In this document: positions 1-4,241 of the stretch, piece after piece
How positions within the stretch are numbered: the stretch's first letter is position 1
Layout of the letters: each line of letters begins with the position of its first letter
Sequence record: FJ539132.1
Length of the DNA: 4,241 nt
Direction: 5' to 3' (one strand)
Source: Qubevirus faecium
Made by a program: the position numbers and the translations under genes
The notes under the pieces: generated by a model
Seen by the model: the letters and a program-made list of their open reading frames with translations, nothing else
What the model was told of the DNA's origin: nothing
Database searches by the model: none

Positions 1-51
1 GGGGTAGGCCCCGTAAGGGGCCTGCCTTCACCGCACTACAGAGGAGAATCT
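1..51 (+). promoter_or_regulatory. 5' untranslated leader with terminal GGGG and a 5'-proximal hairpin (stem 5-12 / 17-24, GUAA tetraloop 13-16)
   Basis: Seen: AGGCCCC (6-12) is the exact reverse complement of GGGGCCT (17-23), extended by a U5-G24 wobble, with a GNRA-type loop GUAA. Established: Qbeta and MS2 RNAs begin with G-runs followed by a stable 5' hairpin; the complement of this end is the 3' CCC initiation site of the minus strand. Confidence 0.7.
41..46 (+). promoter_or_regulatory. Shine-Dalgarno sequence (GAGGAG) for the maturation protein gene
   Basis: Seen: GAGGAG at 41-46, 5 nt upstream of ATG 52. Confidence 0.7.
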
Positions 52-1374
52 ATGCCAGCCCTACCAAGAGGTCTTCGCTTTGGTTCGAATGGCGAAATCT
101 TAAACGATTTCAACGAGCTCTGGTTTCCGGAGCTCGTCTCATCCGAATTGAACTTAGGAACCTATAACCTCACGGGTTACATTAGTAACCTGCCGGGATA
201 CGAAGTGAAGGAGCGCAATAAAGGCTCTCATGTGCTTCGAACACCGTACCGTAGTACCGTGCCAGTAAACCATCTTGGATACAGGCCGGTTACGACAGTA
301 GAGTATAATCCACTGGGAACTTTCATCCGCCTGGATGGGGATGTAAAGTTTTCCGGAGGCTTGGTTAGCGCGTCGCTTAGACTTGACAACTACGTTGTCG
401 GTCTGGCTTCGCAGGCCGGTTTCGATTACCAGTCGGTAATCGGACCAAGGTTCTCATCGCAATTCTCCGCGTTTAGTACCAAATATGGTACTTTGCTCGG
501 GGAAGGGAGAGAAACACTTAGTTATCTTCTCCTGCTGTTTCGCAGAGTACGTGAAGGGATCCGCGCCGTAAGGCGTGGAGATCTCAAGCGTCTCAGGAAT
601 CTGGTTAGGAGCTACGAACCGACGTCCGTGAATGGACGTCGACAAGCAGCCTCCTTTTCAGGGACCTATCGCGACGAACTTGCCAATGGCAAGTGGAAAG
701 ACAGTAGTGCGAGCGACCTGTGGCTCGAATTCCGTTATGGGTTGATGCCGTTGTTCTACGACATACAATCTTTAATGGAAGACTTCATGCGTGTTCATAA
801 GAAAATCGCAAAAATTCAGCGATTCTCGGCTGGGCACGGTAAGCTCGTTGAGGTGTCCGGGACTTTCTACCCGGATGTCCACTTCGGCCTTGAGGTCACC
901 GCAGTGTTGCAGCGGCGTCATCGTTGGGGTGTCATATACCAGGATACTGGTTCTTATGCCACTTTCGACAATGGTCGGCTGGTCCCGGTGAAGGACTGGC
1001 AGACAGCGGCGTTTGCACTCCTTAACCCGGCTGAAACTGCATGGGAATTAACACCCTACAGTTTCGTTGCGGATTGGTTTGTGAACGTTGGTGATATGCT
1101 CGAGCAGATCGGACAACTCTATCGGCACGTCGACGTTGTCGACGGCTTTGATAGAAAGGACGTGAAACTCCGTAGCGTATCCGTGCGCGTGATTGCGAAC
1201 GGTGCAACGAACACACAGTTTGTCCTAAGACGAGCTAGTTTGTTGCATAGTTTCTATTCGCGCGTACATACCGTTGCGTTTCCGCAAATTTCACCACAAC
1301 TCGATACTGAGGTACGTAGCGTTAAGCACGTTATCGACAGTATCGCCCTTCTAACTCAGCGTTTTAAACGCTAA
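52..1374 (+). CDS. A2: Maturation protein (A2 / A protein), the pilus-binding virion protein; in Qbeta-type phages it also acts as the lysis protein
   Basis: Seen: 440-codon ORF, ATG at 52 with SD upstream, TAA stop at 1372-1374, first gene of the genome. Recalled: N-terminus MPALPRGLRFGSNGEILNDFNELWFPEL and internal blocks (FSAFS.KYGT, RAV.RGDL, LWLEFRYGLMPLFYDI, AWELTPYSFV.DWF.NVGDML, VVDGFDR.D, HV.DSI.LLTQR.KR) match Qbeta A2. Lysis function is inference from the Qbeta paradigm. Confidence 0.93.
   Translation: MPALPRGLRFGSNGEILNDFNELWFPELVSSELNLGTYNLTGYISNLPGYEVKERNKGSHVLRTPYRSTVPVNHLGYRPVTTVEYNPLGTFIRLDGDVKFSGGLVSASLRLDNYVVGLASQAGFDYQSVIGPRFSSQFSAFSTKYGTLLGEGRETLSYLLLLFRRVREGIRAVRRGDLKRLRNLVRSYEPTSVNGRRQAASFSGTYRDELANGKWKDSSASDLWLEFRYGLMPLFYDIQSLMEDFMRVHKKIAKIQRFSAGHGKLVEVSGTFYPDVHFGLEVTAVLQRRHRWGVIYQDTGSYATFDNGRLVPVKDWQTAAFALLNPAETAWELTPYSFVADWFVNVGDMLEQIGQLYRHVDVVDGFDRKDVKLRSVSVRVIANGATNTQFVLRRASLLHSFYSRVHTVAFPQISPQLDTEVRSVKHVIDSIALLTQRFKR
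1358..1372 (+). other. Small hairpin at the 3' end of the maturation gene (stem 1358-1363 / 1367-1372, loop UUA), overlapping the stop codon
   Basis: Seen: AGCGTT (1358-1363) pairs with AACGCT (1367-1372) around a 3-nt loop; UAA stop at 1372-1374. Function not determined from sequence. Confidence 0.4.
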
Positions 1375-1394
1375 ATCTTTGGGTCAATTTGATC

Positions 1395-1793
1395 ATGGCA
1401 AAATTAAATCAGGTAACACTTACCAAATTAGGTAAGGCGGGCGATCAGACTTTAACTCTTACTCCACGTGGGGTAAATCCCACTAACGGAGTGGCGTCGC
1501 TGTCCGAAGCTGGTGCTGTACCGGCTCTCGAGAAGCGAGTAACTGTGTCAGTTGCTCAGCCATCCCGTAACCGTAAGAACTATAAAGTTCAGATTAAGCT
1601 CCAAAACCCGACTGCATGCACGAAGGACGCATGTGACCCATCTGTGACGCGTTCCGCGTTCGCGGACCTAACGCTTTCGTTCACGTCGTATTCTACTGAC
1701 GCTGAACGTGCGCTGATTCGCACTGAATTGGCGGCTCTGTTGCAAGATCCTCTGATTGTCGATGCAATCGATAATCTGAACCCTGCATACTGA
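1395..1793 (+). CDS. Major coat (capsid) protein, 132 aa, terminated by a leaky UGA
   Basis: Seen: ATG at 1395 (the track's 1389 start is an upstream in-frame TTG giving MIM...; ATG 1395 gives MAKLNQ...), TGA at 1791-1793, two cysteines in ACTKDACD. Recalled: near-identity to Qbeta coat across PRGVNPTNGVASLS, PALEKRVTVSV, QPSRNRKNYKVQ, CDPSVTR, and C-terminal DAID.LNPAY. Confidence 0.95.
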   Translation: MAKLNQVTLTKLGKAGDQTLTLTPRGVNPTNGVASLSEAGAVPALEKRVTVSVAQPSRNRKNYKVQIKLQNPTACTKDACDPSVTRSAFADLTLSFTSYSTDAERALIRTELAALLQDPLIVDAIDNLNPAY

Positions 1794-2387
1794 GCGGCGT
1801 TATTGGCAGCCTCGTCTAGCGGTGGGGATAACCCAAAGCCAGACGTTCCGGATCGTCCAGACGTCAAACCGCCAGGCGGAACGGGCAGCTATCGCTGTCC
1901 GTTTACCTGTTACCGCCTCGGTAATATCATCGAGGTAGGGCAAAACGGTTCTCCTGACATCTATGCCAGGGGAGACGAGGTCCAGGTTATGTTCGATTAT
2001 GCTCTCGAGGATTTCCTTGGGAACACCAATTGGCGTAACTGGGATCAGCGACTATCAAATTATGATATAGCTAATCGTCGTCGTTGCCGAGGCAATGGTT
2101 ACGTTGACCTGGACGCAACTGCGATGCAGACCGACAGCTTTGTGCTATCCGGTAAGTATCCAGTGCGGAAGGTCAAGTTTCCAGGTGCCTTTGGCGCCCT
2201 CAAGTATCTCCTTAACATAAAGGATGATGCCTGGGTGGACTTGTCCGAGGTAACGGCCTACCGTTCCTATGGAATGGTCATCGGTTTCTGGACGGACTCT
2301 AAGAGCCCGCAGCTGCCGAGTGACTTCACCCAATTTGACAGTACGAATTGTCCTGTTCAGACGGTGATCGTCATACCCTCACTTTAA
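1395..2387 (+). CDS. A1: Read-through minor capsid protein A1 (coat plus C-terminal extension, about 330 aa with UGA decoded as Trp)
   Basis: Seen: the coat frame and the 1803-2387 ORF are the same reading frame (1395 and 1803 are both 0 mod 3); the track's M at 1803 is a TTG inside the extension, not an independent start. Recalled: extension blocks match the Qbeta A1 read-through domain (KPD.P..PD..PPGGTG.Y.CPF, LGNT.WR.WD.RLS, CRGNGY.DLDAT, PGAFG, VIGFW.D, FDFT.FD.T.CP.Q.VIV.P). Confidence 0.85.
1791..1793 (+). promoter_or_regulatory. Leaky UGA stop codon: programmed translational read-through site between coat and the A1 extension
   Basis: Seen: TGA at 1791-1793 is followed by an in-frame open frame of 197 sense codons up to TAA 2385-2387. 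Established: Qbeta coat UGA is occasionally read as Trp to make A1. Confidence 0.85.
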
Positions 2388-2395
2388 GCAACTTA

Positions 2396-2401
2396 AAGGA
2401 G
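2396..2401 (+). promoter_or_regulatory. Shine-Dalgarno sequence (AAGGAG) for the replicase gene
   Basis: Seen: AAGGAG at 2396-2401, 5 nt upstream of ATG 2407. Confidence 0.75.
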
Positions 2402-2402
2402 A

Positions 2403-2422
2403 TAGCATGTCTAAGACAGCTA
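2403..2422 (+). promoter_or_regulatory. Coat-protein translational operator hairpin covering the replicase start codon (8-bp stem, bulged A2407, 3-nt loop UAA 2412-2414)
   Basis: Seen: UAGC-A-UGUC (2403-2411) pairs with GACAGCUA (2415-2422); the unpaired bulge A is the A of the AUG at 2407-2409. Recalled: the Qbeta operator has the same 8-bp stem, bulged A and 3-nt loop, and coat dimers bind it to repress replicase translation. Confidence 0.75.
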
Positions 2423-4137
2423 GTCACAGAAAGAAAATTACTCACCTATTGAGTAAGGTCGACATCGACTTCGAAGACGACATCCATATGTCTATCGCCA
2501 ATGATCTTTTTAAGGCCTTTGGCGTTGCACCACTTACGTCAGCGGAGCAGTGTATCAACACTCCGTTCCCTGACACTTCGATGACTGCTGATGCATTTCG
2601 CATCGCGTATCTGCGGTCAGAGATCCTTAGTAAGTATAGTGCGCACCCTCTCGGTATTGATACCGAAGCAGTAGCTTGGGAGAAGTTCCTAGCTGCTGAA
2701 GAGGGCTGTAGACAAACGAACGAACGACTGTCGCAGGCTAAGTACCATGACAATTCCATTTTGTCATGGGGCGAGCGTGTTATCCACACTGCTCGTCGAA
2801 AAATACTTAAGCTTATAGGCGAGTCTGTTCCGCTCGGGGATGTGGCGCTGCGCTGCCGATTTTCTGGCGGCGCGACGACCTCGGTTAACCGTTTACACGG
2901 CCACCCGTCGTGGAAGCATGCCTGTCCGCAGGATGTTACCAAACGCGCATTCAAATACCTACAAGCGTATAAAATGGCTTGTGGTGACATCGTAGACTTA
3001 CGTGTCAATGAGGTGCGCACTTCGAATAAAGCAGTCACTGTTCCAAAGAACAGTAAGACCGATCGTTGCATTGCCATCGAACCCGGATGGAATATGTTTT
3101 TCCAACTGGGTGTCGGTGCGGTGCTACGCGATAGGTTGCGCCTTTGGGGGATTGACCTTAATGATCAATCCATCAATCAGCGCCTCGCACGCGATGCGTC
3201 ACAGCTTGACCATTTGGCCACTGTTGACTTATCCGCAGCAAGTGATTCAATCAGCCTTAAGCTGGTGGAGTTACTACTACCGCCTGACTGGTTTGGCGTC
3301 CTGACCGATCTCCGATCGGATCAGGGTATCCTACCTGATGGGCGTGCCGTTACCTACGAGAAAATATCCTCCATGGGTAATGGCTACACTTTCGAGCTTG
3401 AGTCGCTCATATTTGCAGCGATCGCTCGGAGTGTGTGCGAGTTACTGGATCTTGACCAATCAACTGTCAGCGTGTACGGAGATGATATAATCATCGATTC
3501 CCGTGCTGCTGCAACCCTTATGGATGTGTTCGAGTACGTTGGGTTCACCCCTAACAGAAAGAAGACCTTTGTAAGTGGTCCCTTTAGAGAGTCGTGCGGA
3601 AAGCACTGGCACTCTGGGGTTGATGTAACGCCTTTTTACATACGCCGCCCAATACGTTGCCTAGTCGACATGATACTTGTTCTGAATAGTATCTATCGGT
3701 GGGGCACGATTGACGGCGTATGGGATCCTAGGGTGCTGCCCGTATACCAGAAGTACGTGAATATGCTGCCGAGAAATTGGCGGCGTAACACGATACCTGA
3801 TGGTTACGGAGACGGCGCTCTCGTCGGATTGGCTACAACGAATCCGTTTGTTATAGTCAAGAATTTCTCGAGACTATACCCGGTATTAGTTGAAGTCCAG
3901 AAGGACGTCAAGCGTCACGAGTACGGCAGTTATTTATATGCCATGCTACGCGACCGCGAGACACGTTACAATCCCTTCCTGCGTGTCGCAGATGGGACTG
4001 GGTTTGATGAAGCACCGCTAGCTACTAGCCTTCGTCGCAAGACAGGTCGGTACAAAGTGGCGTGGATTCAGGACAGTGCCTTCATCCGGCCCCCGTATTT
4101 TCTTACGGGACTTCCCGAGGTGAAGCTTGCTAGCTAG
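2407..4137 (+). CDS. RNA-dependent RNA polymerase, replicase beta subunit (576 aa)
   Basis: Seen: ATG 2407 with SD, TAG stop at 4135-4137; palm motifs in frame: motif A TVDLSAASDSI (3220-3252), motif B SSMGNGYTFELESLIF (3367-3414), motif C YGDD (3475-3486). Recalled: N-terminus MSKTAS and many blocks (GIDTEAVAWEKFLAAE, CRFSGGATT, NKAVTVPKNSKTDRCIAIEPGWNMFFQLG, YEKISSMGNGYTFELESLIFA, FRESCGKH, TIDGVWDPR, IPDGYGDGALVG) match Qbeta replicase. Confidence 0.96.
   Translation: MSKTASHRKKITHLLSKVDIDFEDDIHMSIANDLFKAFGVAPLTSAEQCINTPFPDTSMTADAFRIAYLRSEILSKYSAHPLGIDTEAVAWEKFLAAEEGCRQTNERLSQAKYHDNSILSWGERVIHTARRKILKLIGESVPLGDVALRCRFSGGATTSVNRLHGHPSWKHACPQDVTKRAFKYLQAYKMACGDIVDLRVNEVRTSNKAVTVPKNSKTDRCIAIEPGWNMFFQLGVGAVLRDRLRLWGIDLNDQSINQRLARDASQLDHLATVDLSAASDSISLKLVELLLPPDWFGVLTDLRSDQGILPDGRAVTYEKISSMGNGYTFELESLIFAAIARSVCELLDLDQSTVSVYGDDIIIDSRAAATLMDVFEYVGFTPNRKKTFVSGPFRESCGKHWHSGVDVTPFYIRRPIRCLVDMILVLNSIYRWGTIDGVWDPRVLPVYQKYVNMLPRNWRRNTIPDGYGDGALVGLATTNPFVIVKNFSRLYPVLVEVQKDVKRHEYGSYLYAMLRDRETRYNPFLRVADGTGFDEAPLATSLRRKTGRYKVAWIQDSAFIRPPYFLTGLPEVKLAS
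3475..3486 (+). other. RdRp catalytic motif C (YGDD) within the replicase
   Basis: Seen: TAC GGA GAT GAT in the replicase frame (codon offset 356 from ATG 2407). Established: YGDD is the catalytic motif of levivirus replicases. Confidence 0.9.
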
Positions 4138-4148
4138 ACACTAGCTAG
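4130..4148 (+). other. Perfect hairpin over the replicase stop codon: two copies of the self-complementary octamer CUAGCUAG separated by ACA
   Basis: Seen: CTAGCTAG at 4130-4137 and again at 4141-4148 with loop ACA (4138-4140), giving an 8-bp perfect stem; the replicase UAG (4135-4137) is in the 5' arm. Confidence 0.6.
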
Positions 4149-4241
4149 TAATGGGAAGGGGCTCATTTGAGGCCCCGGAAGGAGAAAGAAAGAAAACTCC
4201 CTCCTGAGAGGGTGGGCTCTGCTTTGCCCTCTCTCCTCCCA
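4138..4241 (+). promoter_or_regulatory. 3' untranslated region with hairpins (for example 4158-4176 GGGGCU...GGCCCC; 4199-4212 CCCUC/GAGGG) and terminal ...CUCUCCUCCCA
   Basis: Seen: stem-loops as listed; pyrimidine-rich tail ending CCCA. Recalled: Qbeta RNA ends ...GCUUUGCCCUCUCUCCUCCCA, almost identical to 4221-4241. Established: replicase initiates opposite the 3' CCC, and the terminal A is added non-templated. Confidence 0.75.

What the first reader, a model, noticed from the sequence alone, without database searches (positions are those of the whole stretch)
1..4241. The whole window is one compact Qbeta-like ssRNA phage genome, end to end
The 5' GGGG and 3' CCCA termini, the four-protein/three-cistron layout and the sizes (A2 440 aa, coat 132 aa, A1 about 330 aa, replicase 576 aa) account for essentially every nucleotide. 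The sequence is therefore an RNA genome shown as DNA; annotation logic for a dsDNA host (promoters, both-strand ORFs, operons) does not apply. It is clearly related to Qbeta but not identical in the blocks I can recall, so it is probably another member or variant of the Qbeta-like group. This is a well-studied type of genome, not a new system.
Basis: partly seen in the sequence, partly recalled or inferred. Interest (0 to 1): 0.55.

Follow-up and report, generated by a model that had tools for sequence, protein, structure and literature searches.

The report
Known Qβ-like RNA phage genome (HB-P22)
The window is the complete 4,241-nt genome of an already sequenced F-specific RNA coliphage of the SP/NL95/FI group (Qubevirus faecium, almost certainly strain HB-P22), so it is ordinary; the only mildly interesting point is that its read-through domain has a different ancestry from the rest of the genome.

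Summary
Confirmed. The window is a complete allolevivirus genome written as DNA. It starts 5' GGGG and ends 3' CCCA. It encodes A2 (52-1374, 440 aa), coat (1395-1793, 132 aa, UGA stop), read-through A1 (1395-2387, 330 aa) and replicase (2407-4137, 576 aa), and 95.4% of it is coding. All four proteins hit the levivirus Pfam families and solved Qβ structures. The window is collinear end to end with genogroup IV phages (HB-P24 83.8%, NL95 83.3%, SP 82.3%). It matches Qβ itself only in patches (about 72%), and matches nothing in E. coli genomes or plasmids. Its A2, coat and replicase are letter-for-letter NCBI ACT66749, ACT66750 and ACT66752, on a 4,241-nt Qubevirus faecium record. By accession order and elimination this is strain HB-P22, so it is already known. 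The Qβ-type operator hairpin, 5' hairpin, 3' domain and long-range pseudoknot partners are all present. One refinement: the read-through extension groups with the SP clade while the replicase groups with NL95/HB-P24, which indicates an old natural recombination. Six independent SRA contigs, about 91% identical throughout, show it is not an assembly chimera.

The parts
1..51 (+). 5' UTR beginning GGGG, with a 5'-terminal hairpin (2-27; core GGCCCC-GUAA-GGGGCC at 7-22) and a GAGGAG Shine-Dalgarno sequence upstream of the A2 AUG
   Evidence: Fold -26.2 kcal/mol. The hairpin is kept in HB-P24, NL95, BR1, BR8 and Qβ. Sequence.
52..1374 (+). A2 maturation protein gene (440 aa). By homology it is the pilus-binding protein and, in alloleviviruses, the lysis protein
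   Evidence: PF03863 4.5e-85. Qβ A2 structures 5VLZ and 5MNT, E about 1e-120. Exact match to ACT66749.1.
1298..1411 (+). Replicase/S1 binding region S, placed by homology only
   Evidence: Mapped from the misc_feature 1331-1443 of SP record X07489 through the genome alignment.
1395..1793 (+). Coat protein gene (132 aa) ending in a leaky UGA at 1791-1793
   Evidence: PF01819 3.5e-56. Qβ coat structures 1QBE and 5KIP, E about 1e-63. Exact match to ACT66750.1. The context UAC-UGA-GCR-GCG-UUA is conserved in all 13 genogroup IV sequences.
1395..2387 (+). A1 read-through minor capsid protein (330 aa: coat, UGA read as an amino acid, then a 197-aa extension)
   Evidence: Single in-frame UGA, then an open frame to UAA. 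The same annotation is used in HB-P24, NL95 and SP.
1794..2387 (+). Read-through extension. Its ancestry differs from the flanking genes: it is SP/BR-like rather than NL95/HB-P24-like
   Evidence: PF16814 1.3e-48. Qβ A1 domain 3RLC 1.1e-48. Amino-acid identity 84% to SP against 68% to HB-P24. Max-chi2 segment 1815-2366, matched by 0 of 300 permutations. ML quartet RELL 0.00 for grouping with NL95.
2404..2421 (+). Qβ-type coat-protein operator hairpin AGC-A-UGUC-UAA-GACA-GCU. It has a 7-bp stem, a bulged A that is the A of the replicase AUG (2407), and a 3-nt loop. An AGGAG Shine-Dalgarno sequence lies just upstream
   Evidence: Fold. The core GC.UG.C.AAGACAGC is invariant in all genogroup IV sequences and Qβ.
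2407..4137 (+). Replicase beta-subunit (RdRp, 576 aa), with the YGDD motif at 3475-3486
   Evidence: PF03431 1.5e-242. Qβ replicase 3MMP 8e-203. Exact match to ACT66752.1. YGDD position.
2594..2921 (+). Replicase/S1 binding region M, placed by homology only
   Evidence: Mapped from the SP X07489 misc_feature 2629-2956. The stretch 2755-3100 is among the most conserved parts of the genome across genogroup IV.
3028..3034 (+). AAAGCAG, the internal partner of the long-range pseudoknot with the 3'-terminal hairpin loop, 1191 nt upstream of that loop
   Evidence: Invariant in all seven genogroup IV genomes and in Qβ at the homologous column. It is the only + strand copy in the window. PMC3561173 describes the Qβ pseudoknot about 1200 nt upstream of the loop.
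4129..4148 (+). Hairpin containing the replicase UAG stop codon
   Evidence: Consensus fold with compensatory changes at one pair.
4138..4241 (+). 3' UTR forming the 3'-terminal domain. It is closed by UGGGA/UCCCA and contains a hairpin with a large A-rich loop (4181-4200) and the terminal U1 hairpin (4214-4229; loop holds CUGCUUU at 4219-4225). It ends in CCCA
   Evidence: Consensus structure -50.4 kcal/mol; 8 of 40 pairs show compensatory changes. The loop is invariant, Qβ included. PMC3561173 lists the U1 UGCUU loop and the A-rich hairpin V as hallmarks of ssRNA phages.

Best explanation
The window is the full-length plus-strand RNA genome, written as DNA, of an F-specific RNA coliphage of Allolevivirus genogroup IV (genus Qubevirus, species Q. 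faecium). It is almost certainly the deposited strain HB-P22. It should work as Qβ and SP do. The RNA serves as the mRNA for A2 (maturation, pilus binding and lysis), coat, a small fraction of A1 made by read-through of the coat UGA, and the replicase beta-subunit. Coat dimers bind the hairpin that holds the replicase start codon and shut off replicase translation. The replicase, together with host EF-Tu, EF-Ts and S1, recognises the internal S and M sites. It is brought to the 3' CCCA end by long-range pairing between 3028-3034 and the 3' hairpin loop. What is shown here: gene content, homology, complete termini, conserved RNA elements, and identity of three proteins to the NCBI record. What is inferred from Qβ and SP biology: read-through frequency, A2 lysis through MurA, the host factors and the F-pilus host range.
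For: End-to-end collinear megablast matches only to Qubevirus genomes, with the same four annotated genes. Four Pfam levivirus families and solved Qβ structures for all four proteins. Exact protein identity to ACT66749.1, ACT66750.1 and ACT66752.1 on a 4241-nt NCBI Qubevirus faecium record. Those accessions come directly before HB-P24's ACT66753-56, and HB-P22 is the only listed genogroup IV strain absent from the phage collection. RdRp amino-acid identity is 82.6% to the species exemplar FI and 55.6% to Qβ, against the 80% species and 50% genus cut-offs (PMC8743537). Termini match those of full-length relatives. Operator hairpin, 3' domain with 8 compensatory pairs, and invariant pseudoknot partners. 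No match in 28 Gb of E. coli genomes or 7.3 Gb of plasmids.
Against: The nucleotide record itself (presumed FJ539132) is not in the tool collections. The strain name therefore rests on exact matches for three proteins, the record length, accession order and elimination. Rfam has no model that recognises any of the RNA elements. The individual hairpin folds are not significantly better than shuffled sequence (z from -1.1 to -1.7), so their support comes from conservation and covariation, not energy. That the molecule is RNA cannot be read from the letters.
Confidence: 0.97

Rival explanations
1. The contig is a laboratory or assembly chimera of an NL95-like strain and an SP-like strain, for example from a mixed plaque or RT-PCR template switching. 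That would explain why the read-through domain groups with a different clade.
For: There is a sharp mosaic. The segment 1815-2366 is SP-like at 79 of 104 informative sites, against 107 of 309 elsewhere, and no permutation out of 300 matched this. The breakpoints fall close to the borders of the read-through extension.
Against: Six near-full-length contigs from independent SRA runs (SRR24138264, SRR24138265, SRR24138358, SRR24138291, SRR17509918, SRR30895311) are 90-91% identical to the window across every 300-nt window, on both sides of both junctions. The 'SP-like' segment is only about 81% identical to SP, BR1 and BR8, so no sequenced strain could be the donor. All reading frames and RNA elements are intact.
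Confidence: 0.02
2. It represents a new species or genogroup of allolevivirus rather than a member of Qubevirus faecium.
For: The best whole-genome nucleotide identity in the phage collection is only 83.8%. A2 is only 76-83% identical, and the read-through extension 68-84% identical, to other genogroup IV strains.
Against: RdRp amino-acid identity is 82.6-90.5% to all genogroup IV strains, including the exemplar FI. That is above the 80% species cut-off. NCBI already labels these exact proteins Qubevirus faecium.
Confidence: 0.03
3. The mosaic signal is not recombination but lineage-specific rate acceleration of the read-through domain in the NL95/HB-P24 clade, with long-branch attraction as a result.
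For: In the read-through region NL95 and HB-P24 are about equally distant (68-71% nucleotide identity) from the window, the SP clade and FI. Identity between the window and SP there (81%) is about the same as genome-wide. The read-through domain is the least conserved coding region.
Against: Under HKY+Gamma maximum likelihood, which tolerates unequal branches, the window+NL95 grouping gets a zero-length internal branch and RELL 0.00 in the read-through region (delta lnL 5.4 to 10.6). The same grouping gets RELL 0.99-1.00 (delta lnL about 20) in the adjacent 5' part of the replicase gene. Quartet-informative sites run 26:7 one way in the read-through region and 1:22 the other way in the replicase 5' part.
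Confidence: 0.25

Closest known systems
Enterobacteria phage FI strain HB-P22 (Qubevirus faecium; presumed GenBank FJ539132; proteins ACT66749-ACT66752; Friedman et al. 2009, J Virol 83:11233)
   Same: A2, coat and replicase are exact matches, and the record has the same length of 4241 nt.
   Different: Nothing detected. The nucleotide record could not be fetched for a direct comparison, and A1 (ACT66751) was not looked up.
Strains HB-P24 (FJ539133) and NL95 (AF059243), genogroup IV
   Same: Best overall matches at 83.8% and 83.3% nucleotide identity. Same gene order and termini. Replicase 90% and coat 91-94% amino-acid identity. They group with the window for coat and replicase.
   Different: The read-through extension is only 68% identical in amino acids and 69-70% in nucleotides, and it does not group with the window. 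A2 is 1-2 aa longer.
Phage SP (X07489) and strains BR1 and BR8, genogroup IV
   Same: Same architecture. The read-through extension is the closest available (about 84% aa). The annotated S and M replicase-binding regions map onto the window.
   Different: A2 is 450 aa (10 aa longer) and 76-78% identical. The 5' part of the replicase gene is only 68-75% identical in nucleotides.
Phage Qβ (Qubevirus durum, genogroup III)
   Same: Same four proteins, leaky UGA, operator hairpin core, 3'-terminal sequence UCUCUCCUCCCA, U1 loop and internal pseudoknot partner. Solved Qβ structures match all four proteins.
   Different: A different species. Amino-acid identity is 46% for A2, 77% for coat, 58% for A1 and 56% for replicase. 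Only about 30% of the genome aligns by megablast, at about 72%.

Membership tests
Allolevivirus / genus Qubevirus (Fiersviridae) | Small linear genome of about 4.2 kb with gene order maturation, coat, replicase on one strand | tested here: met
   4241 nt; ORFs at 52-1374, 1395-1793 and 2407-4137, all on the + strand; Pfam families.
Allolevivirus / genus Qubevirus (Fiersviridae) | Minor capsid protein A1 made by read-through of a leaky coat stop codon (PMC3561173) | tested here: met
   A single UGA at 1791-1793 is followed by a 197-codon in-frame extension that matches PF16814 and PDB 3RLC. The stop context is conserved in 13 genomes. Actual read-through is not testable here.
Allolevivirus / genus Qubevirus (Fiersviridae) | No separate lysis gene; the maturation protein A2 causes lysis | tested here: inconclusive
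   No additional + strand ORF of at least 90 codons is conserved across the 13 genomes, and A2 is homologous to Qβ A2. Shorter ORFs were not checked for conservation. Lysis activity and MurA targeting cannot be tested in silico.
Allolevivirus / genus Qubevirus (Fiersviridae) | RdRp at least 50% identical in amino acids to genus members (PMC8743537) | tested here: met
   55.6% to Qβ strain BZ1 and 82.6-90.5% to genogroup IV strains.
Allolevivirus / genus Qubevirus (Fiersviridae) | Qβ-type translational operator: hairpin with a 3-nt loop and a bulged A that holds the replicase AUG | tested here: met
   2404-2421; core invariant across genogroup IV and Qβ. Coat binding is not testable.
Allolevivirus / genus Qubevirus (Fiersviridae) | Complete termini: 5' GGGG and 3' CCCA, with a 3' domain carrying the conserved U1 loop | tested here: met
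Allolevivirus / genus Qubevirus (Fiersviridae) | The genome is single-stranded RNA and infects F-piliated E. coli | not testable with these tools
   Indirect only. All matches are RNA coliphages, and there is no match in E. coli chromosomes or plasmids.
Species Qubevirus faecium (genogroup IV) | RdRp at least 80% identical in amino acids to the exemplar FI 4184 b (PMC8743537) | tested here: met
   82.6% in a global alignment that includes FI's 10-aa longer annotated N-terminus. NCBI labels these exact proteins Qubevirus faecium.
Strain HB-P22 (deposited record) | Sequence identity to the deposited record | tested here: inconclusive
   Three of the four proteins are exact matches on a 4241-nt NCBI record. 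The strain name is inferred from accession order and from the genogroup IV strain list in PMC6963950. The nucleotide record is not available.

The most novel reading that the evidence does not exclude
The HB-P22 lineage, or alternatively its NL95/HB-P24 sisters, carries a read-through (A1) domain obtained by natural homologous recombination between diverged genogroup IV alloleviviruses, with breakpoints near the borders of the domain. This would be modular exchange of a virion surface domain in a group for which I found natural recombination described only in leviviruses (GI-JS strains, PMC3499819). No report for alloleviviruses turned up in the searchable library, but Friedman et al. 2009 could not be read.
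Probability: 0.55. Interest if true: 0.3.

Novelty: already known. Interest (0 to 1): 0.1.

Why it matters
It matters little as a discovery. This genome type has been a textbook model since the 1960s, and this particular sequence has been in GenBank since 2009. The practical value is correct handling. The window should be annotated as a plus-strand RNA virus, with no promoters, no minus-strand genes and one programmed read-through, and it should be typed as genogroup IV. Genogroup IV is used in faecal source tracking as an animal-associated marker (PMC6963950). The mosaic ancestry of the A1 domain is a modest addition. If confirmed, it shows that recombination shapes allolevivirus diversity, and that typing based on a single gene can disagree between regions.

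Tried and rejected
1. Rfam scan at E<=1 on both strands found no family, so the RNA elements had to be supported by comparative alignment instead.

2. Fetching the presumed source record failed. FJ539132.1 is not in the collections, and the exact replicase has no contig on record.

3. Friedman et al. 2009 (by DOI and as PMC2772794) and Klovins et al. 1998 (PMC1369672) are not held. What those papers say about HB-P22 or about recombination could not be checked.

4. Single-sequence folding energies of the 5' hairpin, operator and 3' UTR were not significant against shuffles (z from -1.1 to -1.7). The coat-start region has no notable structure (z +0.8).

5. The 7-mer pseudoknot complement is not statistically rare on its own: 2 matches counting both strands against 0.55 expected, and 24 of 200 shuffles did as well. 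Its weight comes from positional invariance across species.

6. The antisense 211-aa ORF (240-codon open frame, 2445-3164, minus strand) was considered as a possible gene. It was rejected because it is interrupted in all 12 relatives, including those about 91% identical.

7. A DNA-replicon origin was rejected: no megablast match in E. coli genomes or plasmids.

8. An assembly chimera was rejected.
Full report
**Observation.** The window begins GGGGTAGGCCCC and ends CTCTCCTCCCA. The + strand carries ORFs at 52-1374 (440 aa), 1395-1793 (132 aa, ending in UGA) and 2407-4137 (576 aa). An open in-frame continuation of the coat frame runs from 1794 to UAA at 2385-2387, giving a 330-aa read-through product. 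The mechanical ORF list starts the coat frame at TTG 1389, but the ATG at 1395 matches the annotated starts of all relatives. Coding sequence covers 95.4% of the window.

**What it is.** The four products match Pfam Phage_mat-A (4.5e-85), Levi_coat (3.5e-56), Read-through (1.3e-48) and RNA_replicase_B (1.5e-242). They also match solved Qβ structures:
- A2: 5VLZ and 5MNT, E about 1e-120.
- A1 domain: 3RLC, 1e-48.
- Replicase: 3MMP, 8e-203.
- Coat: 1QBE and 5KIP, about 1e-63.

The replicase has YGDD at 3475-3486.

Megablast against 50,697 phage records finds only Qubevirus genomes. Fourteen of them are covered over at least 80% of the query in one collinear place. The best are HB-P24 (83.8%, positions 1-4241 against 1-4243), NL95 (83.3%) and SP (82.3%). 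Qβ strains match only in patches at about 72%. The annotated gene order and boundaries in these records are the same as in the window. There is no match in 28 Gb of complete E. coli genomes or 7.3 Gb of plasmids.

**Identity.** An exact-sequence look-up finds the window's A2, coat and replicase in NCBI as ACT66749.1, ACT66750.1 and ACT66752.1. All are labelled Qubevirus faecium and lie on a 4241-nt record. These accessions immediately precede ACT66753-56 of FJ539133, strain HB-P24. The published list of genogroup IV strains is SP, FI, BR1, BR8, HB-P22, HB-P24 and NL95 (PMC6963950), and every one except HB-P22 is present in the phage collection. The window is therefore almost certainly HB-P22, a bird isolate presumably filed as FJ539132. 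The record itself is not held, so the strain name is an inference, not a direct match.

By the ICTV criteria (species 80%, genus 50% RdRp amino-acid identity; PMC8743537), replicase identity of 82.6% to FI and 55.6% to Qβ places the window in Qubevirus faecium.

**RNA elements.** Support comes from comparison with relatives, not from folding energy.
- **5' hairpin.** A stable hairpin at 2-27 is kept in HB-P24, NL95, BR1, BR8 and Qβ.
- **Operator.** The replicase start lies in the hairpin AGC-A-UGUC-UAA-GACA-GCU (2404-2421). It has a 3-nt loop, and its bulged A is the A of the AUG. This is the Qβ-type coat-protein operator as I know it from the Qβ literature. Its core is invariant in all genogroup IV sequences and in Qβ.
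- **3' domain.** The 3' UTR folds into a domain closed by UGGGA/UCCCA. Eight of its 40 consensus pairs show compensatory changes. It includes a hairpin with a large A-rich loop and the terminal U1 hairpin.
- **Pseudoknot.** The U1 loop CUGCUUU (4219-4225) and its complement AAAGCAG (3028-3034, 1191 nt upstream) are invariant in every genogroup IV genome and in Qβ. This matches the long-range pseudoknot about 1200 nt upstream that is essential for Qβ replication, and the conserved UGCUU loop (PMC3561173).
- **S and M sites.** The sites annotated in SP map to about 1298-1411 and 2594-2921. This is placement by homology only.
- **Caveats.** Rfam has no hit, and the single-sequence fold z-scores are weak.

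**Mechanism.** This is inferred from Qβ and SP biology (PMC6071253, PMC3561173, PMC4176380). The RNA is the mRNA. A2 binds the F pilus and, in alloleviviruses, causes lysis; in Qβ it does so by inhibiting MurA. About 5% of ribosomes read through the coat UGA to make A1. Coat dimers repress replicase translation at the operator. The replicase, together with EF-Tu, EF-Ts and S1, uses the M site and long-range interactions to start minus-strand synthesis at the 3' end. None of these activities can be tested here.

**Mosaic ancestry.** This is the one non-trivial point.
- **Protein identity.** A2 and replicase are closest to HB-P24 and NL95 (83% and 90.5% to HB-P24), but the read-through extension is closest to SP, BR1 and BR8 (84% against 68%).
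- **Sliding windows.** The switch appears at about 1800-2350. The opposite contrast appears at 2455-2754 (86-88% against 68%).
- **Neighbour-joining trees.** The window groups with NL95/HB-P24 in coat and replicase segments (82-95% bootstrap) and with the SP clade in the read-through segment (82.5%).
- **Maximum chi-square scan.** It picks 1815-2366: 79 SP-like against 25 NL95-like sites inside, and 107 against 202 outside. No permutation out of 300 reached this.
- **Quartet sites with FI as fourth taxon.** They run 26:7:11 in favour of window+SP in the read-through extension, and 22:1:5 in favour of window+NL95 in the 5' part of the replicase gene.
- **HKY+Gamma ML quartet test.** I wrote this test for the purpose. 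It gives window+NL95 RELL 0.00 in the read-through region and 0.99-1.00 in the replicase 5' region, with two different choices of representatives.

The incongruence therefore survives a model that tolerates unequal rates, and it points to recombination within genogroup IV. The direction is unresolved. In the read-through region the NL95/HB-P24 sequences are about equally distant (68-71%) from everything else, so they may be the ones that acquired a foreign domain. A2 and the replicase 3' end give mixed signals.

**Not a chimera.** Six near-full-length contigs assembled from independent SRA runs are 90-91% identical to the window in every 300-nt window, across both junctions. The mosaic is therefore a property of a circulating lineage.

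**Other ORFs.** The 240-codon antisense open frame at 2445-3164 and the smaller off-frame ORFs are not conserved in any of 12 relatives. They are chance.

**Verdict.** The genome is already known and interest is low.

Noticed in passing
window 1794-2387, with contrast at 2455-2754: The read-through extension groups with the SP/BR1/BR8 clade, while coat and replicase group with NL95/HB-P24. Max-chi2, quartet-site and ML quartet tests all support phylogenetic incongruence. Which lineage is the recombinant is unresolved.
   Followed up: yes
window 768-1067 and 3755-4137: Two further stretches are as close or closer to the SP clade than to NL95/HB-P24 (84-90% against 78-86%). ML quartets are ambiguous for A2 and mildly favour window+SP for the replicase 3' end (RELL about 0.65). 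There may be additional, weaker mosaic segments.
   Followed up: partly
window 2445-3164, minus strand: A 240-codon open frame (211 aa from its ATG) lies antisense to the replicase gene. It is unique to the window and interrupted in all 12 relatives, so it is a chance ORF.
   Followed up: yes
L008-L013 (Logan contigs from SRR24138264, SRR24138265, SRR24138358, SRR24138291, SRR17509918, SRR30895311): An HB-P22-like lineage about 9% diverged from the window is present in several recent sequencing runs. This is closer to the window than any named strain in the phage collection. The sample metadata are unknown.
   Followed up: partly
L010:2339 (SRR17509918 contig), homologous to window 2407: This relative has GUG instead of AUG as the replicase start, so the bulged A of the operator hairpin is a G. 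Either the bulge identity is tolerated or this is an assembly or sequencing variant.
   Followed up: no
window 4231 (pairs with 4212): In the U1 stem the window has a U opposite a U, a mismatch. The other genogroup IV genomes have U-A and Qβ has A-U at that pair. No SRA contig reaches this position to confirm it.
   Followed up: no
L006 (FI, EF068134) and L003 (SP, X07489): The FI record lacks about 35 nt at the 5' end and 14 nt at the 3' end relative to the window, and it annotates the replicase from an upstream start (586 aa). The old SP record has GGGGGG where all other strains have GCCCC in the 5' hairpin, which breaks the stem and is probably a sequencing error.
   Followed up: no
window 1-4241: Rfam release 15 returns no match even at E<=1. 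The well-characterised allolevivirus operator, 3' domain and M site appear to have no curated RNA family that detects this genome.
   Followed up: partly

Follow-up and report, generated by a model that had tools for sequence, protein, structure and literature searches.

Genome organization and completeness

The window, that is, the whole 4,241-nt stretch analyzed here, carries four collinear plus-strand genes in its ORF list. The maturation (A2) protein (440 aa) is encoded at nt 52–1374, with the start codon at nt 52. The coat protein (132 aa) starts with the ATG at nt 1395 and stops at nt 1791–1793, its read-through extension continues to nt 2387, and the replicase β subunit (576 aa) occupies nt 2407–4137, all on the plus strand. 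The four ORFs matched Phage_mat-A, Levi_coat, Read-through, and RNA_replicase_B (Pfam, E-values of 1e-48 to 1e-242). The maturation, coat, and replicase genes that make up the set of a levivirus-type plus-strand RNA phage are all present.

The window was aligned end to end with the group IV Qubevirus faecium genomes HB-P24, NL95, BR1, BR8, and SP at 82–84% identity, and Qβ-type genomes aligned over parts of it at ~70% identity. The A2 and replicase sequences of the window were exact matches to ACT66749.1 and ACT66752.1 (Qubevirus faecium). The window proteins correspond to ACT66749–ACT66752, and those of HB-P24 (FJ539133) are the next in the series (ACT66753–56). Judging from these adjoining protein accessions, the window strain is almost certainly HB-P22, from the same study as HB-P24. 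The window is thus a published isolate genome, a complete genome of group IV Qubevirus faecium that extends from GGGG to CCCA-3′.

The first-pass annotation had taken the 5′ end of the window for the true genome terminus, and the sequence comparison speaks for this. Nucleotide 1 of the window aligned with position 1 of the full-length relatives HB-P24, BR1, and BR8 and with position 2 of NL95, the sequence begins with the G cluster, and it ends with CUCCUCCCA. The 5′ G cluster comprises 3–5 G across full-length Qubevirus records (five in NL95), so the G count at the 5′ end of the window may be off by one in either direction. The 3′-terminal CUCCUCCCA (nt 4233–4241, plus strand) was identical in 16 of the 16 Qubevirus sequences compared, window included, which indicates that the window is complete at its 3′ end too.

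Structure and predicted stability of the 5′-terminal hairpin

The plus strand opens with the G cluster GGGG (nt 1–4), followed by a core hairpin that is evident from both the sequence and its folds. The 5′ arm UAGGCCCC (nt 5–12) and the 3′ arm GGGGCCUG (nt 17–24, also found in the independent assemblies L029, L031, and L032) enclose a GUAA tetraloop (nt 13–16). The arms are joined by the wobble pair U5:G24 and by the Watson-Crick pairs A6:U23, G7:C22, G8:C21, C9:G20, C10:G19, C11:G18, and C12:G17. When nt 1–24 were folded alone (ViennaRNA), exactly this core structure was obtained, with −16.1 kcal/mol. Sequence and fold therefore agree with the first-pass annotation, which had described GGGG followed, from nt 5, by a 7-bp stem plus one wobble pair with a GUAA cap. 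Dinucleotide shuffles of nt 1–24 had a mean of −9.7 kcal/mol (z = −2.4 for the observed value), and 2 of the 200 were as stable.

The helix is predicted to extend beyond this core. With nt 25–27 included in the fold, CCU (nt 25–27) paired with the 5′ Gs, adding G4:C25 (P at least 0.997), G3:C26 (P at least 0.96), and G2:U27 (P 0.5–0.83). An equivalent CCU or CUC is present in all eight of the distinct Qubevirus 5′ ends. The complete predicted hairpin (nt 2–27) comprises 11 bp and the tetraloop at about −24 kcal/mol (−24.2 to −24.5 kcal/mol), and its unpaired 5′ bases are G1 and, in part, G2. The pairing of G2–G4 is a thermodynamic prediction, weakest at G2:U27. The earlier description of GGGG as a separate terminus ahead of the hairpin consequently had to be abandoned, as three of the four Gs are predicted to lie within the helix. 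The remainder of the 5′ UTR (nt 28–51) contains a Shine-Dalgarno-like GAGGAG (nt 41–46) ahead of the A2 start at nt 52.

The core hairpin was insensitive to the length of RNA folded. The pairs of nt 5–24 had probabilities of at least 0.999 in partition-function folds of 60, 200, 500, 1000, and 1500 nt, the first of which is the folding check that had been proposed for this locus, and a probability of ~1.0 when the 5′ 600 nt and the 3′ 700 nt were fused into a chimera and folded together. The full-length minimum free energy (MFE) structure (−1762.9 kcal/mol) kept the hairpin as well. The full-length context was judged from this MFE structure, and partition functions were run on the sub-lengths and the chimera.

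The 27-nt and 30-nt segments that start at nt 1 were the most stable among the ~4,200 in the genome. The 30-nt segment (−24.5 kcal/mol) ranked 1 of 4,212 (mean −5.2, sd 3.3, z = −5.8). In 2 of 300 whole-genome dinucleotide shuffles, a perfect hairpin with 7 bp or more was placed within the first 6 nt. These folds predict a stable, G+C-rich helix at the very 5′ terminus.

A whole-genome count of perfect hairpins (7 bp or more, loops of 3–8 nt) gave 14 entries (~10 distinct sites), compared with a mean of 1.5 in dinucleotide shuffles. This excess agrees with the dense secondary structure for which such phage genomes are known. The second most stable local hairpin in 27–30-nt segments (−18.6 kcal/mol) lies at ~109–140, inside the A2 gene, around ACGAGCUC…GGAGCUCGU, and has a counterpart in BR1 at about 114. 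A near-perfect palindromic hairpin of 11 bp (nt 4127–4151, cuuGCUAGCUAGacaCUAGCUAGuaa) spans the stop codon of the replicase gene.

Conservation of the hairpin

The comparative set consisted of ~15 isolate genomes. A GC-rich hairpin within the first 25–30 nt was found in Qβ, M11, MX1, NL95, HB-P24, BR1/BR8, MS2, PP7, PRR1, and AP205. In BR1 and BR8, the first 57 nt are identical to those of the window. Qβ has the stem GACCCCC/GGGGGUC, and M11 and MX1 have (U)CCCCCC/GGGGGG(U). After the stem, group IV genomes offer CCU as a partner to the 5′ Gs, Qβ-like genomes offer A/U-CCU, and M11 and MX1 offer A-CUC. The 5′ Gs are likewise predicted to pair into the helix in MS2, PP7, and PRR1. The hairpins of MS2, PP7, PRR1, and AP205 are tetraloop hairpins in the first 26–30 nt, with −19 to −23 kcal/mol. 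The earlier suggestion that the element is the counterpart of the 5′ hairpin of Qβ and MS2 is borne out, since the genome is that of a Qubevirus and the first 25–30 nt of Qβ, MS2, and relatives contain such hairpins. The 5′ 30-mer ranked first in stability in six of the nine reliable genomes (window, BR1, HB-P24, NL95, TW18, and BZ1) and 4–12 in Qβ, M11, and MX1, each within its own genome.

MAFFT alignments put the 5′ ends of groups III and IV out of structural register and were replaced by a loop-anchored hand alignment of 8 distinct 5′ ends from three clades, fitted to the structure and with gaps written as N. The proportion of paired cells in this hand alignment was 97.6%, compared with 87.2% in shuffles, and the covariation score was 0.390, compared with 0.184; none of the 500 shuffles reached the observed value of either measure. 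Slid controls reached at most 72.7% paired. Changes on both sides occurred at three pairs (A:U/G:C, G:C/A:U/C:G, and G:C/C:G). Because only three clades are represented, this covariation rests on roughly two independent events. As judged from the aligned sequences, the structure is conserved while the sequence of the stem varies across Qubevirus clades.

Two records departed from this pattern. The SP record X07489 (nt 1–30) reads GGGGGUAGGGGGGAUAAAGGGGGCCUGCC, which makes the inner stem impossible, and its 5′ segment ranked 157. The first bases of this record are repeated in GQ153935. As the SP-like BR1 and BR8 have GGCCCC at this place and a normal hairpin, we suspect that the SP 5′ end contains a GC-compression error of the 1988 sequence that was carried into later records. 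The hairpin of GA (NC_001426) is weaker and displaced to nt 13–39, for which an old sequencing error is likewise suspected.

Further 5′ ends were sought in public sequence collections. A scan of viral contigs with the A2 protein as query found nothing beyond SP, FI, and five distant contigs without true termini, and exact-pattern scans of metagenome and viral contigs with the conserved UTR segment returned one chimeric contig and SP only. Logan RNA-seq assemblies of ~90%-identical relatives (L029–L032) start at window nt 11, 14, 18, and 21. These assemblies confirm nt 11–51, including the loop GUAA and the 3′ arm. All four begin inside the hairpin, which indicates that routine assemblies lose the phage terminus. 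The chimeric metagenome contig L023 (MAVO01000006.1, 2700–2783, minus strand) is broken at the hairpin loop, where A2-gene-like sequence is joined to C-GUAA-GGGGCCUGCCUUCACC…. The junction has the look of an artefact that the stable hairpin caused during reverse transcription or assembly. A scan of both strands of the window with Rfam 15 (E-value of at most 1) gave zero family matches. The levivirus 5′ UTR was absent from Rfam as of 2015 (PMC4615214).

Loop sequence

The loop G13 U14 A15 A16, closed by the Watson-Crick pair C12:G17, fits the GNRA consensus by sequence, and GUAA is also present in BR1, BR8, the Logan contig L029, and the metagenome contig L023. This consensus is not kept among the homologues. 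The loop is AUAA in NL95 and AUAAA in HB-P24, UUUA in Qβ, CGUA in M11, GUA in MX1, and CUUA in TW18, HL4-9, BR12, VK, and BZ1. When these loops were swapped into the window background, the predicted energy changed by 0 to 1.3 kcal/mol out of 24.5. The GNRA cap, which the first-pass annotation had presented as a feature of the hairpin, is strain-specific and is absent from NL95, HB-P24, and every group III genome. From these comparisons, the type of loop is not conserved and appears neither to define the element nor to take part in its mechanism.

Folding of the minus strand and of the nascent plus strand

At its 3′ end, the minus strand carries the complement of the hairpin (nt 1–27), …AGGCAGGCCCCUUACGGGGCCUACCCC, to which a non-templated A is added. 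The first-pass annotation had called for folding of the reverse complement, and a 3′ hairpin indeed formed there. It consists of 7 bp, two A·C mismatches, and 2 outer G:C pairs, and it is weaker than its plus-strand counterpart (−18.0 kcal/mol for the complement of nt 1–32 plus the non-templated A, compared with −24.5 kcal/mol). The difference of ~6.5 kcal/mol arises because the minus strand has A·C mismatches in place of U5:G24 and G2:U27. In 60-nt contexts, the last two C of the minus strand were unpaired with P ~0.8, as was mostly the terminal A, whereas G2–G4 of the plus strand were paired with a probability of at least 0.9. An asymmetry in the same direction was obtained for HB-P24, NL95, M11, MX1, MS2, and AP205.

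The plus- and minus-strand hairpins together make up for 63% of the 27-bp plus/minus duplex energy, compared with a genome mean of 16% (rank 1 of 1,405). Folding of successive prefixes of the plus strand gave a mini-hairpin GGGG:CCCC at 12–20 nt (−5.4 to −7.1 kcal/mol), a switch to the main hairpin at 21 nt, and the complete hairpin at 27 nt (−24.2 kcal/mol).

Long-range pairing of the 5′ UTR

In the full-length MFE structure, GAAUCUAUGCCA (nt 46–57, including the AUG at nt 52–54) was paired with UGGCGUGGAUUC (nt 4058–4069) in the 3′ end of the replicase ORF, and GCACU (nt 33–37) was paired with nt 4075–4079. Across nine group IV genomes with an overall identity of only ~80%, the 26-nt 3′ site AAAGUGGCGUGGAUUCAGGACAGUGC is near-invariant even at wobble positions. 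Substitutions in it are few, and each breaks a pair without compensation; several alternative partners have similar duplex energy.

Directly after the core hairpin, CCUUCACCG (nt 25–33) has a perfect 9-nt complement at nt 986–994 and a 7-nt complement at nt 4119–4125. In HB-P24 and NL95, which carry C31A, the invariant nt 4119–4125 are unchanged, and no perfect 7-nt complement was found at the site at nt 986–994 either. As C31A is uncompensated, covariation lends no support to the long-range pairings of CCUUCACCG. The helix between nt 26–32 and nt 4119–4125, which appeared in a small cofold, was rejected on account of this uncompensated change and its absence from larger folds.

Discussion

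The predicted hairpin at nt 2–27 is the most stable local helix of this genome, lies at its terminus, and keeps its structure across Qubevirus clades. Very probably, it is the conserved 5′-terminal replication hairpin of a Qubevirus (Qβ/SP-type) plus-strand RNA genome. Such an element is already known from ssRNA phages of the Fiersviridae/Leviviricetes, and the window provides one more instance of it. A conserved 5′ GC-rich hairpin of ssRNA phages has been implicated in replication (PMC3561173), and a model of the Qβ 5′ hairpin is credited to Beekwilder et al. 1996, as cited in the same paper. A requirement of the hairpin for replication is suggested here by analogy with Qβ, MS2, and small replicase templates, and "suggested" is also the wording of the cited source.

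Several lines of background bear on how the hairpin might act. Both strands carry 5′-GG and CCA-3′, with a non-templated 3′ A and GTP initiation at the penultimate C (PMC4200798), and product and template separate after about 9–10 nt (PMC4200798, Tomita review). The template requirements of the replicase include 5′-terminal stems and 3′ CCC (PMC4652763), and small non-coding templates of Qβ replicase need 5′ stems, according to Biebricher & Luce 1993 as cited in PMC4652763. With the MS2 replicase, constructs with terminal hairpins alone are poor templates, so the hairpin is not sufficient.

We propose that the replicase would start each plus strand with pppGGGG, setting GTP against the run of C at the minus-strand 3′ end. 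The nascent chain could fold back on itself by 12 nt, adopt the main hairpin from 21 nt, and complete it at 27 nt. Exponential replication needs product and template to be single-stranded, and 5′ stems are said to act, in the classical view of Biebricher and Luce in 1993, by stopping product-template annealing. Fast self-folding of the 5′ end would oppose the re-annealing of product and template and so keep both single-stranded, and the recovery of 63% of the duplex energy by the two hairpins would help in this. The weaker 3′ hairpin of the minus strand would leave the terminal CC(A) exposed, so that plus strands could be initiated there de novo. In contrast, the 5′ Gs of the plus strand would be locked in a helix. 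As a probable side benefit, a triphosphorylated 5′ end with 1–2 unpaired nt at most would be a poor substrate for E. coli RppH and for RNase E acting from the 5′ end.

A bolder variant of this scheme, which we regard as a long shot, would treat the 5′ Gs as a three-state switch and not as a passive part of the stem, with C9–C12, then CCU 25–27, and then the 3′-terminal CCC as successive partners. The first state would be the transient mini-hairpin GGGG-UAGG-CCCC at chain lengths of 12–20 nt, in group IV only. In the second state, the Gs would sit on CCU 25–27 and give a closed, protected end. In the third, they would be handed to the 3′-terminal CCC, forming the terminal helix that has been proposed for legitimate Qβ replicase templates. 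The G·U pairs 5:24 and 2:27 would set the balance in one way in the plus strand and in another in the minus strand.

Other explanations of the hairpin were weighed against the replication role. That it is a chance palindrome, or terminal sequence introduced by primers or cloning, can hardly be true. The first 57 nt are admittedly shared without change by BR1 and BR8, which come from the same study, though the genomes are only ~82% identical; however, the hairpin ranks first in stability and is conserved across clades, HB-P24 of the same accession series differs at three positions, and independent RNA-seq assemblies of ~90%-identical relatives confirm nt 11–51. We also consider it very improbable that the GNRA loop is a specific recognition element, serving in tetraloop-receptor docking or in binding of the coat protein, A2, or the replicase. 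A GUAA closed by C:G is a canonical GNRA loop, and it recurs in BR1, BR8, L029, and L023, but the close relatives NL95 and HB-P24 have AUAA and AUAAA, group III has UUUA, CUUA, CGUA, or GUA, and none of the swaps shifted the predicted stability by more than 1.3 kcal/mol. Control of the maturation (A2) gene in the manner of MS2, in which the hairpin would position CCUUC (nt 25–29) to pair with the Shine-Dalgarno GGAG (nt 43–46), is quite unlikely. By sequence, CUUC (nt 26–29) is able to pair with GGAG, and the same CCU competes for the 5′ Gs. This pairing of four base pairs, one of them a G·U, is nevertheless weak, and it was used in none of the folds from 60 to 4,241 nt, in which nt 25–27 stayed in the hairpin and the A2 start region paired with distant partners instead.

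The two remaining explanations concern the ends of the RNA. According to one, the genome would be functionally circular, with the 5′ GGG paired to the 3′-terminal CCC and stacked on the hairpin, and the replicase would recognize this 5′-3′ junction. The 5′ and 3′ termini have been proposed to cooperate, and PMC4652763 names a long-range 5′-3′ interaction among the template requirements, citing Ugarov & Chetverin 2008. In a cofold of nt 1–60 with the last 130 nt, the MFE structure paired G1–G3 with C4238–C4240 beside a hairpin at nt 4–25. In the chimera, by contrast, the local CCU (nt 25–27) out-competed the 3′-terminal CCC for the 5′ Gs (P 0.71–1.0 for the local pairing, compared with 0.03–0.07 end to end). 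Moreover, the full-length MFE structure paired the 3′ CCCA with nt 4152–4156 instead, the accompanying helix 26–32:4119–4125 is left without compensation for C31A in HB-P24 and NL95, and the MS2 replicase does not need both termini. Circularity is thus an unlikely account. The same probabilities bear on the statement of the first-pass annotation that the hairpin keeps the ends from annealing: the folds do not contradict it, but the wording is imprecise, as published work names a 5′-terminal stem as a template requirement and mentions a proposal that the termini cooperate. The other explanation, that the hairpin chiefly buries the triphosphorylated 5′ end against E. coli RppH and the 5′ sensor of RNase E, is possible without being probable. 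At most 1–2 unpaired 5′ nt were predicted in the sub-length, chimera, and full-length folds, and both RppH and RNase E depend on two or more unpaired 5′ nt, with a 5′ stem-loop blocking RppH (PMC8833179). E. coli mRNAs are stabilized by 5′ stem-loops, according to references listed in PMC3997798. Purely by analogy, the phage RNA might be protected from these enzymes in the same way. Against protection as the chief role, small non-coding templates replicated by Qβ replicase in vitro without nucleases are also reported to need 5′ stems (Biebricher & Luce 1993, via PMC4652763), which points to replication itself. A protective role is compatible with the replication role and does not exclude it.

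If the hairpin is the replication element, it illustrates the textbook rule for Qβ-type replicases, by which a strong 5′ stem on one strand goes with a more loosely paired 3′ end on its complement. The refinements to this rule are incremental: the 5′ Gs are predicted to lie inside the helix, the loop appears free to vary, and the G·U pairs would produce the asymmetry between strands. They could guide the design of replicable RNAs. For annotation, the hairpin and the terminal CCCA support reading the 4,241-nt sequence as a terminus-to-terminus genome. Such support is useful because metagenomic and RNA-seq assemblies routinely stop inside the hairpin, as L029–L032 and the chimeric L023 do.

Among known systems, the E. 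coli mRNA stem-loops of the ompA/papA type share with the hairpin a helix within 0–2 nt of a triphosphorylated 5′ end. These are cellular mRNAs transcribed from DNA, and the likeness to the phage hairpin would be one of function only. The small RNAs replicated by Qβ replicase, as far as the cited source describes them, share the rule of a stable 5′ stem and a less tightly paired, C-rich 3′ end. They are short and non-coding, and both of their strands follow the rule, whereas here the 5′ end of the plus strand was compared with its complement.

The hairpin of MS2 (Emesvirus), which is part of a conserved 5′ UTR structure (PMC4615214), is similar to that of the window: a tetraloop closes a GC-rich stem in the first 28 nt, the 5′ GGG takes part in the helix, and in MS2, too, several G·U pairs weaken the minus-strand complement. 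The two have no sequence homology. [quoted passage not shown]

The 5′ hairpins of Qβ and other Qubevirus genomes agree with that of the window in position directly after the 5′ G cluster, in genome type, and in gene order. The shared architecture is a G/C-rich inner stem of 6–8 bp, a loop of 3–5 nt, and a downstream CCU or CUC with which the 5′ Gs can pair. Compared with Qβ, the window has the stem AGGCCCC/GGGGCCU instead of GACCCCC/GGGGGUC, a U:G pair at the site of a bulged A in Qβ, the loop GUAA instead of UUUA, and a predicted energy of −24.5 instead of −17.7 kcal/mol.

Follow-up and report, generated by a model that had tools for sequence, protein, structure and literature searches.

The closest described counterpart of the protein discussed here is the maturation protein A2 of phage Qbeta (Qubevirus durum, group III), for which both lysis and the inhibition of MurA have been demonstrated. 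The minimal lytic fragment of Qbeta A2 comprises residues 1–180, and the cloned A2 of phage SP has reportedly been shown to lyse cells as well. Most of the MurA contacts of Qbeta A2 are reported in residues 30–120 (as cited in PMC12856241), and mutagenesis has shown that a C-terminal segment, T415–R417, is required for lysis by free A2, and for infectivity (PMC12856241).

Regarding other routes to lysis, Qbeta has also been assigned a “cryptic lysis protein” of 67 aa, in which replicase residues 1–24 continue into 43 residues read in the +1 frame; its gene has a GAGGUUG shift site, and translation restarts at a UUG in that frame about 24 codons into the replicase (Nishihara et al. 2004, per PMC12856241). 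In a 2026 study of Qbeta, an A2 mutant defective in cytosolic lysis still yielded infectious phage, and particle release occurred in the absence of functional A2, so that A2-independent release exists, at least in this phage. More generally, lysis genes of RNA phages arise de novo quickly, including inside mat and rep, and can be strain-specific (PMC7693330).

The view that the maturation protein is the lysis protein of Qubevirus is already standard at the genus level, and the GenBank records of NL95 and FI describe the A protein as “involved in particle maturation and bacterial lysis”. The genus-level statements on A2 lysis found in the literature rest on Qbeta work only.

Genome Layout and the Maturation Gene

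The stretch of 4,241 nucleotides analyzed here, referred to as the window, is the complete genome of a group IV allolevivirus, Qubevirus faecium, belonging to the FI/SP/NL95 lineage. Its nucleotide identity to the genomes of FI strain HB-P24, NL95, and SP is 82–84%, and all of them have the same four-gene layout, namely A2, coat, A1 read-through, and replicase, with A2 in first position as in the annotated FI, NL95, and SP records. The genome is already deposited, with exact matches of A2 to NCBI ACT66749.1 and of the replicase to NCBI ACT66752.1, both Qubevirus faecium entries, and the idea of A2 as lysis protein is likewise already known for this genus. The features of the window are collected in Table 1. 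An Rfam scan of the window gave no matches, and the output of a scan for sigma-70 promoters and terminators was disregarded, being irrelevant for an RNA genome.

Table 1. Features of the window, with the basis or reading of each
Feature	Position	Strand	Basis or reading
Shine-Dalgarno-like GAGGAG	41–46	+	5' of the A2 start codon; sequence reading and SD scan
A2 maturation protein gene	52–1374	+	440 aa plus stop; Pfam PF03863, Qbeta A2 alignment, AF2/Foldseek
A2 aa 30–118, beta-region segment aligned to Qbeta A2 30–120	139–405	+	alignment mapping
A2 insertion, aa 190–211 (PTSVNGRRQAASFSGTYRDELA)	619–684	+	gap between Qbeta H191 and N192
66-codon +1-frame ORF inside A2	791–991	+	judged a chance ORF
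A2 T435-Q436-R437	1354–1362	+	Qbeta T415-Q416-R417 by alignment; C-terminal sequence LLTQRFKR
Coat protein gene	1395–1793	+	Pfam Levi_coat, E 3.5e-56; leaky UGA 1791–1793
A1 read-through extension	1794–2387	+	coat frame, open to 2387; Pfam Read-through PF16814, E 1.3e-48
34-codon +1-frame ORF, TTG start, A1 end/replicase start	2348–2452	+	position of MS2 L; judged non-functional
Replicase beta-subunit gene	2407–4137	+	Pfam RNA_replicase_B, E 1.5e-242
43-codon stop-free +1 stretch	2453–2584	+	corresponds in position to the +1 portion of the Qbeta “cryptic lysis gene”
100-codon +1-frame ORF inside the replicase	3002–3304	+	judged a strain-specific chance ORF

The A2 gene opens with an ATG at position 52 and runs for 440 codons to a stop at 1372–1374. 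Its product matches Pfam PF03863 (Phage_mat-A) with 286.6 bits against a cut-off of 25 (E 4.5e-85) and, over its full length, PHROG 4286 (E 4.7e-139). In a phmmer comparison, residues 1–440 are colinear with residues 1–420 of Qbeta A2 (PDB 5vlz/5vm7, E 5e-121), at about 50% identity over the full length, and the AF2 model (mean pLDDT 72.6) has as its best Foldseek match 5mnt, the crystal structure of Qbeta A2 (E 1.8e-36, TM 0.64–0.68). A T-Q-R segment near the C-terminus is conserved in the A2 alignments. The original prediction, which described this protein as a recognizable yet diverged homologue of Qbeta A2, about 20 residues longer, is thus borne out by the full-length alignment and by the lengths of the two proteins, 440 and 420 aa.

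Alternative Reading Frames as Candidate Lysis Genes

The same prediction had placed the A1 read-through domain in the space between coat and replicase, and had stated that no short overlapping lysis ORF is found there. The former holds: the coat frame remains open, with a Read-through match, up to 2387 and the replicase begins at 2407, so that the A1 extension fills the interval. The latter stands in so far as no ORF resembling L of MS2 occurs there, but a single ORF, of 34 codons (2348–2452), does span the junction. This ORF contains no hydrophobic segment (maximum KD17 0.64) and has no Pfam match, nor was there a PHROG match for the 78-aa extended form from close relatives, which was the form searched. 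Its counterpart measures 78–81 codons in the closest relatives and is an open frame of 101–144 codons in SP, BR1, and BR8, and these counterparts of 78–144 codons are likewise not hydrophobic (maximum KD15 0.64–1.37). With neither the start codon nor the boundaries conserved across relatives, and without hydrophobic character, it was rejected as a lysis gene.

Alternative-frame ORFs of at least 30 codons were each broken in some or all of the relatives compared, the candidates that were searched had no Pfam or PHROG match, and the blocks of low synonymous diversity did not coincide with the long embedded ORFs. No alternative-frame ORF in the SD scan had both a Shine-Dalgarno-like motif and a hydrophobic segment; such a motif precedes a single alternative-frame start, the TTG at 2104, whose 38 codons lack hydrophobic character, and the ORF in which this start lies is interrupted in each of the six group IV references (HB-P24, NL95, SP, FI, BR1, and BR8). 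Short ORFs at 1963–2070, 2095–2220, 2840–2995, 3338–3490, and 3890–4021, not hydrophobic and variably broken, were set aside, as was a minus-strand ORF (2442–3077) absent from every relative.

Two longer ORFs, one inside A2 (791–991, an arrangement like that of MS2 L) and the other inside the replicase (3002–3304), were weighed as real, recently evolved lysis genes, the de novo origin of such genes inside mat and rep being known. The product of the former would be basic in its N-terminal half and hydrophobic in its C-terminal half, which contains Leu-Ser, with a borderline hydrophobic segment (KD17 1.74), and the frame stays free of stops over 62 codons in the five closest relatives as well as in SP, BR1, and BR8; however, further internal stops break it in HB-P24, NL95, and FI, and synonymous shuffles typically give ORFs of such a length (P = 0.36), on which grounds it was rejected as a gene. 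The latter exceeds 96.6% of synonymous shuffles in length, but the corresponding P = 0.034 fails correction for six tests, each of the 15 relatives compared has 1–7 internal stops in this ORF, and the GTG start reads GCG in contigs that are about 91% identical; it was rejected as well, and the region showed neither suppressed synonymous variation nor a family match. Moreover, neither of the two has a Shine-Dalgarno motif or a match to any family, and the host gene shows no suppression of synonymous diversity across either ORF as a whole. Because lysis genes evolve de novo fast and in a strain-specific manner (PMC7693330), non-conservation weakens the case for an embedded gene rather than closing it, and taking all of this together, a lysis gene at either place is the least probable of the readings weighed here.

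A related proposal concerns the start of the replicase, where a +1-frame product, the counterpart of the Qbeta cryptic protein, might cause or aid lysis. In its favor, the 43-codon stop-free stretch listed in Table 1 lies at the homologous place and would encode a basic peptide rich in S, T, R, and L like that of Qbeta, a stop-free +1 stretch of 38–144 codons occurs at the replicase start in 17 of 17 genomes, and particle release independent of A2 function is reported for Qbeta. Synonymous diversity is also low at 2407–2509 (0.11–0.19, against a mean of 0.33), but the coat-binding operator and further RNA structure, established in this phage family for the beginning of the replicase gene, would account for it equally well. 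Other observations speak against such a product: the GAGGTTG (GAGGUUG) shift site, located in Qbeta at replicase nucleotide 69, is absent from the whole window; the stretch is separated from upstream by a stop at 2450–2452; and its first start, at codon 16, leaves an ORF of 27 aa only (2501–2584) that is not preceded by a Shine-Dalgarno motif. In addition, boundaries, starts, and length vary widely between strains, the stretch ends early in the Qbeta-like BZ1 and MX1, inside the SIANDL-derived segment or right behind it, and it stays open by chance in 5.8% of synonymous shuffles. A role in lysis for this product is, in our judgment, very unlikely.

The Region Equivalent to the MurA-Contact Surface and the Insertion

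A different question is whether A2, if lytic, acts as Qbeta A2 does. The equivalent of Qbeta residues 30–120 is the least conserved part of A2, with 28 of 91 residues identical (31%) versus 52–55% elsewhere, and aa 1–178, the equivalent of Qbeta A2 1–180, are 46% identical to Qbeta. Across groups III and IV, 14 of the 91 positions are invariant, and 17 fixed differences between the groups fall within Qbeta A2 residues 1–180. Inside group IV, aa 30–118 have a mean identity of 65% and the A2 substitutions cluster in aa 30–60, in aa 104–112, and in the insertion described below. The model of aa 30–118 is all beta-strand with a pLDDT of 75–91, and within the group purifying selection acts on the beta-region (dN/dS ~0.21).

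These values could be read as signs that A2 is lytic but works unlike its Qbeta homologue, either through another MurA surface or at another step of cell-wall precursor supply. The low contact-region identity and the fixed differences between the groups point in this direction, as does the dN of the beta-region (0.27), second in the protein only to that of the insertion (0.42) and above that of the C-terminal part (~0.10), and the mechanistic data all come from Qbeta. On the other hand, F+ E. coli is the host of both groups, which hence encounter one and the same MurA; the model retains, at high confidence, the fold as well as the beta-region's strand layout; and both groups share the block RTP(H/Y)R.TVP....G.RPVTTV.Y.P. 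Qbeta itself is only 51% identical to MX1/M11 in the contact region, so that low identity here appears to be tolerated within one functional group. We regard a different mode of action as unlikely.

As for the additional length of A2, whose mention in the original prediction implied an oddity, the group IV alignments and the model show instead a clade-wide insertion in a helical region. The difference from Qbeta consists mainly of 22 residues (aa 190–211), offset by a few indels of 1–2 residues. The insertion is found in every group IV A2 (438–450 aa), is missing from group III and from more distant relatives, and is 9 residues longer in SP, BR1, and BR8. The model places a helix (193–205) over part of it, with a pLDDT of ~57–77, and its dN/dS of 0.44 is, like its dN, the highest in A2. 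It lies away from the reported MurA-contact residues 30–120, and an influence on MurA binding is not apparent.

A2 as Probable Lysis Factor and Comparison with Qbeta and MS2

With the A1 extension filling the coat-replicase interval, and with embedded ORFs that are unconserved and match no family, A2 is the best lysis candidate of the window, which appears to have no separate lysis gene. The cautious claim from which this work started, that a dedicated lysis gene is lacking and that lysis is likely due to A2, is accordingly supported by the layout and by the unconserved alternative ORFs, and it fits the literature and the GenBank annotation. Both A2-caused lysis and MurA as the target of A2 are points that we infer from Qbeta.

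The reading that we favor, and consider probable, is that A2 is both a pilus- and RNA-binding virion protein and the lysis factor, acting through the Qbeta mechanism. A2 would bind the F pilus and the RNA as a single virion protein and, in its lysis role, would accumulate; the exposed N-terminal beta-region of the accumulated protein would then bind substrate-liganded MurA, the first committed step of peptidoglycan synthesis would be blocked, and the growing cell would lyse. Because its contact region is 31% identical to that of Qbeta while the same E. coli MurA is met, the A2 of group IV may serve as a natural test of how much drift is permissible in the MurA-binding surface of a “protein antibiotic”. 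It is decidedly unlikely, in our estimate, that group IV A2 lyses via another interface or target, or that part of the group has recruited the 791–991 product or the replicase-start +1 product as a second lysis function; if either were true, the equation of A2 with a MurA inhibitor would fail genus-wide.

Compared with the group IV references, the layout of the window is identical, its replicase is 84–90% identical to theirs, and the A2 proteins of FI strain HB-P24, NL95, SP, FI, BR1, and BR8 share 77–84% aa identity with that of the window, all with the insertion; the A2 differences are strain-level only. Relative to MS2, the window has a +1-frame ORF (2348–2452) at the junction equivalent to that of L, but unlike L this ORF has only 34 codons and is devoid of a hydrophobic membrane domain, a family match, and conserved boundaries. 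The Qbeta cryptic lysis gene finds a likeness in the 43-codon stop-free +1 stretch and in its similar peptide composition, and differs in that the window has no GAGGUUG, has a stop (2450–2452) upstream, and has an ORF that is unconserved across strains.

The Qbeta genome and the window are alike in having no MS2-type lysis gene. Qbeta A2, at 420 aa, differs from the A2 of the window in having no 22-aa insertion and in a contact region of 31% identity, and it is for Qbeta A2 that lysis and MurA inhibition have been demonstrated. In gene position, Pfam family, colinearity, predicted fold, and the T-Q-R segment, the A2 of the window and Qbeta A2 (5MNT, 5VLZ, 5VM7) are the same.

Genome identity and gene layout

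The window, 4241 bases long, is a complete allolevivirus genome of group IV, Qubevirus faecium. Among phage records, megablast returned full-length matches at 82–84% identity to Enterobacteria phage FI strain HB-P24 (FJ539133), NL95 and SP, the best match in the collection being 83.8% identical; the FI genome aligned over its full length at 80%, and the Qbeta-like phages (group III) gave partial matches only, at ~72%. Five Logan metagenome contigs (L012–L016) are ~91% identical to it at the nucleotide level. In an exact-sequence look-up, the maturation protein, A2, and the replicase corresponded to NCBI ACT66749.1 and ACT66752.1, both exact and from a 4241-nt Qubevirus faecium record, so the genome has already been deposited.

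The original prediction described the first ORF as an A2 homologue, and its product does align from first to last residue with Qbeta A2 (PDB 5vlz/5vm7, 420 aa; E = 5e-121); GAGGAG lies upstream, at 41–46. Likewise, the read-through domain, A1, fills the interval between coat and replicase, as had been proposed. Taking the analysis as a whole, we consider it probable that this genome has no dedicated lysis gene and that A2 would lyse the host, most likely via inhibition of MurA, which is the standard reading for the genus. The GenBank notes of NL95 and FI already assign the A protein a part in 'particle maturation and bacterial lysis', and reviews state the lysis role of A2 at genus level, citing only experiments on Qbeta.

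Features of the window and their coordinates
Feature	Position	Strand	Description
A2	52–1374	+	440 aa; Pfam Phage_mat-A, 4.5e-85
Coat	1395–1793	+	UGA at end; Pfam Levi_coat, 3.5e-56
A1 read-through extension	coat frame prolonged to 2387	+	Pfam Read-through, 1.3e-48
Replicase	2407–4137	+	576 aa; Pfam RNA_replicase_B, 1.5e-242
ORF within A2	791–991	+	66 codons, +1 frame
ORF over A1/replicase junction	2348–2452	+	34 codons, TTG start
Counterpart of Qbeta cryptic frame	2453–2584		43-codon stop-free +1 stretch
ORF within replicase gene	3002–3304	+	100 codons, +1 frame
ORF antisense to replicase	2442–3077	-	211 aa, ATG start
Stop-free stretch antisense to replicase	2445–3164	-	240 codons
Low-synonymous-diversity blocks	412–589, 880–952, 1234–1336, 1575–1677, 2407–2509, 2872–2959, 3952–4137		
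Long-range complementarities between low-diversity blocks	1637–1651/3982–3996; 2644–2652/4206–4214; 501–515/3965–3979		

Candidate lysis genes in other frames

All plus-strand stop-free stretches and ORFs were listed, and the candidates were mapped onto 10 reference genomes and the five 91%-identical contigs. A strain-limited ORF embedded in another gene is a very improbable candidate for the lysis gene. The ORF within A2 is loosely like MS2 L: its N-terminal half is basic, its C-terminal half borderline hydrophobic with a Leu-Ser. In SP, BR1, BR8 and the clade of the window it runs for 62 codons without a stop; it was rejected on the further stops in HB-P24, NL95 and FI and on a length typical of synonymous shuffles (P = 0.36). 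An ORF as long as the one within the replicase gene arises in 3.4% of synonymous-codon shuffles, a value that loses significance over six tests, and no reduction of replicase synonymous diversity was found over it; as a lysis gene it was set aside, with 1–7 internal stops in 15/15 relatives and its GTG start replaced by GCG in the closest. Among alternative-frame starts that open 25 codons or more, TTG 2104 alone has a Shine-Dalgarno-like motif; its ORF, 38 codons long and non-hydrophobic, was also rejected, and each of the six group IV reference genomes compared has a break in the surrounding ORF. The lack of such a motif is not in itself disqualifying, since the coat start is also without one. 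Of the candidates searched, none matched Pfam or PHROGs.

Regarding the A1/replicase junction, where the original prediction saw no short overlapping lysis ORF, the sole other-frame ORF is the one listed; it lacks a hydrophobic segment and matches no family. The junction +1 frame occupies the same position as MS2 L and the Qbeta cryptic lysis frame. HB-P24, NL95 and the window share a stop at 2450–2452 that cuts it. The 91%-identical contigs have TGG instead, and their ORF reaches 78–81 codons (e.g., 2329–2574 in L012); the open frame of SP, BR1 and BR8 spans 101–144 codons (2374–2727 in SP, L003). These longer versions are non-hydrophobic and differ among strains in start codons and ends, and the junction +1 peptides are basic and rich in S/T/R/L. 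For Qbeta, PMC12856241 relates a result of Nishihara et al. 2004: a +1 shift at GAGGUUG, close to the replicase start, yields a 67-aa protein whose lytic action does not depend on A2. Particle release without functional A2 is also reported (PMC12856241). The shift site is at replicase nucleotide 69, and the product comprises 24 replicase residues plus 43 in the +1 frame. That lysis is caused or aided by a +1 product from the replicase start has in its favor the homologous stop-free stretch of the window; however, GAGGTTG, present in Qbeta replicase, occurs nowhere in the window, the first start codon in the stretch leaves just 27 codons, and the stretch stays open by chance in 5.8% of synonymous shuffles. 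Moreover, its boundaries vary widely across 17 genomes, and in the Qbeta-like BZ1 and MX1 the stretch stops short, inside the SIANDL-derived segment or directly after it. We regard such a product as an improbable cause of, or contributor to, lysis.

Blocks counted as low-diversity where synonymous-codon diversity among seven group IV genomes was less than 60% of the mean for the gene. Two of them, 1234–1336 and 2872–2959, coincide in part with the S and M replicase-binding regions that are annotated for SP, and the most constrained part is the last ~190 nt of the replicase gene (0.08–0.13 vs 0.33). The blocks probably reflect RNA structure and not overlapping genes; for 2407–2509 this is the more economical explanation because diversity is also low at the S and M sites and at the replicase 3' end. 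Of the complementarities, 1637–1651/3982–3996 pairs at 15/15 positions in the window's clade, the window included, and at 12–14 of 15 elsewhere in group IV. Group IV retains the complementarity between CACCCTCTC and GAGAGGGTG, near the 3' end, which is reminiscent of the long-range pseudoknot of Qbeta RNA. No compensatory changes were seen in these long-range complementarities.

On the minus strand, a stop-free stretch as long as that antisense to the replicase arises in 0.5% of synonymous shuffles. The corresponding ORF is missing from all 16 relatives, whose longest minus-strand stop-free stretches, of 87–157 codons, are at other positions, and it has probably arisen by chance in this strain.

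A2 and its MurA-contact region

The AlphaFold2 model of A2, built from a 25-sequence alignment (mean pLDDT 72.6), has as its top structural match 5mnt, the Qbeta A2 crystal structure (Foldseek E = 1.8e-36, TM ~0.65), and its N-terminal 120 residues are confident beta-strands (pLDDT 75–91). The original estimate of about 20 residues more than Qbeta A2 was accurate (440 vs 420 aa), the main source being one 22-aa insertion, PTSVNGRRQAASFSGTYRDELA, at aa 190–211, between Qbeta H191 and N192. All group IV A2 proteins carry it (HB-P24, 441 aa; NL95, 442; FI, 438), with 9 further residues in the 450-aa proteins of SP, BR1 and BR8; in the A2 protein comparison it was absent from group III and more distant relatives. 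The insertion sits within a long helical region of the model (helices 127–174, 178–187, 193–205 and 220–255) and is the least constrained part of A2 (dN/dS 0.44 vs 0.19 overall). According to PMC12856241, citing Cui et al. 2017, the Qbeta A2 alpha-region lies inside the capsid, on RNA, MurA touches the exposed beta-region, mostly residues 30–120, and the shortest lytic fragment is residues 1–180. Since the insertion lies in the helical region and is common to group IV, and the MurA contacts are in the beta-region, the extra length is clade-typical and away from the reported interface.

A metagenomic A2 relative from Logan, P0008 (421 aa, 52–55% identity to the window's A2), has group IV-like motifs (RTPHRATVPVNHLGYRPVTTV) and lacks the insertion. 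It represents an intermediate lineage and so suggests that the insertion originated inside the FI/SP clade. In NL95 (L002, AF059243), EQTRPALSVNVD, with one extra residue, stands at A2 aa ~352–361 in place of EQ(I/M/Q)GQLY(R/H)(H/N)(V/I)D, the reading of all other group III and group IV proteins; the old record appears to contain a sequencing error or a compensated frameshift. Substitutions relative to L012–L016 cluster at aa 104–112, in the beta-region (L104P, S106N, A107G, S108A, R110T, D112S), and at 185–212, around the insertion; both stand out as hot spots, the rest of the protein being conserved.

Identity between Qbeta A2 and the window's A2 is 76% over Qbeta residues 1–29, 31% over the MurA-contact region (30–120), 55% over 121–180 and 52% over 181–420. 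Only 14 of the 91 contact-region positions are invariant across groups III and IV, mostly in the block RTP(H/Y)R.TVP....G.RPVTTV.Y.P. A loss of function is one way to read the 31%, and it is argued against by several observations: inside each group, too, no other region varies as much (65% mean identity within group IV; 51% between Qbeta and MX1/M11), its equivalent is under purifying selection (dN/dS 0.21), both groups face the same E. coli MurA, and T435-Q436-R437 preserve the T-Q-R segment near the C-terminus that lysis and infectivity require in Qbeta A2. Action of A2 through another interface or target is unlikely, and the MurA surface may be kept. There may be no firm residue-by-residue list of contacts, since the one A2–MurA complex structure known is at ~6 Å resolution.

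The reading of A2 as the probable lysis factor is thus the ordinary, already known one for Qubevirus; compared with Qbeta, the point of interest is a putative MurA inhibition that would persist across a 69% divergence of the A2 contact region.

Follow-up and report, generated by a model that had tools for sequence, protein, structure and literature searches.

A coat initiation region overlapping a probable Qbeta-type replicase/S1 site in a genogroup IV Qubevirus

Introduction

The Qbeta coat site/S-site is the textbook case of a translation-to-replication switch in RNA phages, and the question raised by the A2-coat junction of the Qubevirus faecium genome FJ539132.1 is whether it holds a similar site and where that site begins and ends. 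In Qbeta the coat AUG is at 1344 and the S-site was mapped to nt 1247-1346 (PMC10610835; Qbeta coordinates were also drawn from PMC7354602), a mapping credited to Meyer, Weber and Weissmann 1981 (as given in PMC6071253 and PMC10610835). S1 bound at the S-site hinders ribosome binding, so that translation is repressed (PMC4678825), which bears out the statement in the preliminary description of this DNA that Qbeta replicase acts through S1 against ribosomes near the coat start. S1 prefers single-stranded RNA that is A/U- or pyrimidine-rich (PMC7038950), and the Qbeta coat site is weakly structured, with replicase binding repressing coat and activating A2 (PMC2978339).

Results

Genome and material compared

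The window, which is the whole stretch of 4,241 nt that was analysed, is a complete genogroup IV Qubevirus genome. Its nearest record is 83% identical, and it shares only 58% coding identity with Qbeta overall. The coat protein that starts at the AUG at 1395 has 132 aa and shares 76-94% identity with known Qubevirus coats. An alignment of 17 genogroup III/IV genomes was used for identity, accessibility and composition. Hairpin prediction was checked in 24 lineages, and third-position G counts were taken from 20 lineages. Scans of IMG/VR and of metagenomes added only four useful contigs, and a protein-based search of Logan and ENA contigs yielded diverse distant lineages. When the whole window was compared with Rfam at E≤1, nothing matched. 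The features discussed below are collected in Table 1.

Table 1. Coordinates of genes, sites and predicted structures at the A2-coat junction (window numbering)
Feature	Position	Strand	Remarks
A2 maturation/lysis gene	52-1374	+	UAA stop at 1372-1374
U-rich stretch in A2	1237-1260	+	Codons S-L-L-H-S-F-Y-S; membership in the element not supported
Qbeta replicase S-site homolog	1298-1397	+	By alignment to Qbeta nt 1247-1346 (-97 to +2 of the coat AUG)
Hairpin A	1302-1345	+	Closing GAUAC (1303-1307)/GUAUC (1340-1344); predicted in local and full-length folds
G-less, pyrimidine-rich tract	1346-1358	+	CCCUUCUAACUCA; predicted single-stranded
Stop-codon hairpin	1358-1372	+	AGCGUU-UUA-AACGCU; the A2 stop codon begins with U1372
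A2-coat spacer	1375-1394	+	20 nt; by alignment
Invariant coat translation-initiation block	1377-1406	+	-18 to +12 of the AUG
Weak Shine-Dalgarno-like GGGU	1381-1384	+	10 nt ahead of the AUG
Small weak hairpin	1382-1394	+	GGUCA-AUU-UGAUC; -2.9 kcal/mol; includes the Shine-Dalgarno-like bases and abuts the AUG
Alternative weak hairpin, AUG in loop	1388-1408	+	UUUGAU (1388-1393) pairs with AUUAAA (1403-1408); alignment-based and local folds
Coat gene	1395-1793	+	AUG at 1395-1397; readthrough protein A1 extends to 2387

The coat initiation block

The 30-mer CUUUGGGUCAAUUUGAUCAUGGCAAAAUUA (CTTTGGGTCAATTTGATCATGGCAAAATTA) is identical at 30 of 30 positions to Qbeta at -18 to +12 of the coat AUG. A nearly identical segment had been reported before at 1376-1405; the likeness is thus real, and its placement needed correction by one base, to 1377-1406. 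From the 58% coding identity, simple arithmetic puts a chance match of this length at about 0.58^30 = 8e-8 per position. Among all 30-nt windows genome-wide the block ranked first in identity between genogroups III and IV in the 17-genome alignment (0.948; mean, 0.562), and its strictly invariant core spans 1379-1405, excepting three variable positions (1389, 1390 and 1400). Even deep lineages retained it, at 29 of 30 positions in L024 and over 27 nt in L039. The spacer varied in length from 18 to 21 nt among relatives, with all indels at its 5' edge, ahead of the conserved block, and its between-group identity was 0.89 versus 0.48-0.55 for other non-coding segments. Within the coat gene, codons 2-6 had a synonymous observed/expected ratio of 0.45.

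The block was predicted to be highly accessible (93rd-100th percentile in 17 genomes). The best duplex of the GGGU site with the 3' end of 16S rRNA reached only -3.1 kcal/mol, a weak interaction consistent with an S1-dependent site. Local structure at the coat start was low (minimum free energy, -2.9 kcal/mol), with no helix stable across genomes. The Qbeta counterpart of the small hairpin at 1382-1394 computed to -3.0 kcal/mol, and -3.2 kcal/mol has been reported for the wild-type Qbeta coat site (Jayant et al. 2010, PMC2978339). The arms of this hairpin read AGUC/GACU in L033, L036 and L037 and GAUC/GAUC in L032, which are compensatory or compatible changes. For the alternative hairpin with the AUG in its loop, the pair 1390-1406 changed from U-A to C-G in two events, one in FI and one in HB-P24 plus NL95; its pairing probability was near zero in most genomes, it was not kept in distant lineages, and its reality in this RNA is uncertain. 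Compared with the Qbeta coat ribosome-binding site (Jayant, Priano and Mills 2010, PMC2978339), the sequence is identical, the weak local hairpin is shared, no difference is detectable inside the block, and the expected role, that of the dominant initiation site, is the same.

The S-site homolog

As in Qbeta, the S-site homolog lies just 5' of the coat start codon and overlaps the AUG. With respect to the A2 stop and the coat AUG it sits at the same place as the Qbeta S-site, and it shares the layout of that site, which comprises a hairpin, a G-less single-stranded tract, the stop-codon hairpin and a weakly structured initiation site. The 3' 30 nt are identical to Qbeta, whereas the 5' two-thirds have diverged, and the junction as a whole reaches about 78% identity to Qbeta over 1322-1406 only. 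The Qbeta U-tract UCUUUUUAUUAA reads GCCCUUCUAA in the window, and any S1 contact here would therefore be compositional and not sequence-specific. In phage SP (X07489), which belongs to the same genogroup as the window, the database annotation "replicase binding region s" (nt 1331-1443) aligned over its full length with window 1298-1411 (about 85% identity), the S-site homolog corresponding to its 5' part. Homology thus suggests that 1298-1397 would act as a replicase/S1 binding and repressor site in the present phage, and to this extent the proposal of a site similar to the Qbeta S-site agrees with both the alignment and the SP annotation.

Synonymous variation was scored as an observed/expected ratio; its suppression is not a literature-defined trait of Qbeta-type S-sites. 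The preliminary description had proposed that nucleotides of the junction (1237-1400) are conserved beyond what coding requires, and had named synonymous-site suppression as the check. In the A2-coding part this check came out negative: the ratio was 0.93 for 1237-1374, in the middle of the distribution, and 0.94 for 1298-1374, the part of the S-site homolog inside A2 (40th percentile), both normal values. Constraint beyond coding was confined to about 1375-1406 and to the paired wobble positions of the stop-codon hairpin, and did not extend over 1237-1374 as a whole. Over the M-site homolog (2594-2921), the counterpart of the second internal replicase-binding site of Qbeta, the ratio was 0.82 for 108 codons, placing it in the lowest 0.4%. 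That most of the S-site homolog within A2 varies normally while the M-site homolog is suppressed counts against a replicase site at the junction.

The upstream tract and the stop-codon hairpin

The predicted single-stranded RNA of the S-site homolog comprised the tract at 1346-1358 and the initiation block, which ranked between the 86th and 100th percentiles for unpaired probability across 17 genomes. The tract itself lay within this range in 17/17 genomes and was unpaired in four full-length minimum-energy folds. It was among the longest G-less runs in every one of the 17 genomes, and the pyrimidine fraction over -52 to -38 was 0.60-0.80 in all 17, the window having 0.80 (99th percentile). 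Third-position G was observed in the tract 6 times in 20 lineages versus 18.4 expected, indicating that G is avoided at synonymous sites. Predicted accessibility and composition make this tract the most likely S1 contact.

The stop-codon hairpin had been noted before, and it was upheld here: it was present in local and full-length predicted folds of the window (A1358-U1372, G1359-C1371, C1360-G1370, G1361-C1369, U1362-A1368 and U1363-A1367, with a UUA loop), it was predicted in 24/24 lineages, and it showed compensatory changes. The wobble base of its Gln codon and that of the last Arg codon were A-U 13 times, G-C 10 times and mismatched once, and three separate lineages replaced C-G by U-A at the Arg/Lys wobble pair. 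At least three independent pair switches were found among named phages. This covariation argues that the hairpin is a genuine structure. The constraint upstream of the block thus turns out to reside in the hairpin and the G-poor tract, and to be structural and compositional, not sequence-specific. A further helix suggested by the alignment fold, ACYCA/UGGGU (1354-1358 with 1380-1384), is unlikely, as it showed no two-sided changes and a low, erratic pairing probability, and it was disrupted in L033 and L037.

The hairpin also has a counterpart in the virion. Qbeta stem-loop 16 (nt 1308-1320), termed "operator-like" in the virion RNA model (Chang et al. 2022, PMC8880383), corresponds to window 1359-1371, and the two hairpins at the A2 stop codon are homologous. 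The Qbeta stem-loop has 6 bp and a GUAAA loop, whereas the window hairpin has a 6-bp stem and a UUA loop; the A2 stop is UAA in the window and UGA in Qbeta, and the window hairpin consequently lacks the outer C-G pair. In phage SP the stop is UGA and the hairpin CAACGC/GCGUUG, in contrast to the UAA stop and AGCGUU/AACGCU of the window. In hairpin A, two pairs were changed on both sides and 98% of cells were paired; its tip (1318-1331) corresponds to Qbeta stem-loop 15 (1267-1280), which is "CP-sandwiched", that is, coat-contacting, in the same model. The stop-codon hairpin may accordingly owe its conservation to coat-protein contact in the virion and not to the binding of replicase, a point that weighs against the replicase reading. 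That it is held by covariation in all lineages, whatever their type of initiation region, also fits the wider proposal that this hairpin and the tip of hairpin A are kept mainly for binding coat-protein dimers during assembly. We regard that proposal as doubtful: with 59 of the 77 Qbeta stem-loops lying near capsid proteins, capsid contact is not specific, and the invariant block and the G-poor tract would be left unexplained. It is, moreover, compatible with a replicase site and does not exclude one.

Discussion

We consider it probable that this region is the coat translation-initiation site overlapping a replicase/S1 repressor site of the Qbeta type, the replicase binding being assigned by homology. 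The block at 1377-1406 is the coat translation-initiation region, the chief point at which ribosomes enter the phage plus strand. With a weak Shine-Dalgarno motif (GGGU), an A/U-rich composition and almost no structure, it should depend for ribosome recruitment on S1 binding to single-stranded RNA. Directly upstream lies the G-poor, pyrimidine-rich tract, predicted to be single-stranded, followed by the hairpin whose last base opens the A2 stop codon. In Qbeta the replicase holoenzyme binds the S-site through its S1 subunit in competition with ribosomes, and this binding turns coat translation off, frees the template for minus-strand synthesis and also lifts the inhibition of A2 synthesis; the replicase of the present phage would act likewise.

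The element is already known and well described, and is new only in this strain. Little is therefore at stake in its identification, which concerns the classical Qbeta coat ribosome-binding site/replicase S-site, already annotated in phage SP. What is gained is that it is now bounded in a new genogroup IV strain, with an S-site homolog at 1298-1397 and an invariant core at 1379-1405, and that the upstream constraint in the hairpin and the G-poor tract points footprinting or recoding work to the right places.

The block might alternatively serve ribosomes only. Its invariance would then reflect the tuning of an S1-dependent site with a weak Shine-Dalgarno motif, together with a fixed coat N-terminus (Ala-Lys-Leu), and the replicase would make no use of it as a repressor site. 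Ribosome-protected initiation fragments have about the size and position of the conserved span from -18 to +12, which fits such a fragment and not the S-site span of -97 to +2. The remainder of the S-site homolog is free at synonymous sites, and the type of initiation region shifts together with the coat N-terminus across lineages, both as this explanation would have it. However, in the same genomes the between-genogroup identity of the initiation regions was 0.95 for coat and just 0.56 for A2 and 0.66 for replicase, showing that initiation function alone does not force invariance and that the coat region is under constraint beyond ordinary ribosome-binding function. Furthermore, repression by Qbeta replicase has been established experimentally at the exact sequence of the block, which the window matches at every position. 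A site used by ribosomes alone is on these grounds improbable.

The U-rich stretch at 1237-1260 had been put forward as part of the element, possibly as a landing pad for S1 in the replicase site. Its U-richness is confirmed: it contains 50% U versus 25% genome-wide, it is one of only two such U clusters (0.24% of 24-nt windows reach that level), and the homologous stretch has 38-50% U in 17/17 genogroup III/IV genomes. It is, however, unconstrained at synonymous sites (ratio 1.24; 1.56 between groups). Predicted accessibility ranks it only at the 19th percentile in the window and gives no consistent picture in other genomes, and its position, 38-61 nt ahead of the S-site homolog, falls outside both the mapped Qbeta S-site and the SP annotation. 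In most distant lineages the U content falls to 19-38%. U-richness was rejected as a conserved signal, as it mirrors the residues encoded there (L, F, Y and S) and is lost in distant lineages. A landing pad at this position is very improbable, and the stretch can be left out of the element. A block at 1258-1300 was conserved within group IV; an overlapping frame was rejected as the cause, the sole candidate being a 26-codon TTG frame (1274-1354) whose start is TCG in phage FI.

Almost no credence can be given to conservation of the invariant block through a long-range helix with the A1 readthrough region at about 2083-2113, which is its best duplex partner in the window genome (-23.6 kcal/mol), recurs in 16/17 genomes (-17 to -23.6 kcal/mol) and shows one apparent compensatory change, in MX1, but which was rejected because 10-17% of trials with shuffled blocks gave a partner as good, the partner region varies normally at synonymous sites (ratio 1.02), the helix is missing from 4/4 full-length minimum-energy folds, and such pairing would close off a site whose accessibility is known.

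The distant Qubevirus-like lineages, which have quite different coat initiation regions, indicate that the invariant block is lineage-specific and not universal. Across Qubevirus-like phages the block occurs as discrete, internally invariant types that change along with the coat N-terminus (MAKL, MSKM and MQMK), and the G-poor single-stranded tract and stop-codon hairpin occur in nearly every lineage examined. One speculative and rather improbable reading is that the deeply conserved module of the junction is the tract with the hairpin, not the ribosome site, and that this module is the true S1/replicase docking or standby element, the block being a lineage-specific cassette. If so, the 30-nt block would be co-adapted to the replicase of each lineage, and the tract and hairpin would serve in docking or as a ribosome standby site.

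Genome and placement

The window is a complete 4241-nt Qubevirus (formerly Allolevivirus) genome with GGGG at its 5' end and CCCA at its 3' end. In the phage collection the nearest record was FI strain HB-P24 (83.4% identity), followed by NL95, SP and FI (79-83%); Qbeta-group genomes gave only patchy matches of ~70%, and coding identity to Qbeta was only 58%. A neighbour-joining tree placed the window within genogroup IV as the sister of HB-P24 and NL95. The identity to the nearest record and this branching point to an undescribed genogroup-IV lineage. Rfam contained no family matching any portion of the window. An in-frame UUG at 1389-1391 lies two codons 5' of the coat AUG, and a mechanical ORF list opens the coat frame at 1389; as a conserved alternative coat start it was rejected because several relatives have UUC or UUA there.

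Genes and local features of the genome (window coordinates)
Feature	Position
Maturation/lysis gene A2	52-1374
U-rich stretch	1237-1260
Hairpin A	1302-1345
G-less tract	1346-1358
Stop-codon hairpin	1358-1372
Coat initiation block	1377-1406
Coat gene	1395-1793
UGA read-through protein A1	extends to 2387
Replicase gene	2407-4137

A homolog of the Qbeta S-site

In Qbeta the replicase-binding S-site spans nt 1247-1346 and the second internal site, the M-site, 2545-2867 (PMC10610835); positions 1251-1312 have also been labelled A2/S-site (PMC7354602). S1 at the S-site hinders ribosome binding, and translation is thereby repressed (PMC4678825). A strong ribosome site with weak structure (-3.2 kcal/mol), the Qbeta coat initiation region is also bound by replicase, whereby coat is repressed and A2 activated (PMC2978339). 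Alignment placed the Qbeta S-site (coat AUG at 1344) at window 1298-1397. In the SP record X07489 (coat AUG at 1427), nt 1331-1443 are annotated as "replicase binding region s" and align with window 1298-1411.

We consider it likely that the coat initiation region, the tract upstream of it and the stop-codon hairpin form a composite homolog of the S-site, shared by the 30S subunit and the replicase; this reading draws on homology, conservation, structure and accessibility, each established here. The initiation region, being unstructured with a weak Shine-Dalgarno sequence, would probably depend on S1 for initiation. Together with the G-poor single-stranded tract and hairpin on its 5' side, it would offer one S1-friendly surface to 30S subunits and, at a later stage of infection, to the replicase holoenzyme, in competition with ribosomes. 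By homology with Qbeta, replicase binding and repression are presumed in this phage. The preliminary description had proposed such a site across 1237-1400, and in its homology to the S-site that proposal holds. This new genogroup-IV strain carries a classical and previously annotated element, the coat ribosome site and replicase S-site.

Structure upstream of the coat start

Full-length minimum-energy folds of the window, Qbeta, SP and M11 had in common hairpin A, closed by GAUAC/GUAUC, the unpaired tract and the stop-codon hairpin. The last of these (AGCGUU-UUA-AACGCU, its 3' end being the U of the UAA stop) had been described previously and was recovered in local and full-length folds alike, and in 24/24 lineages folded. 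Codon positions were tabulated for 24 sequences ending Q-R-x-K-R-stop. The Gln and last-Arg wobble positions formed A-U in 13, G-C in 10 and a mismatch in 1, with ~12 concordant pairs expected under independence (arithmetic from the counts). The first-Arg/Lys wobble pair was C-G in 17 sequences, and U-A had arisen in three separate lineages. At least three independent switches occurred among the named phages alone. Since the covarying positions are synonymous, selection at the wobble positions of the hairpin acts on RNA structure.

The tract (-52 to -38) ranked at the 86th-100th percentile for predicted single-strandedness across 17 genomes. It is pyrimidine-rich and in every genome ranks among the longest runs without G, and its synonymous sites avoid G: over 20 lineages, third-position G occurred 6 times in its six codons, against 18.4 predicted from each genome's codon usage.

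The hairpins might instead be kept mainly for packaging contacts, a reading that is compatible with the S-site homolog but that we regard as rather unlikely. In the Qbeta virion RNA model, stem-loop 16 (1308-1320), which corresponds to the stop-codon hairpin (window 1359-1371), is "operator-like" and contacts a coat dimer as the translational operator does; stem-loop 15 (1267-1280), equivalent to the hairpin A tip (window 1318-1331), is "CP-sandwiched", and stem-loop 17 (1363-1375) lies just within the coat gene (PMC8880383 Tables S1-S2). That model places 59/77 stem-loops near capsid proteins (PMC8880383), so coat contact of these hairpins is not specific.

Conservation of the coat initiation block

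The 30-mer CUUUGGGUCAAUUUGAUCAUGGCAAAAUUA, previously noted as almost identical to its Qbeta counterpart, matched it at 30/30 positions (-18 to +12 of the coat AUG), although it begins one base to the right of where it had been placed. When the window was aligned with six further genogroup IV and 10 genogroup III genomes (17 in all, each complete), this block was the top 30-nt stretch genome-wide for conservation between genogroups (0.948 versus a mean of 0.562). Identity between groups was 0.89 in the 20-nt A2-coat spacer and 0.48-0.55 in the 5' UTR, A1-replicase spacer and 3' UTR. The block contains a small hairpin, GGUCA-AUU-UGAUC (-2.9 kcal/mol in the window, -3.0 in Qbeta), and a weak Shine-Dalgarno match (GGGU, -3.1 kcal/mol) situated 10 nt from the AUG. 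By local-window accessibility its predicted single-strandedness (-18 to +11) was at the 93rd-100th percentile in 17/17 genomes, and its partners differed among the four full-length folds.

That the block is a ribosome site and nothing more we judge improbable. Ribosome binding alone does not account for the invariance, because the A2 and replicase initiation regions show ordinary identity between groups (0.56 and 0.66) in these genomes. The best available reason why the coat initiation region is invariant, and those of A2 and replicase are not, is its double use by 30S and replicase combined with a fixed coat N-terminus.

A coat-protein search gave 26 clusters down to 56% identity; contigs were retrieved for 12, and three metagenome or IMG contigs were added. 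The invariant block is lineage-specific. It was kept in two further deep lineages with the coat start MAKL, at 29/30 positions in contigs L024 and L034 and 27 nt in contig L039. In A2 and A1, L024 (1-1790 of MAVO01000019.1) and L034 share only ~60% nucleotide identity with either genogroup (70-76% in coat); they represent a third deep Qubevirus lineage. In the lineages compared, other coat N-termini went with different initiation regions, for example UUUGAGUC-YUA-GACU-AUG (MSKM type) or GYGCC-loop-GGCRG and then AUG (MQMK type). Where the small Shine-Dalgarno-containing hairpin was recognisable, its arms had changed compatibly, from GGUC/GAUC to AGUC/GACU or GAUC/GAUC.

In contigs L025-L031, from distant Qubevirus-like phages with the coat start MQMKQITL, the A2-coat spacer is lengthened to 27-33 nt. 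Some 15-30 nt ahead of the AUG it carries another small hairpin, GUGCC-loop-GGCAG (compensatory variant GAGCC/GGCUG in L031), and the Shine-Dalgarno of these phages is stronger, of the GAGG/AGGA type. In two other contigs, L033 (826-834) and L037, A2 is five codons longer (..KRPAL) and its UGA stop lies within CUUUGAGUC, corresponding to window CUUUGGGUC; one G/A difference determines which of two places A2 terminates in, the hairpin or the coat initiation region.

Synonymous constraint

Observed and expected synonymous differences were compared in a codon-aware manner, and regions were placed by rank among all genome windows of equal size. The ratio was 0.93 (36th percentile) across 1237-1374 and 0.94 across the S-site homolog's coding segment (1298-1374); the A2-coding portion therefore varied normally, and the suppression suggested for it in the preliminary description was not borne out. 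Low ratios here occurred solely at coat codons 2-6 (0.45) and at 1261-1302 (0.66; 0.33 within genogroup IV). Sequence-level constraint is confined to ~1375-1406.

The U-rich stretch, like the 30-mer and the stop-codon hairpin, is a real feature (50% U versus 25% in the genome, one of two such clusters; the other, at 516-542, is the sole further place where 24-nt windows reach 50% U). That it serves as an S1 pad is nevertheless very unlikely. Its synonymous ratio was 1.24 (1.56 between groups), its accessibility was inconsistent (19th percentile in the window), and in most of the distant lineages the homologous codons contain 19-38% U, tracking the encoded amino acids. The element should be bounded at ~1298-1408, with the U-rich stretch dropped. 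Least credible of all is long-range pairing of the block (1373-1408) with A1 2083-2113, a conserved stretch encoding R-C-R-G-N-G-Y-V-D-L-D, since the duplex, although the best in the genome (-23.6 kcal/mol), was no better than shuffled controls and not significant.

Unlike the S-site homolog, the homolog of the Qbeta/SP M-site (2594-2921) showed clear synonymous suppression (0.82 over 108 codons, lowest 0.4% of same-size windows), with minima at 2623-2667, 2737-2781 and 2881-2925. The strongest suppression in the genome (0.48) was at 2428-2463, just within the replicase gene and adjoining the coat-binding operator hairpin at its start. Suppression from 1809 onward (0.55), just past the leaky coat UGA stop, may reflect read-through context. 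Near-invariance of positions 1258-1300 (97% identity; synonymous ratio 0.33) was seen across genogroup IV and did not extend to genogroup III. The segment includes the small hairpin UUGCG-UUUC-CGCAA (1274-1287), and an overlapping TTG frame could be rejected as the cause of its conservation, the start codon being missing in phage FI.

What the first reader, a model, noticed from the sequence alone, without database searches (positions are those of the whole stretch)
1785..2387. Programmed UGA read-through from coat into a 197-codon extension (A1), with the stop followed by G
The coat stop TGA (1791-1793) is followed in the same frame by 197 sense codons before the first in-frame stop (TAA 2385-2387). 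This is the Qbeta A1 arrangement, where a few percent of ribosomes insert Trp at UGA and the product is needed for infectious virions. The nucleotide after the stop here is G (UGA-G). My recollection is that Qbeta has UGA-A, and that the 3' neighbour affects UGA leakiness in E. coli, so the read-through frequency may differ from Qbeta.
Basis: partly seen in the sequence, partly recalled or inferred. Interest (0 to 1): 0.6.

Follow-up and report, generated by a model that had tools for sequence, protein, structure and literature searches.

The report
Known leaky-stop coat extension (A1)
This is the ordinary, already catalogued "read-through" coat-protein extension (A1) of a Qbeta-like RNA phage of E. 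coli, and the G after its leaky UGA stop is the normal state for this whole phage species, not a quirk of this genome.

Summary
TGA sits at 1791-1793, followed by 197 in-frame sense codons and TAA at 2385-2387, with G at +4. The window is a complete 4241-nt Qubevirus faecium (group IV allolevivirus) genome. Its maturation, coat and replicase proteins are exact matches to GenBank ACT66749, ACT66750 and ACT66752. The extension is a true Qbeta A1 read-through domain: Pfam PF16814 at 1e-48, PDB 3RLC/3RLK at 1e-48, and dN/dS of 0.12-0.22 against relatives. UGA-G is not peculiar to this genome. Every Q. faecium sequence examined (SP, FI, NL95, HB-P24, BR1, BR8 and 21 assembled contigs) has UAC-UGA-GCR-GCG-UUA. 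Every Q. durum sequence (Qbeta, MX1, M11 and others) has UGA-ACN. I found no conserved RNA element close to the 3' side of the stop. The most likely mechanism is simple competition between Trp-tRNA and RF2 at UGA. Whether UGA-G lowers the read-through rate relative to Qbeta is plausible from the literature but unmeasured. Verdict: already known, low interest. One side observation: the read-through module groups with SP-type phages while the replicase groups with NL95-type phages, which may reflect old recombination.

The parts
1395..1793 (+). Major coat protein cistron (132 aa plus UGA)
   Evidence: ORF list. Pfam Levi_coat at 3.5e-56. Exact match to GenBank ACT66750.1, capsid protein of Qubevirus faecium.
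1791..1793 (+). Leaky UGA stop of the coat cistron, the read-through site
   Evidence: Sequence. UGA occupies the homologous position in all 39 allolevivirus sequences examined.
1794..1806 (+). Immediate 3' context GCG GCG UUA UUG G (+4 = G), encoding Ala-Ala-Leu-Leu
   Evidence: GCR GCG UUA YUG G is conserved in every Q. faecium sequence. Q. durum has ACN instead.
1794..2384 (+). Read-through extension, 197 codons
   Evidence: Translation. Pfam PF16814 Read-through at 1.3e-48. PDB 3RLC/3RLK Qbeta A1 at 1.1e-48. dN/dS of 0.12-0.22 against group IV relatives.
1794..1880 (+). Gly/Ser/Pro-rich linker of the extension (residues 1-29: AALLAASSSGGDNPKPDVPDRPDVKPPGG)
   Evidence: Sequence. pLDDT below 50 over residues 1-29 in the model. 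This is the most length-variable part of the alignment.
1881..2384 (+). Globular read-through domain
   Evidence: The model's only significant PDB matches are 3RLK and 3RLC (E 4e-13, TM 0.61-0.67). There are 57 invariant columns across group III and IV.
2385..2405 (+). A1 terminator TAA (2385-2387), with two further in-frame stops (TAA 2394-2396, TAG 2403-2405) overlapping the replicase Shine-Dalgarno AGGAG (2397-2401)
   Evidence: Sequence. TAA GCA ACT TAA is conserved in group IV except FI.
1395..2387 (+). Complete A1 (coat plus Trp plus extension) reading frame; 329-residue mature product, about 36.0 kDa
   Evidence: Homologous CDSs are annotated as read-through/A1 protein in HB-P24, NL95, SP, FI, BR1 and BR8.
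1731..1798 (+). Predicted irregular hairpin. Its basal helix pairs 1731-1737 (GCGGCUC) with 1792-1798 (the GA of UGA plus GCGGC). Its apical stem is 1754-1776.
   Evidence: RNAalifold. The MFE of the region has z = -4.6. The apical stem shows compensatory changes across groups III and IV. The basal helix is invariant in group IV and only 3-4 of 6 pairs form in group III, so it is unproven.

Best explanation
The window is the genome of a group IV allolevivirus (Qubevirus faecium, most likely strain HB-P22). Ribosomes translating the coat cistron usually terminate at UGA 1791-1793 through RF2. In a small fraction of passages, Trp-tRNA(CCA) decodes the UGA as a near-cognate codon. Translation then continues in frame for 197 codons to TAA 2385, giving the roughly 36 kDa minor capsid protein A1: coat, a flexible Gly/Ser/Pro linker, and a globular read-through domain. 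A few copies are incorporated into the capsid in place of coat subunits, and they are needed for infectivity. What is shown here: the anatomy, the homology, the purifying selection and the fixed context. What is inferred from Qbeta and E. coli work: Trp insertion, the few-percent rate, virion incorporation and essentiality. No dedicated RNA stimulator seems to be required. The signal is the weak stop UGA plus its immediate neighbours (UAC before it, GCR GCG after it). The +4 G is the species-wide state in Q. faecium. It probably gives read-through of the same order as Qbeta's UGA-A, perhaps somewhat lower.
For: The geometry is exact. The open frame is improbable by chance, at about 1e-4. The flanking genes are Phage_mat-A, Levi_coat and RNA_replicase_B, and the extension is Pfam Read-through at 1.3e-48. 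The extension matches the Qbeta A1 read-through domain crystal structure at 1.1e-48, and the predicted fold matches only 3RLK/3RLC. The maturation, coat and replicase proteins are exact matches to GenBank ACT66749, ACT66750 and ACT66752 of Qubevirus faecium on a 4241-nt record. The homologous CDS is annotated as read-through/A1 in all relatives, and UniProt P09677 (SP A1) carries W at the stop position. dN/dS is 0.12-0.22 and third-position changes predominate in the coat frame. UGA and an uninterrupted 195-199 codon extension occur in all 39 sequences, including the 91%-identical natural relatives L018 and L019. [quoted passage not shown] A plain UGA reporter gives about 2-4% in K-12 (PMC10570021). 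Reviews give about 5% read-through and Trp insertion for Qbeta A1, and describe A1 as needed for infectious particles (PMC6071253; PMC6526423). There is no strong synonymous-site conservation just 3' of the stop, and the nearest covarying stem starts 19 nt downstream.
Against: Nothing in the sequence argues against it. No protein-level data exist here for this strain, so the rate, the inserted amino acid and the virion content are extrapolated from Qbeta and SP. The literature says A at +4 is the most permissive neighbour for tRNA-Trp at UGA, so the rate with +4 G could be lower than in Qbeta. The exact A1 fusion sequence, with W or X at the stop, was not found in the protein collection. Its prior annotation for this very record is therefore inferred from the accession gap (ACT66751).
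Confidence: 0.95

Rival explanations
1. The extension is expressed as an independent 194-aa protein initiated at TTG 1803, as automatic gene callers annotate it, and not as a coat fusion.
For: The mechanical ORF list gives TTG 1803..2387. Gene calls on the Logan contigs L018, L019 and L030 list separate 183-194 aa 'Read-through' products.
Against: The upstream sequence CUGCAUACUGAGCGGCGUUA has no Shine-Dalgarno beyond a bare GAG. The three codons between UGA and TTG (Ala-Ala-Leu) are conserved as amino acids, with only synonymous changes. Frame continuity with coat is kept in all 39 sequences. The start-like codon differs between lineages, and callers pick different starts that give 183, 194 or 195 aa. 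Known A1 proteins are coat fusions (UniProt P09677; reviews).
Confidence: 0.02
2. Read-through at this UGA-G is boosted or tuned by a group IV-specific element. Candidates are the UAC P-site codon, the conserved GCR GCG, and the predicted helix pairing 1731-1737 with 1792-1798. Such an element would compensate for a +4 base less permissive than Qbeta's A.
For: UAC UGA GCR GCG UUA is invariant in every Q. faecium sequence, while the flanking synonymous sites vary. A 6-bp helix that includes the GA of the stop and bases +4, +5, +7 and +8 is predicted in all group IV genomes but is incomplete in group III. The literature ranks +4 A as most permissive for tRNA-Trp.
Against: The helix shows no covariation, because all its pairs are invariant. 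Its 5' strand lies 54-60 nt upstream, so the helix must be melted when the stop is in the A site. Synonymous-site conservation just after the stop is only mild, at obs/exp 0.74-0.82. GCR GCG is also explained by conservation of Ala-Ala. A plain UGA already gives 2-4% read-through in K-12.
Confidence: 0.15
3. The open frame after the stop is a chance or decaying ORF, or UGA is recoded by another route (selenocysteine insertion or frameshifting).
For: None beyond the bare existence of UGA.
Against: P is about 1e-4 for chance openness. There is strong purifying selection. Homology to a solved functional domain is clear. No Rfam family, SECIS elements included, matches anywhere in the window at E<=1. 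The extension is in the same frame as coat, so no frameshift is needed.
Confidence: 0.01

Closest known systems
A1 / read-through protein of group IV alloleviviruses (Qubevirus faecium: SP X07489, FI EF068134, NL95 AF059243, HB-P24 FJ539133, BR1 and BR8)
   Same: It shares the same genome map. It has the same coat C-terminus ...NPAY, the same UAC UGA GCR GCG UUA context, and a 197-199 codon extension ending TAA just before the replicase start. The extension is 68-84% identical in amino acids.
   Different: This genome is only 82-84% identical in nucleotides to those in the phage collection. Its read-through domain is SP-like (84% aa), while its replicase and maturation genes are NL95/HB-P24-like. 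These are differences of strain or lineage, not of kind.
Qbeta A1 (Qubevirus durum; PDB 3RLK/3RLC; Weiner & Weber 1971)
   Same: It is the same mechanism class: a leaky UGA at the end of coat, an in-frame extension of about 195 codons and a homologous domain. There are 57 invariant residues across both groups.
   Different: The +4 base is A in Qbeta (UGA ACA) and G here. The -1 codon is UAU in Qbeta and UAC here. The extension is 195 versus 197 codons. Amino-acid identity is 45%. The A1 stop is UAG UAA in Qbeta and UAA here.
Structure-stimulated UGA/UAG read-through of eukaryotic viruses (MuLV pseudoknot; alphavirus and other 3' extended stems, PMC3159437)
   Same: A viral stop codon is read through to make a C-terminally extended protein at low frequency.
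   Different: No ribosome-proximal conserved 3' structure or synonymous-site conservation was found here. The system is bacterial, with RF2 competing against tRNA-Trp.

Membership tests
Allolevivirus (Qubevirus) A1 read-through minor capsid protein | The coat cistron (Levi_coat fold) terminates in UGA | tested here: met
   TGA at 1791-1793 follows a 132-aa Levi_coat protein. The same holds in all relatives.
Allolevivirus (Qubevirus) A1 read-through minor capsid protein | An uninterrupted in-frame extension of about 195-200 codons ending just upstream of the replicase start | tested here: met
   There are 197 codons, TAA at 2385 and the replicase ATG at 2407.
Allolevivirus (Qubevirus) A1 read-through minor capsid protein | The extension is homologous to the Qbeta read-through domain (Pfam PF16814; PDB 3RLK) | tested here: met
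   PF16814 scores 165.6 bits against a cutoff of 27. phmmer against PDB gives 1.1e-48. Foldseek top hits are 3RLK and 3RLC. The model is only moderate, with pLDDT 62.
Allolevivirus (Qubevirus) A1 read-through minor capsid protein | The extension evolves as protein-coding sequence in the coat frame | tested here: met
   dN/dS is 0.12-0.22. Differences at codon positions 1, 2 and 3 are, for example, 27, 16 and 67 against SP.
Allolevivirus (Qubevirus) A1 read-through minor capsid protein | Trp is inserted at UGA in a few percent of translation events | not testable with these tools
   This is known for Qbeta (reviews PMC6071253; PMC6526423). It needs a reporter assay or mass spectrometry for this strain.
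Allolevivirus (Qubevirus) A1 read-through minor capsid protein | The product is incorporated into virions and required for infectivity | not testable with these tools
   This is stated for Qbeta in the reviews. Interchangeability of SP and Qbeta proteins is indicated only by the title of Priano et al. 1995, seen in a reference list.
Species Qubevirus faecium (group IV) | Proteins identical or near-identical to deposited Q. faecium records; the group IV stop context UAC UGA GCR GCG UUA | tested here: met
   There are exact matches to ACT66749.1, ACT66750.1 and ACT66752.1, all labelled Qubevirus faecium. Replicase identity is 90% aa to HB-P24 and NL95 and 58% to Qbeta. The context is shared with all group IV sequences.
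RNA-structure-stimulated stop-codon read-through | A conserved structure starting within about 10 nt 3' of the stop, supported by covariation or synonymous-site conservation | tested here: not met
   The nearest covarying stem (1812-1823 with 1868-1879) begins 19 nt after the stop. The synonymous diversity ratio is 0.74-0.82 just downstream, which is not a marked trough. There is no Rfam hit.

The most novel reading that the evidence does not exclude
The UGA-G context fixed in all Qubevirus faecium may set a read-through rate, and hence an A1 dose per virion, measurably different from Qbeta's UGA-A. Alternatively, it may be compensated by group-specific neighbours: the UAC P-site codon, GCR GCG, or the predicted helix pairing 1731-1737 with 1792-1798. 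Either outcome would make the two sister species a natural experiment on how bacterial +4 context tunes programmed read-through.
Probability: 0.3. Interest if true: 0.3.

Novelty: already known. Interest (0 to 1): 0.12.

Why it matters
It matters little as a discovery. This is the textbook A1 read-through gene in a phage genome that is already in GenBank, and the +4 G is the known sequence state of all group IV alloleviviruses. The residual value is a clean, testable comparison. Two sister phage species that infect the same host have each fixed a different base after the same leaky UGA: G in Q. faecium and A in Q. durum. Measuring read-through for both contexts would show how much +4 identity really tunes natural UGA leakiness in E. 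coli, and how much A1 dosage the virion tolerates.

Tried and rejected
Several primary papers are not held in the library: Friedman et al. 2009, Rumnieks & Tars 2011, Poole et al. 1995 and 1998, and Engelberg-Kulka 1981. The +4 hierarchy is therefore cited second-hand from PMC5289835 and PMC10540940. My recollections of A > G > C > U for tRNA-Trp read-through (Kopelowitz 1992) and of the RF2 termination order UGAU > UGAG > UGAA > UGAC (Poole 1995) are unverified memory.

An exact look-up of the A1 fusion (W or X at the stop) and of the 194-aa TTG-started ORF found nothing. Prior annotation of A1 for this very record rests on the accession gap at ACT66751. A scan of IMG/VR with the read-through-domain profile gave only 4 loci: SP, FI and two Qbeta-like contigs. 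The Rfam scan of the whole window gave no hit at E<=1.

I considered a stimulatory 3' structure and rejected it. I also considered independent initiation at TTG 1803 and rejected it. A second 'NPAY-stop' motif hit near the end of the maturation gene in contigs L020-L029 is out of frame and coincidental.

Full report
**Observation.** The window reads ...AAC CCU GCA UAC UGA GCG GCG UUA UUG... with the TGA at 1791-1793 and G at 1794. Translating 1395-2387 gives the coat protein, one stop, then 197 sense codons and TAA at 2385-2387. From base composition, a stop-free run of 197 codons has P of about 1e-4. Only 35 of 200,000 shuffles of the extension stayed open, and the other two forward frames of the same stretch carry 5 and 14 stops. 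With Trp at the stop, the mature fusion is 329 residues and 35,965 Da.

**What the window is.** The four ORFs hit Phage_mat-A, Levi_coat, Read-through (PF16814, 1.3e-48) and RNA_replicase_B. This is the genome map of an allolevivirus. Megablast against the phage collection finds full-length matches at only 82-84% identity: HB-P24, NL95, SP, BR1, BR8 and FI, all Qubevirus faecium. An exact-sequence look-up shows that the maturation, coat and replicase proteins are GenBank ACT66749.1, ACT66750.1 and ACT66752.1, all labelled Qubevirus faecium, on a 4241-nt record. These accessions sit immediately before ACT66753-56 of strain HB-P24, FJ539133. The window is therefore almost certainly the deposited genome of the sister bird isolate HB-P22 from the same study. 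Strain names are listed in PMC6963950. The missing ACT66751 would be its read-through protein. Both points are inferences, because the fusion sequence itself was not found in the protein collection.

**The extension is a real A1 read-through domain.**
- It aligns to the crystal structure of the Qbeta A1 read-through domain (3RLC/3RLK) at 1.1e-48 over residues 13-195.
- A moderate-quality AlphaFold model (pLDDT 62) finds only those two entries in the PDB (E 4e-13, TM 0.61-0.67).
- Across group III and IV phages, 57 columns are invariant.
- Against group IV relatives, the extension shows dN/dS of 0.12-0.22 with third-position changes dominating. It is therefore translated in the coat frame.
- The first 29 residues (AALLAASSSGGDNPKPDVPDRPDVKPPGG) form a low-confidence Gly/Ser/Pro linker, and the rest is globular.
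- The homologous CDS is annotated as read-through/A1 protein in all relatives. UniProt P09677, the A1 protein of SP, carries W at the stop position.

**The stop context.** I extracted the junction from 13 annotated genomes and then from all 39 sequences held, including 21 assembled contigs from public sequencing runs.
- All 32 Q. faecium sequences have UAC UGA GCR GCG UUA YUG G.
- All 7 Q. durum sequences (Qbeta, MX1, M11, FrBurgundy, FrSangria and two IMG/VR contigs) have UGA ACN, mostly preceded by UAU.
It is a fixed difference between the two species, not a peculiarity of this genome.
- Two natural contigs, L018 and L019, are 91% identical to the window genome-wide. They keep the same 197-codon extension and the same context.

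**Is there a stimulatory element?**
- RNAalifold on seven group IV sequences places the stop in the 3' strand of an irregular hairpin, with 1731-1737 pairing with 1792-1798. The region folds better than shuffles, with z = -4.6.
- The apical stem (1754-1776) has compensatory changes across both groups. The basal helix that includes the GA of UGA and bases +4, +5, +7 and +8 is invariant in group IV and only partly formed in group III, so covariation says nothing about it.
- The 5' strand of that helix lies 54-60 nt upstream, so the helix cannot exist while the stop is in the A site.
- The nearest downstream stem with covariation starts 19 nt after the stop.
- A synonymous-site scan over 11 distinct group IV A1 ORFs shows only mild constraint just after the stop (0.74-0.82 of the mean), against real troughs elsewhere in coat (0.34-0.39 at about 1608-1635).
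- Rfam finds nothing.
- I conclude there is no evidence for a ribosome-proximal stimulator.

**Mechanism.** The best-supported model is the classical one. RF2 (with RF3) competes with the EF-Tu:Trp-tRNA complex at UGA, and a minority of ribosomes insert Trp and continue. In E. coli K-12, a plain UGA reporter already gives about 2-4% read-through (PMC10570021). That is the same order as the roughly 5% quoted for Qbeta A1 (PMC6071253). Reviews state that A1 arises by Trp misincorporation at UGA and is needed for infectious particles (PMC6526423; PMC6071253). The literature also says tRNA-Trp reads UGA most readily when A follows it (Engelberg-Kulka 1981 and Kopelowitz 1992, as cited in PMC5289835, and PMC10540940). 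A somewhat lower rate at UGA-G is therefore plausible. My recollection that G ranks second (A > G > C > U) is unverified memory. No measurement for group IV phages was found. What is shown here is the anatomy, the homology, the selection and the fixed context. The rate, the inserted residue, virion incorporation and essentiality are inferred.

**Rivals.**
- Independent initiation at TTG 1803, as automatic gene callers annotate, is unlikely. There is no Shine-Dalgarno. The three codons before the TTG are conserved as amino acids. Different lineages offer different pseudo-starts.
- Chance, decay, selenocysteine insertion and frameshifting are excluded by selection, by homology, by the frame relationship and by the absence of any Rfam family match, SECIS elements included.

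**Side observation.** In 200-nt windows, the genome is closest to HB-P24/NL95 over most of the maturation gene and in several stretches of the replicase gene, for example 0.85-0.90 against 0.68-0.84 at 2359-2758. Across the read-through extension (1762-2358) it is closest to SP/BR1/BR8, at 0.78-0.83 against 0.64-0.74. Neighbour-joining protein trees put the window plus L018 with NL95/HB-P24 for the replicase (bootstrap 0.97). For the read-through domain they put it with the SP group (0.94), with no support (0.00) for the NL95 grouping. The synonymous distance from the window to NL95 rises from 0.43 in the replicase to 0.63 in the extension. This fits an old exchange of the read-through module, with breakpoints near the leaky stop and the A1 stop. 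A long-branch artefact from the fast-evolving NL95/HB-P24 domain is not excluded.

**Verdict.** The feature is already known: a textbook A1 gene in a deposited genome, with a species-typical stop context. Interest is low. The only open point is quantitative, namely how +4 G versus +4 A tunes natural UGA read-through and A1 dosage.

Noticed in passing
window 1762-2400 versus the rest of the genome: Phylogenetic incongruence. The read-through domain groups with the SP/BR1/BR8 lineage (bootstrap 0.94), while the replicase groups with NL95/HB-P24 (0.97). Sliding identity switches near the coat stop and the A1 stop. This may reflect an ancient recombinational exchange of the read-through module, or a long-branch artefact.
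   Followed up: partly
L018 and L019 (Logan SRR24138264 / SRR24138265), whole contigs: Two near-complete assembled genomes are 91% identical in nucleotides to the window across all genes, including the read-through region. They show that this otherwise sparsely sampled Q. faecium lineage turns up independently in other public sequencing runs.
   Followed up: partly
window 1754-1776, with the basal helix 1731-1737 / 1792-1798: The hairpin just upstream of the coat stop has compensatory base changes across groups III and IV. Its predicted 6-bp basal helix includes the GA of the UGA and bases +4, +5, +7 and +8. That helix is complete only in group IV and shows no covariation.
   Followed up: partly
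window ~1608-1635 and ~1671-1689 (inside coat); ~2100-2160 (inside the extension): Synonymous-site diversity among 11 group IV genomes drops to 0.34-0.39 of the mean around 1608-1635 and to about 0.5 around 1671-1689. This suggests overlapping RNA-level constraint. Diversity is about 2-fold elevated around 2100-2160.
   Followed up: no
window 1968-1976: [quoted passage not shown] It is shared with the SP group and L018 but absent from HB-P24, NL95 and FI. A review notes RGD motifs in allolevivirus A1/A2 proteins as proposed attachment motifs.
   Followed up: no
window 2385-2405: The A1 terminator TAA is backed up by two more in-frame stops (TAA 2394, TAG 2403) that interleave with the replicase Shine-Dalgarno AGGAG (2397-2401). 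Group III phages instead use adjacent UAG UAA.
   Followed up: no
window 1812-1823 paired with 1868-1879: A predicted stem in the linker-coding region has compensatory changes among group IV genomes (alignment A1 columns 85:149 and 93:141). It begins 19 nt after the stop, so it is probably a genome-folding element and not a read-through signal.
   Followed up: no
L020-L029, about 425 nt upstream of the coat stop (end of the maturation gene): The sequence AACCCAGCGUAU UAA ACGCUG mimics the Qbeta coat terminus (AACCCAGCGUAU UGA ACACUG) but lies out of frame at the 3' end of the maturation gene in SP-like contigs. I judged it coincidental.
   Followed up: no

Follow-up and report, generated by a model that had tools for sequence, protein, structure and literature searches.

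A group IV Qubevirus coat protein with a one-residue shorter FG-loop cysteine spacer and a probable Qbeta-type disulfide cage

The coat protein encoded in the 4,241-nt stretch of DNA that we have analysed, referred to as the window, has two cysteines in its predicted FG loop, and these probably form the disulfide cage of a group IV Qubevirus in the same manner as the pair in Qbeta. We put the probability of this reading at roughly 0.8. The spacer between the cysteines is one residue shorter than in Qbeta, but on all of the coats compared the short loop is not peculiar to the window and is the fixed state of group IV. It is also already known, having been public since the SP genome record X07489. 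The finding in itself thus matters little, as the window is a deposited group IV phage with the normal loop of its group. However the question of disulfide linkage and stability could be of interest for the choice of virus-like particle (VLP) scaffolds and for the persistence of the genogroups in water.

The window is a complete Qbeta-like ssRNA coliphage genome, with GGGG at the 5' end and CCCA at the 3' end. Its genes are as follows.

52-1374: maturation/lysis protein A2, 440 aa (Pfam PF03863 Phage_mat-A).
1395-1793, plus strand: major coat protein gene, 132 codons and a leaky UGA (open reading frame, Pfam, exact NCBI match and fold).
1791-1793, plus strand: leaky UGA stop of the coat gene (UGA context, downstream Read-through domain and annotation of relatives).
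1794-2387: read-through extension (Pfam PF16814 Read-through, E=1.3e-48).
2407-4137: replicase (Pfam PF03431 RNA_replicase_B).

All four gene products far exceed the Pfam cut-offs, and the order of A2, coat, read-through extension after a leaky UGA, and replicase is that of the genus Qubevirus (formerly Allolevivirus). An exact-sequence look-up identified A2, coat and replicase as NCBI ACT66749.1, ACT66750.1 and ACT66752.1, all labelled Qubevirus faecium. In a megablast search of deposited phage genomes the only full-length nucleotide matches were to group IV, namely HB-P24 (83.8%), NL95 (83.3%), SP (82.3%) and FI (79.8%), whereas the Qbeta genome gave only a patchy alignment at about 72%. The replicase has 83-90% amino acid identity to those of group IV strains. 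The window is nearer to SP, FI and NL95 than to Qbeta, MX1 and M11, as expected for Qubevirus faecium (genogroup IV), and is a group IV F-specific RNA coliphage that has already been deposited. It is probably strain HB-P22, to judge by the order of the accessions (ACT66749-52 stand just ahead of ACT66753-56 of HB-P24) and by a published list of group IV strains (PMC6963950).

Several other features of the genome may be recorded here. The relationship to other group IV strains varies along the genome. The read-through domain is close to that of SP (83.8% amino acid identity, 81-84% at the nucleotide level) and has only 68% amino acid identity to those of HB-P24 and NL95 (64-72% nucleotide). For A2 (52-1374) and the N-terminal part of the replicase (2401-2850), however, it is HB-P24 and NL95 that are close, at about 87% nucleotide identity as against 73-77% for SP. 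Such mosaic similarity suggests that group IV strains have recombined, or else that HB-P24 and NL95 carry a divergent lineage of the read-through domain. The length of A2 ranges from 438 to 450 aa across group IV strains. With regard to cysteines outside the coat, A2 of the window has none in its 440 residues, while the read-through extension has four, at extension positions 35, 39, 98 and 186, which include a C-x3-C pair.

A coat-binding operator hairpin at 2403-2422 spans the replicase start, with the form UAGC-A-UGUC-UAA-GACA-GCUA and an MFE of -6.2 kcal/mol. Its shape is that of the Qbeta hairpin, in that the loop is UAA (3 nt) and one A is bulged, and the lower stem has compensatory pairs in relatives, being (A)UGC/GCA(U) in Qbeta, AAGC/GCUU in NL95 and UUGC/GCAA in FI. 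A scan of positions 1-4241 on both strands against Rfam 15 gave no family at the gathering score, and it appears that Qbeta-like operator hairpins are unrepresented or unrecognised in Rfam 15 for the lineage of the window.

The coat coding sequence runs from the ATG at 1395 to the UGA at 1791-1793 and encodes 132 aa. The TTG at 1389 was rejected as the start, as it is only the first possible start in the list of open reading frames, and annotated relatives all use the ATG. The protein matches Pfam PF01819 Levi_coat over profile positions 1-132 of 132, with a score of 189.3 bits (cut-off 25) and E=3.5e-56, and is 77-78% identical to the Qbeta coat. The UAC-UGA-GCx-GCG context of the stop is kept in HB-P24, NL95, SP and FI. 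The coat gene also supplies the N-terminal part of A1, the read-through protein, the extension running from 1794 to a stop at 2385-2387, and since A1 extends the coat by read-through of the UGA, the A1 copies bear the same cysteine loop.

We looked at the fold in an AF2 model of a single chain, made with a 29-sequence alignment (mean pLDDT 83, pTM 0.70). DSSP gives strands at residues 7-12, 18-28, 33-38, 48-54, 62-73 and 86-97 and helices at 102-116 and 119-126, so that the model has the N-terminal hairpin, five-stranded sheet and two C-terminal helices of the levivirus coat fold. The best structural match by Foldseek is the Qbeta coat chain 1QBE_B (TM 0.88, E=3.9e-16), followed by other Qbeta entries and then by the PRR1, PP7 and MS2 coats.

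The coat has exactly two cysteines, C75 and C80 if the initiator Met is counted, or C74 and C79 in the mature numbering without Met that is used for Qbeta chain 1QBE. They lie in the context N-P-T-A-C-T-K-D-A-C-D-P-S, and the elements of the loop are as follows.

1614-1649, plus strand: codons of the predicted FG loop, residues 74-85 (DSSP on the AF2 model).
1617-1619, plus strand: Cys75 codon TGC (mature C74), homologue of Qbeta C74 (alignment).
1620-1631, plus strand: spacer T-K-D-A, 4 residues as against the 5 of Qbeta T-A-N-G-S (protein, DNA and HMMER alignments).
1632-1634, plus strand: Cys80 codon TGT (mature C79), homologue of Qbeta C80 (alignment).

In the AF2 monomer strand F (62-73) precedes the predicted FG loop (74-85) and strand G (86-97) follows it, and both cysteines are inside the loop. 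The loop has the lowest pLDDT of the chain, with block means of 69 for residues 71-80 and 66 for residues 81-90, as would be expected for a flexible FG loop. In ssRNA phage capsids the FG loop surrounds the 5-fold and the 3-fold (quasi-6-fold) axes. In Qbeta itself residues 76-79 have been assigned to the FG loop (bioRxiv 10.1101/2022.01.23.477406).

The sequence-only reading gave the loop of the window coat as C-T-K-D-A-C, with the cysteines five residues apart, and this is what is seen in the translation of 1395-1793. It gave the Qbeta loop as C-T-A-N-G-S-C, and this was right, as the Qbeta coat (AB971354) reads so at the aligned position. The loop is indeed shorter than in Qbeta, by one residue in the protein alignment, and the HMMER alignment to the Qbeta chains in the PDB likewise has a single gap. 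At the DNA level the difference from group III is one clean in-frame 3-nt gap, which MAFFT puts after 1620, the exact place within the spacer being ambiguous. The alignments show the coat cysteines to be positional homologues of Qbeta C74 and C80, and thus the two residues that make the disulfide cage in Qbeta are both matched by aligned and invariant FG-loop cysteines. The C-x5-C spacing of Qbeta is not found in the window coat; like every other group IV coat compared, it has C-x4-C. Spacing is not strictly defining, however, as it ranges from x4 to x6 among relatives.

The difference in loop length between the genogroups is clear from an alignment of the coats of 15 isolates, eight from group IV (the window, HB-P24, NL95, SP, FI, BR8, BR1 and a laboratory mutant of SP) and seven from group III (Qbeta, MX1, M11, FrSangria, FrBurgundy, HL4-9 and VK). 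The loop is C-T-(K/R)-D-A-C in 8/8 group IV coats, the laboratory mutant having the variant C-K-K-D-A-C, and C-x5-C in 7/7 group III coats, so that comparison with Qbeta-like coats bore out the difference claimed. A tblastn search of all deposited phages gave 13 group IV matches over the whole query, each of 396 nt, as against 399 nt for full-length group III matches, and CTKDAC was found in 11/11 further group IV coats from environmental assemblies. We regard an error of sequencing or assembly in the window record as a negligible possibility. The 3-nt gap is shared by seven group IV genomes that were deposited independently and by eleven assemblies from the environment, which rules out an artefact and equally a mutation specific to the strain.

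There is a separate irregularity a little downstream in the NL95 coat (AF059243, 1660-1675, equivalent to 1653-1668 of the window), where residues 87-90 are S-G-S-R as against S-A-F-A in all other group IV coats. The DNA difference is TCCGGTTCTCGCGAC against TCCGCGTTCGCGGAC, in a GC-rich run, and it looks like a compensated -1/+1 frameshift, due either to two genuine indels or to a compression error in old sequencing.

Each of the two cysteines is found in all 15 isolates, and conservation is still at least 90% among 29 Qubevirus-like coats, so the presence of the pair is not due to chance. For a wider view, we searched about 5.8 billion proteins (nr and metagenomes) for Qubevirus-like coats and obtained 26 cluster representatives, the most distant with 56% identity. 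The spacing is 6 in 22 of these and 7 in two, one has no cysteine, and the only representative with spacing 5 is that of group IV. The two with spacing 7 are the metagenome coats P0005 (CPGPTGSC) and P0022 (CTSDSKTC). In the metagenome coat P0017 (138 aa) both cysteines have been lost and the loop, SVDPDGVNMPKDAV, is longer. Evidently, in the coats sampled, loop length can vary (x4 to x6) with retention of the cysteine pair.

Group IV forms a compact clade in a neighbour-joining tree, where it stands beside group III and is nested among lineages with spacing 6. This was a quick, midpoint-rooted tree of a 132-aa protein, and we use only its broad pattern. As relatives outside group IV carry a loop of the Qbeta length, the short loop is a derived state, shared by all of the group IV genomes examined, and it is most simply explained by the loss of one codon, once, on the stem of group IV. 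We considered the short loop as the ancestral state and rejected it, as spacing 6 prevails in all other lineages in both the outgroup survey and the tree. The deletion took out the Gly that most relatives have two positions before the second cysteine (C-x-x-x-G-x-C).

With regard to function, it is well documented that the Qbeta FG-loop cysteines form disulfides between subunits and so produce covalent pentamers and hexamers (PMC7467689, PMC6513524, PMC8880383). In Qbeta, PP7 and AP205 alike, FG-loop cysteine pairs link subunits round the icosahedral 3-fold and 5-fold axes, and the particles give both pentamers and hexamers on non-reducing gels (PMC7467689, PMC6513524). The Qbeta FG-loop disulfides persist in every type of hexamer (PMC8880383). 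With regard to spacing, PP7 has a coat with C67-S-T-S-V-C72 (PDB sequences), where the cysteines are five apart as in the window, and a shell that is disulfide cross-linked at both types of axis (PMC2211308). In the work of Liekniņa et al, pentamers and hexamers were also obtained from each of two coats whose cysteines are "five or six positions apart" (PMC6513524). Given that a spacing of five is cross-linked in PP7, and that spacings of five and six both give pentamers and hexamers, it is unlikely that the shorter spacer would abolish cross-linking.

The identical flanks, the shared loop and the strict co-conservation of the cysteines lead us to infer that inter-subunit bonding is most likely in group IV coats. 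We suggest that in the T=3 shell C74 of one subunit would bond with C79 in the FG loop of its neighbour (mature numbering), and that these bonds would close covalent rings, with five subunits round each 5-fold axis and six round each 3-fold (quasi-6-fold) axis, as in Qbeta. The one-residue deletion would be absorbed by the flexibility of the loop, with the ring slightly tightened and not abolished. The rings would be expected to raise resistance to heat and denaturants, but this stabilising effect is an assumption on our part, as disulfide-linked VLPs are not always the most stable (PMC6513524). We found no group IV coat structure in the PDB, where the close matches are all to Qbeta, and a full-text search of the literature on SP, FI and NL95 capsids, which did not cover older papers, found no disulfide or stability experiment.

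The alternative that has most to be said for it is that the shorter loop alters the pattern of cross-links, which could then be confined to the 5-fold axes or be partial, or be replaced by a C74-C79 disulfide within each loop, making it more rigid. In that case stability, pore size or redox sensitivity would not be the same in group IV capsids as in those of Qbeta. The loop is truly one residue shorter, and the missing Gly could cut its flexibility; however PP7, with the same spacing, is cross-linked at both axis types (PMC2211308). Incomplete disulfide ladders have been reported for several VLPs, but in the same work pentamers and hexamers were obtained from coats of either spacing, 5 or 6 (PMC6513524). 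In 1QBE residues 76-79 are ordered at the 5-fold vertices and missing in the chain at the 6-fold vertices (bioRxiv 10.1101/2022.01.23.477406), so the two axis environments already differ in Qbeta. While C-x4-C could in principle close an intra-chain disulfide, the strict retention of both cysteines across divergent group IV genomes fits a retained paired function, and we consider an altered pattern unlikely.

It is very unlikely that the cysteines are free thiols without any disulfide cage, kept for a folding or assembly contact, for metal binding or by a constraint on RNA structure. Both cysteines are co-conserved in nearly all relatives while every residue of the spacer and the spacing itself (5 to 7) vary, and the only lineage without cysteines has lost both at once. 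Co-conservation of the pair, and loss of both together in one lineage, is the pattern expected of a bonded pair. For a constraint at the RNA level only, the use of TGC and TGT differs between strains, which argues against it.

We think it doubtful, though there is some chance of it, that the deletion, with the loss of Gly and the presence of a K-D pair, has measurably changed the covalent rings of group IV relative to those of Qbeta. If it has, the rings could be tighter and the pores at the axes smaller, and the capsids could melt at another temperature or respond differently to reducing agents. Such a change could also contribute to the difference in environmental persistence between genogroups III and IV, and group IV coats could be a distinct VLP scaffold.

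In comparison with known systems, the nearest are the other group IV coats. For SP, FI, NL95, BR1, BR8 and HB-P24 coat identity is 91-97% over 132 aa, and the loop, the length, and the leaky UGA with its read-through domain are all as in the window. SP has R in the spacer where the window strain has K, and there are a few substitutions elsewhere in the coat. The Qbeta coat (Qubevirus durum, group III; 1QBE, 5KIP and 7LHD) has a common fold with that of the window and identical flanks to the loop (NPTAC...CDPSVTR). However the Qbeta spacer is neutral and includes a Gly, whereas that of the window is charged (K and D) and has no Gly. Cross-linking has been demonstrated for Qbeta, and for the window coat it is inferred.

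The PP7 coat (1DWN and 6N4V) has the same overall fold (TM about 0.75) and two FG-loop cysteines five apart, but it is from another genus and host and has only about 20% identity to the window coat. We treat its cysteine pair as an analogue in the same loop, with no implication of descent from a common cysteine-bearing ancestor. Finally, in AP205 and the uncultured-phage coats ESE001, EMS011, PQ-465, NT-391 and NT-214, paired FG-loop cysteines also link subunits round the axes (PMC6513524, PMC7467689), although these coats belong to unrelated coat similarity groups and some of them use consecutive cysteines.

Follow-up and report, generated by a model that had tools for sequence, protein, structure and literature searches.

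A probable Qβ-type coat-protein operator on the replicase start codon of a group-IV Qubevirus genome

The stretch of DNA analysed here, referred to throughout as the window, is 4241 nt long and constitutes a complete Qubevirus genome in plus-strand orientation, as judged from its open reading frames (ORFs) and from homology. The genus Qubevirus, formerly Allolevivirus, comprises the Qβ/SP/FI group of phages. On the plus strand the ORF list gives the maturation protein A2 at 52–1374, followed by the coat protein gene at 1395–1793, which encodes 132 amino acids, closes on a leaky UGA codon (1791–1793) and supplies the predicted trans-acting repressor of the hairpin described below. The A1 read-through protein, likewise on the plus strand, ends at a UAA codon (2385–2387), an ORF end which agrees with the annotation of A1 in relatives. 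The replicase β-subunit gene, the proposed target of regulation, occupies 2407–4137 on the plus strand and encodes 576 amino acids; its start at 2407 corresponds, by homology, to the replicase starts annotated in SP, NL95, FI and Qβ. Inside the replicase gene the minus strand holds an ORF of 211 amino acids (window positions 2442–3077), which is probably a mechanical by-product, as such phages are not known to translate their minus strand.

The deposited genomes nearest to the window at the nucleotide level are those of the FI strain HB-P24 (FJ539133; 83.8% identity), NL95 (83.3%) and SP (82.3%), and nucleotide similarity to the Qβ genome is patchy only. Amino acid identities of the replicase are 90.5% to HB-P24, 90.1% to NL95, 86.6% to SP and 84.3% to FI, with Qβ at 56.7% and MX1 and M11 also at about 57%. 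Because of these nucleotide and replicase identities to the nearest genomes, the window is classified, by sequence, as a new lineage inside the SP/FI/NL95 group (group IV, Qubevirus faecium). Phage, viral-contig and metagenome collections yielded nothing closer to it. A scan of viral contigs with the 14-mer CATGTCTAAGACAG returned 120 loci, one of which is a true relative (L010, which is FI), and the others were rejected as chance matches in DNA-phage contigs. Searching the viral contigs by replicase gave FI and distant Fiersviridae at no more than 45% identity only, the latter being left out of the covariation analysis because their coat proteins differ. When metagenomes were scanned with AGGAGNNNGCATGTCWAAGACAGC, the yield was a single SP/BR1-like fragment (L214) plus two fortuitous matches. 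On two unrelated metagenome contigs (L215, 358–381; L216, 8525–8548), AGGAG-N3-GCATGTC(A/T)AAGACAGC is found at an apparent gene start (MSKTA...); these matches are probably fortuitous, their lower stems being unpaired and the contigs lacking similarity to the window.

At the replicase start, window positions 2396–2422 read AAGGAGAUAGCAUGUCUAAGACAGCUA. This segment opens with a Shine-Dalgarno (SD) element on the plus strand, AAGGAG (2396–2401), which is read directly from the sequence and separated by a 5-nt spacer from the replicase AUG (2407–2409). Over the AUG lies the operator hairpin (2403–2422, plus strand), delineated by minimum-free-energy (MFE) and centroid folds, pair probabilities, a count of its geometry and covariation. 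The lower stem (2403–2406 with 2419–2422) is UAGC/GCUA and the upper stem (2408–2411 with 2415–2418) is UGUC/GACA, together forming eight Watson-Crick pairs in a 4+4 arrangement, capped by the 3-nt loop UAA (2412–2414), in which A2413 corresponds to A+7 and A2414 to A+8. Between the two stems A2407 (A+1), the first base of the AUG, is bulged, with a pairing probability of 0.00 in a fold of 1300–2750, and the U2408 and G2409 of the same codon are paired in the upper stem. A preliminary description of this DNA had placed here an 8-bp stem, a bulged A and a 3-nt loop, with the bulge being the A of the replicase AUG; this proves exact to the nucleotide at 2403–2422, with A2407 unpaired and heading the ORF at 2407–4137.

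The hairpin is both the MFE and the centroid structure of 2396–2422, at −6.2 kcal/mol. It is also found in the MFE structure of 2380–2440, the segment whose folding had been put forward as a check, so that a minimum lacking the hairpin did not occur, and the MFE structure of the whole genome (4241 nt) contains it unchanged. Its pair probabilities in the 1300–2750 fold are 0.88–1.00, and the operator taken alone has a folding energy of −6.2 to −6.7 kcal/mol. The stability of the 27-mer is weakly significant (z −1.84), with 14 of 200 shuffles folding as well. Counted as eight Watson-Crick pairs with a bulged A and a 3-nt loop ending in A, the exact geometry occurs once in the window, at 2403, while 0.0025 occurrences are expected per dinucleotide-shuffled genome; a chance hairpin was rejected on this comparison. 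A scan of the whole window against Rfam at E ≤ 1 returned no family, and no curated family covers the operator.

Directly upstream, a second hairpin on the plus strand (2378–2401) combines the end of A1 with the replicase SD. It is composed of CUC-A-CUUUAAG, a CAA loop and CUUAAAG-GAG, as supported by folds, shuffles and RNAalifold, and houses the UAA stop codon of A1 (2385–2387, plus strand), 19 nt upstream of the replicase AUG, in its 5' arm. The AAGGAG element in the 3' arm is paired with 2378–2384 in all folds, including the whole-genome MFE structure, with a probability of at least 0.98. With −8.3 kcal/mol and z −4.54, and with none of 200 shuffles folding as well, this SD/stop hairpin is the more stable of the two hairpins and departs further from chance than the operator. 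An equivalent is present in 10 of 10 Qubevirus genomes folded, with compensatory changes in the RNAalifold consensus, and in FI the SD hairpin uses a different pairing, CUCC...GGAG. The earlier statement that the operator stem limits access of the ribosome to the start despite the strong SD therefore needs to be divided: the stem does cover the AUG, but the SD lies outside it, in the separate hairpin at 2378–2401. The placement of the stop codon suggests to us that a ribosome ending A1 read-through there could briefly open the hairpin and expose the replicase SD.

Conservation was assessed by comparing the replicase start regions of the window and 14 other Qubevirus genomes (15 in all). A homologous hairpin placed on the replicase AUG is present in every one of the 15, the inner six pairs and the bulged A being essentially fixed, and the loop reads UAA or AAA throughout, its last two A's (including A2414) being invariant. 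The two outer pairs covary, as U-A/A-U/C-G and A-U/U-A respectively. Thus the lower stem is UAGC/GCUA in the window, HB-P24, SP, BR1 and BR8, AAGC/GCUU in NL95, UUGC/GCAA in FI, AUGC/GCAU in Qβ-like strains and CUGC/GCAG in MX1 and M11. Across the eight distinct sequences 98.4% of cells are paired, a level which none of 500 shuffles reaches and which includes MX1 and M11 after manual removal of two extra 3'-side nucleotides misplaced by MAFFT, a correction that favours pairing in both rows. Slid-register controls gave 16–55% paired. Two of the eight pairs show double changes (8 cells), with a covariation score again reached by 0 of 500 shuffles, and the RNAalifold consensus recovers the operator hairpin. 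Covariation supports the lower stem only, because six of the eight pairs do not vary; the invariant inner stem also encodes Met-Ser-Lys-Thr, so that coding constraint contributes to its conservation.

Departures from the common form are seen in three phages of the genus. The SP operator (L122, 2438–2457) contains a C·A mismatch in its upper stem, AUGCCAAAGACA, and its codon 2 specifies Pro, not Ser. The mismatch is common to three SP records (L122, together with L217 and L218 around 204–223) and is therefore not a sequencing error, and the SP hairpin is predicted to be much weaker, at −2.6 kcal/mol with a probability of about 0.6–0.7. The operators of MX1 (L133, 2347–2368) and M11 (L134, 2348–2369) carry the two extra 3'-side nucleotides, and in their MFE structures the A of the AUG pairs with a U, a C bulging on the 3' side instead. 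The bulged A is consequently not conserved genus-wide and not every feature of the geometry is obligatory, since SP tolerates the mismatch and MX1 and M11 can pair the "bulged" A. The bulged A is reported to be dispensable for coat-protein binding (Witherell and Uhlenbeck, 1989), with which its pairing in MX1 and M11 would fit.

The coat protein encoded in the window is 78% identical to that of Qβ, and its matches in the PDB, with E-values of 1e-58 to 1e-64, are Qβ capsid and coat-operator structures including 4L8H. Alignment columns corresponding to Qβ V32, T49, S51, Q65, K67, N30, R59, K60, K63, D91 and the Q54–N61 loop are invariant; these are the positions counted as RNA contacts in the Qβ coat-operator complex. 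The Qβ operator is described in the secondary literature as an 8-bp stem with a 3-nt loop whose last A is essential. In the same accounts this adenine (A+8) occupies an adenine pocket of the coat made up by Ser, Gln and Lys; Tyr89 of the two monomers provides the stacking surface for A+1 and A+7; and the Q54–N61 loop touches the lower stem. Binders of Qβ coat protein that were selected in vivo carry a UAA loop closed by a C-G pair on a 4-bp upper stem; the window has both the UAA loop and a C2411-G2415 closing pair. At the position of Qβ Tyr89 there is Phe in the window (1656–1658, codon 88 in mature-protein numbering), SP, FI and HB-P24, a residue which preserves an aromatic platform for stacking. 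A separate observation concerns NL95, where coat codons 87–89 (L123, about 1658–1670) specify Gly-Ser-Arg in place of the Ala-Phe-Ala of all other group-IV strains. These codons lie at the position of the operator-stacking Tyr89/Phe, and the segment resembles a one-base deletion followed by a restoring insertion, so that either the frameshift was compensated or the record is faulty.

Geometry, homology and covariation, together with a cognate coat protein whose RNA-contact surface is conserved, make it very likely that the hairpin at 2403–2422 is the translational operator of Qβ type through which the coat dimer represses the replicase gene. The features of the Qβ type that are found here are the location on the AUG, the 4+4 stem, the 3-nt loop, A+8, the bulged A+1, the covariation and the cognate coat protein. 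The likening of this geometry to the Qβ coat-protein binding site in the preliminary description thus holds up, as it agrees with the published operator and is homologous and covarying with the hairpins of Qβ, MX1, M11, SP, NL95 and FI. The operator and its mechanism are already known and belong to textbook knowledge.

Within the genus, the Qβ operator (AUGCAUGUCUAAGACAGCAU; complex PDB 4L8H) occupies the same place on the replicase AUG, again with the A bulged, and shares the 4+4 bp stem, the UAA loop, the C-G closing pair and identical inner six pairs, and the coat protein partner, at the 78% identity given above, keeps the adenine pocket. The two differ in that the outer pairs are swapped (U-A and A-U in the window, A-U and U-A in Qβ), the SD is stronger in the window (AAGGAG) than in Qβ (AAGGAU), the coat protein of the window has Phe in place of Tyr89, and the complement within the coat gene falls on the SD in Qβ but on the 3' flank of the operator in the window. 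The closest likeness at this site is to the FI strain HB-P24, whose SD and hairpin are 100% identical and which is nearly identical between −45 and +20 relative to the AUG, although the genomes as a whole are 83.8% identical in nucleotides. The upstream SD/stop hairpin is shared with HB-P24 and with the group-IV Qubeviruses SP, NL95, FI, BR1 and BR8, which differ from the window at the operator through the C·A mismatch of SP, other outer pairs in NL95 and FI, and an AAA loop in BR1, BR8, NL95 and SP.

Outside the genus, the MS2/R17 operator (TR) is comparable in being a hairpin on the replicase start with a bulged purine and a loop adenine held in a pocket of the coat dimer, and in its dual role of repression and assembly nucleation. 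The MS2 operator has a 4-nt loop and 2 bp between bulge and loop. An MS2-type operator was rejected for the window, in which the loop is 3 nt and the upper stem 4 bp. Published descriptions give the MS2 operator a larger loop and a different stem length, and state that wild-type MS2 coat protein needs substitutions at residue 89 to accept the Qβ operator.

In reviews, operator hairpins at the replicase start are described as repressing replicase once coat protein accumulates and as nucleating encapsidation. The sequences compared here show the hairpin structure, how it is conserved and covaries, and its cognate coat protein; coat binding and repression would follow by homology with these systems. 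Early in infection, ribosomes would occasionally initiate at the AUG at 2407 by means of the AAGGAG at 2396–2401. As coat protein (1395–1793) accumulates, a coat dimer would bind the hairpin, recognising the 8-bp stem, the 3-nt loop and, above all, A2414, with the bulged A2407 and A2413 presumably stacking on the Phe that takes the place of Tyr89. By holding the start codon in the stem, the bound dimer would exclude the 30S subunit, so that replicase synthesis would be switched off late in infection. The coat-operator complex would probably also serve as a high-affinity nucleation site for packaging.

Other explanations of the hairpin were weighed against this one. The invariance of six of the eight pairs, which lie in or beside codons 1–5, might be taken to mean that the hairpin is a by-product of conserved N-terminal coding (MSKTA) and a conserved UTR, with no selected structure. 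This is scarcely credible and is largely refuted by the lower stem, in which the 5' partners of the covarying pairs belong to the untranslated spacer, while their 3' partners fall on the last position of codon 5 and the opening position of codon 6, and in which the compensating changes include a Ser codon-family switch from AGU to UCU. Furthermore, G2415 and A2418, the synonymous third positions of Lys-3 and Thr-4 within the stem, do not vary among ten genomes, whereas most of the gene behaves differently, with 37.5% of comparable replicase sites invariant for the Lys-3 type and 11.9% for the Thr-4 type. Taken together, covariation and invariant synonymous sites speak against a chance origin of the hairpin as well as against a coding artefact, and the low chance expectation of the geometry (0.0025 per genome) also tells against a by-product. 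A hairpin acting solely as a packaging or assembly nucleation signal, without translational control, would be in keeping with the Qβ virion model, in which 33 stem-loops including the operator contact coat dimers alike. It is very improbable in the present case, since this is the sole stem-loop of the exact geometry in the window and it lies on the replicase AUG in every Qubevirus examined; binding at the AUG would necessarily block initiation, and the two roles are not mutually exclusive.

It is also improbable, if less remote, that the hairpin acts mainly independently of protein, the stem occluding the start codon so that replicase would need upstream coat or A1 translation, with coat binding secondary. 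Such an action would draw on the pairing of U2408 and G2409 of the AUG, with a probability of about 1.0, on the folding of the ribosome-binding site (RBS) segment 2376–2424, which contains both hairpins, at −15.0 kcal/mol with z −3.29, and on an 8-bp coat-gene complement that abuts the operator. Yet the operator alone, without the SD, contributes just −6.2 to −6.7 kcal/mol, and neither the SD hairpin nor the long-range pairing is part of it. A purely structural role would leave unexplained the invariant UAA/AAA loop (A+7, A+8) and the conserved coat pocket, and in Qβ the replicase gene is expressed with the coat start removed. The coat-protein operator thus remains the preferred reading of 2403–2422.

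The coupling of replicase translation to coat translation is a distinct matter. The preliminary description had taken limited ribosome access at the operator stem as consistent with such coupling, a reading that is not well supported: in MS2 the coupling is ascribed to pairing of the replicase RBS with coat-coding RNA (the Min Jou interaction; Licis et al., 1998), and in Qβ obligatory coupling is disputed, Jayant, Priano and Mills having reported that Qβ replicase expression need not be coupled to coat translation. Coat coupling in the window, if any, would stem from predicted long-range pairing. A tentative partner on the plus strand, GUCACAGA (2423–2430), lies directly 3' of the operator and is complementary to UCUGUGAC in coat codons 83–85 (1641–1648, plus strand), forming eight perfect Watson-Crick pairs at the only complement site in the window. 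The pairing has a probability of about 0.93 in the 1300–2750 fold and is predicted in sub-genomic folds of six of six group-IV genomes. It is found in three of five full-length MFE structures, those of HB-P24, SP and FI, and is absent from those of NL95 and the window. Variation in the helix is restricted to changes from A-U to G-U, with no compensatory covariation, and the site flanks the RBS, covering neither SD nor AUG. The likeness to the Min Jou interaction of MS2 consists in a coat-gene segment complementary to the replicase initiation region as a possible route of coupling; the difference is that the complement in the window lies 3' of the operator, off the SD and AUG, and is missing from the window's own full-length MFE structure.

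In group III (Qβ, MX1 and M11), the partner of coat nucleotides +246 to +257 is the replicase SD region itself. In Qβ (L127) the coat segment at about 1591–1601 is complementary to 2332–2345, and M11 presents a perfect 12-bp match between coat gene and SD that covaries with respect to Qβ. The coat-SD duplex yields −12.6 to −19.0 kcal/mol in the three group-III phages, versus −2.6 to −6.6 kcal/mol in the window and five other group-IV genomes; the group-IV coat segment pairs with the 3' flank of the operator at −12.7 to −13.7 kcal/mol. A speculative reading of these values is that control of the replicase start has been rewired in the SP/FI/NL95 lineage relative to Qβ, MX1 and M11. Coat codons 83–86 lack the SD complementarity seen in group III and match the 8 nt 3' of the operator instead, and the SD is sequestered by the local hairpin with the A1 stop codon. 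On this doubtful account, initiation would be coupled to A1 termination or to a coat-dependent operator clamp, not to direct unmasking of the SD by coat translation. The group III/IV difference and the SD/stop hairpin may already have been described (Beekwilder et al., 1995/1996; Licis et al., 1998).

The value of the present assignment lies in locating the operator in a new Qubevirus lineage, which is useful for genome annotation and for obtaining a cognate RNA tag/coat-protein pair or a packaging signal for virus-like particles (VLPs) of this strain. Nothing biologically new is gained, since both the operator and the way it works are textbook material and the sequence is identical to that of the FI strain HB-P24. 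The coat-gene complements that seem to lie on opposite sides of the operator in groups III and IV, together with the conserved SD/stop hairpin, are of modest specialist interest and, if real and unpublished, would bear on the timing of replicase translation.

The coat-gene segment has a further complement within the genome. Positions 1637–1652 in the coat gene can form 16 bp with 3981–3996 in the distal replicase gene at −30.4 kcal/mol, and this pairing is chosen in the full-length MFE structure of the window. The same complementarity is strong in NL95 (−26.4 kcal/mol) and weaker in HB-P24, SP, BR1 and FI, where mismatches are uncompensated. The distal segment, GUCGCAGA, resembles the proximal partner of the coat gene at 2423–2430.

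What the first reader, a model, noticed from the sequence alone, without database searches (positions are those of the whole stretch)
4129..4148. Tandem self-complementary CUAGCUAG octamers form a perfect hairpin over the replicase stop codon
CUAGCUAG ACA CUAGCUAG can fold into an 8-bp stem with a 3-nt loop. Because each octamer is itself palindromic, the same element could also pair between molecules or in alternative registers. The replicase UAG lies in the 5' arm. A perfect structure at the coding/3'-UTR boundary is unlikely to be chance in a genome this size and may be part of the 3' domain that governs replicase access or minus-strand initiation. I do not recall this exact motif from Qbeta, so it may be lineage-specific.
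Basis: seen in the sequence. Interest (0 to 1): 0.45.

Follow-up and report, generated by a model that had tools for sequence, protein, structure and literature searches.

The report
Known R1 hairpin at replicase stop
The perfect hairpin over the replicase stop codon is real and conserved, but it is this phage's version of the already described "R1" hairpin that starts the 3'-terminal domain of Qbeta-like RNA phages. Its eye-catching repeated palindrome is a side effect of one base pair that varies between strains.

Summary
The window is a complete group IV Qbeta-like phage genome (Qubevirus faecium; its replicase is 100% identical to ACT66752.1). The motif exists at 4130-4148, one base later than reported. 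It reads CUAGCUAG-ACA-CUAGCUAG, with the replicase UAG at 4135-4137 in the 5' arm. The stem extends to 11 bp (4127-4137 with 4141-4151), -13.0 kcal/mol, and has pair probability of about 1.0 in every context folded.

A perfect 8-bp hairpin alone is weak evidence: 0.41 are expected per shuffled genome. The strong evidence is covariation. In 8 distinct group IV sequences 98.9% of pairs are kept and 3 pairs change on both sides. Across groups III and IV, 10 of 11 pairs change on both sides.

The hairpin abuts the strand (4152-4156) that pairs with the 3'-terminal UCCCA. This is the published architecture: terminal replicase hairpin R1 followed by ld IX. In Qbeta, R1 binds an internal coat-protein dimer. 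Deleting or scrambling it gives non-infectious particles that lack the maturation protein.

The octamer palindromes occur only in this strain and one metagenomic contig. Relatives have A-U or G-C at pair 4131/4147. The palindromes give no extra predicted dimerisation and no alternative register.

Verdict: already known, ordinary, low interest.

The parts
2407..4137 (+). Replicase (beta subunit) coding sequence. Its last codons, CUU GCU AGC UAG (L A S stop), form the 5' arm of the hairpin.
   Evidence: ORF list. 100% identical to ACT66752.1. Homologous CDS are annotated in relatives.
4127..4137 (+). 5' arm of hairpin R1 (UUGCUAGCUAG). It is coding and includes the first CUAGCUAG octamer (4130-4137).
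   Evidence: (I2).
4135..4137 (+). Replicase UAG stop codon, in the three apical pairs of the 5' arm.
4138..4140 (+). Triloop ACA. C and A are invariant in group IV; the first base is G in SP.
4141..4151 (+). 3' arm of R1 (CUAGCUAGUAA). It is non-coding and includes the second CUAGCUAG octamer (4141-4148). It carries the compensatory changes that follow wobble changes in the 5' arm.
4152..4156 (+). 5' strand of the terminal long-distance helix (ld IX), UGGGA. It starts with no spacer after R1.
   Evidence: MFE and consensus folds. Pair probabilities reach 0.99. In Qbeta the equivalent is 4124-4129 (PMC8880383).
4237..4241 (+). 3' strand of ld IX: the 3'-terminal UCCCA of the genome.
   Evidence: helix 2, 98.8% paired.
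4158..4176 (+). First hairpin inside the 3' domain (U2-type).
   Evidence: Consensus fold with compensatory changes (columns 41-59, helix 3).
4177..4204 (+). Second hairpin inside the 3' domain (V-type), with the A-rich loop GAAAGAAAGAAAA.
   Evidence: columns 60-87, helix 4.
4208..4235 (+). 3'-terminal hairpin U1, with the conserved loop UCUGCUUUG.
   Evidence: columns 91-118, helix 5. Conserved UGCUU loop: PMC3561173.
3028..3034 (+). AAAGCAG, complementary to CUGCUUU (4219-4225) in the U1 loop. It is the likely counterpart of the Qbeta long-range pseudoknot about 1200 nt upstream. This is inferred and is not part of the hairpin itself.
   Evidence: The Qbeta pseudoknot is described in PMC3561173.

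Best explanation
The element is this genome's copy of hairpin R1, the terminal replicase hairpin. R1 is the first helix of the conserved 3'-terminal domain of Qbeta-like phages (genus Qubevirus).

Shown here:
- An 11-bp stem with an ACA triloop lies at 4127-4151.
- It ends exactly where the strand UGGGA (4152-4156) begins. That strand pairs with the 3'-terminal UCCCA (4237-4241) to form ld IX, which encloses three further hairpins.
- The 5' arm is coding (L-A-S-stop) and the 3' arm is untranslated. When wobble positions 4128 and 4131, or codon position 4132, change between strains, the non-coding partner (4150, 4147, 4146) changes to keep the pair.
- The repeated CUAGCUAG palindrome arises because the conserved core AGCUAG/CUAGCU happens to be flanked by a U-A pair at 4131/4147 in this strain.

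Inferred from Qbeta:
- R1 acts as a structural and packaging element of the five-way junction at the 3' end.
- Its apical loop binds a coat-protein dimer. The group IV version has the three-nucleotide loop ending in A on a long stem, which is what Qbeta-type coat protein recognises.
- An intact R1 is needed for the maturation protein to be incorporated, and therefore for infectivity.
- By stacking on ld IX, R1 probably also helps keep the 3' terminus folded.
For: Identity and structure:
- The window is a group IV Qubevirus.
- The hairpin MFE is -13.0 kcal/mol, z = -4.0.
- R1 pair probabilities are 0.95-1.0 for all but the outermost pair (0.72-0.73) in 300-, 800- and 1800-nt contexts.
- The MFE of the last 142 nt gives R1, then ld IX, then three hairpins.
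- RNAalifold on 7 group IV genomes gives the same structure.

Covariation:
- Group IV: 8 distinct sequences, 98.9% paired. Pairs 4128/4150 (UA, UG, CG), 4131/4147 (GC, AU, UA) and 4132/4146 (AU, CG) change on both sides. Slid controls reach at most 40% paired.
- Qbeta group: 98.2% paired, 2 pairs with double changes.
- Model-fitted alignment of groups III and IV: 10 of 11 R1 pairs change on both sides, 98.3% paired.
- G.U and U.G variants at three positions, and a weaker minus-strand fold (-10.1 kcal/mol), point to the plus strand.

Homology:
- The group IV 3'-domain model hits the Qbeta, M11 and MX1 3' domains over the full length at E of 1e-8 to 1e-10.
- In both groups the hairpin ends directly before UGGGA.

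Literature:
- Qbeta R1 binds the internal coat-protein dimer. The last six nt pair with 4124-4129 next to R1. R1 deletion or scrambling gives non-infectious particles without A2 (PMC8880383).
- Qbeta coat protein needs a three-nt loop and a four-bp upper stem, and contacts the +8 A (PMC11724954).
- The window's own replicase operator has the same architecture as the Qbeta operator, including the UAA triloop and bulged A.
Against: - No experiment on any group IV phage shows that R1 binds coat protein or that an internal coat-protein dimer exists there. Chang et al. call the internal dimer 'unique to Qbeta', in a comparison with MS2.
- The Qbeta R1 loop is drawn as 5 nt (UACAC), not as a triloop.
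- An NNA triloop on a stem of at least 4 bp is a loose motif that occurs often by chance.
- The Qbeta R1 mutants were assayed from plasmids, so a replication defect was not separated from the packaging defect.
- The four apical pairs never vary in group IV, so they give no covariation evidence. Their constancy may simply reflect the Ser/Arg codon and the UAG stop.
Confidence: 0.85

Rival explanations
1. This is the first reader's reading: R1 is mainly a replication control element. By stacking on ld IX it would help sequester the 3'-terminal CCA. A ribosome terminating at the UAG in its 5' arm would melt R1, loosen ld IX, and so couple the end of replicase translation to replicase access for minus-strand initiation. 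It could be an additional function rather than an exclusive one.
For: - There is no spacer between R1 and the ld IX strand in groups III and IV.
- The stop codon lies inside R1 in groups III and IV.
- The 3' arm ends 14 nt after the UAG, within the reach of a terminating ribosome (inference from the sequence).
- The Qbeta R1 mutant assays did not separate replication from packaging (PMC8880383).
Against: - The stop codon has no fixed place in the hairpin. It is at the apex of the 5' arm in group IV and in the 3' arm in Qbeta and M11. It is at the loop/3'-arm junction in MX1 and 33 nt downstream of the usual UAG position in the FI reference.
- In more distant relatives the hairpin next to the UGG(G)AG strand lies entirely downstream of the stop codon.
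- The replication determinants reported for Qbeta are the M-site and the U1-loop pseudoknot (PMC3561173; PMC10610835), not R1.
Confidence: 0.25
2. The two palindromic CUAGCUAG octamers would be a functional feature in their own right. They could let two genomes pair, or let the element adopt alternative registers.
For: Each octamer is self-complementary and the two arms are identical. RNAcofold predicts an extended homodimer 4.7 kcal/mol more stable than two hairpins.
Against: - The same -4.7 kcal/mol gain is predicted for HB-P24, NL95, BR1 and FI-like hairpins, which lack the octamer palindrome. It is a generic property of the perfect ACA-loop hairpins.
- The 12 lowest-energy suboptimal structures, spanning 4.6 kcal/mol, are all frayed versions of the same stem.
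- The palindrome is found only in the window and L114. It is produced by one covarying pair.
- The palindromes are buried in the stem and the loop ACA is not self-complementary.
- Eight-nt palindromes are at the chance level genome-wide.
Confidence: 0.03
3. R1 would alternate with pairing to the invariant upstream sequence CUAGCUACUAG (4018-4028), forming a long-range switch.
For: - A 7-nt perfect complement links 4018-4024 and 4142-4148, and there is a 16-nt, 75% complementary pair (I7, I1).
- The upstream element is invariant in all 10 group IV sequences. It lies immediately upstream of one of the two most conserved 60-nt stretches of the genome, 4034-4093.
Against: - R1 pair probability is about 1.0 in every context folded. 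The upstream element pairs locally instead.
- The complementarity shrinks to 6 nt in HB-P24, NL95 and BR1. In FI-like genomes and the Qbeta group it is 5 nt at unrelated places.
- CUAG and AGCU are palindromes, so short matches of this kind are expected.
Confidence: 0.04
4. The element is a chance hairpin without function.
For: One perfect 8-bp hairpin is not rare: 0.41 are expected per shuffled genome, and 28.5% of shuffles have at least one.
Against: Compensatory changes occur at 3 pairs within group IV and at 10 of 11 pairs across the genus, with 98-99% of pairs kept against at most 55% in slid controls. The position next to ld IX is conserved.
Confidence: 0.01

Closest known systems
Hairpin R1 ('terminal replicase hairpin') of the 3'-terminal domain of Qbeta and SP. 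It comes from the Beekwilder-van Duin secondary-structure model, as used by Rumnieks & Tars 2012 (PMC3561173) and Chang et al. 2022 (PMC8880383).
   Same: [quoted passage not shown]
- It has an 11-bp stem.
- It ends directly at the 5' strand of ld IX, which pairs with the 3'-terminal (C)UCCCA.
- Three or four further hairpins follow, including U1 with the UGCUU loop.
- The pairing is maintained by compensatory changes.
- ACA is present in the loop (Qbeta UACAC, group IV ACA).
   Different: - The arms have a different sequence.
- The loop is a 3-nt triloop instead of the 5-nt loop drawn for Qbeta.
- The stop codon is UAG at the apex of the 5' arm, instead of UAA in the 3' arm.
- Group IV lacks the two basal G-C pairs of Qbeta and has two more apical pairs.
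- In this strain the arms happen to be palindromic octamers.
Qbeta-type coat-protein translational operator, at the start of the replicase gene (here about 2398-2420).
   Same: Both are a stem-loop with a three-nucleotide loop whose last base is A, on an upper stem of at least four base pairs. In Qbeta virions R1 is listed among the 'operator-like' stem-loops and binds a coat-protein dimer (PMC8880383).
   Different: - R1 has no bulged A.
- The loop is ACA rather than UAA.
- The stem is 11 bp rather than 8 bp.
- It does not control translation initiation.
- Binding by group IV coat protein has not been tested.
Palindromic dimerisation hairpins such as the retroviral DIS kissing loop.
   Same: Self-complementary sequence within a hairpin.
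   Different: In a DIS the palindrome is exposed in the loop. Here the palindromes form the stem and the loop (ACA) is not self-complementary. The palindromy is not conserved among relatives.

Membership tests
R1 terminal replicase hairpin of the Qubevirus 3' domain | [quoted passage not shown] | tested here: met
   The ORF ends at 4137, inside the 5' arm 4127-4137.
R1 terminal replicase hairpin of the Qubevirus 3' domain | It lies immediately 5' of the strand that pairs with the 3' terminus (ld IX). | tested here: met
   4152-4156 UGGGA pairs with 4237-4241 UCCCA, with no spacer after 4151. The arrangement is the same in Qbeta, where the strand is 4124-4129.
R1 terminal replicase hairpin of the Qubevirus 3' domain | The pairing is conserved through compensatory changes among relatives. 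| tested here: met
   98.9% paired with 3 double-change pairs in group IV. 98.2% with 2 in the Qbeta group. 10 of 11 pairs across both groups in a model-fitted alignment.
R1 terminal replicase hairpin of the Qubevirus 3' domain | The surrounding 3' domain is homologous to that of Qbeta. | tested here: met
   A covariance model of the group IV domain matches Qbeta, M11 and MX1 over positions 1-124 of 124 at E of 1e-8 to 1e-10.
R1 terminal replicase hairpin of the Qubevirus 3' domain | It binds an internal coat-protein dimer and is required for maturation-protein incorporation and infectivity (shown for Qbeta). | not testable with these tools
   Known only for Qbeta (PMC8880383). No group IV data were found.
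Qbeta-type coat-protein operator-like hairpin | Three-nucleotide loop. | tested here: met
   The loop is ACA, 4138-4140. The requirement is stated in PMC11724954.
Qbeta-type coat-protein operator-like hairpin | Adenine at the 3' loop position (+8). | tested here: met
   A4140 is invariant in group IV. The +8 A contact is described in PMC11724954.
Qbeta-type coat-protein operator-like hairpin | Upper stem of at least four base pairs. | tested here: met
   11 contiguous pairs.
Qbeta-type coat-protein operator-like hairpin | Bulged A in the 5' strand of the stem. From my own recollection of the binding studies, it is present in the natural operator but reported as non-essential. | tested here: not met
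   R1 has no bulge. The window's true operator has one.
Qbeta-type coat-protein operator-like hairpin | Measured binding of coat-protein dimer. | not testable with these tools
   This needs EMSA or filter binding, or cryo-EM.
Kissing-loop or dimerisation hairpin | Self-complementary sequence exposed in the loop and conserved. | tested here: not met
   The loop ACA is not palindromic. The palindromes are in the stem and occur only in the window and L114.
Any curated Rfam family | Match to a covariance model. | tested here: not met
   No match at E of 1 or below over the whole window. The element is described in papers but has no Rfam family.

The most novel reading that the evidence does not exclude
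In group IV phages, R1 could be a true high-affinity coat-protein site: a perfect 11-bp stem capped by an invariant N-C-A triloop. Because the replicase UAG sits in its apical pairs, each terminating ribosome would strip or block that site and transiently open ld IX. The last round of replicase translation would then time the switch of a genome from template to packaging substrate. A second, even less likely variant is that the invariant upstream CUAGCUACUAG (4018-4028), which adjoins a stretch with unusually conserved synonymous sites, competes with R1 as part of this switch.
Probability: 0.07. Interest if true: 0.45.

Novelty: already known. Interest (0 to 1): 0.12.

Why it matters
Little new follows from this finding. 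It confirms that a deposited group IV strain carries the canonical R1 hairpin and 3' domain.

The case is a clean illustration of how an RNA virus keeps a structure that straddles a coding boundary. Synonymous wobble changes in the coding arm (GCU, GCG, GCA; CUU, CUC) are tracked by changes in the untranslated arm.

One modest practical point follows. The group IV version of R1, a perfect stem with an NNA triloop, fits the Qbeta coat-protein recognition rules better than the Qbeta R1 does. That makes SP/FI-type phages a good system for testing whether the internal coat-protein dimer seen in Qbeta virions is a general feature of the genus. It would also help separate the packaging role of R1 from any replication role.

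Tried and rejected
- **Rfam scan of the whole window at E of 1 or below:** no family matched.
- **IMG/VR scan with the replicase:** only phage FI was close. The other 79 loci were about 36-45% identical and were used only marginally.
- **Metagenome scan** with TTCCCGAGGTGAAG N{24,30} TGGGAARGG: 0 hits.
- **More relatives:** obtained instead through the protein database, cluster members and encoding contigs.
- **MAFFT alignment of groups III and IV together (A1):** it put the 3' arms out of register by one column, so it was not used for pair counts. Separate alignments (A2, A3) and a model-fitted alignment (A7) were used.
- **Cui et al. 2017 (PNAS):** not held under its DOI or PMC id. Beekwilder et al. 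1995 is cited only through other papers.
- **First shuffle script:** timed out and was rewritten.
- **Readings rejected:**
  - Dimerisation or alternative registers through the octamer palindromes.
  - A switch with upstream 4018-4028.
  - A stop-codon-specific function, because the stop position floats.
  - A chance hairpin.
- **Distant relatives (48-57% replicase identity):** a hairpin also abuts the UGG(G)AG strand, but a separate hairpin sits at the stop codon. I do not claim one-to-one homology with R1 there.
Full report
**What the window is.** The 4241-nt window is a complete genome of a group IV Qbeta-like phage (Qubevirus faecium, the SP/NL95/FI lineage).
- It has the usual four products: maturation protein 52-1374, coat protein to 1793 with read-through to 2387, and replicase 2407-4137.
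- Its nearest records in the phage collection are FI strain HB-P24 (83.8% identity), NL95 and SP.
- Its replicase is 100% identical to GenBank protein ACT66752.1, which sits on a 4241-nt record. The window is therefore a deposited isolate that is simply absent from the local phage collection.

**Checking the observation.**
- The sequence reads c4130-tagctag-4137, aca 4138-4140, ctagctag 4141-4148. The 19-nt motif is at 4130-4148; the finding's start is one base early.
- The replicase stop UAG is 4135-4137, in the 5' arm, as stated.
- The complementarity runs further: UUGCUAGCUAG (4127-4137) pairs with CUAGCUAGUAA (4141-4151). That is eleven contiguous pairs including one G.U (I2).
- The 25-mer folds at -13.0 kcal/mol, z = -4.0.
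- In 300-, 800- and 1800-nt contexts, the pair probabilities are 0.95-1.0 for all but the outermost pair.

As a statistical oddity, the hairpin alone is weak.
- Dinucleotide shuffles of the genome give 0.41 perfect 8-bp hairpins on average, and 28.5% have at least one. The window has four.
- For at least 11 contiguous pairs, the expectation is 0.67, and the window has about six distinct examples.
- Eight-nt palindromes are at chance level: 19 observed against 16.7 expected.

The genome as a whole is rich in hairpins. This one hairpin needs comparative evidence.

**Comparative evidence.** I collected the 3' ends of the following relatives:
- HB-P24, NL95, SP, BR1, BR8 and FI.
- Four group IV contigs from public assemblies.
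- Eleven Qbeta, M11 and MX1 group genomes.
- Several more distant allolevivirus-like contigs.

Within group IV the hairpin is always present and the variable positions covary:
- Pair 4131/4147 is U-A in the window and in Logan contig L114. It is G-C in HB-P24 and FI-like genomes, and A-U in NL95, SP and BR1.
- Pair 4132/4146 is A-U, or C-G in FI-like genomes.
- Pair 4128/4150 is U-A, U-G, or C-G in SP.

In 8 distinct sequences 98.9% of cells are paired, and three pairs change on both sides. Sliding the partner by 1-3 columns leaves at most 40% paired. Positions 4128 and 4131 are third codon positions (CUU/CUC Leu; GCU/GCG/GCA Ala). Synonymous drift in the coding arm is thus followed by compensating changes in the untranslated arm.

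The Qbeta group has a hairpin of the same size at the same place, GGUUGCGUCUC-UACAC-GAGGCGUAACC. It is 98.2% paired, with two double-change pairs.

A covariance model built from the group IV 3' domain finds the Qbeta, M11 and MX1 domains over their full length at E of about 1e-8 to 1e-10. In the resulting alignment, 10 of the 11 hairpin pairs show changes on both sides, with 98.3% pairing. That alignment is fitted to the model, which favours the structure. G.U and U.G variants at three positions, and the weaker fold of the complementary strand (-10.1 kcal/mol), indicate that the plus strand is the one under selection.

**What it is.** The hairpin ends at 4151. The next five bases, UGGGA (4152-4156), pair with the last five bases of the genome, UCCCA (4237-4241). 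That helix encloses three hairpins at 4158-4176, 4177-4204 (A-rich loop) and 4208-4235 (loop UCUGCUUUG).

This is the published 3'-terminal domain of these phages.
- Rumnieks and Tars describe the long-distance interaction ld IX, which bridges the 3' terminus with an upstream stretch. They also describe hairpins U1, U2 and V, and the 'terminal replicase hairpin R1'. They note that the SP 3' UTR closely resembles that of Qbeta (PMC3561173).
[quoted passage not shown] In the Qbeta record, UGGGAG starts at 4124, directly after the hairpin.

The finding is therefore hairpin R1. It is not lineage-specific, although its arm sequences differ from those of Qbeta. Rfam has no family for it.

**The palindromic octamers.** The conserved core of the group IV stem is AGCUAG/CUAGCU, which already contains the small palindromes AGCU and CUAG. 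With U-A at pair 4131/4147, each arm becomes CUAGCUAG. With A-U or G-C, as in all other strains except L114, it does not.
- The predicted homodimer advantage is -4.7 kcal/mol for the window. It is exactly the same for HB-P24, NL95, BR1 and FI-like hairpins.
- The 12 lowest-energy suboptimal structures, spanning 4.6 kcal/mol, are all frayed versions of the same stem.
- The palindromes are in the stem, not the loop.

I therefore treat the tandem palindrome as incidental.

**The stop codon.** Its position relative to the hairpin is not conserved:

| Lineage | Position of the replicase stop codon |
|---|---|
| Group IV | Apex of the 5' arm |
| Qbeta and M11 | 3' arm |
| MX1 | Loop/3'-arm junction |
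| FI reference | 33 nt downstream of the usual UAG position; UAG is AAG there, though three FI-like contigs keep UAG |
| More distant relatives | Upstream of the hairpin that abuts the UGG(G)AG strand, which lies wholly in the 3' UTR |

This argues against a function tied to termination as such.

**How it most likely works.**
- Shown: a conserved, covarying stem that stacks against ld IX at the base of the 3' domain.
- Inferred from Qbeta: in the virion this domain is a five-way junction. U1 binds the maturation protein, U2 binds a capsid coat-protein dimer, and the R1 loop binds an internal coat-protein dimer.
- Also from Qbeta: deleting R1, or scrambling it while keeping the coding, gives particles that lack A2 and are non-infectious (PMC8880383).
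- Qbeta coat protein needs a three-nucleotide loop on a four-bp upper stem and contacts the +8 adenine (PMC11724954).
- Group IV R1 has an N-C-A triloop with an invariant terminal A on a perfect stem. The window's own replicase operator has the same architecture as the Qbeta operator.
- Loops ending in A recur in the equivalent hairpins of relatives: ACA, GCA, AAA, UAA, CAA, AUA. These come from single-sequence folds and the lineages are not independent.

I therefore take R1 here to be a packaging and scaffolding element that probably binds a coat-protein dimer and supports attachment of the maturation protein. A secondary effect on keeping the 3' end folded is likely. A direct role in replicase access remains possible, because the Qbeta mutants did not separate replication from packaging, but nothing here favours it.

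**Verdict.** The structure is real and selected. The element is the already described R1 hairpin of the Qubevirus 3' domain. The feature that drew attention, the tandem palindromic octamers, is a strain-level accident. Interest is low.

Noticed in passing
window 4011-4100 (peak 4034-4093): The last ~120 nt of the replicase gene upstream of R1 are unusually conserved across 11 group IV genomes. In 4034-4093, 92% of columns are invariant against 59.5% genome-wide, the second highest 60-nt window. Third codon positions are 63% invariant against 29% for the whole gene. This implies an RNA-level constraint, either structure or a binding site. There is too little variation to test pairing.
   Followed up: partly
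window 4017-4029: A small hairpin-like element, GCUAG-CUA-CUAGC, is 85% identical as a direct repeat to the apex of R1 (GCUAG-ACA-CUAGC). Its core CUAGCUACUAG is invariant in all group IV sequences (D1). Its predicted pair probability is only 0.28-0.75, depending on context. Its complementarity to the R1 arms is not conserved in FI-like or Qbeta-group genomes.
   Followed up: partly
window 3028-3034 and 4219-4225: AAAGCAG is complementary to CUGCUUU in the loop of the 3'-terminal hairpin U1, about 1190 nt downstream. This matches the position and kind of the long-range pseudoknot reported as essential for Qbeta replication (PMC3561173). Covariation was not tested.
   Followed up: partly
L006 (phage FI reference EF068134) 4095-4128, equivalent to window 4135-4137: The FI reference has AAG where all other group IV genomes have the replicase UAG. 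This breaks one R1 pair (A.A) and extends the ORF by 11 codons, to a UGA in the next hairpin (586 aa against 575 aa). Three independent FI-like contigs (L099, L113, L118) keep UAG. It is probably a private mutation or a sequencing error in the reference.
   Followed up: partly
L114 (Logan SRR24138264) 4114-4138: A metagenome-assembled genome carries exactly the same CUAGCUAG-ACA-CUAGCUAG hairpin as the window. The variant therefore circulates outside the single isolate.
   Followed up: no
window 2875-2934: This is the most conserved 60-nt stretch of the genome across group IV, with 93% invariant columns. It lies in the replicase gene, within the region equivalent to the one annotated in SP as 'replicase binding region m'. 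It was not examined further.
   Followed up: no
L100, L103, L107, L108, L110 (distant allolevivirus-like contigs), 3' UTRs: In relatives with 48-57% replicase identity, a hairpin again sits with no spacer before a UGG(G)AG stretch. Several have three-nucleotide loops ending in A (CAA, AUA, ACA). A separate hairpin sits at the replicase stop codon. These contigs lack the extreme 3' end, so ld IX could not be checked.
   Followed up: partly

Follow-up and report, generated by a model that had tools for sequence, protein, structure and literature searches.

The last 115 nt of the window, by which we mean the whole 4,241-nt stretch of DNA that was analyzed, very probably form the canonical 3'-terminal domain of an allolevivirus (Qubevirus), in the SP/NL95-type form of genogroup IV. 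The predicted layout is a closed multi-helix junction. It contains three internal hairpins and is closed by the pairing ld IX, upon which hairpin R1 is stacked. The elements of the domain are as follows.

4127-4151, plus strand: hairpin R1, an 11-bp stem with an ACA loop at 4138-4140
4152-4156, plus strand: 5' strand of ld IX, UGGGA, pairing with 4237-4241
4158-4176, plus strand: first internal hairpin, U-type and GC-rich, with the one-base bulge G4171
4177-4204, plus strand: hairpin V, with the 12-nt A-rich loop AAAGAAAGAAAA at 4185-4196
4206-4235, plus strand: terminal hairpin U1, with the 5' arm GAGAGGGUGGG at 4206-4216 and the 3' arm CCCUCUCUC at 4227-4235
4237-4241, plus strand: 3' strand of ld IX, UCCCA, which includes the CCA-3' end at 4239-4241

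The same closed layout was predicted when we folded the 3' untranslated regions (UTRs) of the window and of Qbeta. For Qbeta, the domain (its U hairpins, ld IX, V, and the pseudoknot of U1) is reportedly described in Beekwilder 1995 and in Klovins and van Duin 1999. Both the genome and its 3' element have been described before, and the observation is an ordinary one. Its main value is a correct annotation. The published RNA-phage genome in the window is complete, and both of its termini are intact.

The window is a complete genogroup IV genome

The window is the full genome of a genogroup IV allolevivirus (Qubevirus faecium). It has the expected length of about 4.2 kb and the allolevivirus gene order of A2, coat, A1 read-through, and replicase.

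52-1374: A2 (maturation/lysis) ORF
1395-1793: coat ORF, ending at a leaky UGA
to 2387: A1 read-through extension
2407-4137: replicase beta subunit ORF, with the stop codon UAG at 4135-4137

The encoded proteins are exact matches to GenBank ACT66749-52 of Qubevirus faecium (ACT66749 for maturation, ACT66750 for coat, and ACT66752 for replicase). These entries come just before the accessions of FJ539133 (strain HB-P24). The genome therefore belongs to the Friedman 2009 strain set. Judging from this accession order and from the strain list in PMC6963950, it is most probably that of strain HB-P22. The best matches in the phage collection, by genome nucleotide identity, were HB-P24 (83.8%), NL95 (83.3%), SP (82.3%), and FI (79.8%). 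Qbeta matched the window genome in patches only.

Folding and covariation support the 3'-terminal domain

We folded the last 118 nt of 12 genomes separately. All of them gave the same architecture, and the consensus fold agreed with it. Covariation was tested on a 13-sequence genogroup IV alignment in which partial wild contigs were included. In this alignment, 96.5% of the cells of the named structure were paired, and 10 pairs showed double changes. None of 500 shuffles reached the observed covariation values, and slid controls were 42 to 52% paired. The double changes were found in R1 (3 of 11 pairs), in hairpin 4158-4176 (4 of 8 pairs), and in hairpin V (3 of 7 pairs). Within genogroup IV, ld IX and U1 were without variation.

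The 3' UTR of the window itself folds barely better than shuffled sequence (z = -1.28; Qbeta, z = -7.0). Its domain is predicted to be 7 to 9 kcal/mol less stable than those of the genogroup IV relatives, because of the bulge in hairpin 4158-4176 and the base U4230. An Rfam scan of the whole window, with E-values up to 1, matched no family. The pseudoknot, the UGCUU loop, and the elements U1, V, and ld IX are all covered in earlier work, in which ld IX is reported for all Leviviridae (PMC3561173).

R1, ld IX, and the internal hairpins

Folding gave R1 in the window as well as in every genogroup IV relative, with pair probabilities of 0.73 to 1.0. Its stem holds the replicase stop codon (UAG, 4135-4137), and R1 is predicted to stack directly on ld IX. 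The pair 4131/4147 is U-A in the window and in two wild relatives from Logan assemblies (L013 and L022), G-C in HB-P24 and FI, and A-U in NL95, SP, BR1, and BR8. Base 4131 lies within the last replicase codons. An equivalent of R1 has been described in Qbeta (PMC8880383).

The pairing of UGGGA with UCCCA in ld IX was present in the minimum-free-energy (MFE) and consensus folds of all genomes, with pair probabilities of 0.65 to 0.995. Both strands are invariant in all 12 genomes, and ld IX is therefore without covariation support. Instead, the predicted helix is backed by the folding calculations and by the Qbeta structure. In the cryo-EM model of Qbeta, the last six nucleotides pair with 4124-4129 (UGGGAG) and stack on R1 (PMC8880383). 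The original prediction had the terminal domain begin at 4158. UGGGA at 4152-4156, the partner of the terminal UCCCA, sits just outside that start.

Two upstream hairpins had been proposed, at 4158-4176 and 4199-4212. The first was borne out, since it was predicted in the window and in all 11 relatives and half of its pairs are doubly changed within genogroup IV. Two further pairs covary across genogroups. The hairpin has 19 nt and the G4171 bulge in the window. In the two wild relatives, it has 18 nt and is unbulged and perfectly paired: GGGGCUC-AUUU-GAGUCCC in L013 (4146-4163) and GGGGCUC-AAUU-GGGCCCC in L022 (near the 3' end). The G4171 bulge could be a compensated wild indel or a one-base error in the deposited genome. 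We rejected the second hairpin, in which CCCUC (4199-4203) would pair with GAGGG (4208-4212). Its pair probability was 0.0006, and forcing it cost 4.7 kcal/mol and destroyed both V and U1. The bases in question belong to V (3' arm) and to U1 (5' arm).

An A-rich hairpin V has been described for MS2, Qbeta, SP, and AP205 (PMC3561173). Hairpin V of the window likewise carries an A-rich loop, in which GAGAAAGAAAG is invariant across genogroup IV. This A-rich loop would be a plausible contact for Hfq or a protein.

Identity to Qbeta at the terminus and along the genome

The Qbeta reference for the terminal comparison was AB971354. The last 21 nt of the window (GCTTTGCCCTCTCTCCTCCCA, 4221-4241) are identical to its 3' terminus, in agreement with the original prediction, and the exact identity reaches 24 nt (4218-4241). 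The genome does end in CCCA. The further claim that all of 4158-4241 is nearly identical to Qbeta held for 4206-4241 (88.9%) but not for the upstream part. There, in 4138-4205 (39.7%), the sequence is about 40% identical and the fold alone is conserved. The protein-coding regions have diverged from Qbeta, as had been noted, with identities of 49% for A2, 70% for coat, 49% for the A1 extension, and 59% for replicase.

Comparison of 3' UTRs had been suggested as a check, and in an alignment of 12 genomes from two species, the terminus was conserved among the Qbeta-like genomes. The final nucleotides CTCCTCCCA (4233-4241) are invariant in 12 of 12 complete genomes from these two species, and TCTGCTTTGCCC is the same in all but one of the 12, the exception being HL4-9. 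All genogroup IV genomes share at least 23 of the 24 terminal bases with Qbeta. The window also has the terminal C/U-rich tract and CCA-3' end of an allolevivirus, ending in ...UCCUCCCA.

The terminal 24-nt run far exceeds what the adjacent non-coding sequence gives in comparison with Qbeta. In the whole genome, it is the tied third-longest exact run shared with Qbeta. The other long runs are 30 nt at 1377-1406, 25 nt at 3709-3733, and 24 nt at 3088-3111. The longest of them, CTTTGGGTCAATTTGATCATGGCAAAATTA at 1377-1406, covers the A2-coat intergenic region and the coat start codon, and it overlaps the 'replicase binding region s' that is annotated in the SP record. The Qbeta-identical runs at 3088-3111 and 3709-3733 (24 to 25 nt) fall inside the replicase gene. 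The first 14 nt of the former (3088-3101) are the longest invariant run across the 12-genome alignment.

Terminal hairpin U1 and base U4230

The window has the terminal hairpin with the UGCUU loop motif. Its loop is CUCUGCUUUG, and the loop interval 4217-4226 contains CUGCUUUG. U1 covaries between genogroups III and IV at two pairs of the consensus fold. The original prediction had placed a G-rich stretch, GGGUGGG, at 4211-4217 and had suggested that it could pair with the C/U-rich tail. The stretch lies at 4210-4216 instead, as part of the U1 5' arm. It does pair with C/U-rich sequence, in the U1 stem with 4227-4235, but not with the final CCCA.

One base of the 3' arm sets the window apart from its relatives.

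4230, plus strand: U4230, a Qbeta-like, strain-specific base

Base 4230 is U in the window and A in the five other complete genogroup IV genomes (HB-P24, NL95, SP, BR1, and BR8). At the U1 pair 4213/4230, genogroup IV has U-A, genogroup III has A-U or G.U, and the window is the sole genome with U.U. Because of U4230, the U1 register in the window is ambiguous. In the family register, 4208-4216 pair with 4227-4235, with a U4213xU4230 mismatch. In a register slipped by 2 nt, 4206-4212 pair with 4227-4233 in seven perfect pairs (GAGAGGG/CCCUCUC). U4230 breaks a covarying U1 pair, and the slipped helix compensates for it. The calculated values for U1 are as follows.

Family register, A at 4230: -14.6 kcal/mol
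Family register, U at 4230: -10.4 kcal/mol
Slipped register: -11.0 kcal/mol
Ensemble probability: slipped, 0.75; family, 0.21

By these calculations, the slipped register is predicted to be favored in the window strain.

U4230 may be a genuine natural variant, in which case U1 of this strain would run in the two-base-slipped register. It is somewhat unlikely that U4230 is instead an artefact, arising from a primer, clone, or reverse-transcription error, and that the true HB-P22-type RNA has CCCACUC. An error would agree with the fact that none of the five other complete genogroup IV genomes has U at this site. U4230 is also the only broken cell at the covarying U1 pair, at a cost of about 4 kcal/mol in the family register. 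Moreover, the same strain has the odd bulge in hairpin 4158-4176, which is absent from two close wild relatives, and both genogroups were primer-walked on clones in the source study (PMC3499819, describing the method of its reference 3). However, HB-P24, BR1, and BR8 come from the same study and carry A at 4230. HL4-9, also from that study, has a unique change within the last 21 nt, which argues that the termini were actually read. Such differences within the terminal 21 nt among same-study genomes argue against a shared primer-derived end. In addition, A4207 and A4209 permit the perfect 7-bp slipped helix that uses U4230. Whether U4230 is real or not, only one base is affected.

A slipped U1, if true, would have a 14-nt loop and would leave three unpaired bases before ld IX instead of one. 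If U4230 is real, the helix would be able to slide along the (GA)n/(CU)n-like repeats of its two arms, and initiation and maturation-protein binding would tolerate the other register, given that the loop and the CCA tail are kept. U4230 would thus be a small natural test of how far the terminal hairpin can vary.

We looked for an HB-P22-like 3' terminus in wild contigs. The five contigs L013, L014, L021, L022, and L023 all stop at least 33 nt short of it. A viral-contig scan for this terminus returned the SP reference only. A metagenome scan with a 20-base pattern gave no match, and one with a 16-base pattern, which is too short, gave only chance matches in unrelated contigs. The wild contigs are 96 to 99% identical to the window at the replicase 3' end, so this lineage circulates in recently sequenced samples (L021, SRR17497125; L023, SRR17509918; L013/L014, SRR24138264/5; L022, SRR30895314). 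L013 has a 3-nt deletion near the replicase C terminus (575 aa).

Predicted long-range pseudoknot and bridging helix

The original prediction had also raised the possibility that the G-rich stretch takes part in long-range interactions. Long-range interactions were predicted, but the partner at the 3' end is the U1 loop and not the G-rich stretch. The strands concerned are as follows.

3027-3034, plus strand: pseudoknot 5' strand UAAAGCAG, at replicase ORF codons N-K-A-V, about 1.2 kb upstream of the 3' end
4219-4226, plus strand: pseudoknot 3' strand, the U1 loop CUGCUUUG, containing the pan-levivirus UGCUU
3036-3043, plus strand: long-distance helix 5' strand CACUGUUC, starting one base past the pseudoknot site
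4071-4078, plus strand: long-distance helix 3' strand GGACAGUG, near the end of the replicase ORF

Segments 3027-3034 and 4219-4226 can form eight pairs, including one G.U, with a duplex energy of -9.2 kcal/mol. This complementarity would correspond to the long-range pseudoknot of Qbeta. Klovins & van Duin 1999, to which PMC3561173 and PMC4200798 refer, reportedly found Qbeta to depend on that pseudoknot, and Qbeta is the only phage in which it has been experimentally verified (PMC3561173).

Conservation at both sites is consistent with this assignment. The U1 loop segment CUGCUUUG is identical in 11 of the 12 genomes. Upstream, every genome examined carries AAUAAAGCAGU at the corresponding codons of the replicase gene; in the complete genomes, its distance from the 3' end is 1212 or 1243 nt. 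It lies in AATAAAGCAGT (3025-3035). Three runs of 11 nt, this one among them, are invariant across the 12 aligned genomes, and only a 14-nt run is longer. Three consecutive synonymous third positions are invariant at the 5' site, against a background of 17%, and such a run of three is the tied longest in the replicase gene. The pseudoknot cells were 99% paired, compared with 24 to 49% when the partner was slid. Because both strands are invariant, the pseudoknot has no covariation support. Seven sites in the window could make eight contiguous pairs with the U1 loop. HL4-9 (L011, 4205-4212) has CUGCUUAG in place of CUGCUUUG, and in the 12 genomes this is the sole variation in that segment of the U1 loop. 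Because the upstream strand of HL4-9 is the usual one, the substitution would break one pair.

The adjoining helix, 8 bp between 3036-3043 and 4071-4078, spans about 1 kb within the replicase ORF. It was found by inspection of aligned columns; RNAduplex on long segments gave long imperfect duplexes. The helix is paired in all 12 genomes, whereas slid controls were 13 to 54% paired. Two pairs are compensatory between genogroups III and IV, changing from C-G to U-A and from U.G to A-U. In Qbeta coordinates, the helix joins 2981-2988 with 4049-4056. The "thousand-nucleotide" interaction of Klovins et al. 1998, to which PMC4200798 and PMC4176380 refer, is probably the same helix.

The sequence elements of the whole Qbeta long-range RNA network, for ld IX, the U1 pseudoknot, and the bridging helix of about 1 kb, are present in a genogroup IV strain. 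The shared network supports extending the Qbeta model of replication and packaging to its sister species.

Proposed mechanism and the conservation of the terminus

The steps of the mechanism proposed here are transferred from Qbeta by homology. In Qbeta, the plus strand is recognized through ribosomal protein S1, which binds the internal S and M sites, and long-distance interactions bring the 3' end to the active site (PMC4200798, PMC4176380, PMC10610835). Only CCA-3' is read directly at initiation (PMC4200798, PMC4176380, PMC10610835). Both Qbeta strands end in CCA-3', and the replicase initiates de novo by placing GTP across from the penultimate C; the last A is non-templated and stacks on the first base pair (PMC4200798). 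This mechanism of initiation is known from crystal structures of the replicase (PMC4200798). In the Qbeta virion, the maturation protein binds U1, and the junction formed by the 3' UTR links the RNA to the capsid (PMC8880383). Both roles of the domain, in minus-strand initiation by the holoenzyme and in binding of the maturation protein through U1, are known for Qbeta only (PMC4200798, PMC8880383).

By analogy, the replicase holoenzyme would bind the internal S and M sites of the window RNA via ribosomal protein S1. The U1 loop CUGCUUUG would form the pseudoknot with UAAAGCAG at 3027-3034. The pseudoknot and the helix 3036-3043/4071-4078 would then dock the 3' domain beside the region of the M site and so bring the 3' end to the active site. 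Opening of ld IX would free CCA-3' (4239-4241), where synthesis could begin de novo with GTP across from the penultimate C, while the last A, being non-templated, would stack on the first pair. Hfq reportedly assists in unpairing the 3' end (Schuppli et al. 1997). Once the RNA is packaged, the maturation protein A2 would hold this U1 hairpin in the virion.

The original prediction had attributed the conserved terminus to purifying selection on the site of replicase recognition and initiation. The strong constraint on the terminal sequence stands, but work on Qbeta indicates that the plus strand is not recognized through that sequence. In our analysis, the near-invariance of 4206-4241 seems best explained by stacked, overlapping constraints and not by one sequence that the replicase recognizes. 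The constraints on the last ~36 nt are the CCA-3' initiation platform, ld IX, the U1 stem, the U1-loop pseudoknot, and the binding of U1 by the maturation protein (PMC3561173, PMC8880383). The complement of these ~36 nt is also the 5' end of the minus strand. With so many simultaneous roles, this segment would hardly change from genogroup III to genogroup IV, whereas elsewhere in the UTR only the fold is kept.

It is improbable that the terminal ~21 nt are conserved as a sequence-specific replicase recognition site. The terminal run is near-invariant in the 12 genomes, as such a site would be, and CCA-3' is truly read in the active site (PMC4200798). However, plus-strand recognition in Qbeta is attributed to the S1-bound S and M sites and to the long-distance interactions, and the initiation crystal structure used only a short CCA-3' template, with CC paired to two GTP analogues (PMC4200798, PMC4176380, PMC10610835). 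In addition, strands of helices or of the pseudoknot make up most of the 24 conserved nucleotides. We also considered, as very unlikely, that the 3' end was gained by recombination from a Qbeta-like phage of genogroup III. Such an origin would account for the identity of the last 24 nt to Qbeta, including one site at which the window is unlike its genogroup IV relatives. However, this signal is a single nucleotide, and the bases just upstream, C4217 and GGGUGGG, are those of genogroup IV (Qbeta has A and AGGGGG). The UTR is also of the SP type, without the extra Qbeta helix. No further genogroup III-specific bases were seen upstream of 4218 in any HB-P22-lineage sequence, and we rejected this origin.

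It is extremely unlikely that the region is tRNA-like, in the manner of the CCA-terminated structures of some plant RNA viruses. The CCA-3' terminus and the presence of EF-Tu and EF-Ts in the replicase (PMC4200798) would be in keeping with such a structure. However, ARAGORN found no tRNA-like gene, and Rfam gave no match with E-values up to 1, and a viral tRNA-like structure was rejected by both searches. Moreover, the fold has three internal hairpins closed by ld IX with R1 stacked, and is not a cloverleaf mimic. Overlapping constraints on a shared terminal domain, as set out above, are the reading that we prefer.

Comparison with related phages

The window shares with Qbeta (Qubevirus durum, genogroup III) the last 24 nt, the UGGGA/UCCCA closure, the U1 loop CUGCUUUG, and UAAAGCAG at the homologous replicase codons together with the adjoining long-distance helix. 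In both, moreover, ld IX is followed by a GC-rich hairpin, and the loop of hairpin V is A-rich. However, Qbeta and genogroup III have an extra short helix between V and U1 (ACUC-UUAC-GAGU in Qbeta), which makes a five-way junction. This helix is absent from the window and from all genogroup IV genomes because of a 4-nt gap at the loop of the Qbeta helix. The UTR of the window is therefore of the SP type and not of the Qbeta type, despite the identical last 24 nt. In addition, ld IX has up to 6 to 7 bp in Qbeta and 5 bp in the window, and the 3' UTR has 96 nt in Qbeta and 104 nt in the window.

The genogroup IV phages SP, NL95, HB-P24, BR1, and BR8 share with the window the 104-nt UTR, the same architecture, and the V and U1 loops, with UTR identities of 81 to 93%. 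The window differs from them in having U4230 rather than A, with the predicted slipped U1, and in the bulge of hairpin 4158-4176.

MS2 (Emesvirus) differs from the window in genus and in the details of its replicase host factors. The U1 stem sequences of the two are unrelated, and the MS2 tail is ACCACCCA, compared with UCCUCCCA in the window. Even so, MS2 shares a terminal U1 hairpin with the UGCUU loop, followed by a short C-rich tail ending in CCCA (PMC3561173), and its U1 loop has CUGCUUGG.
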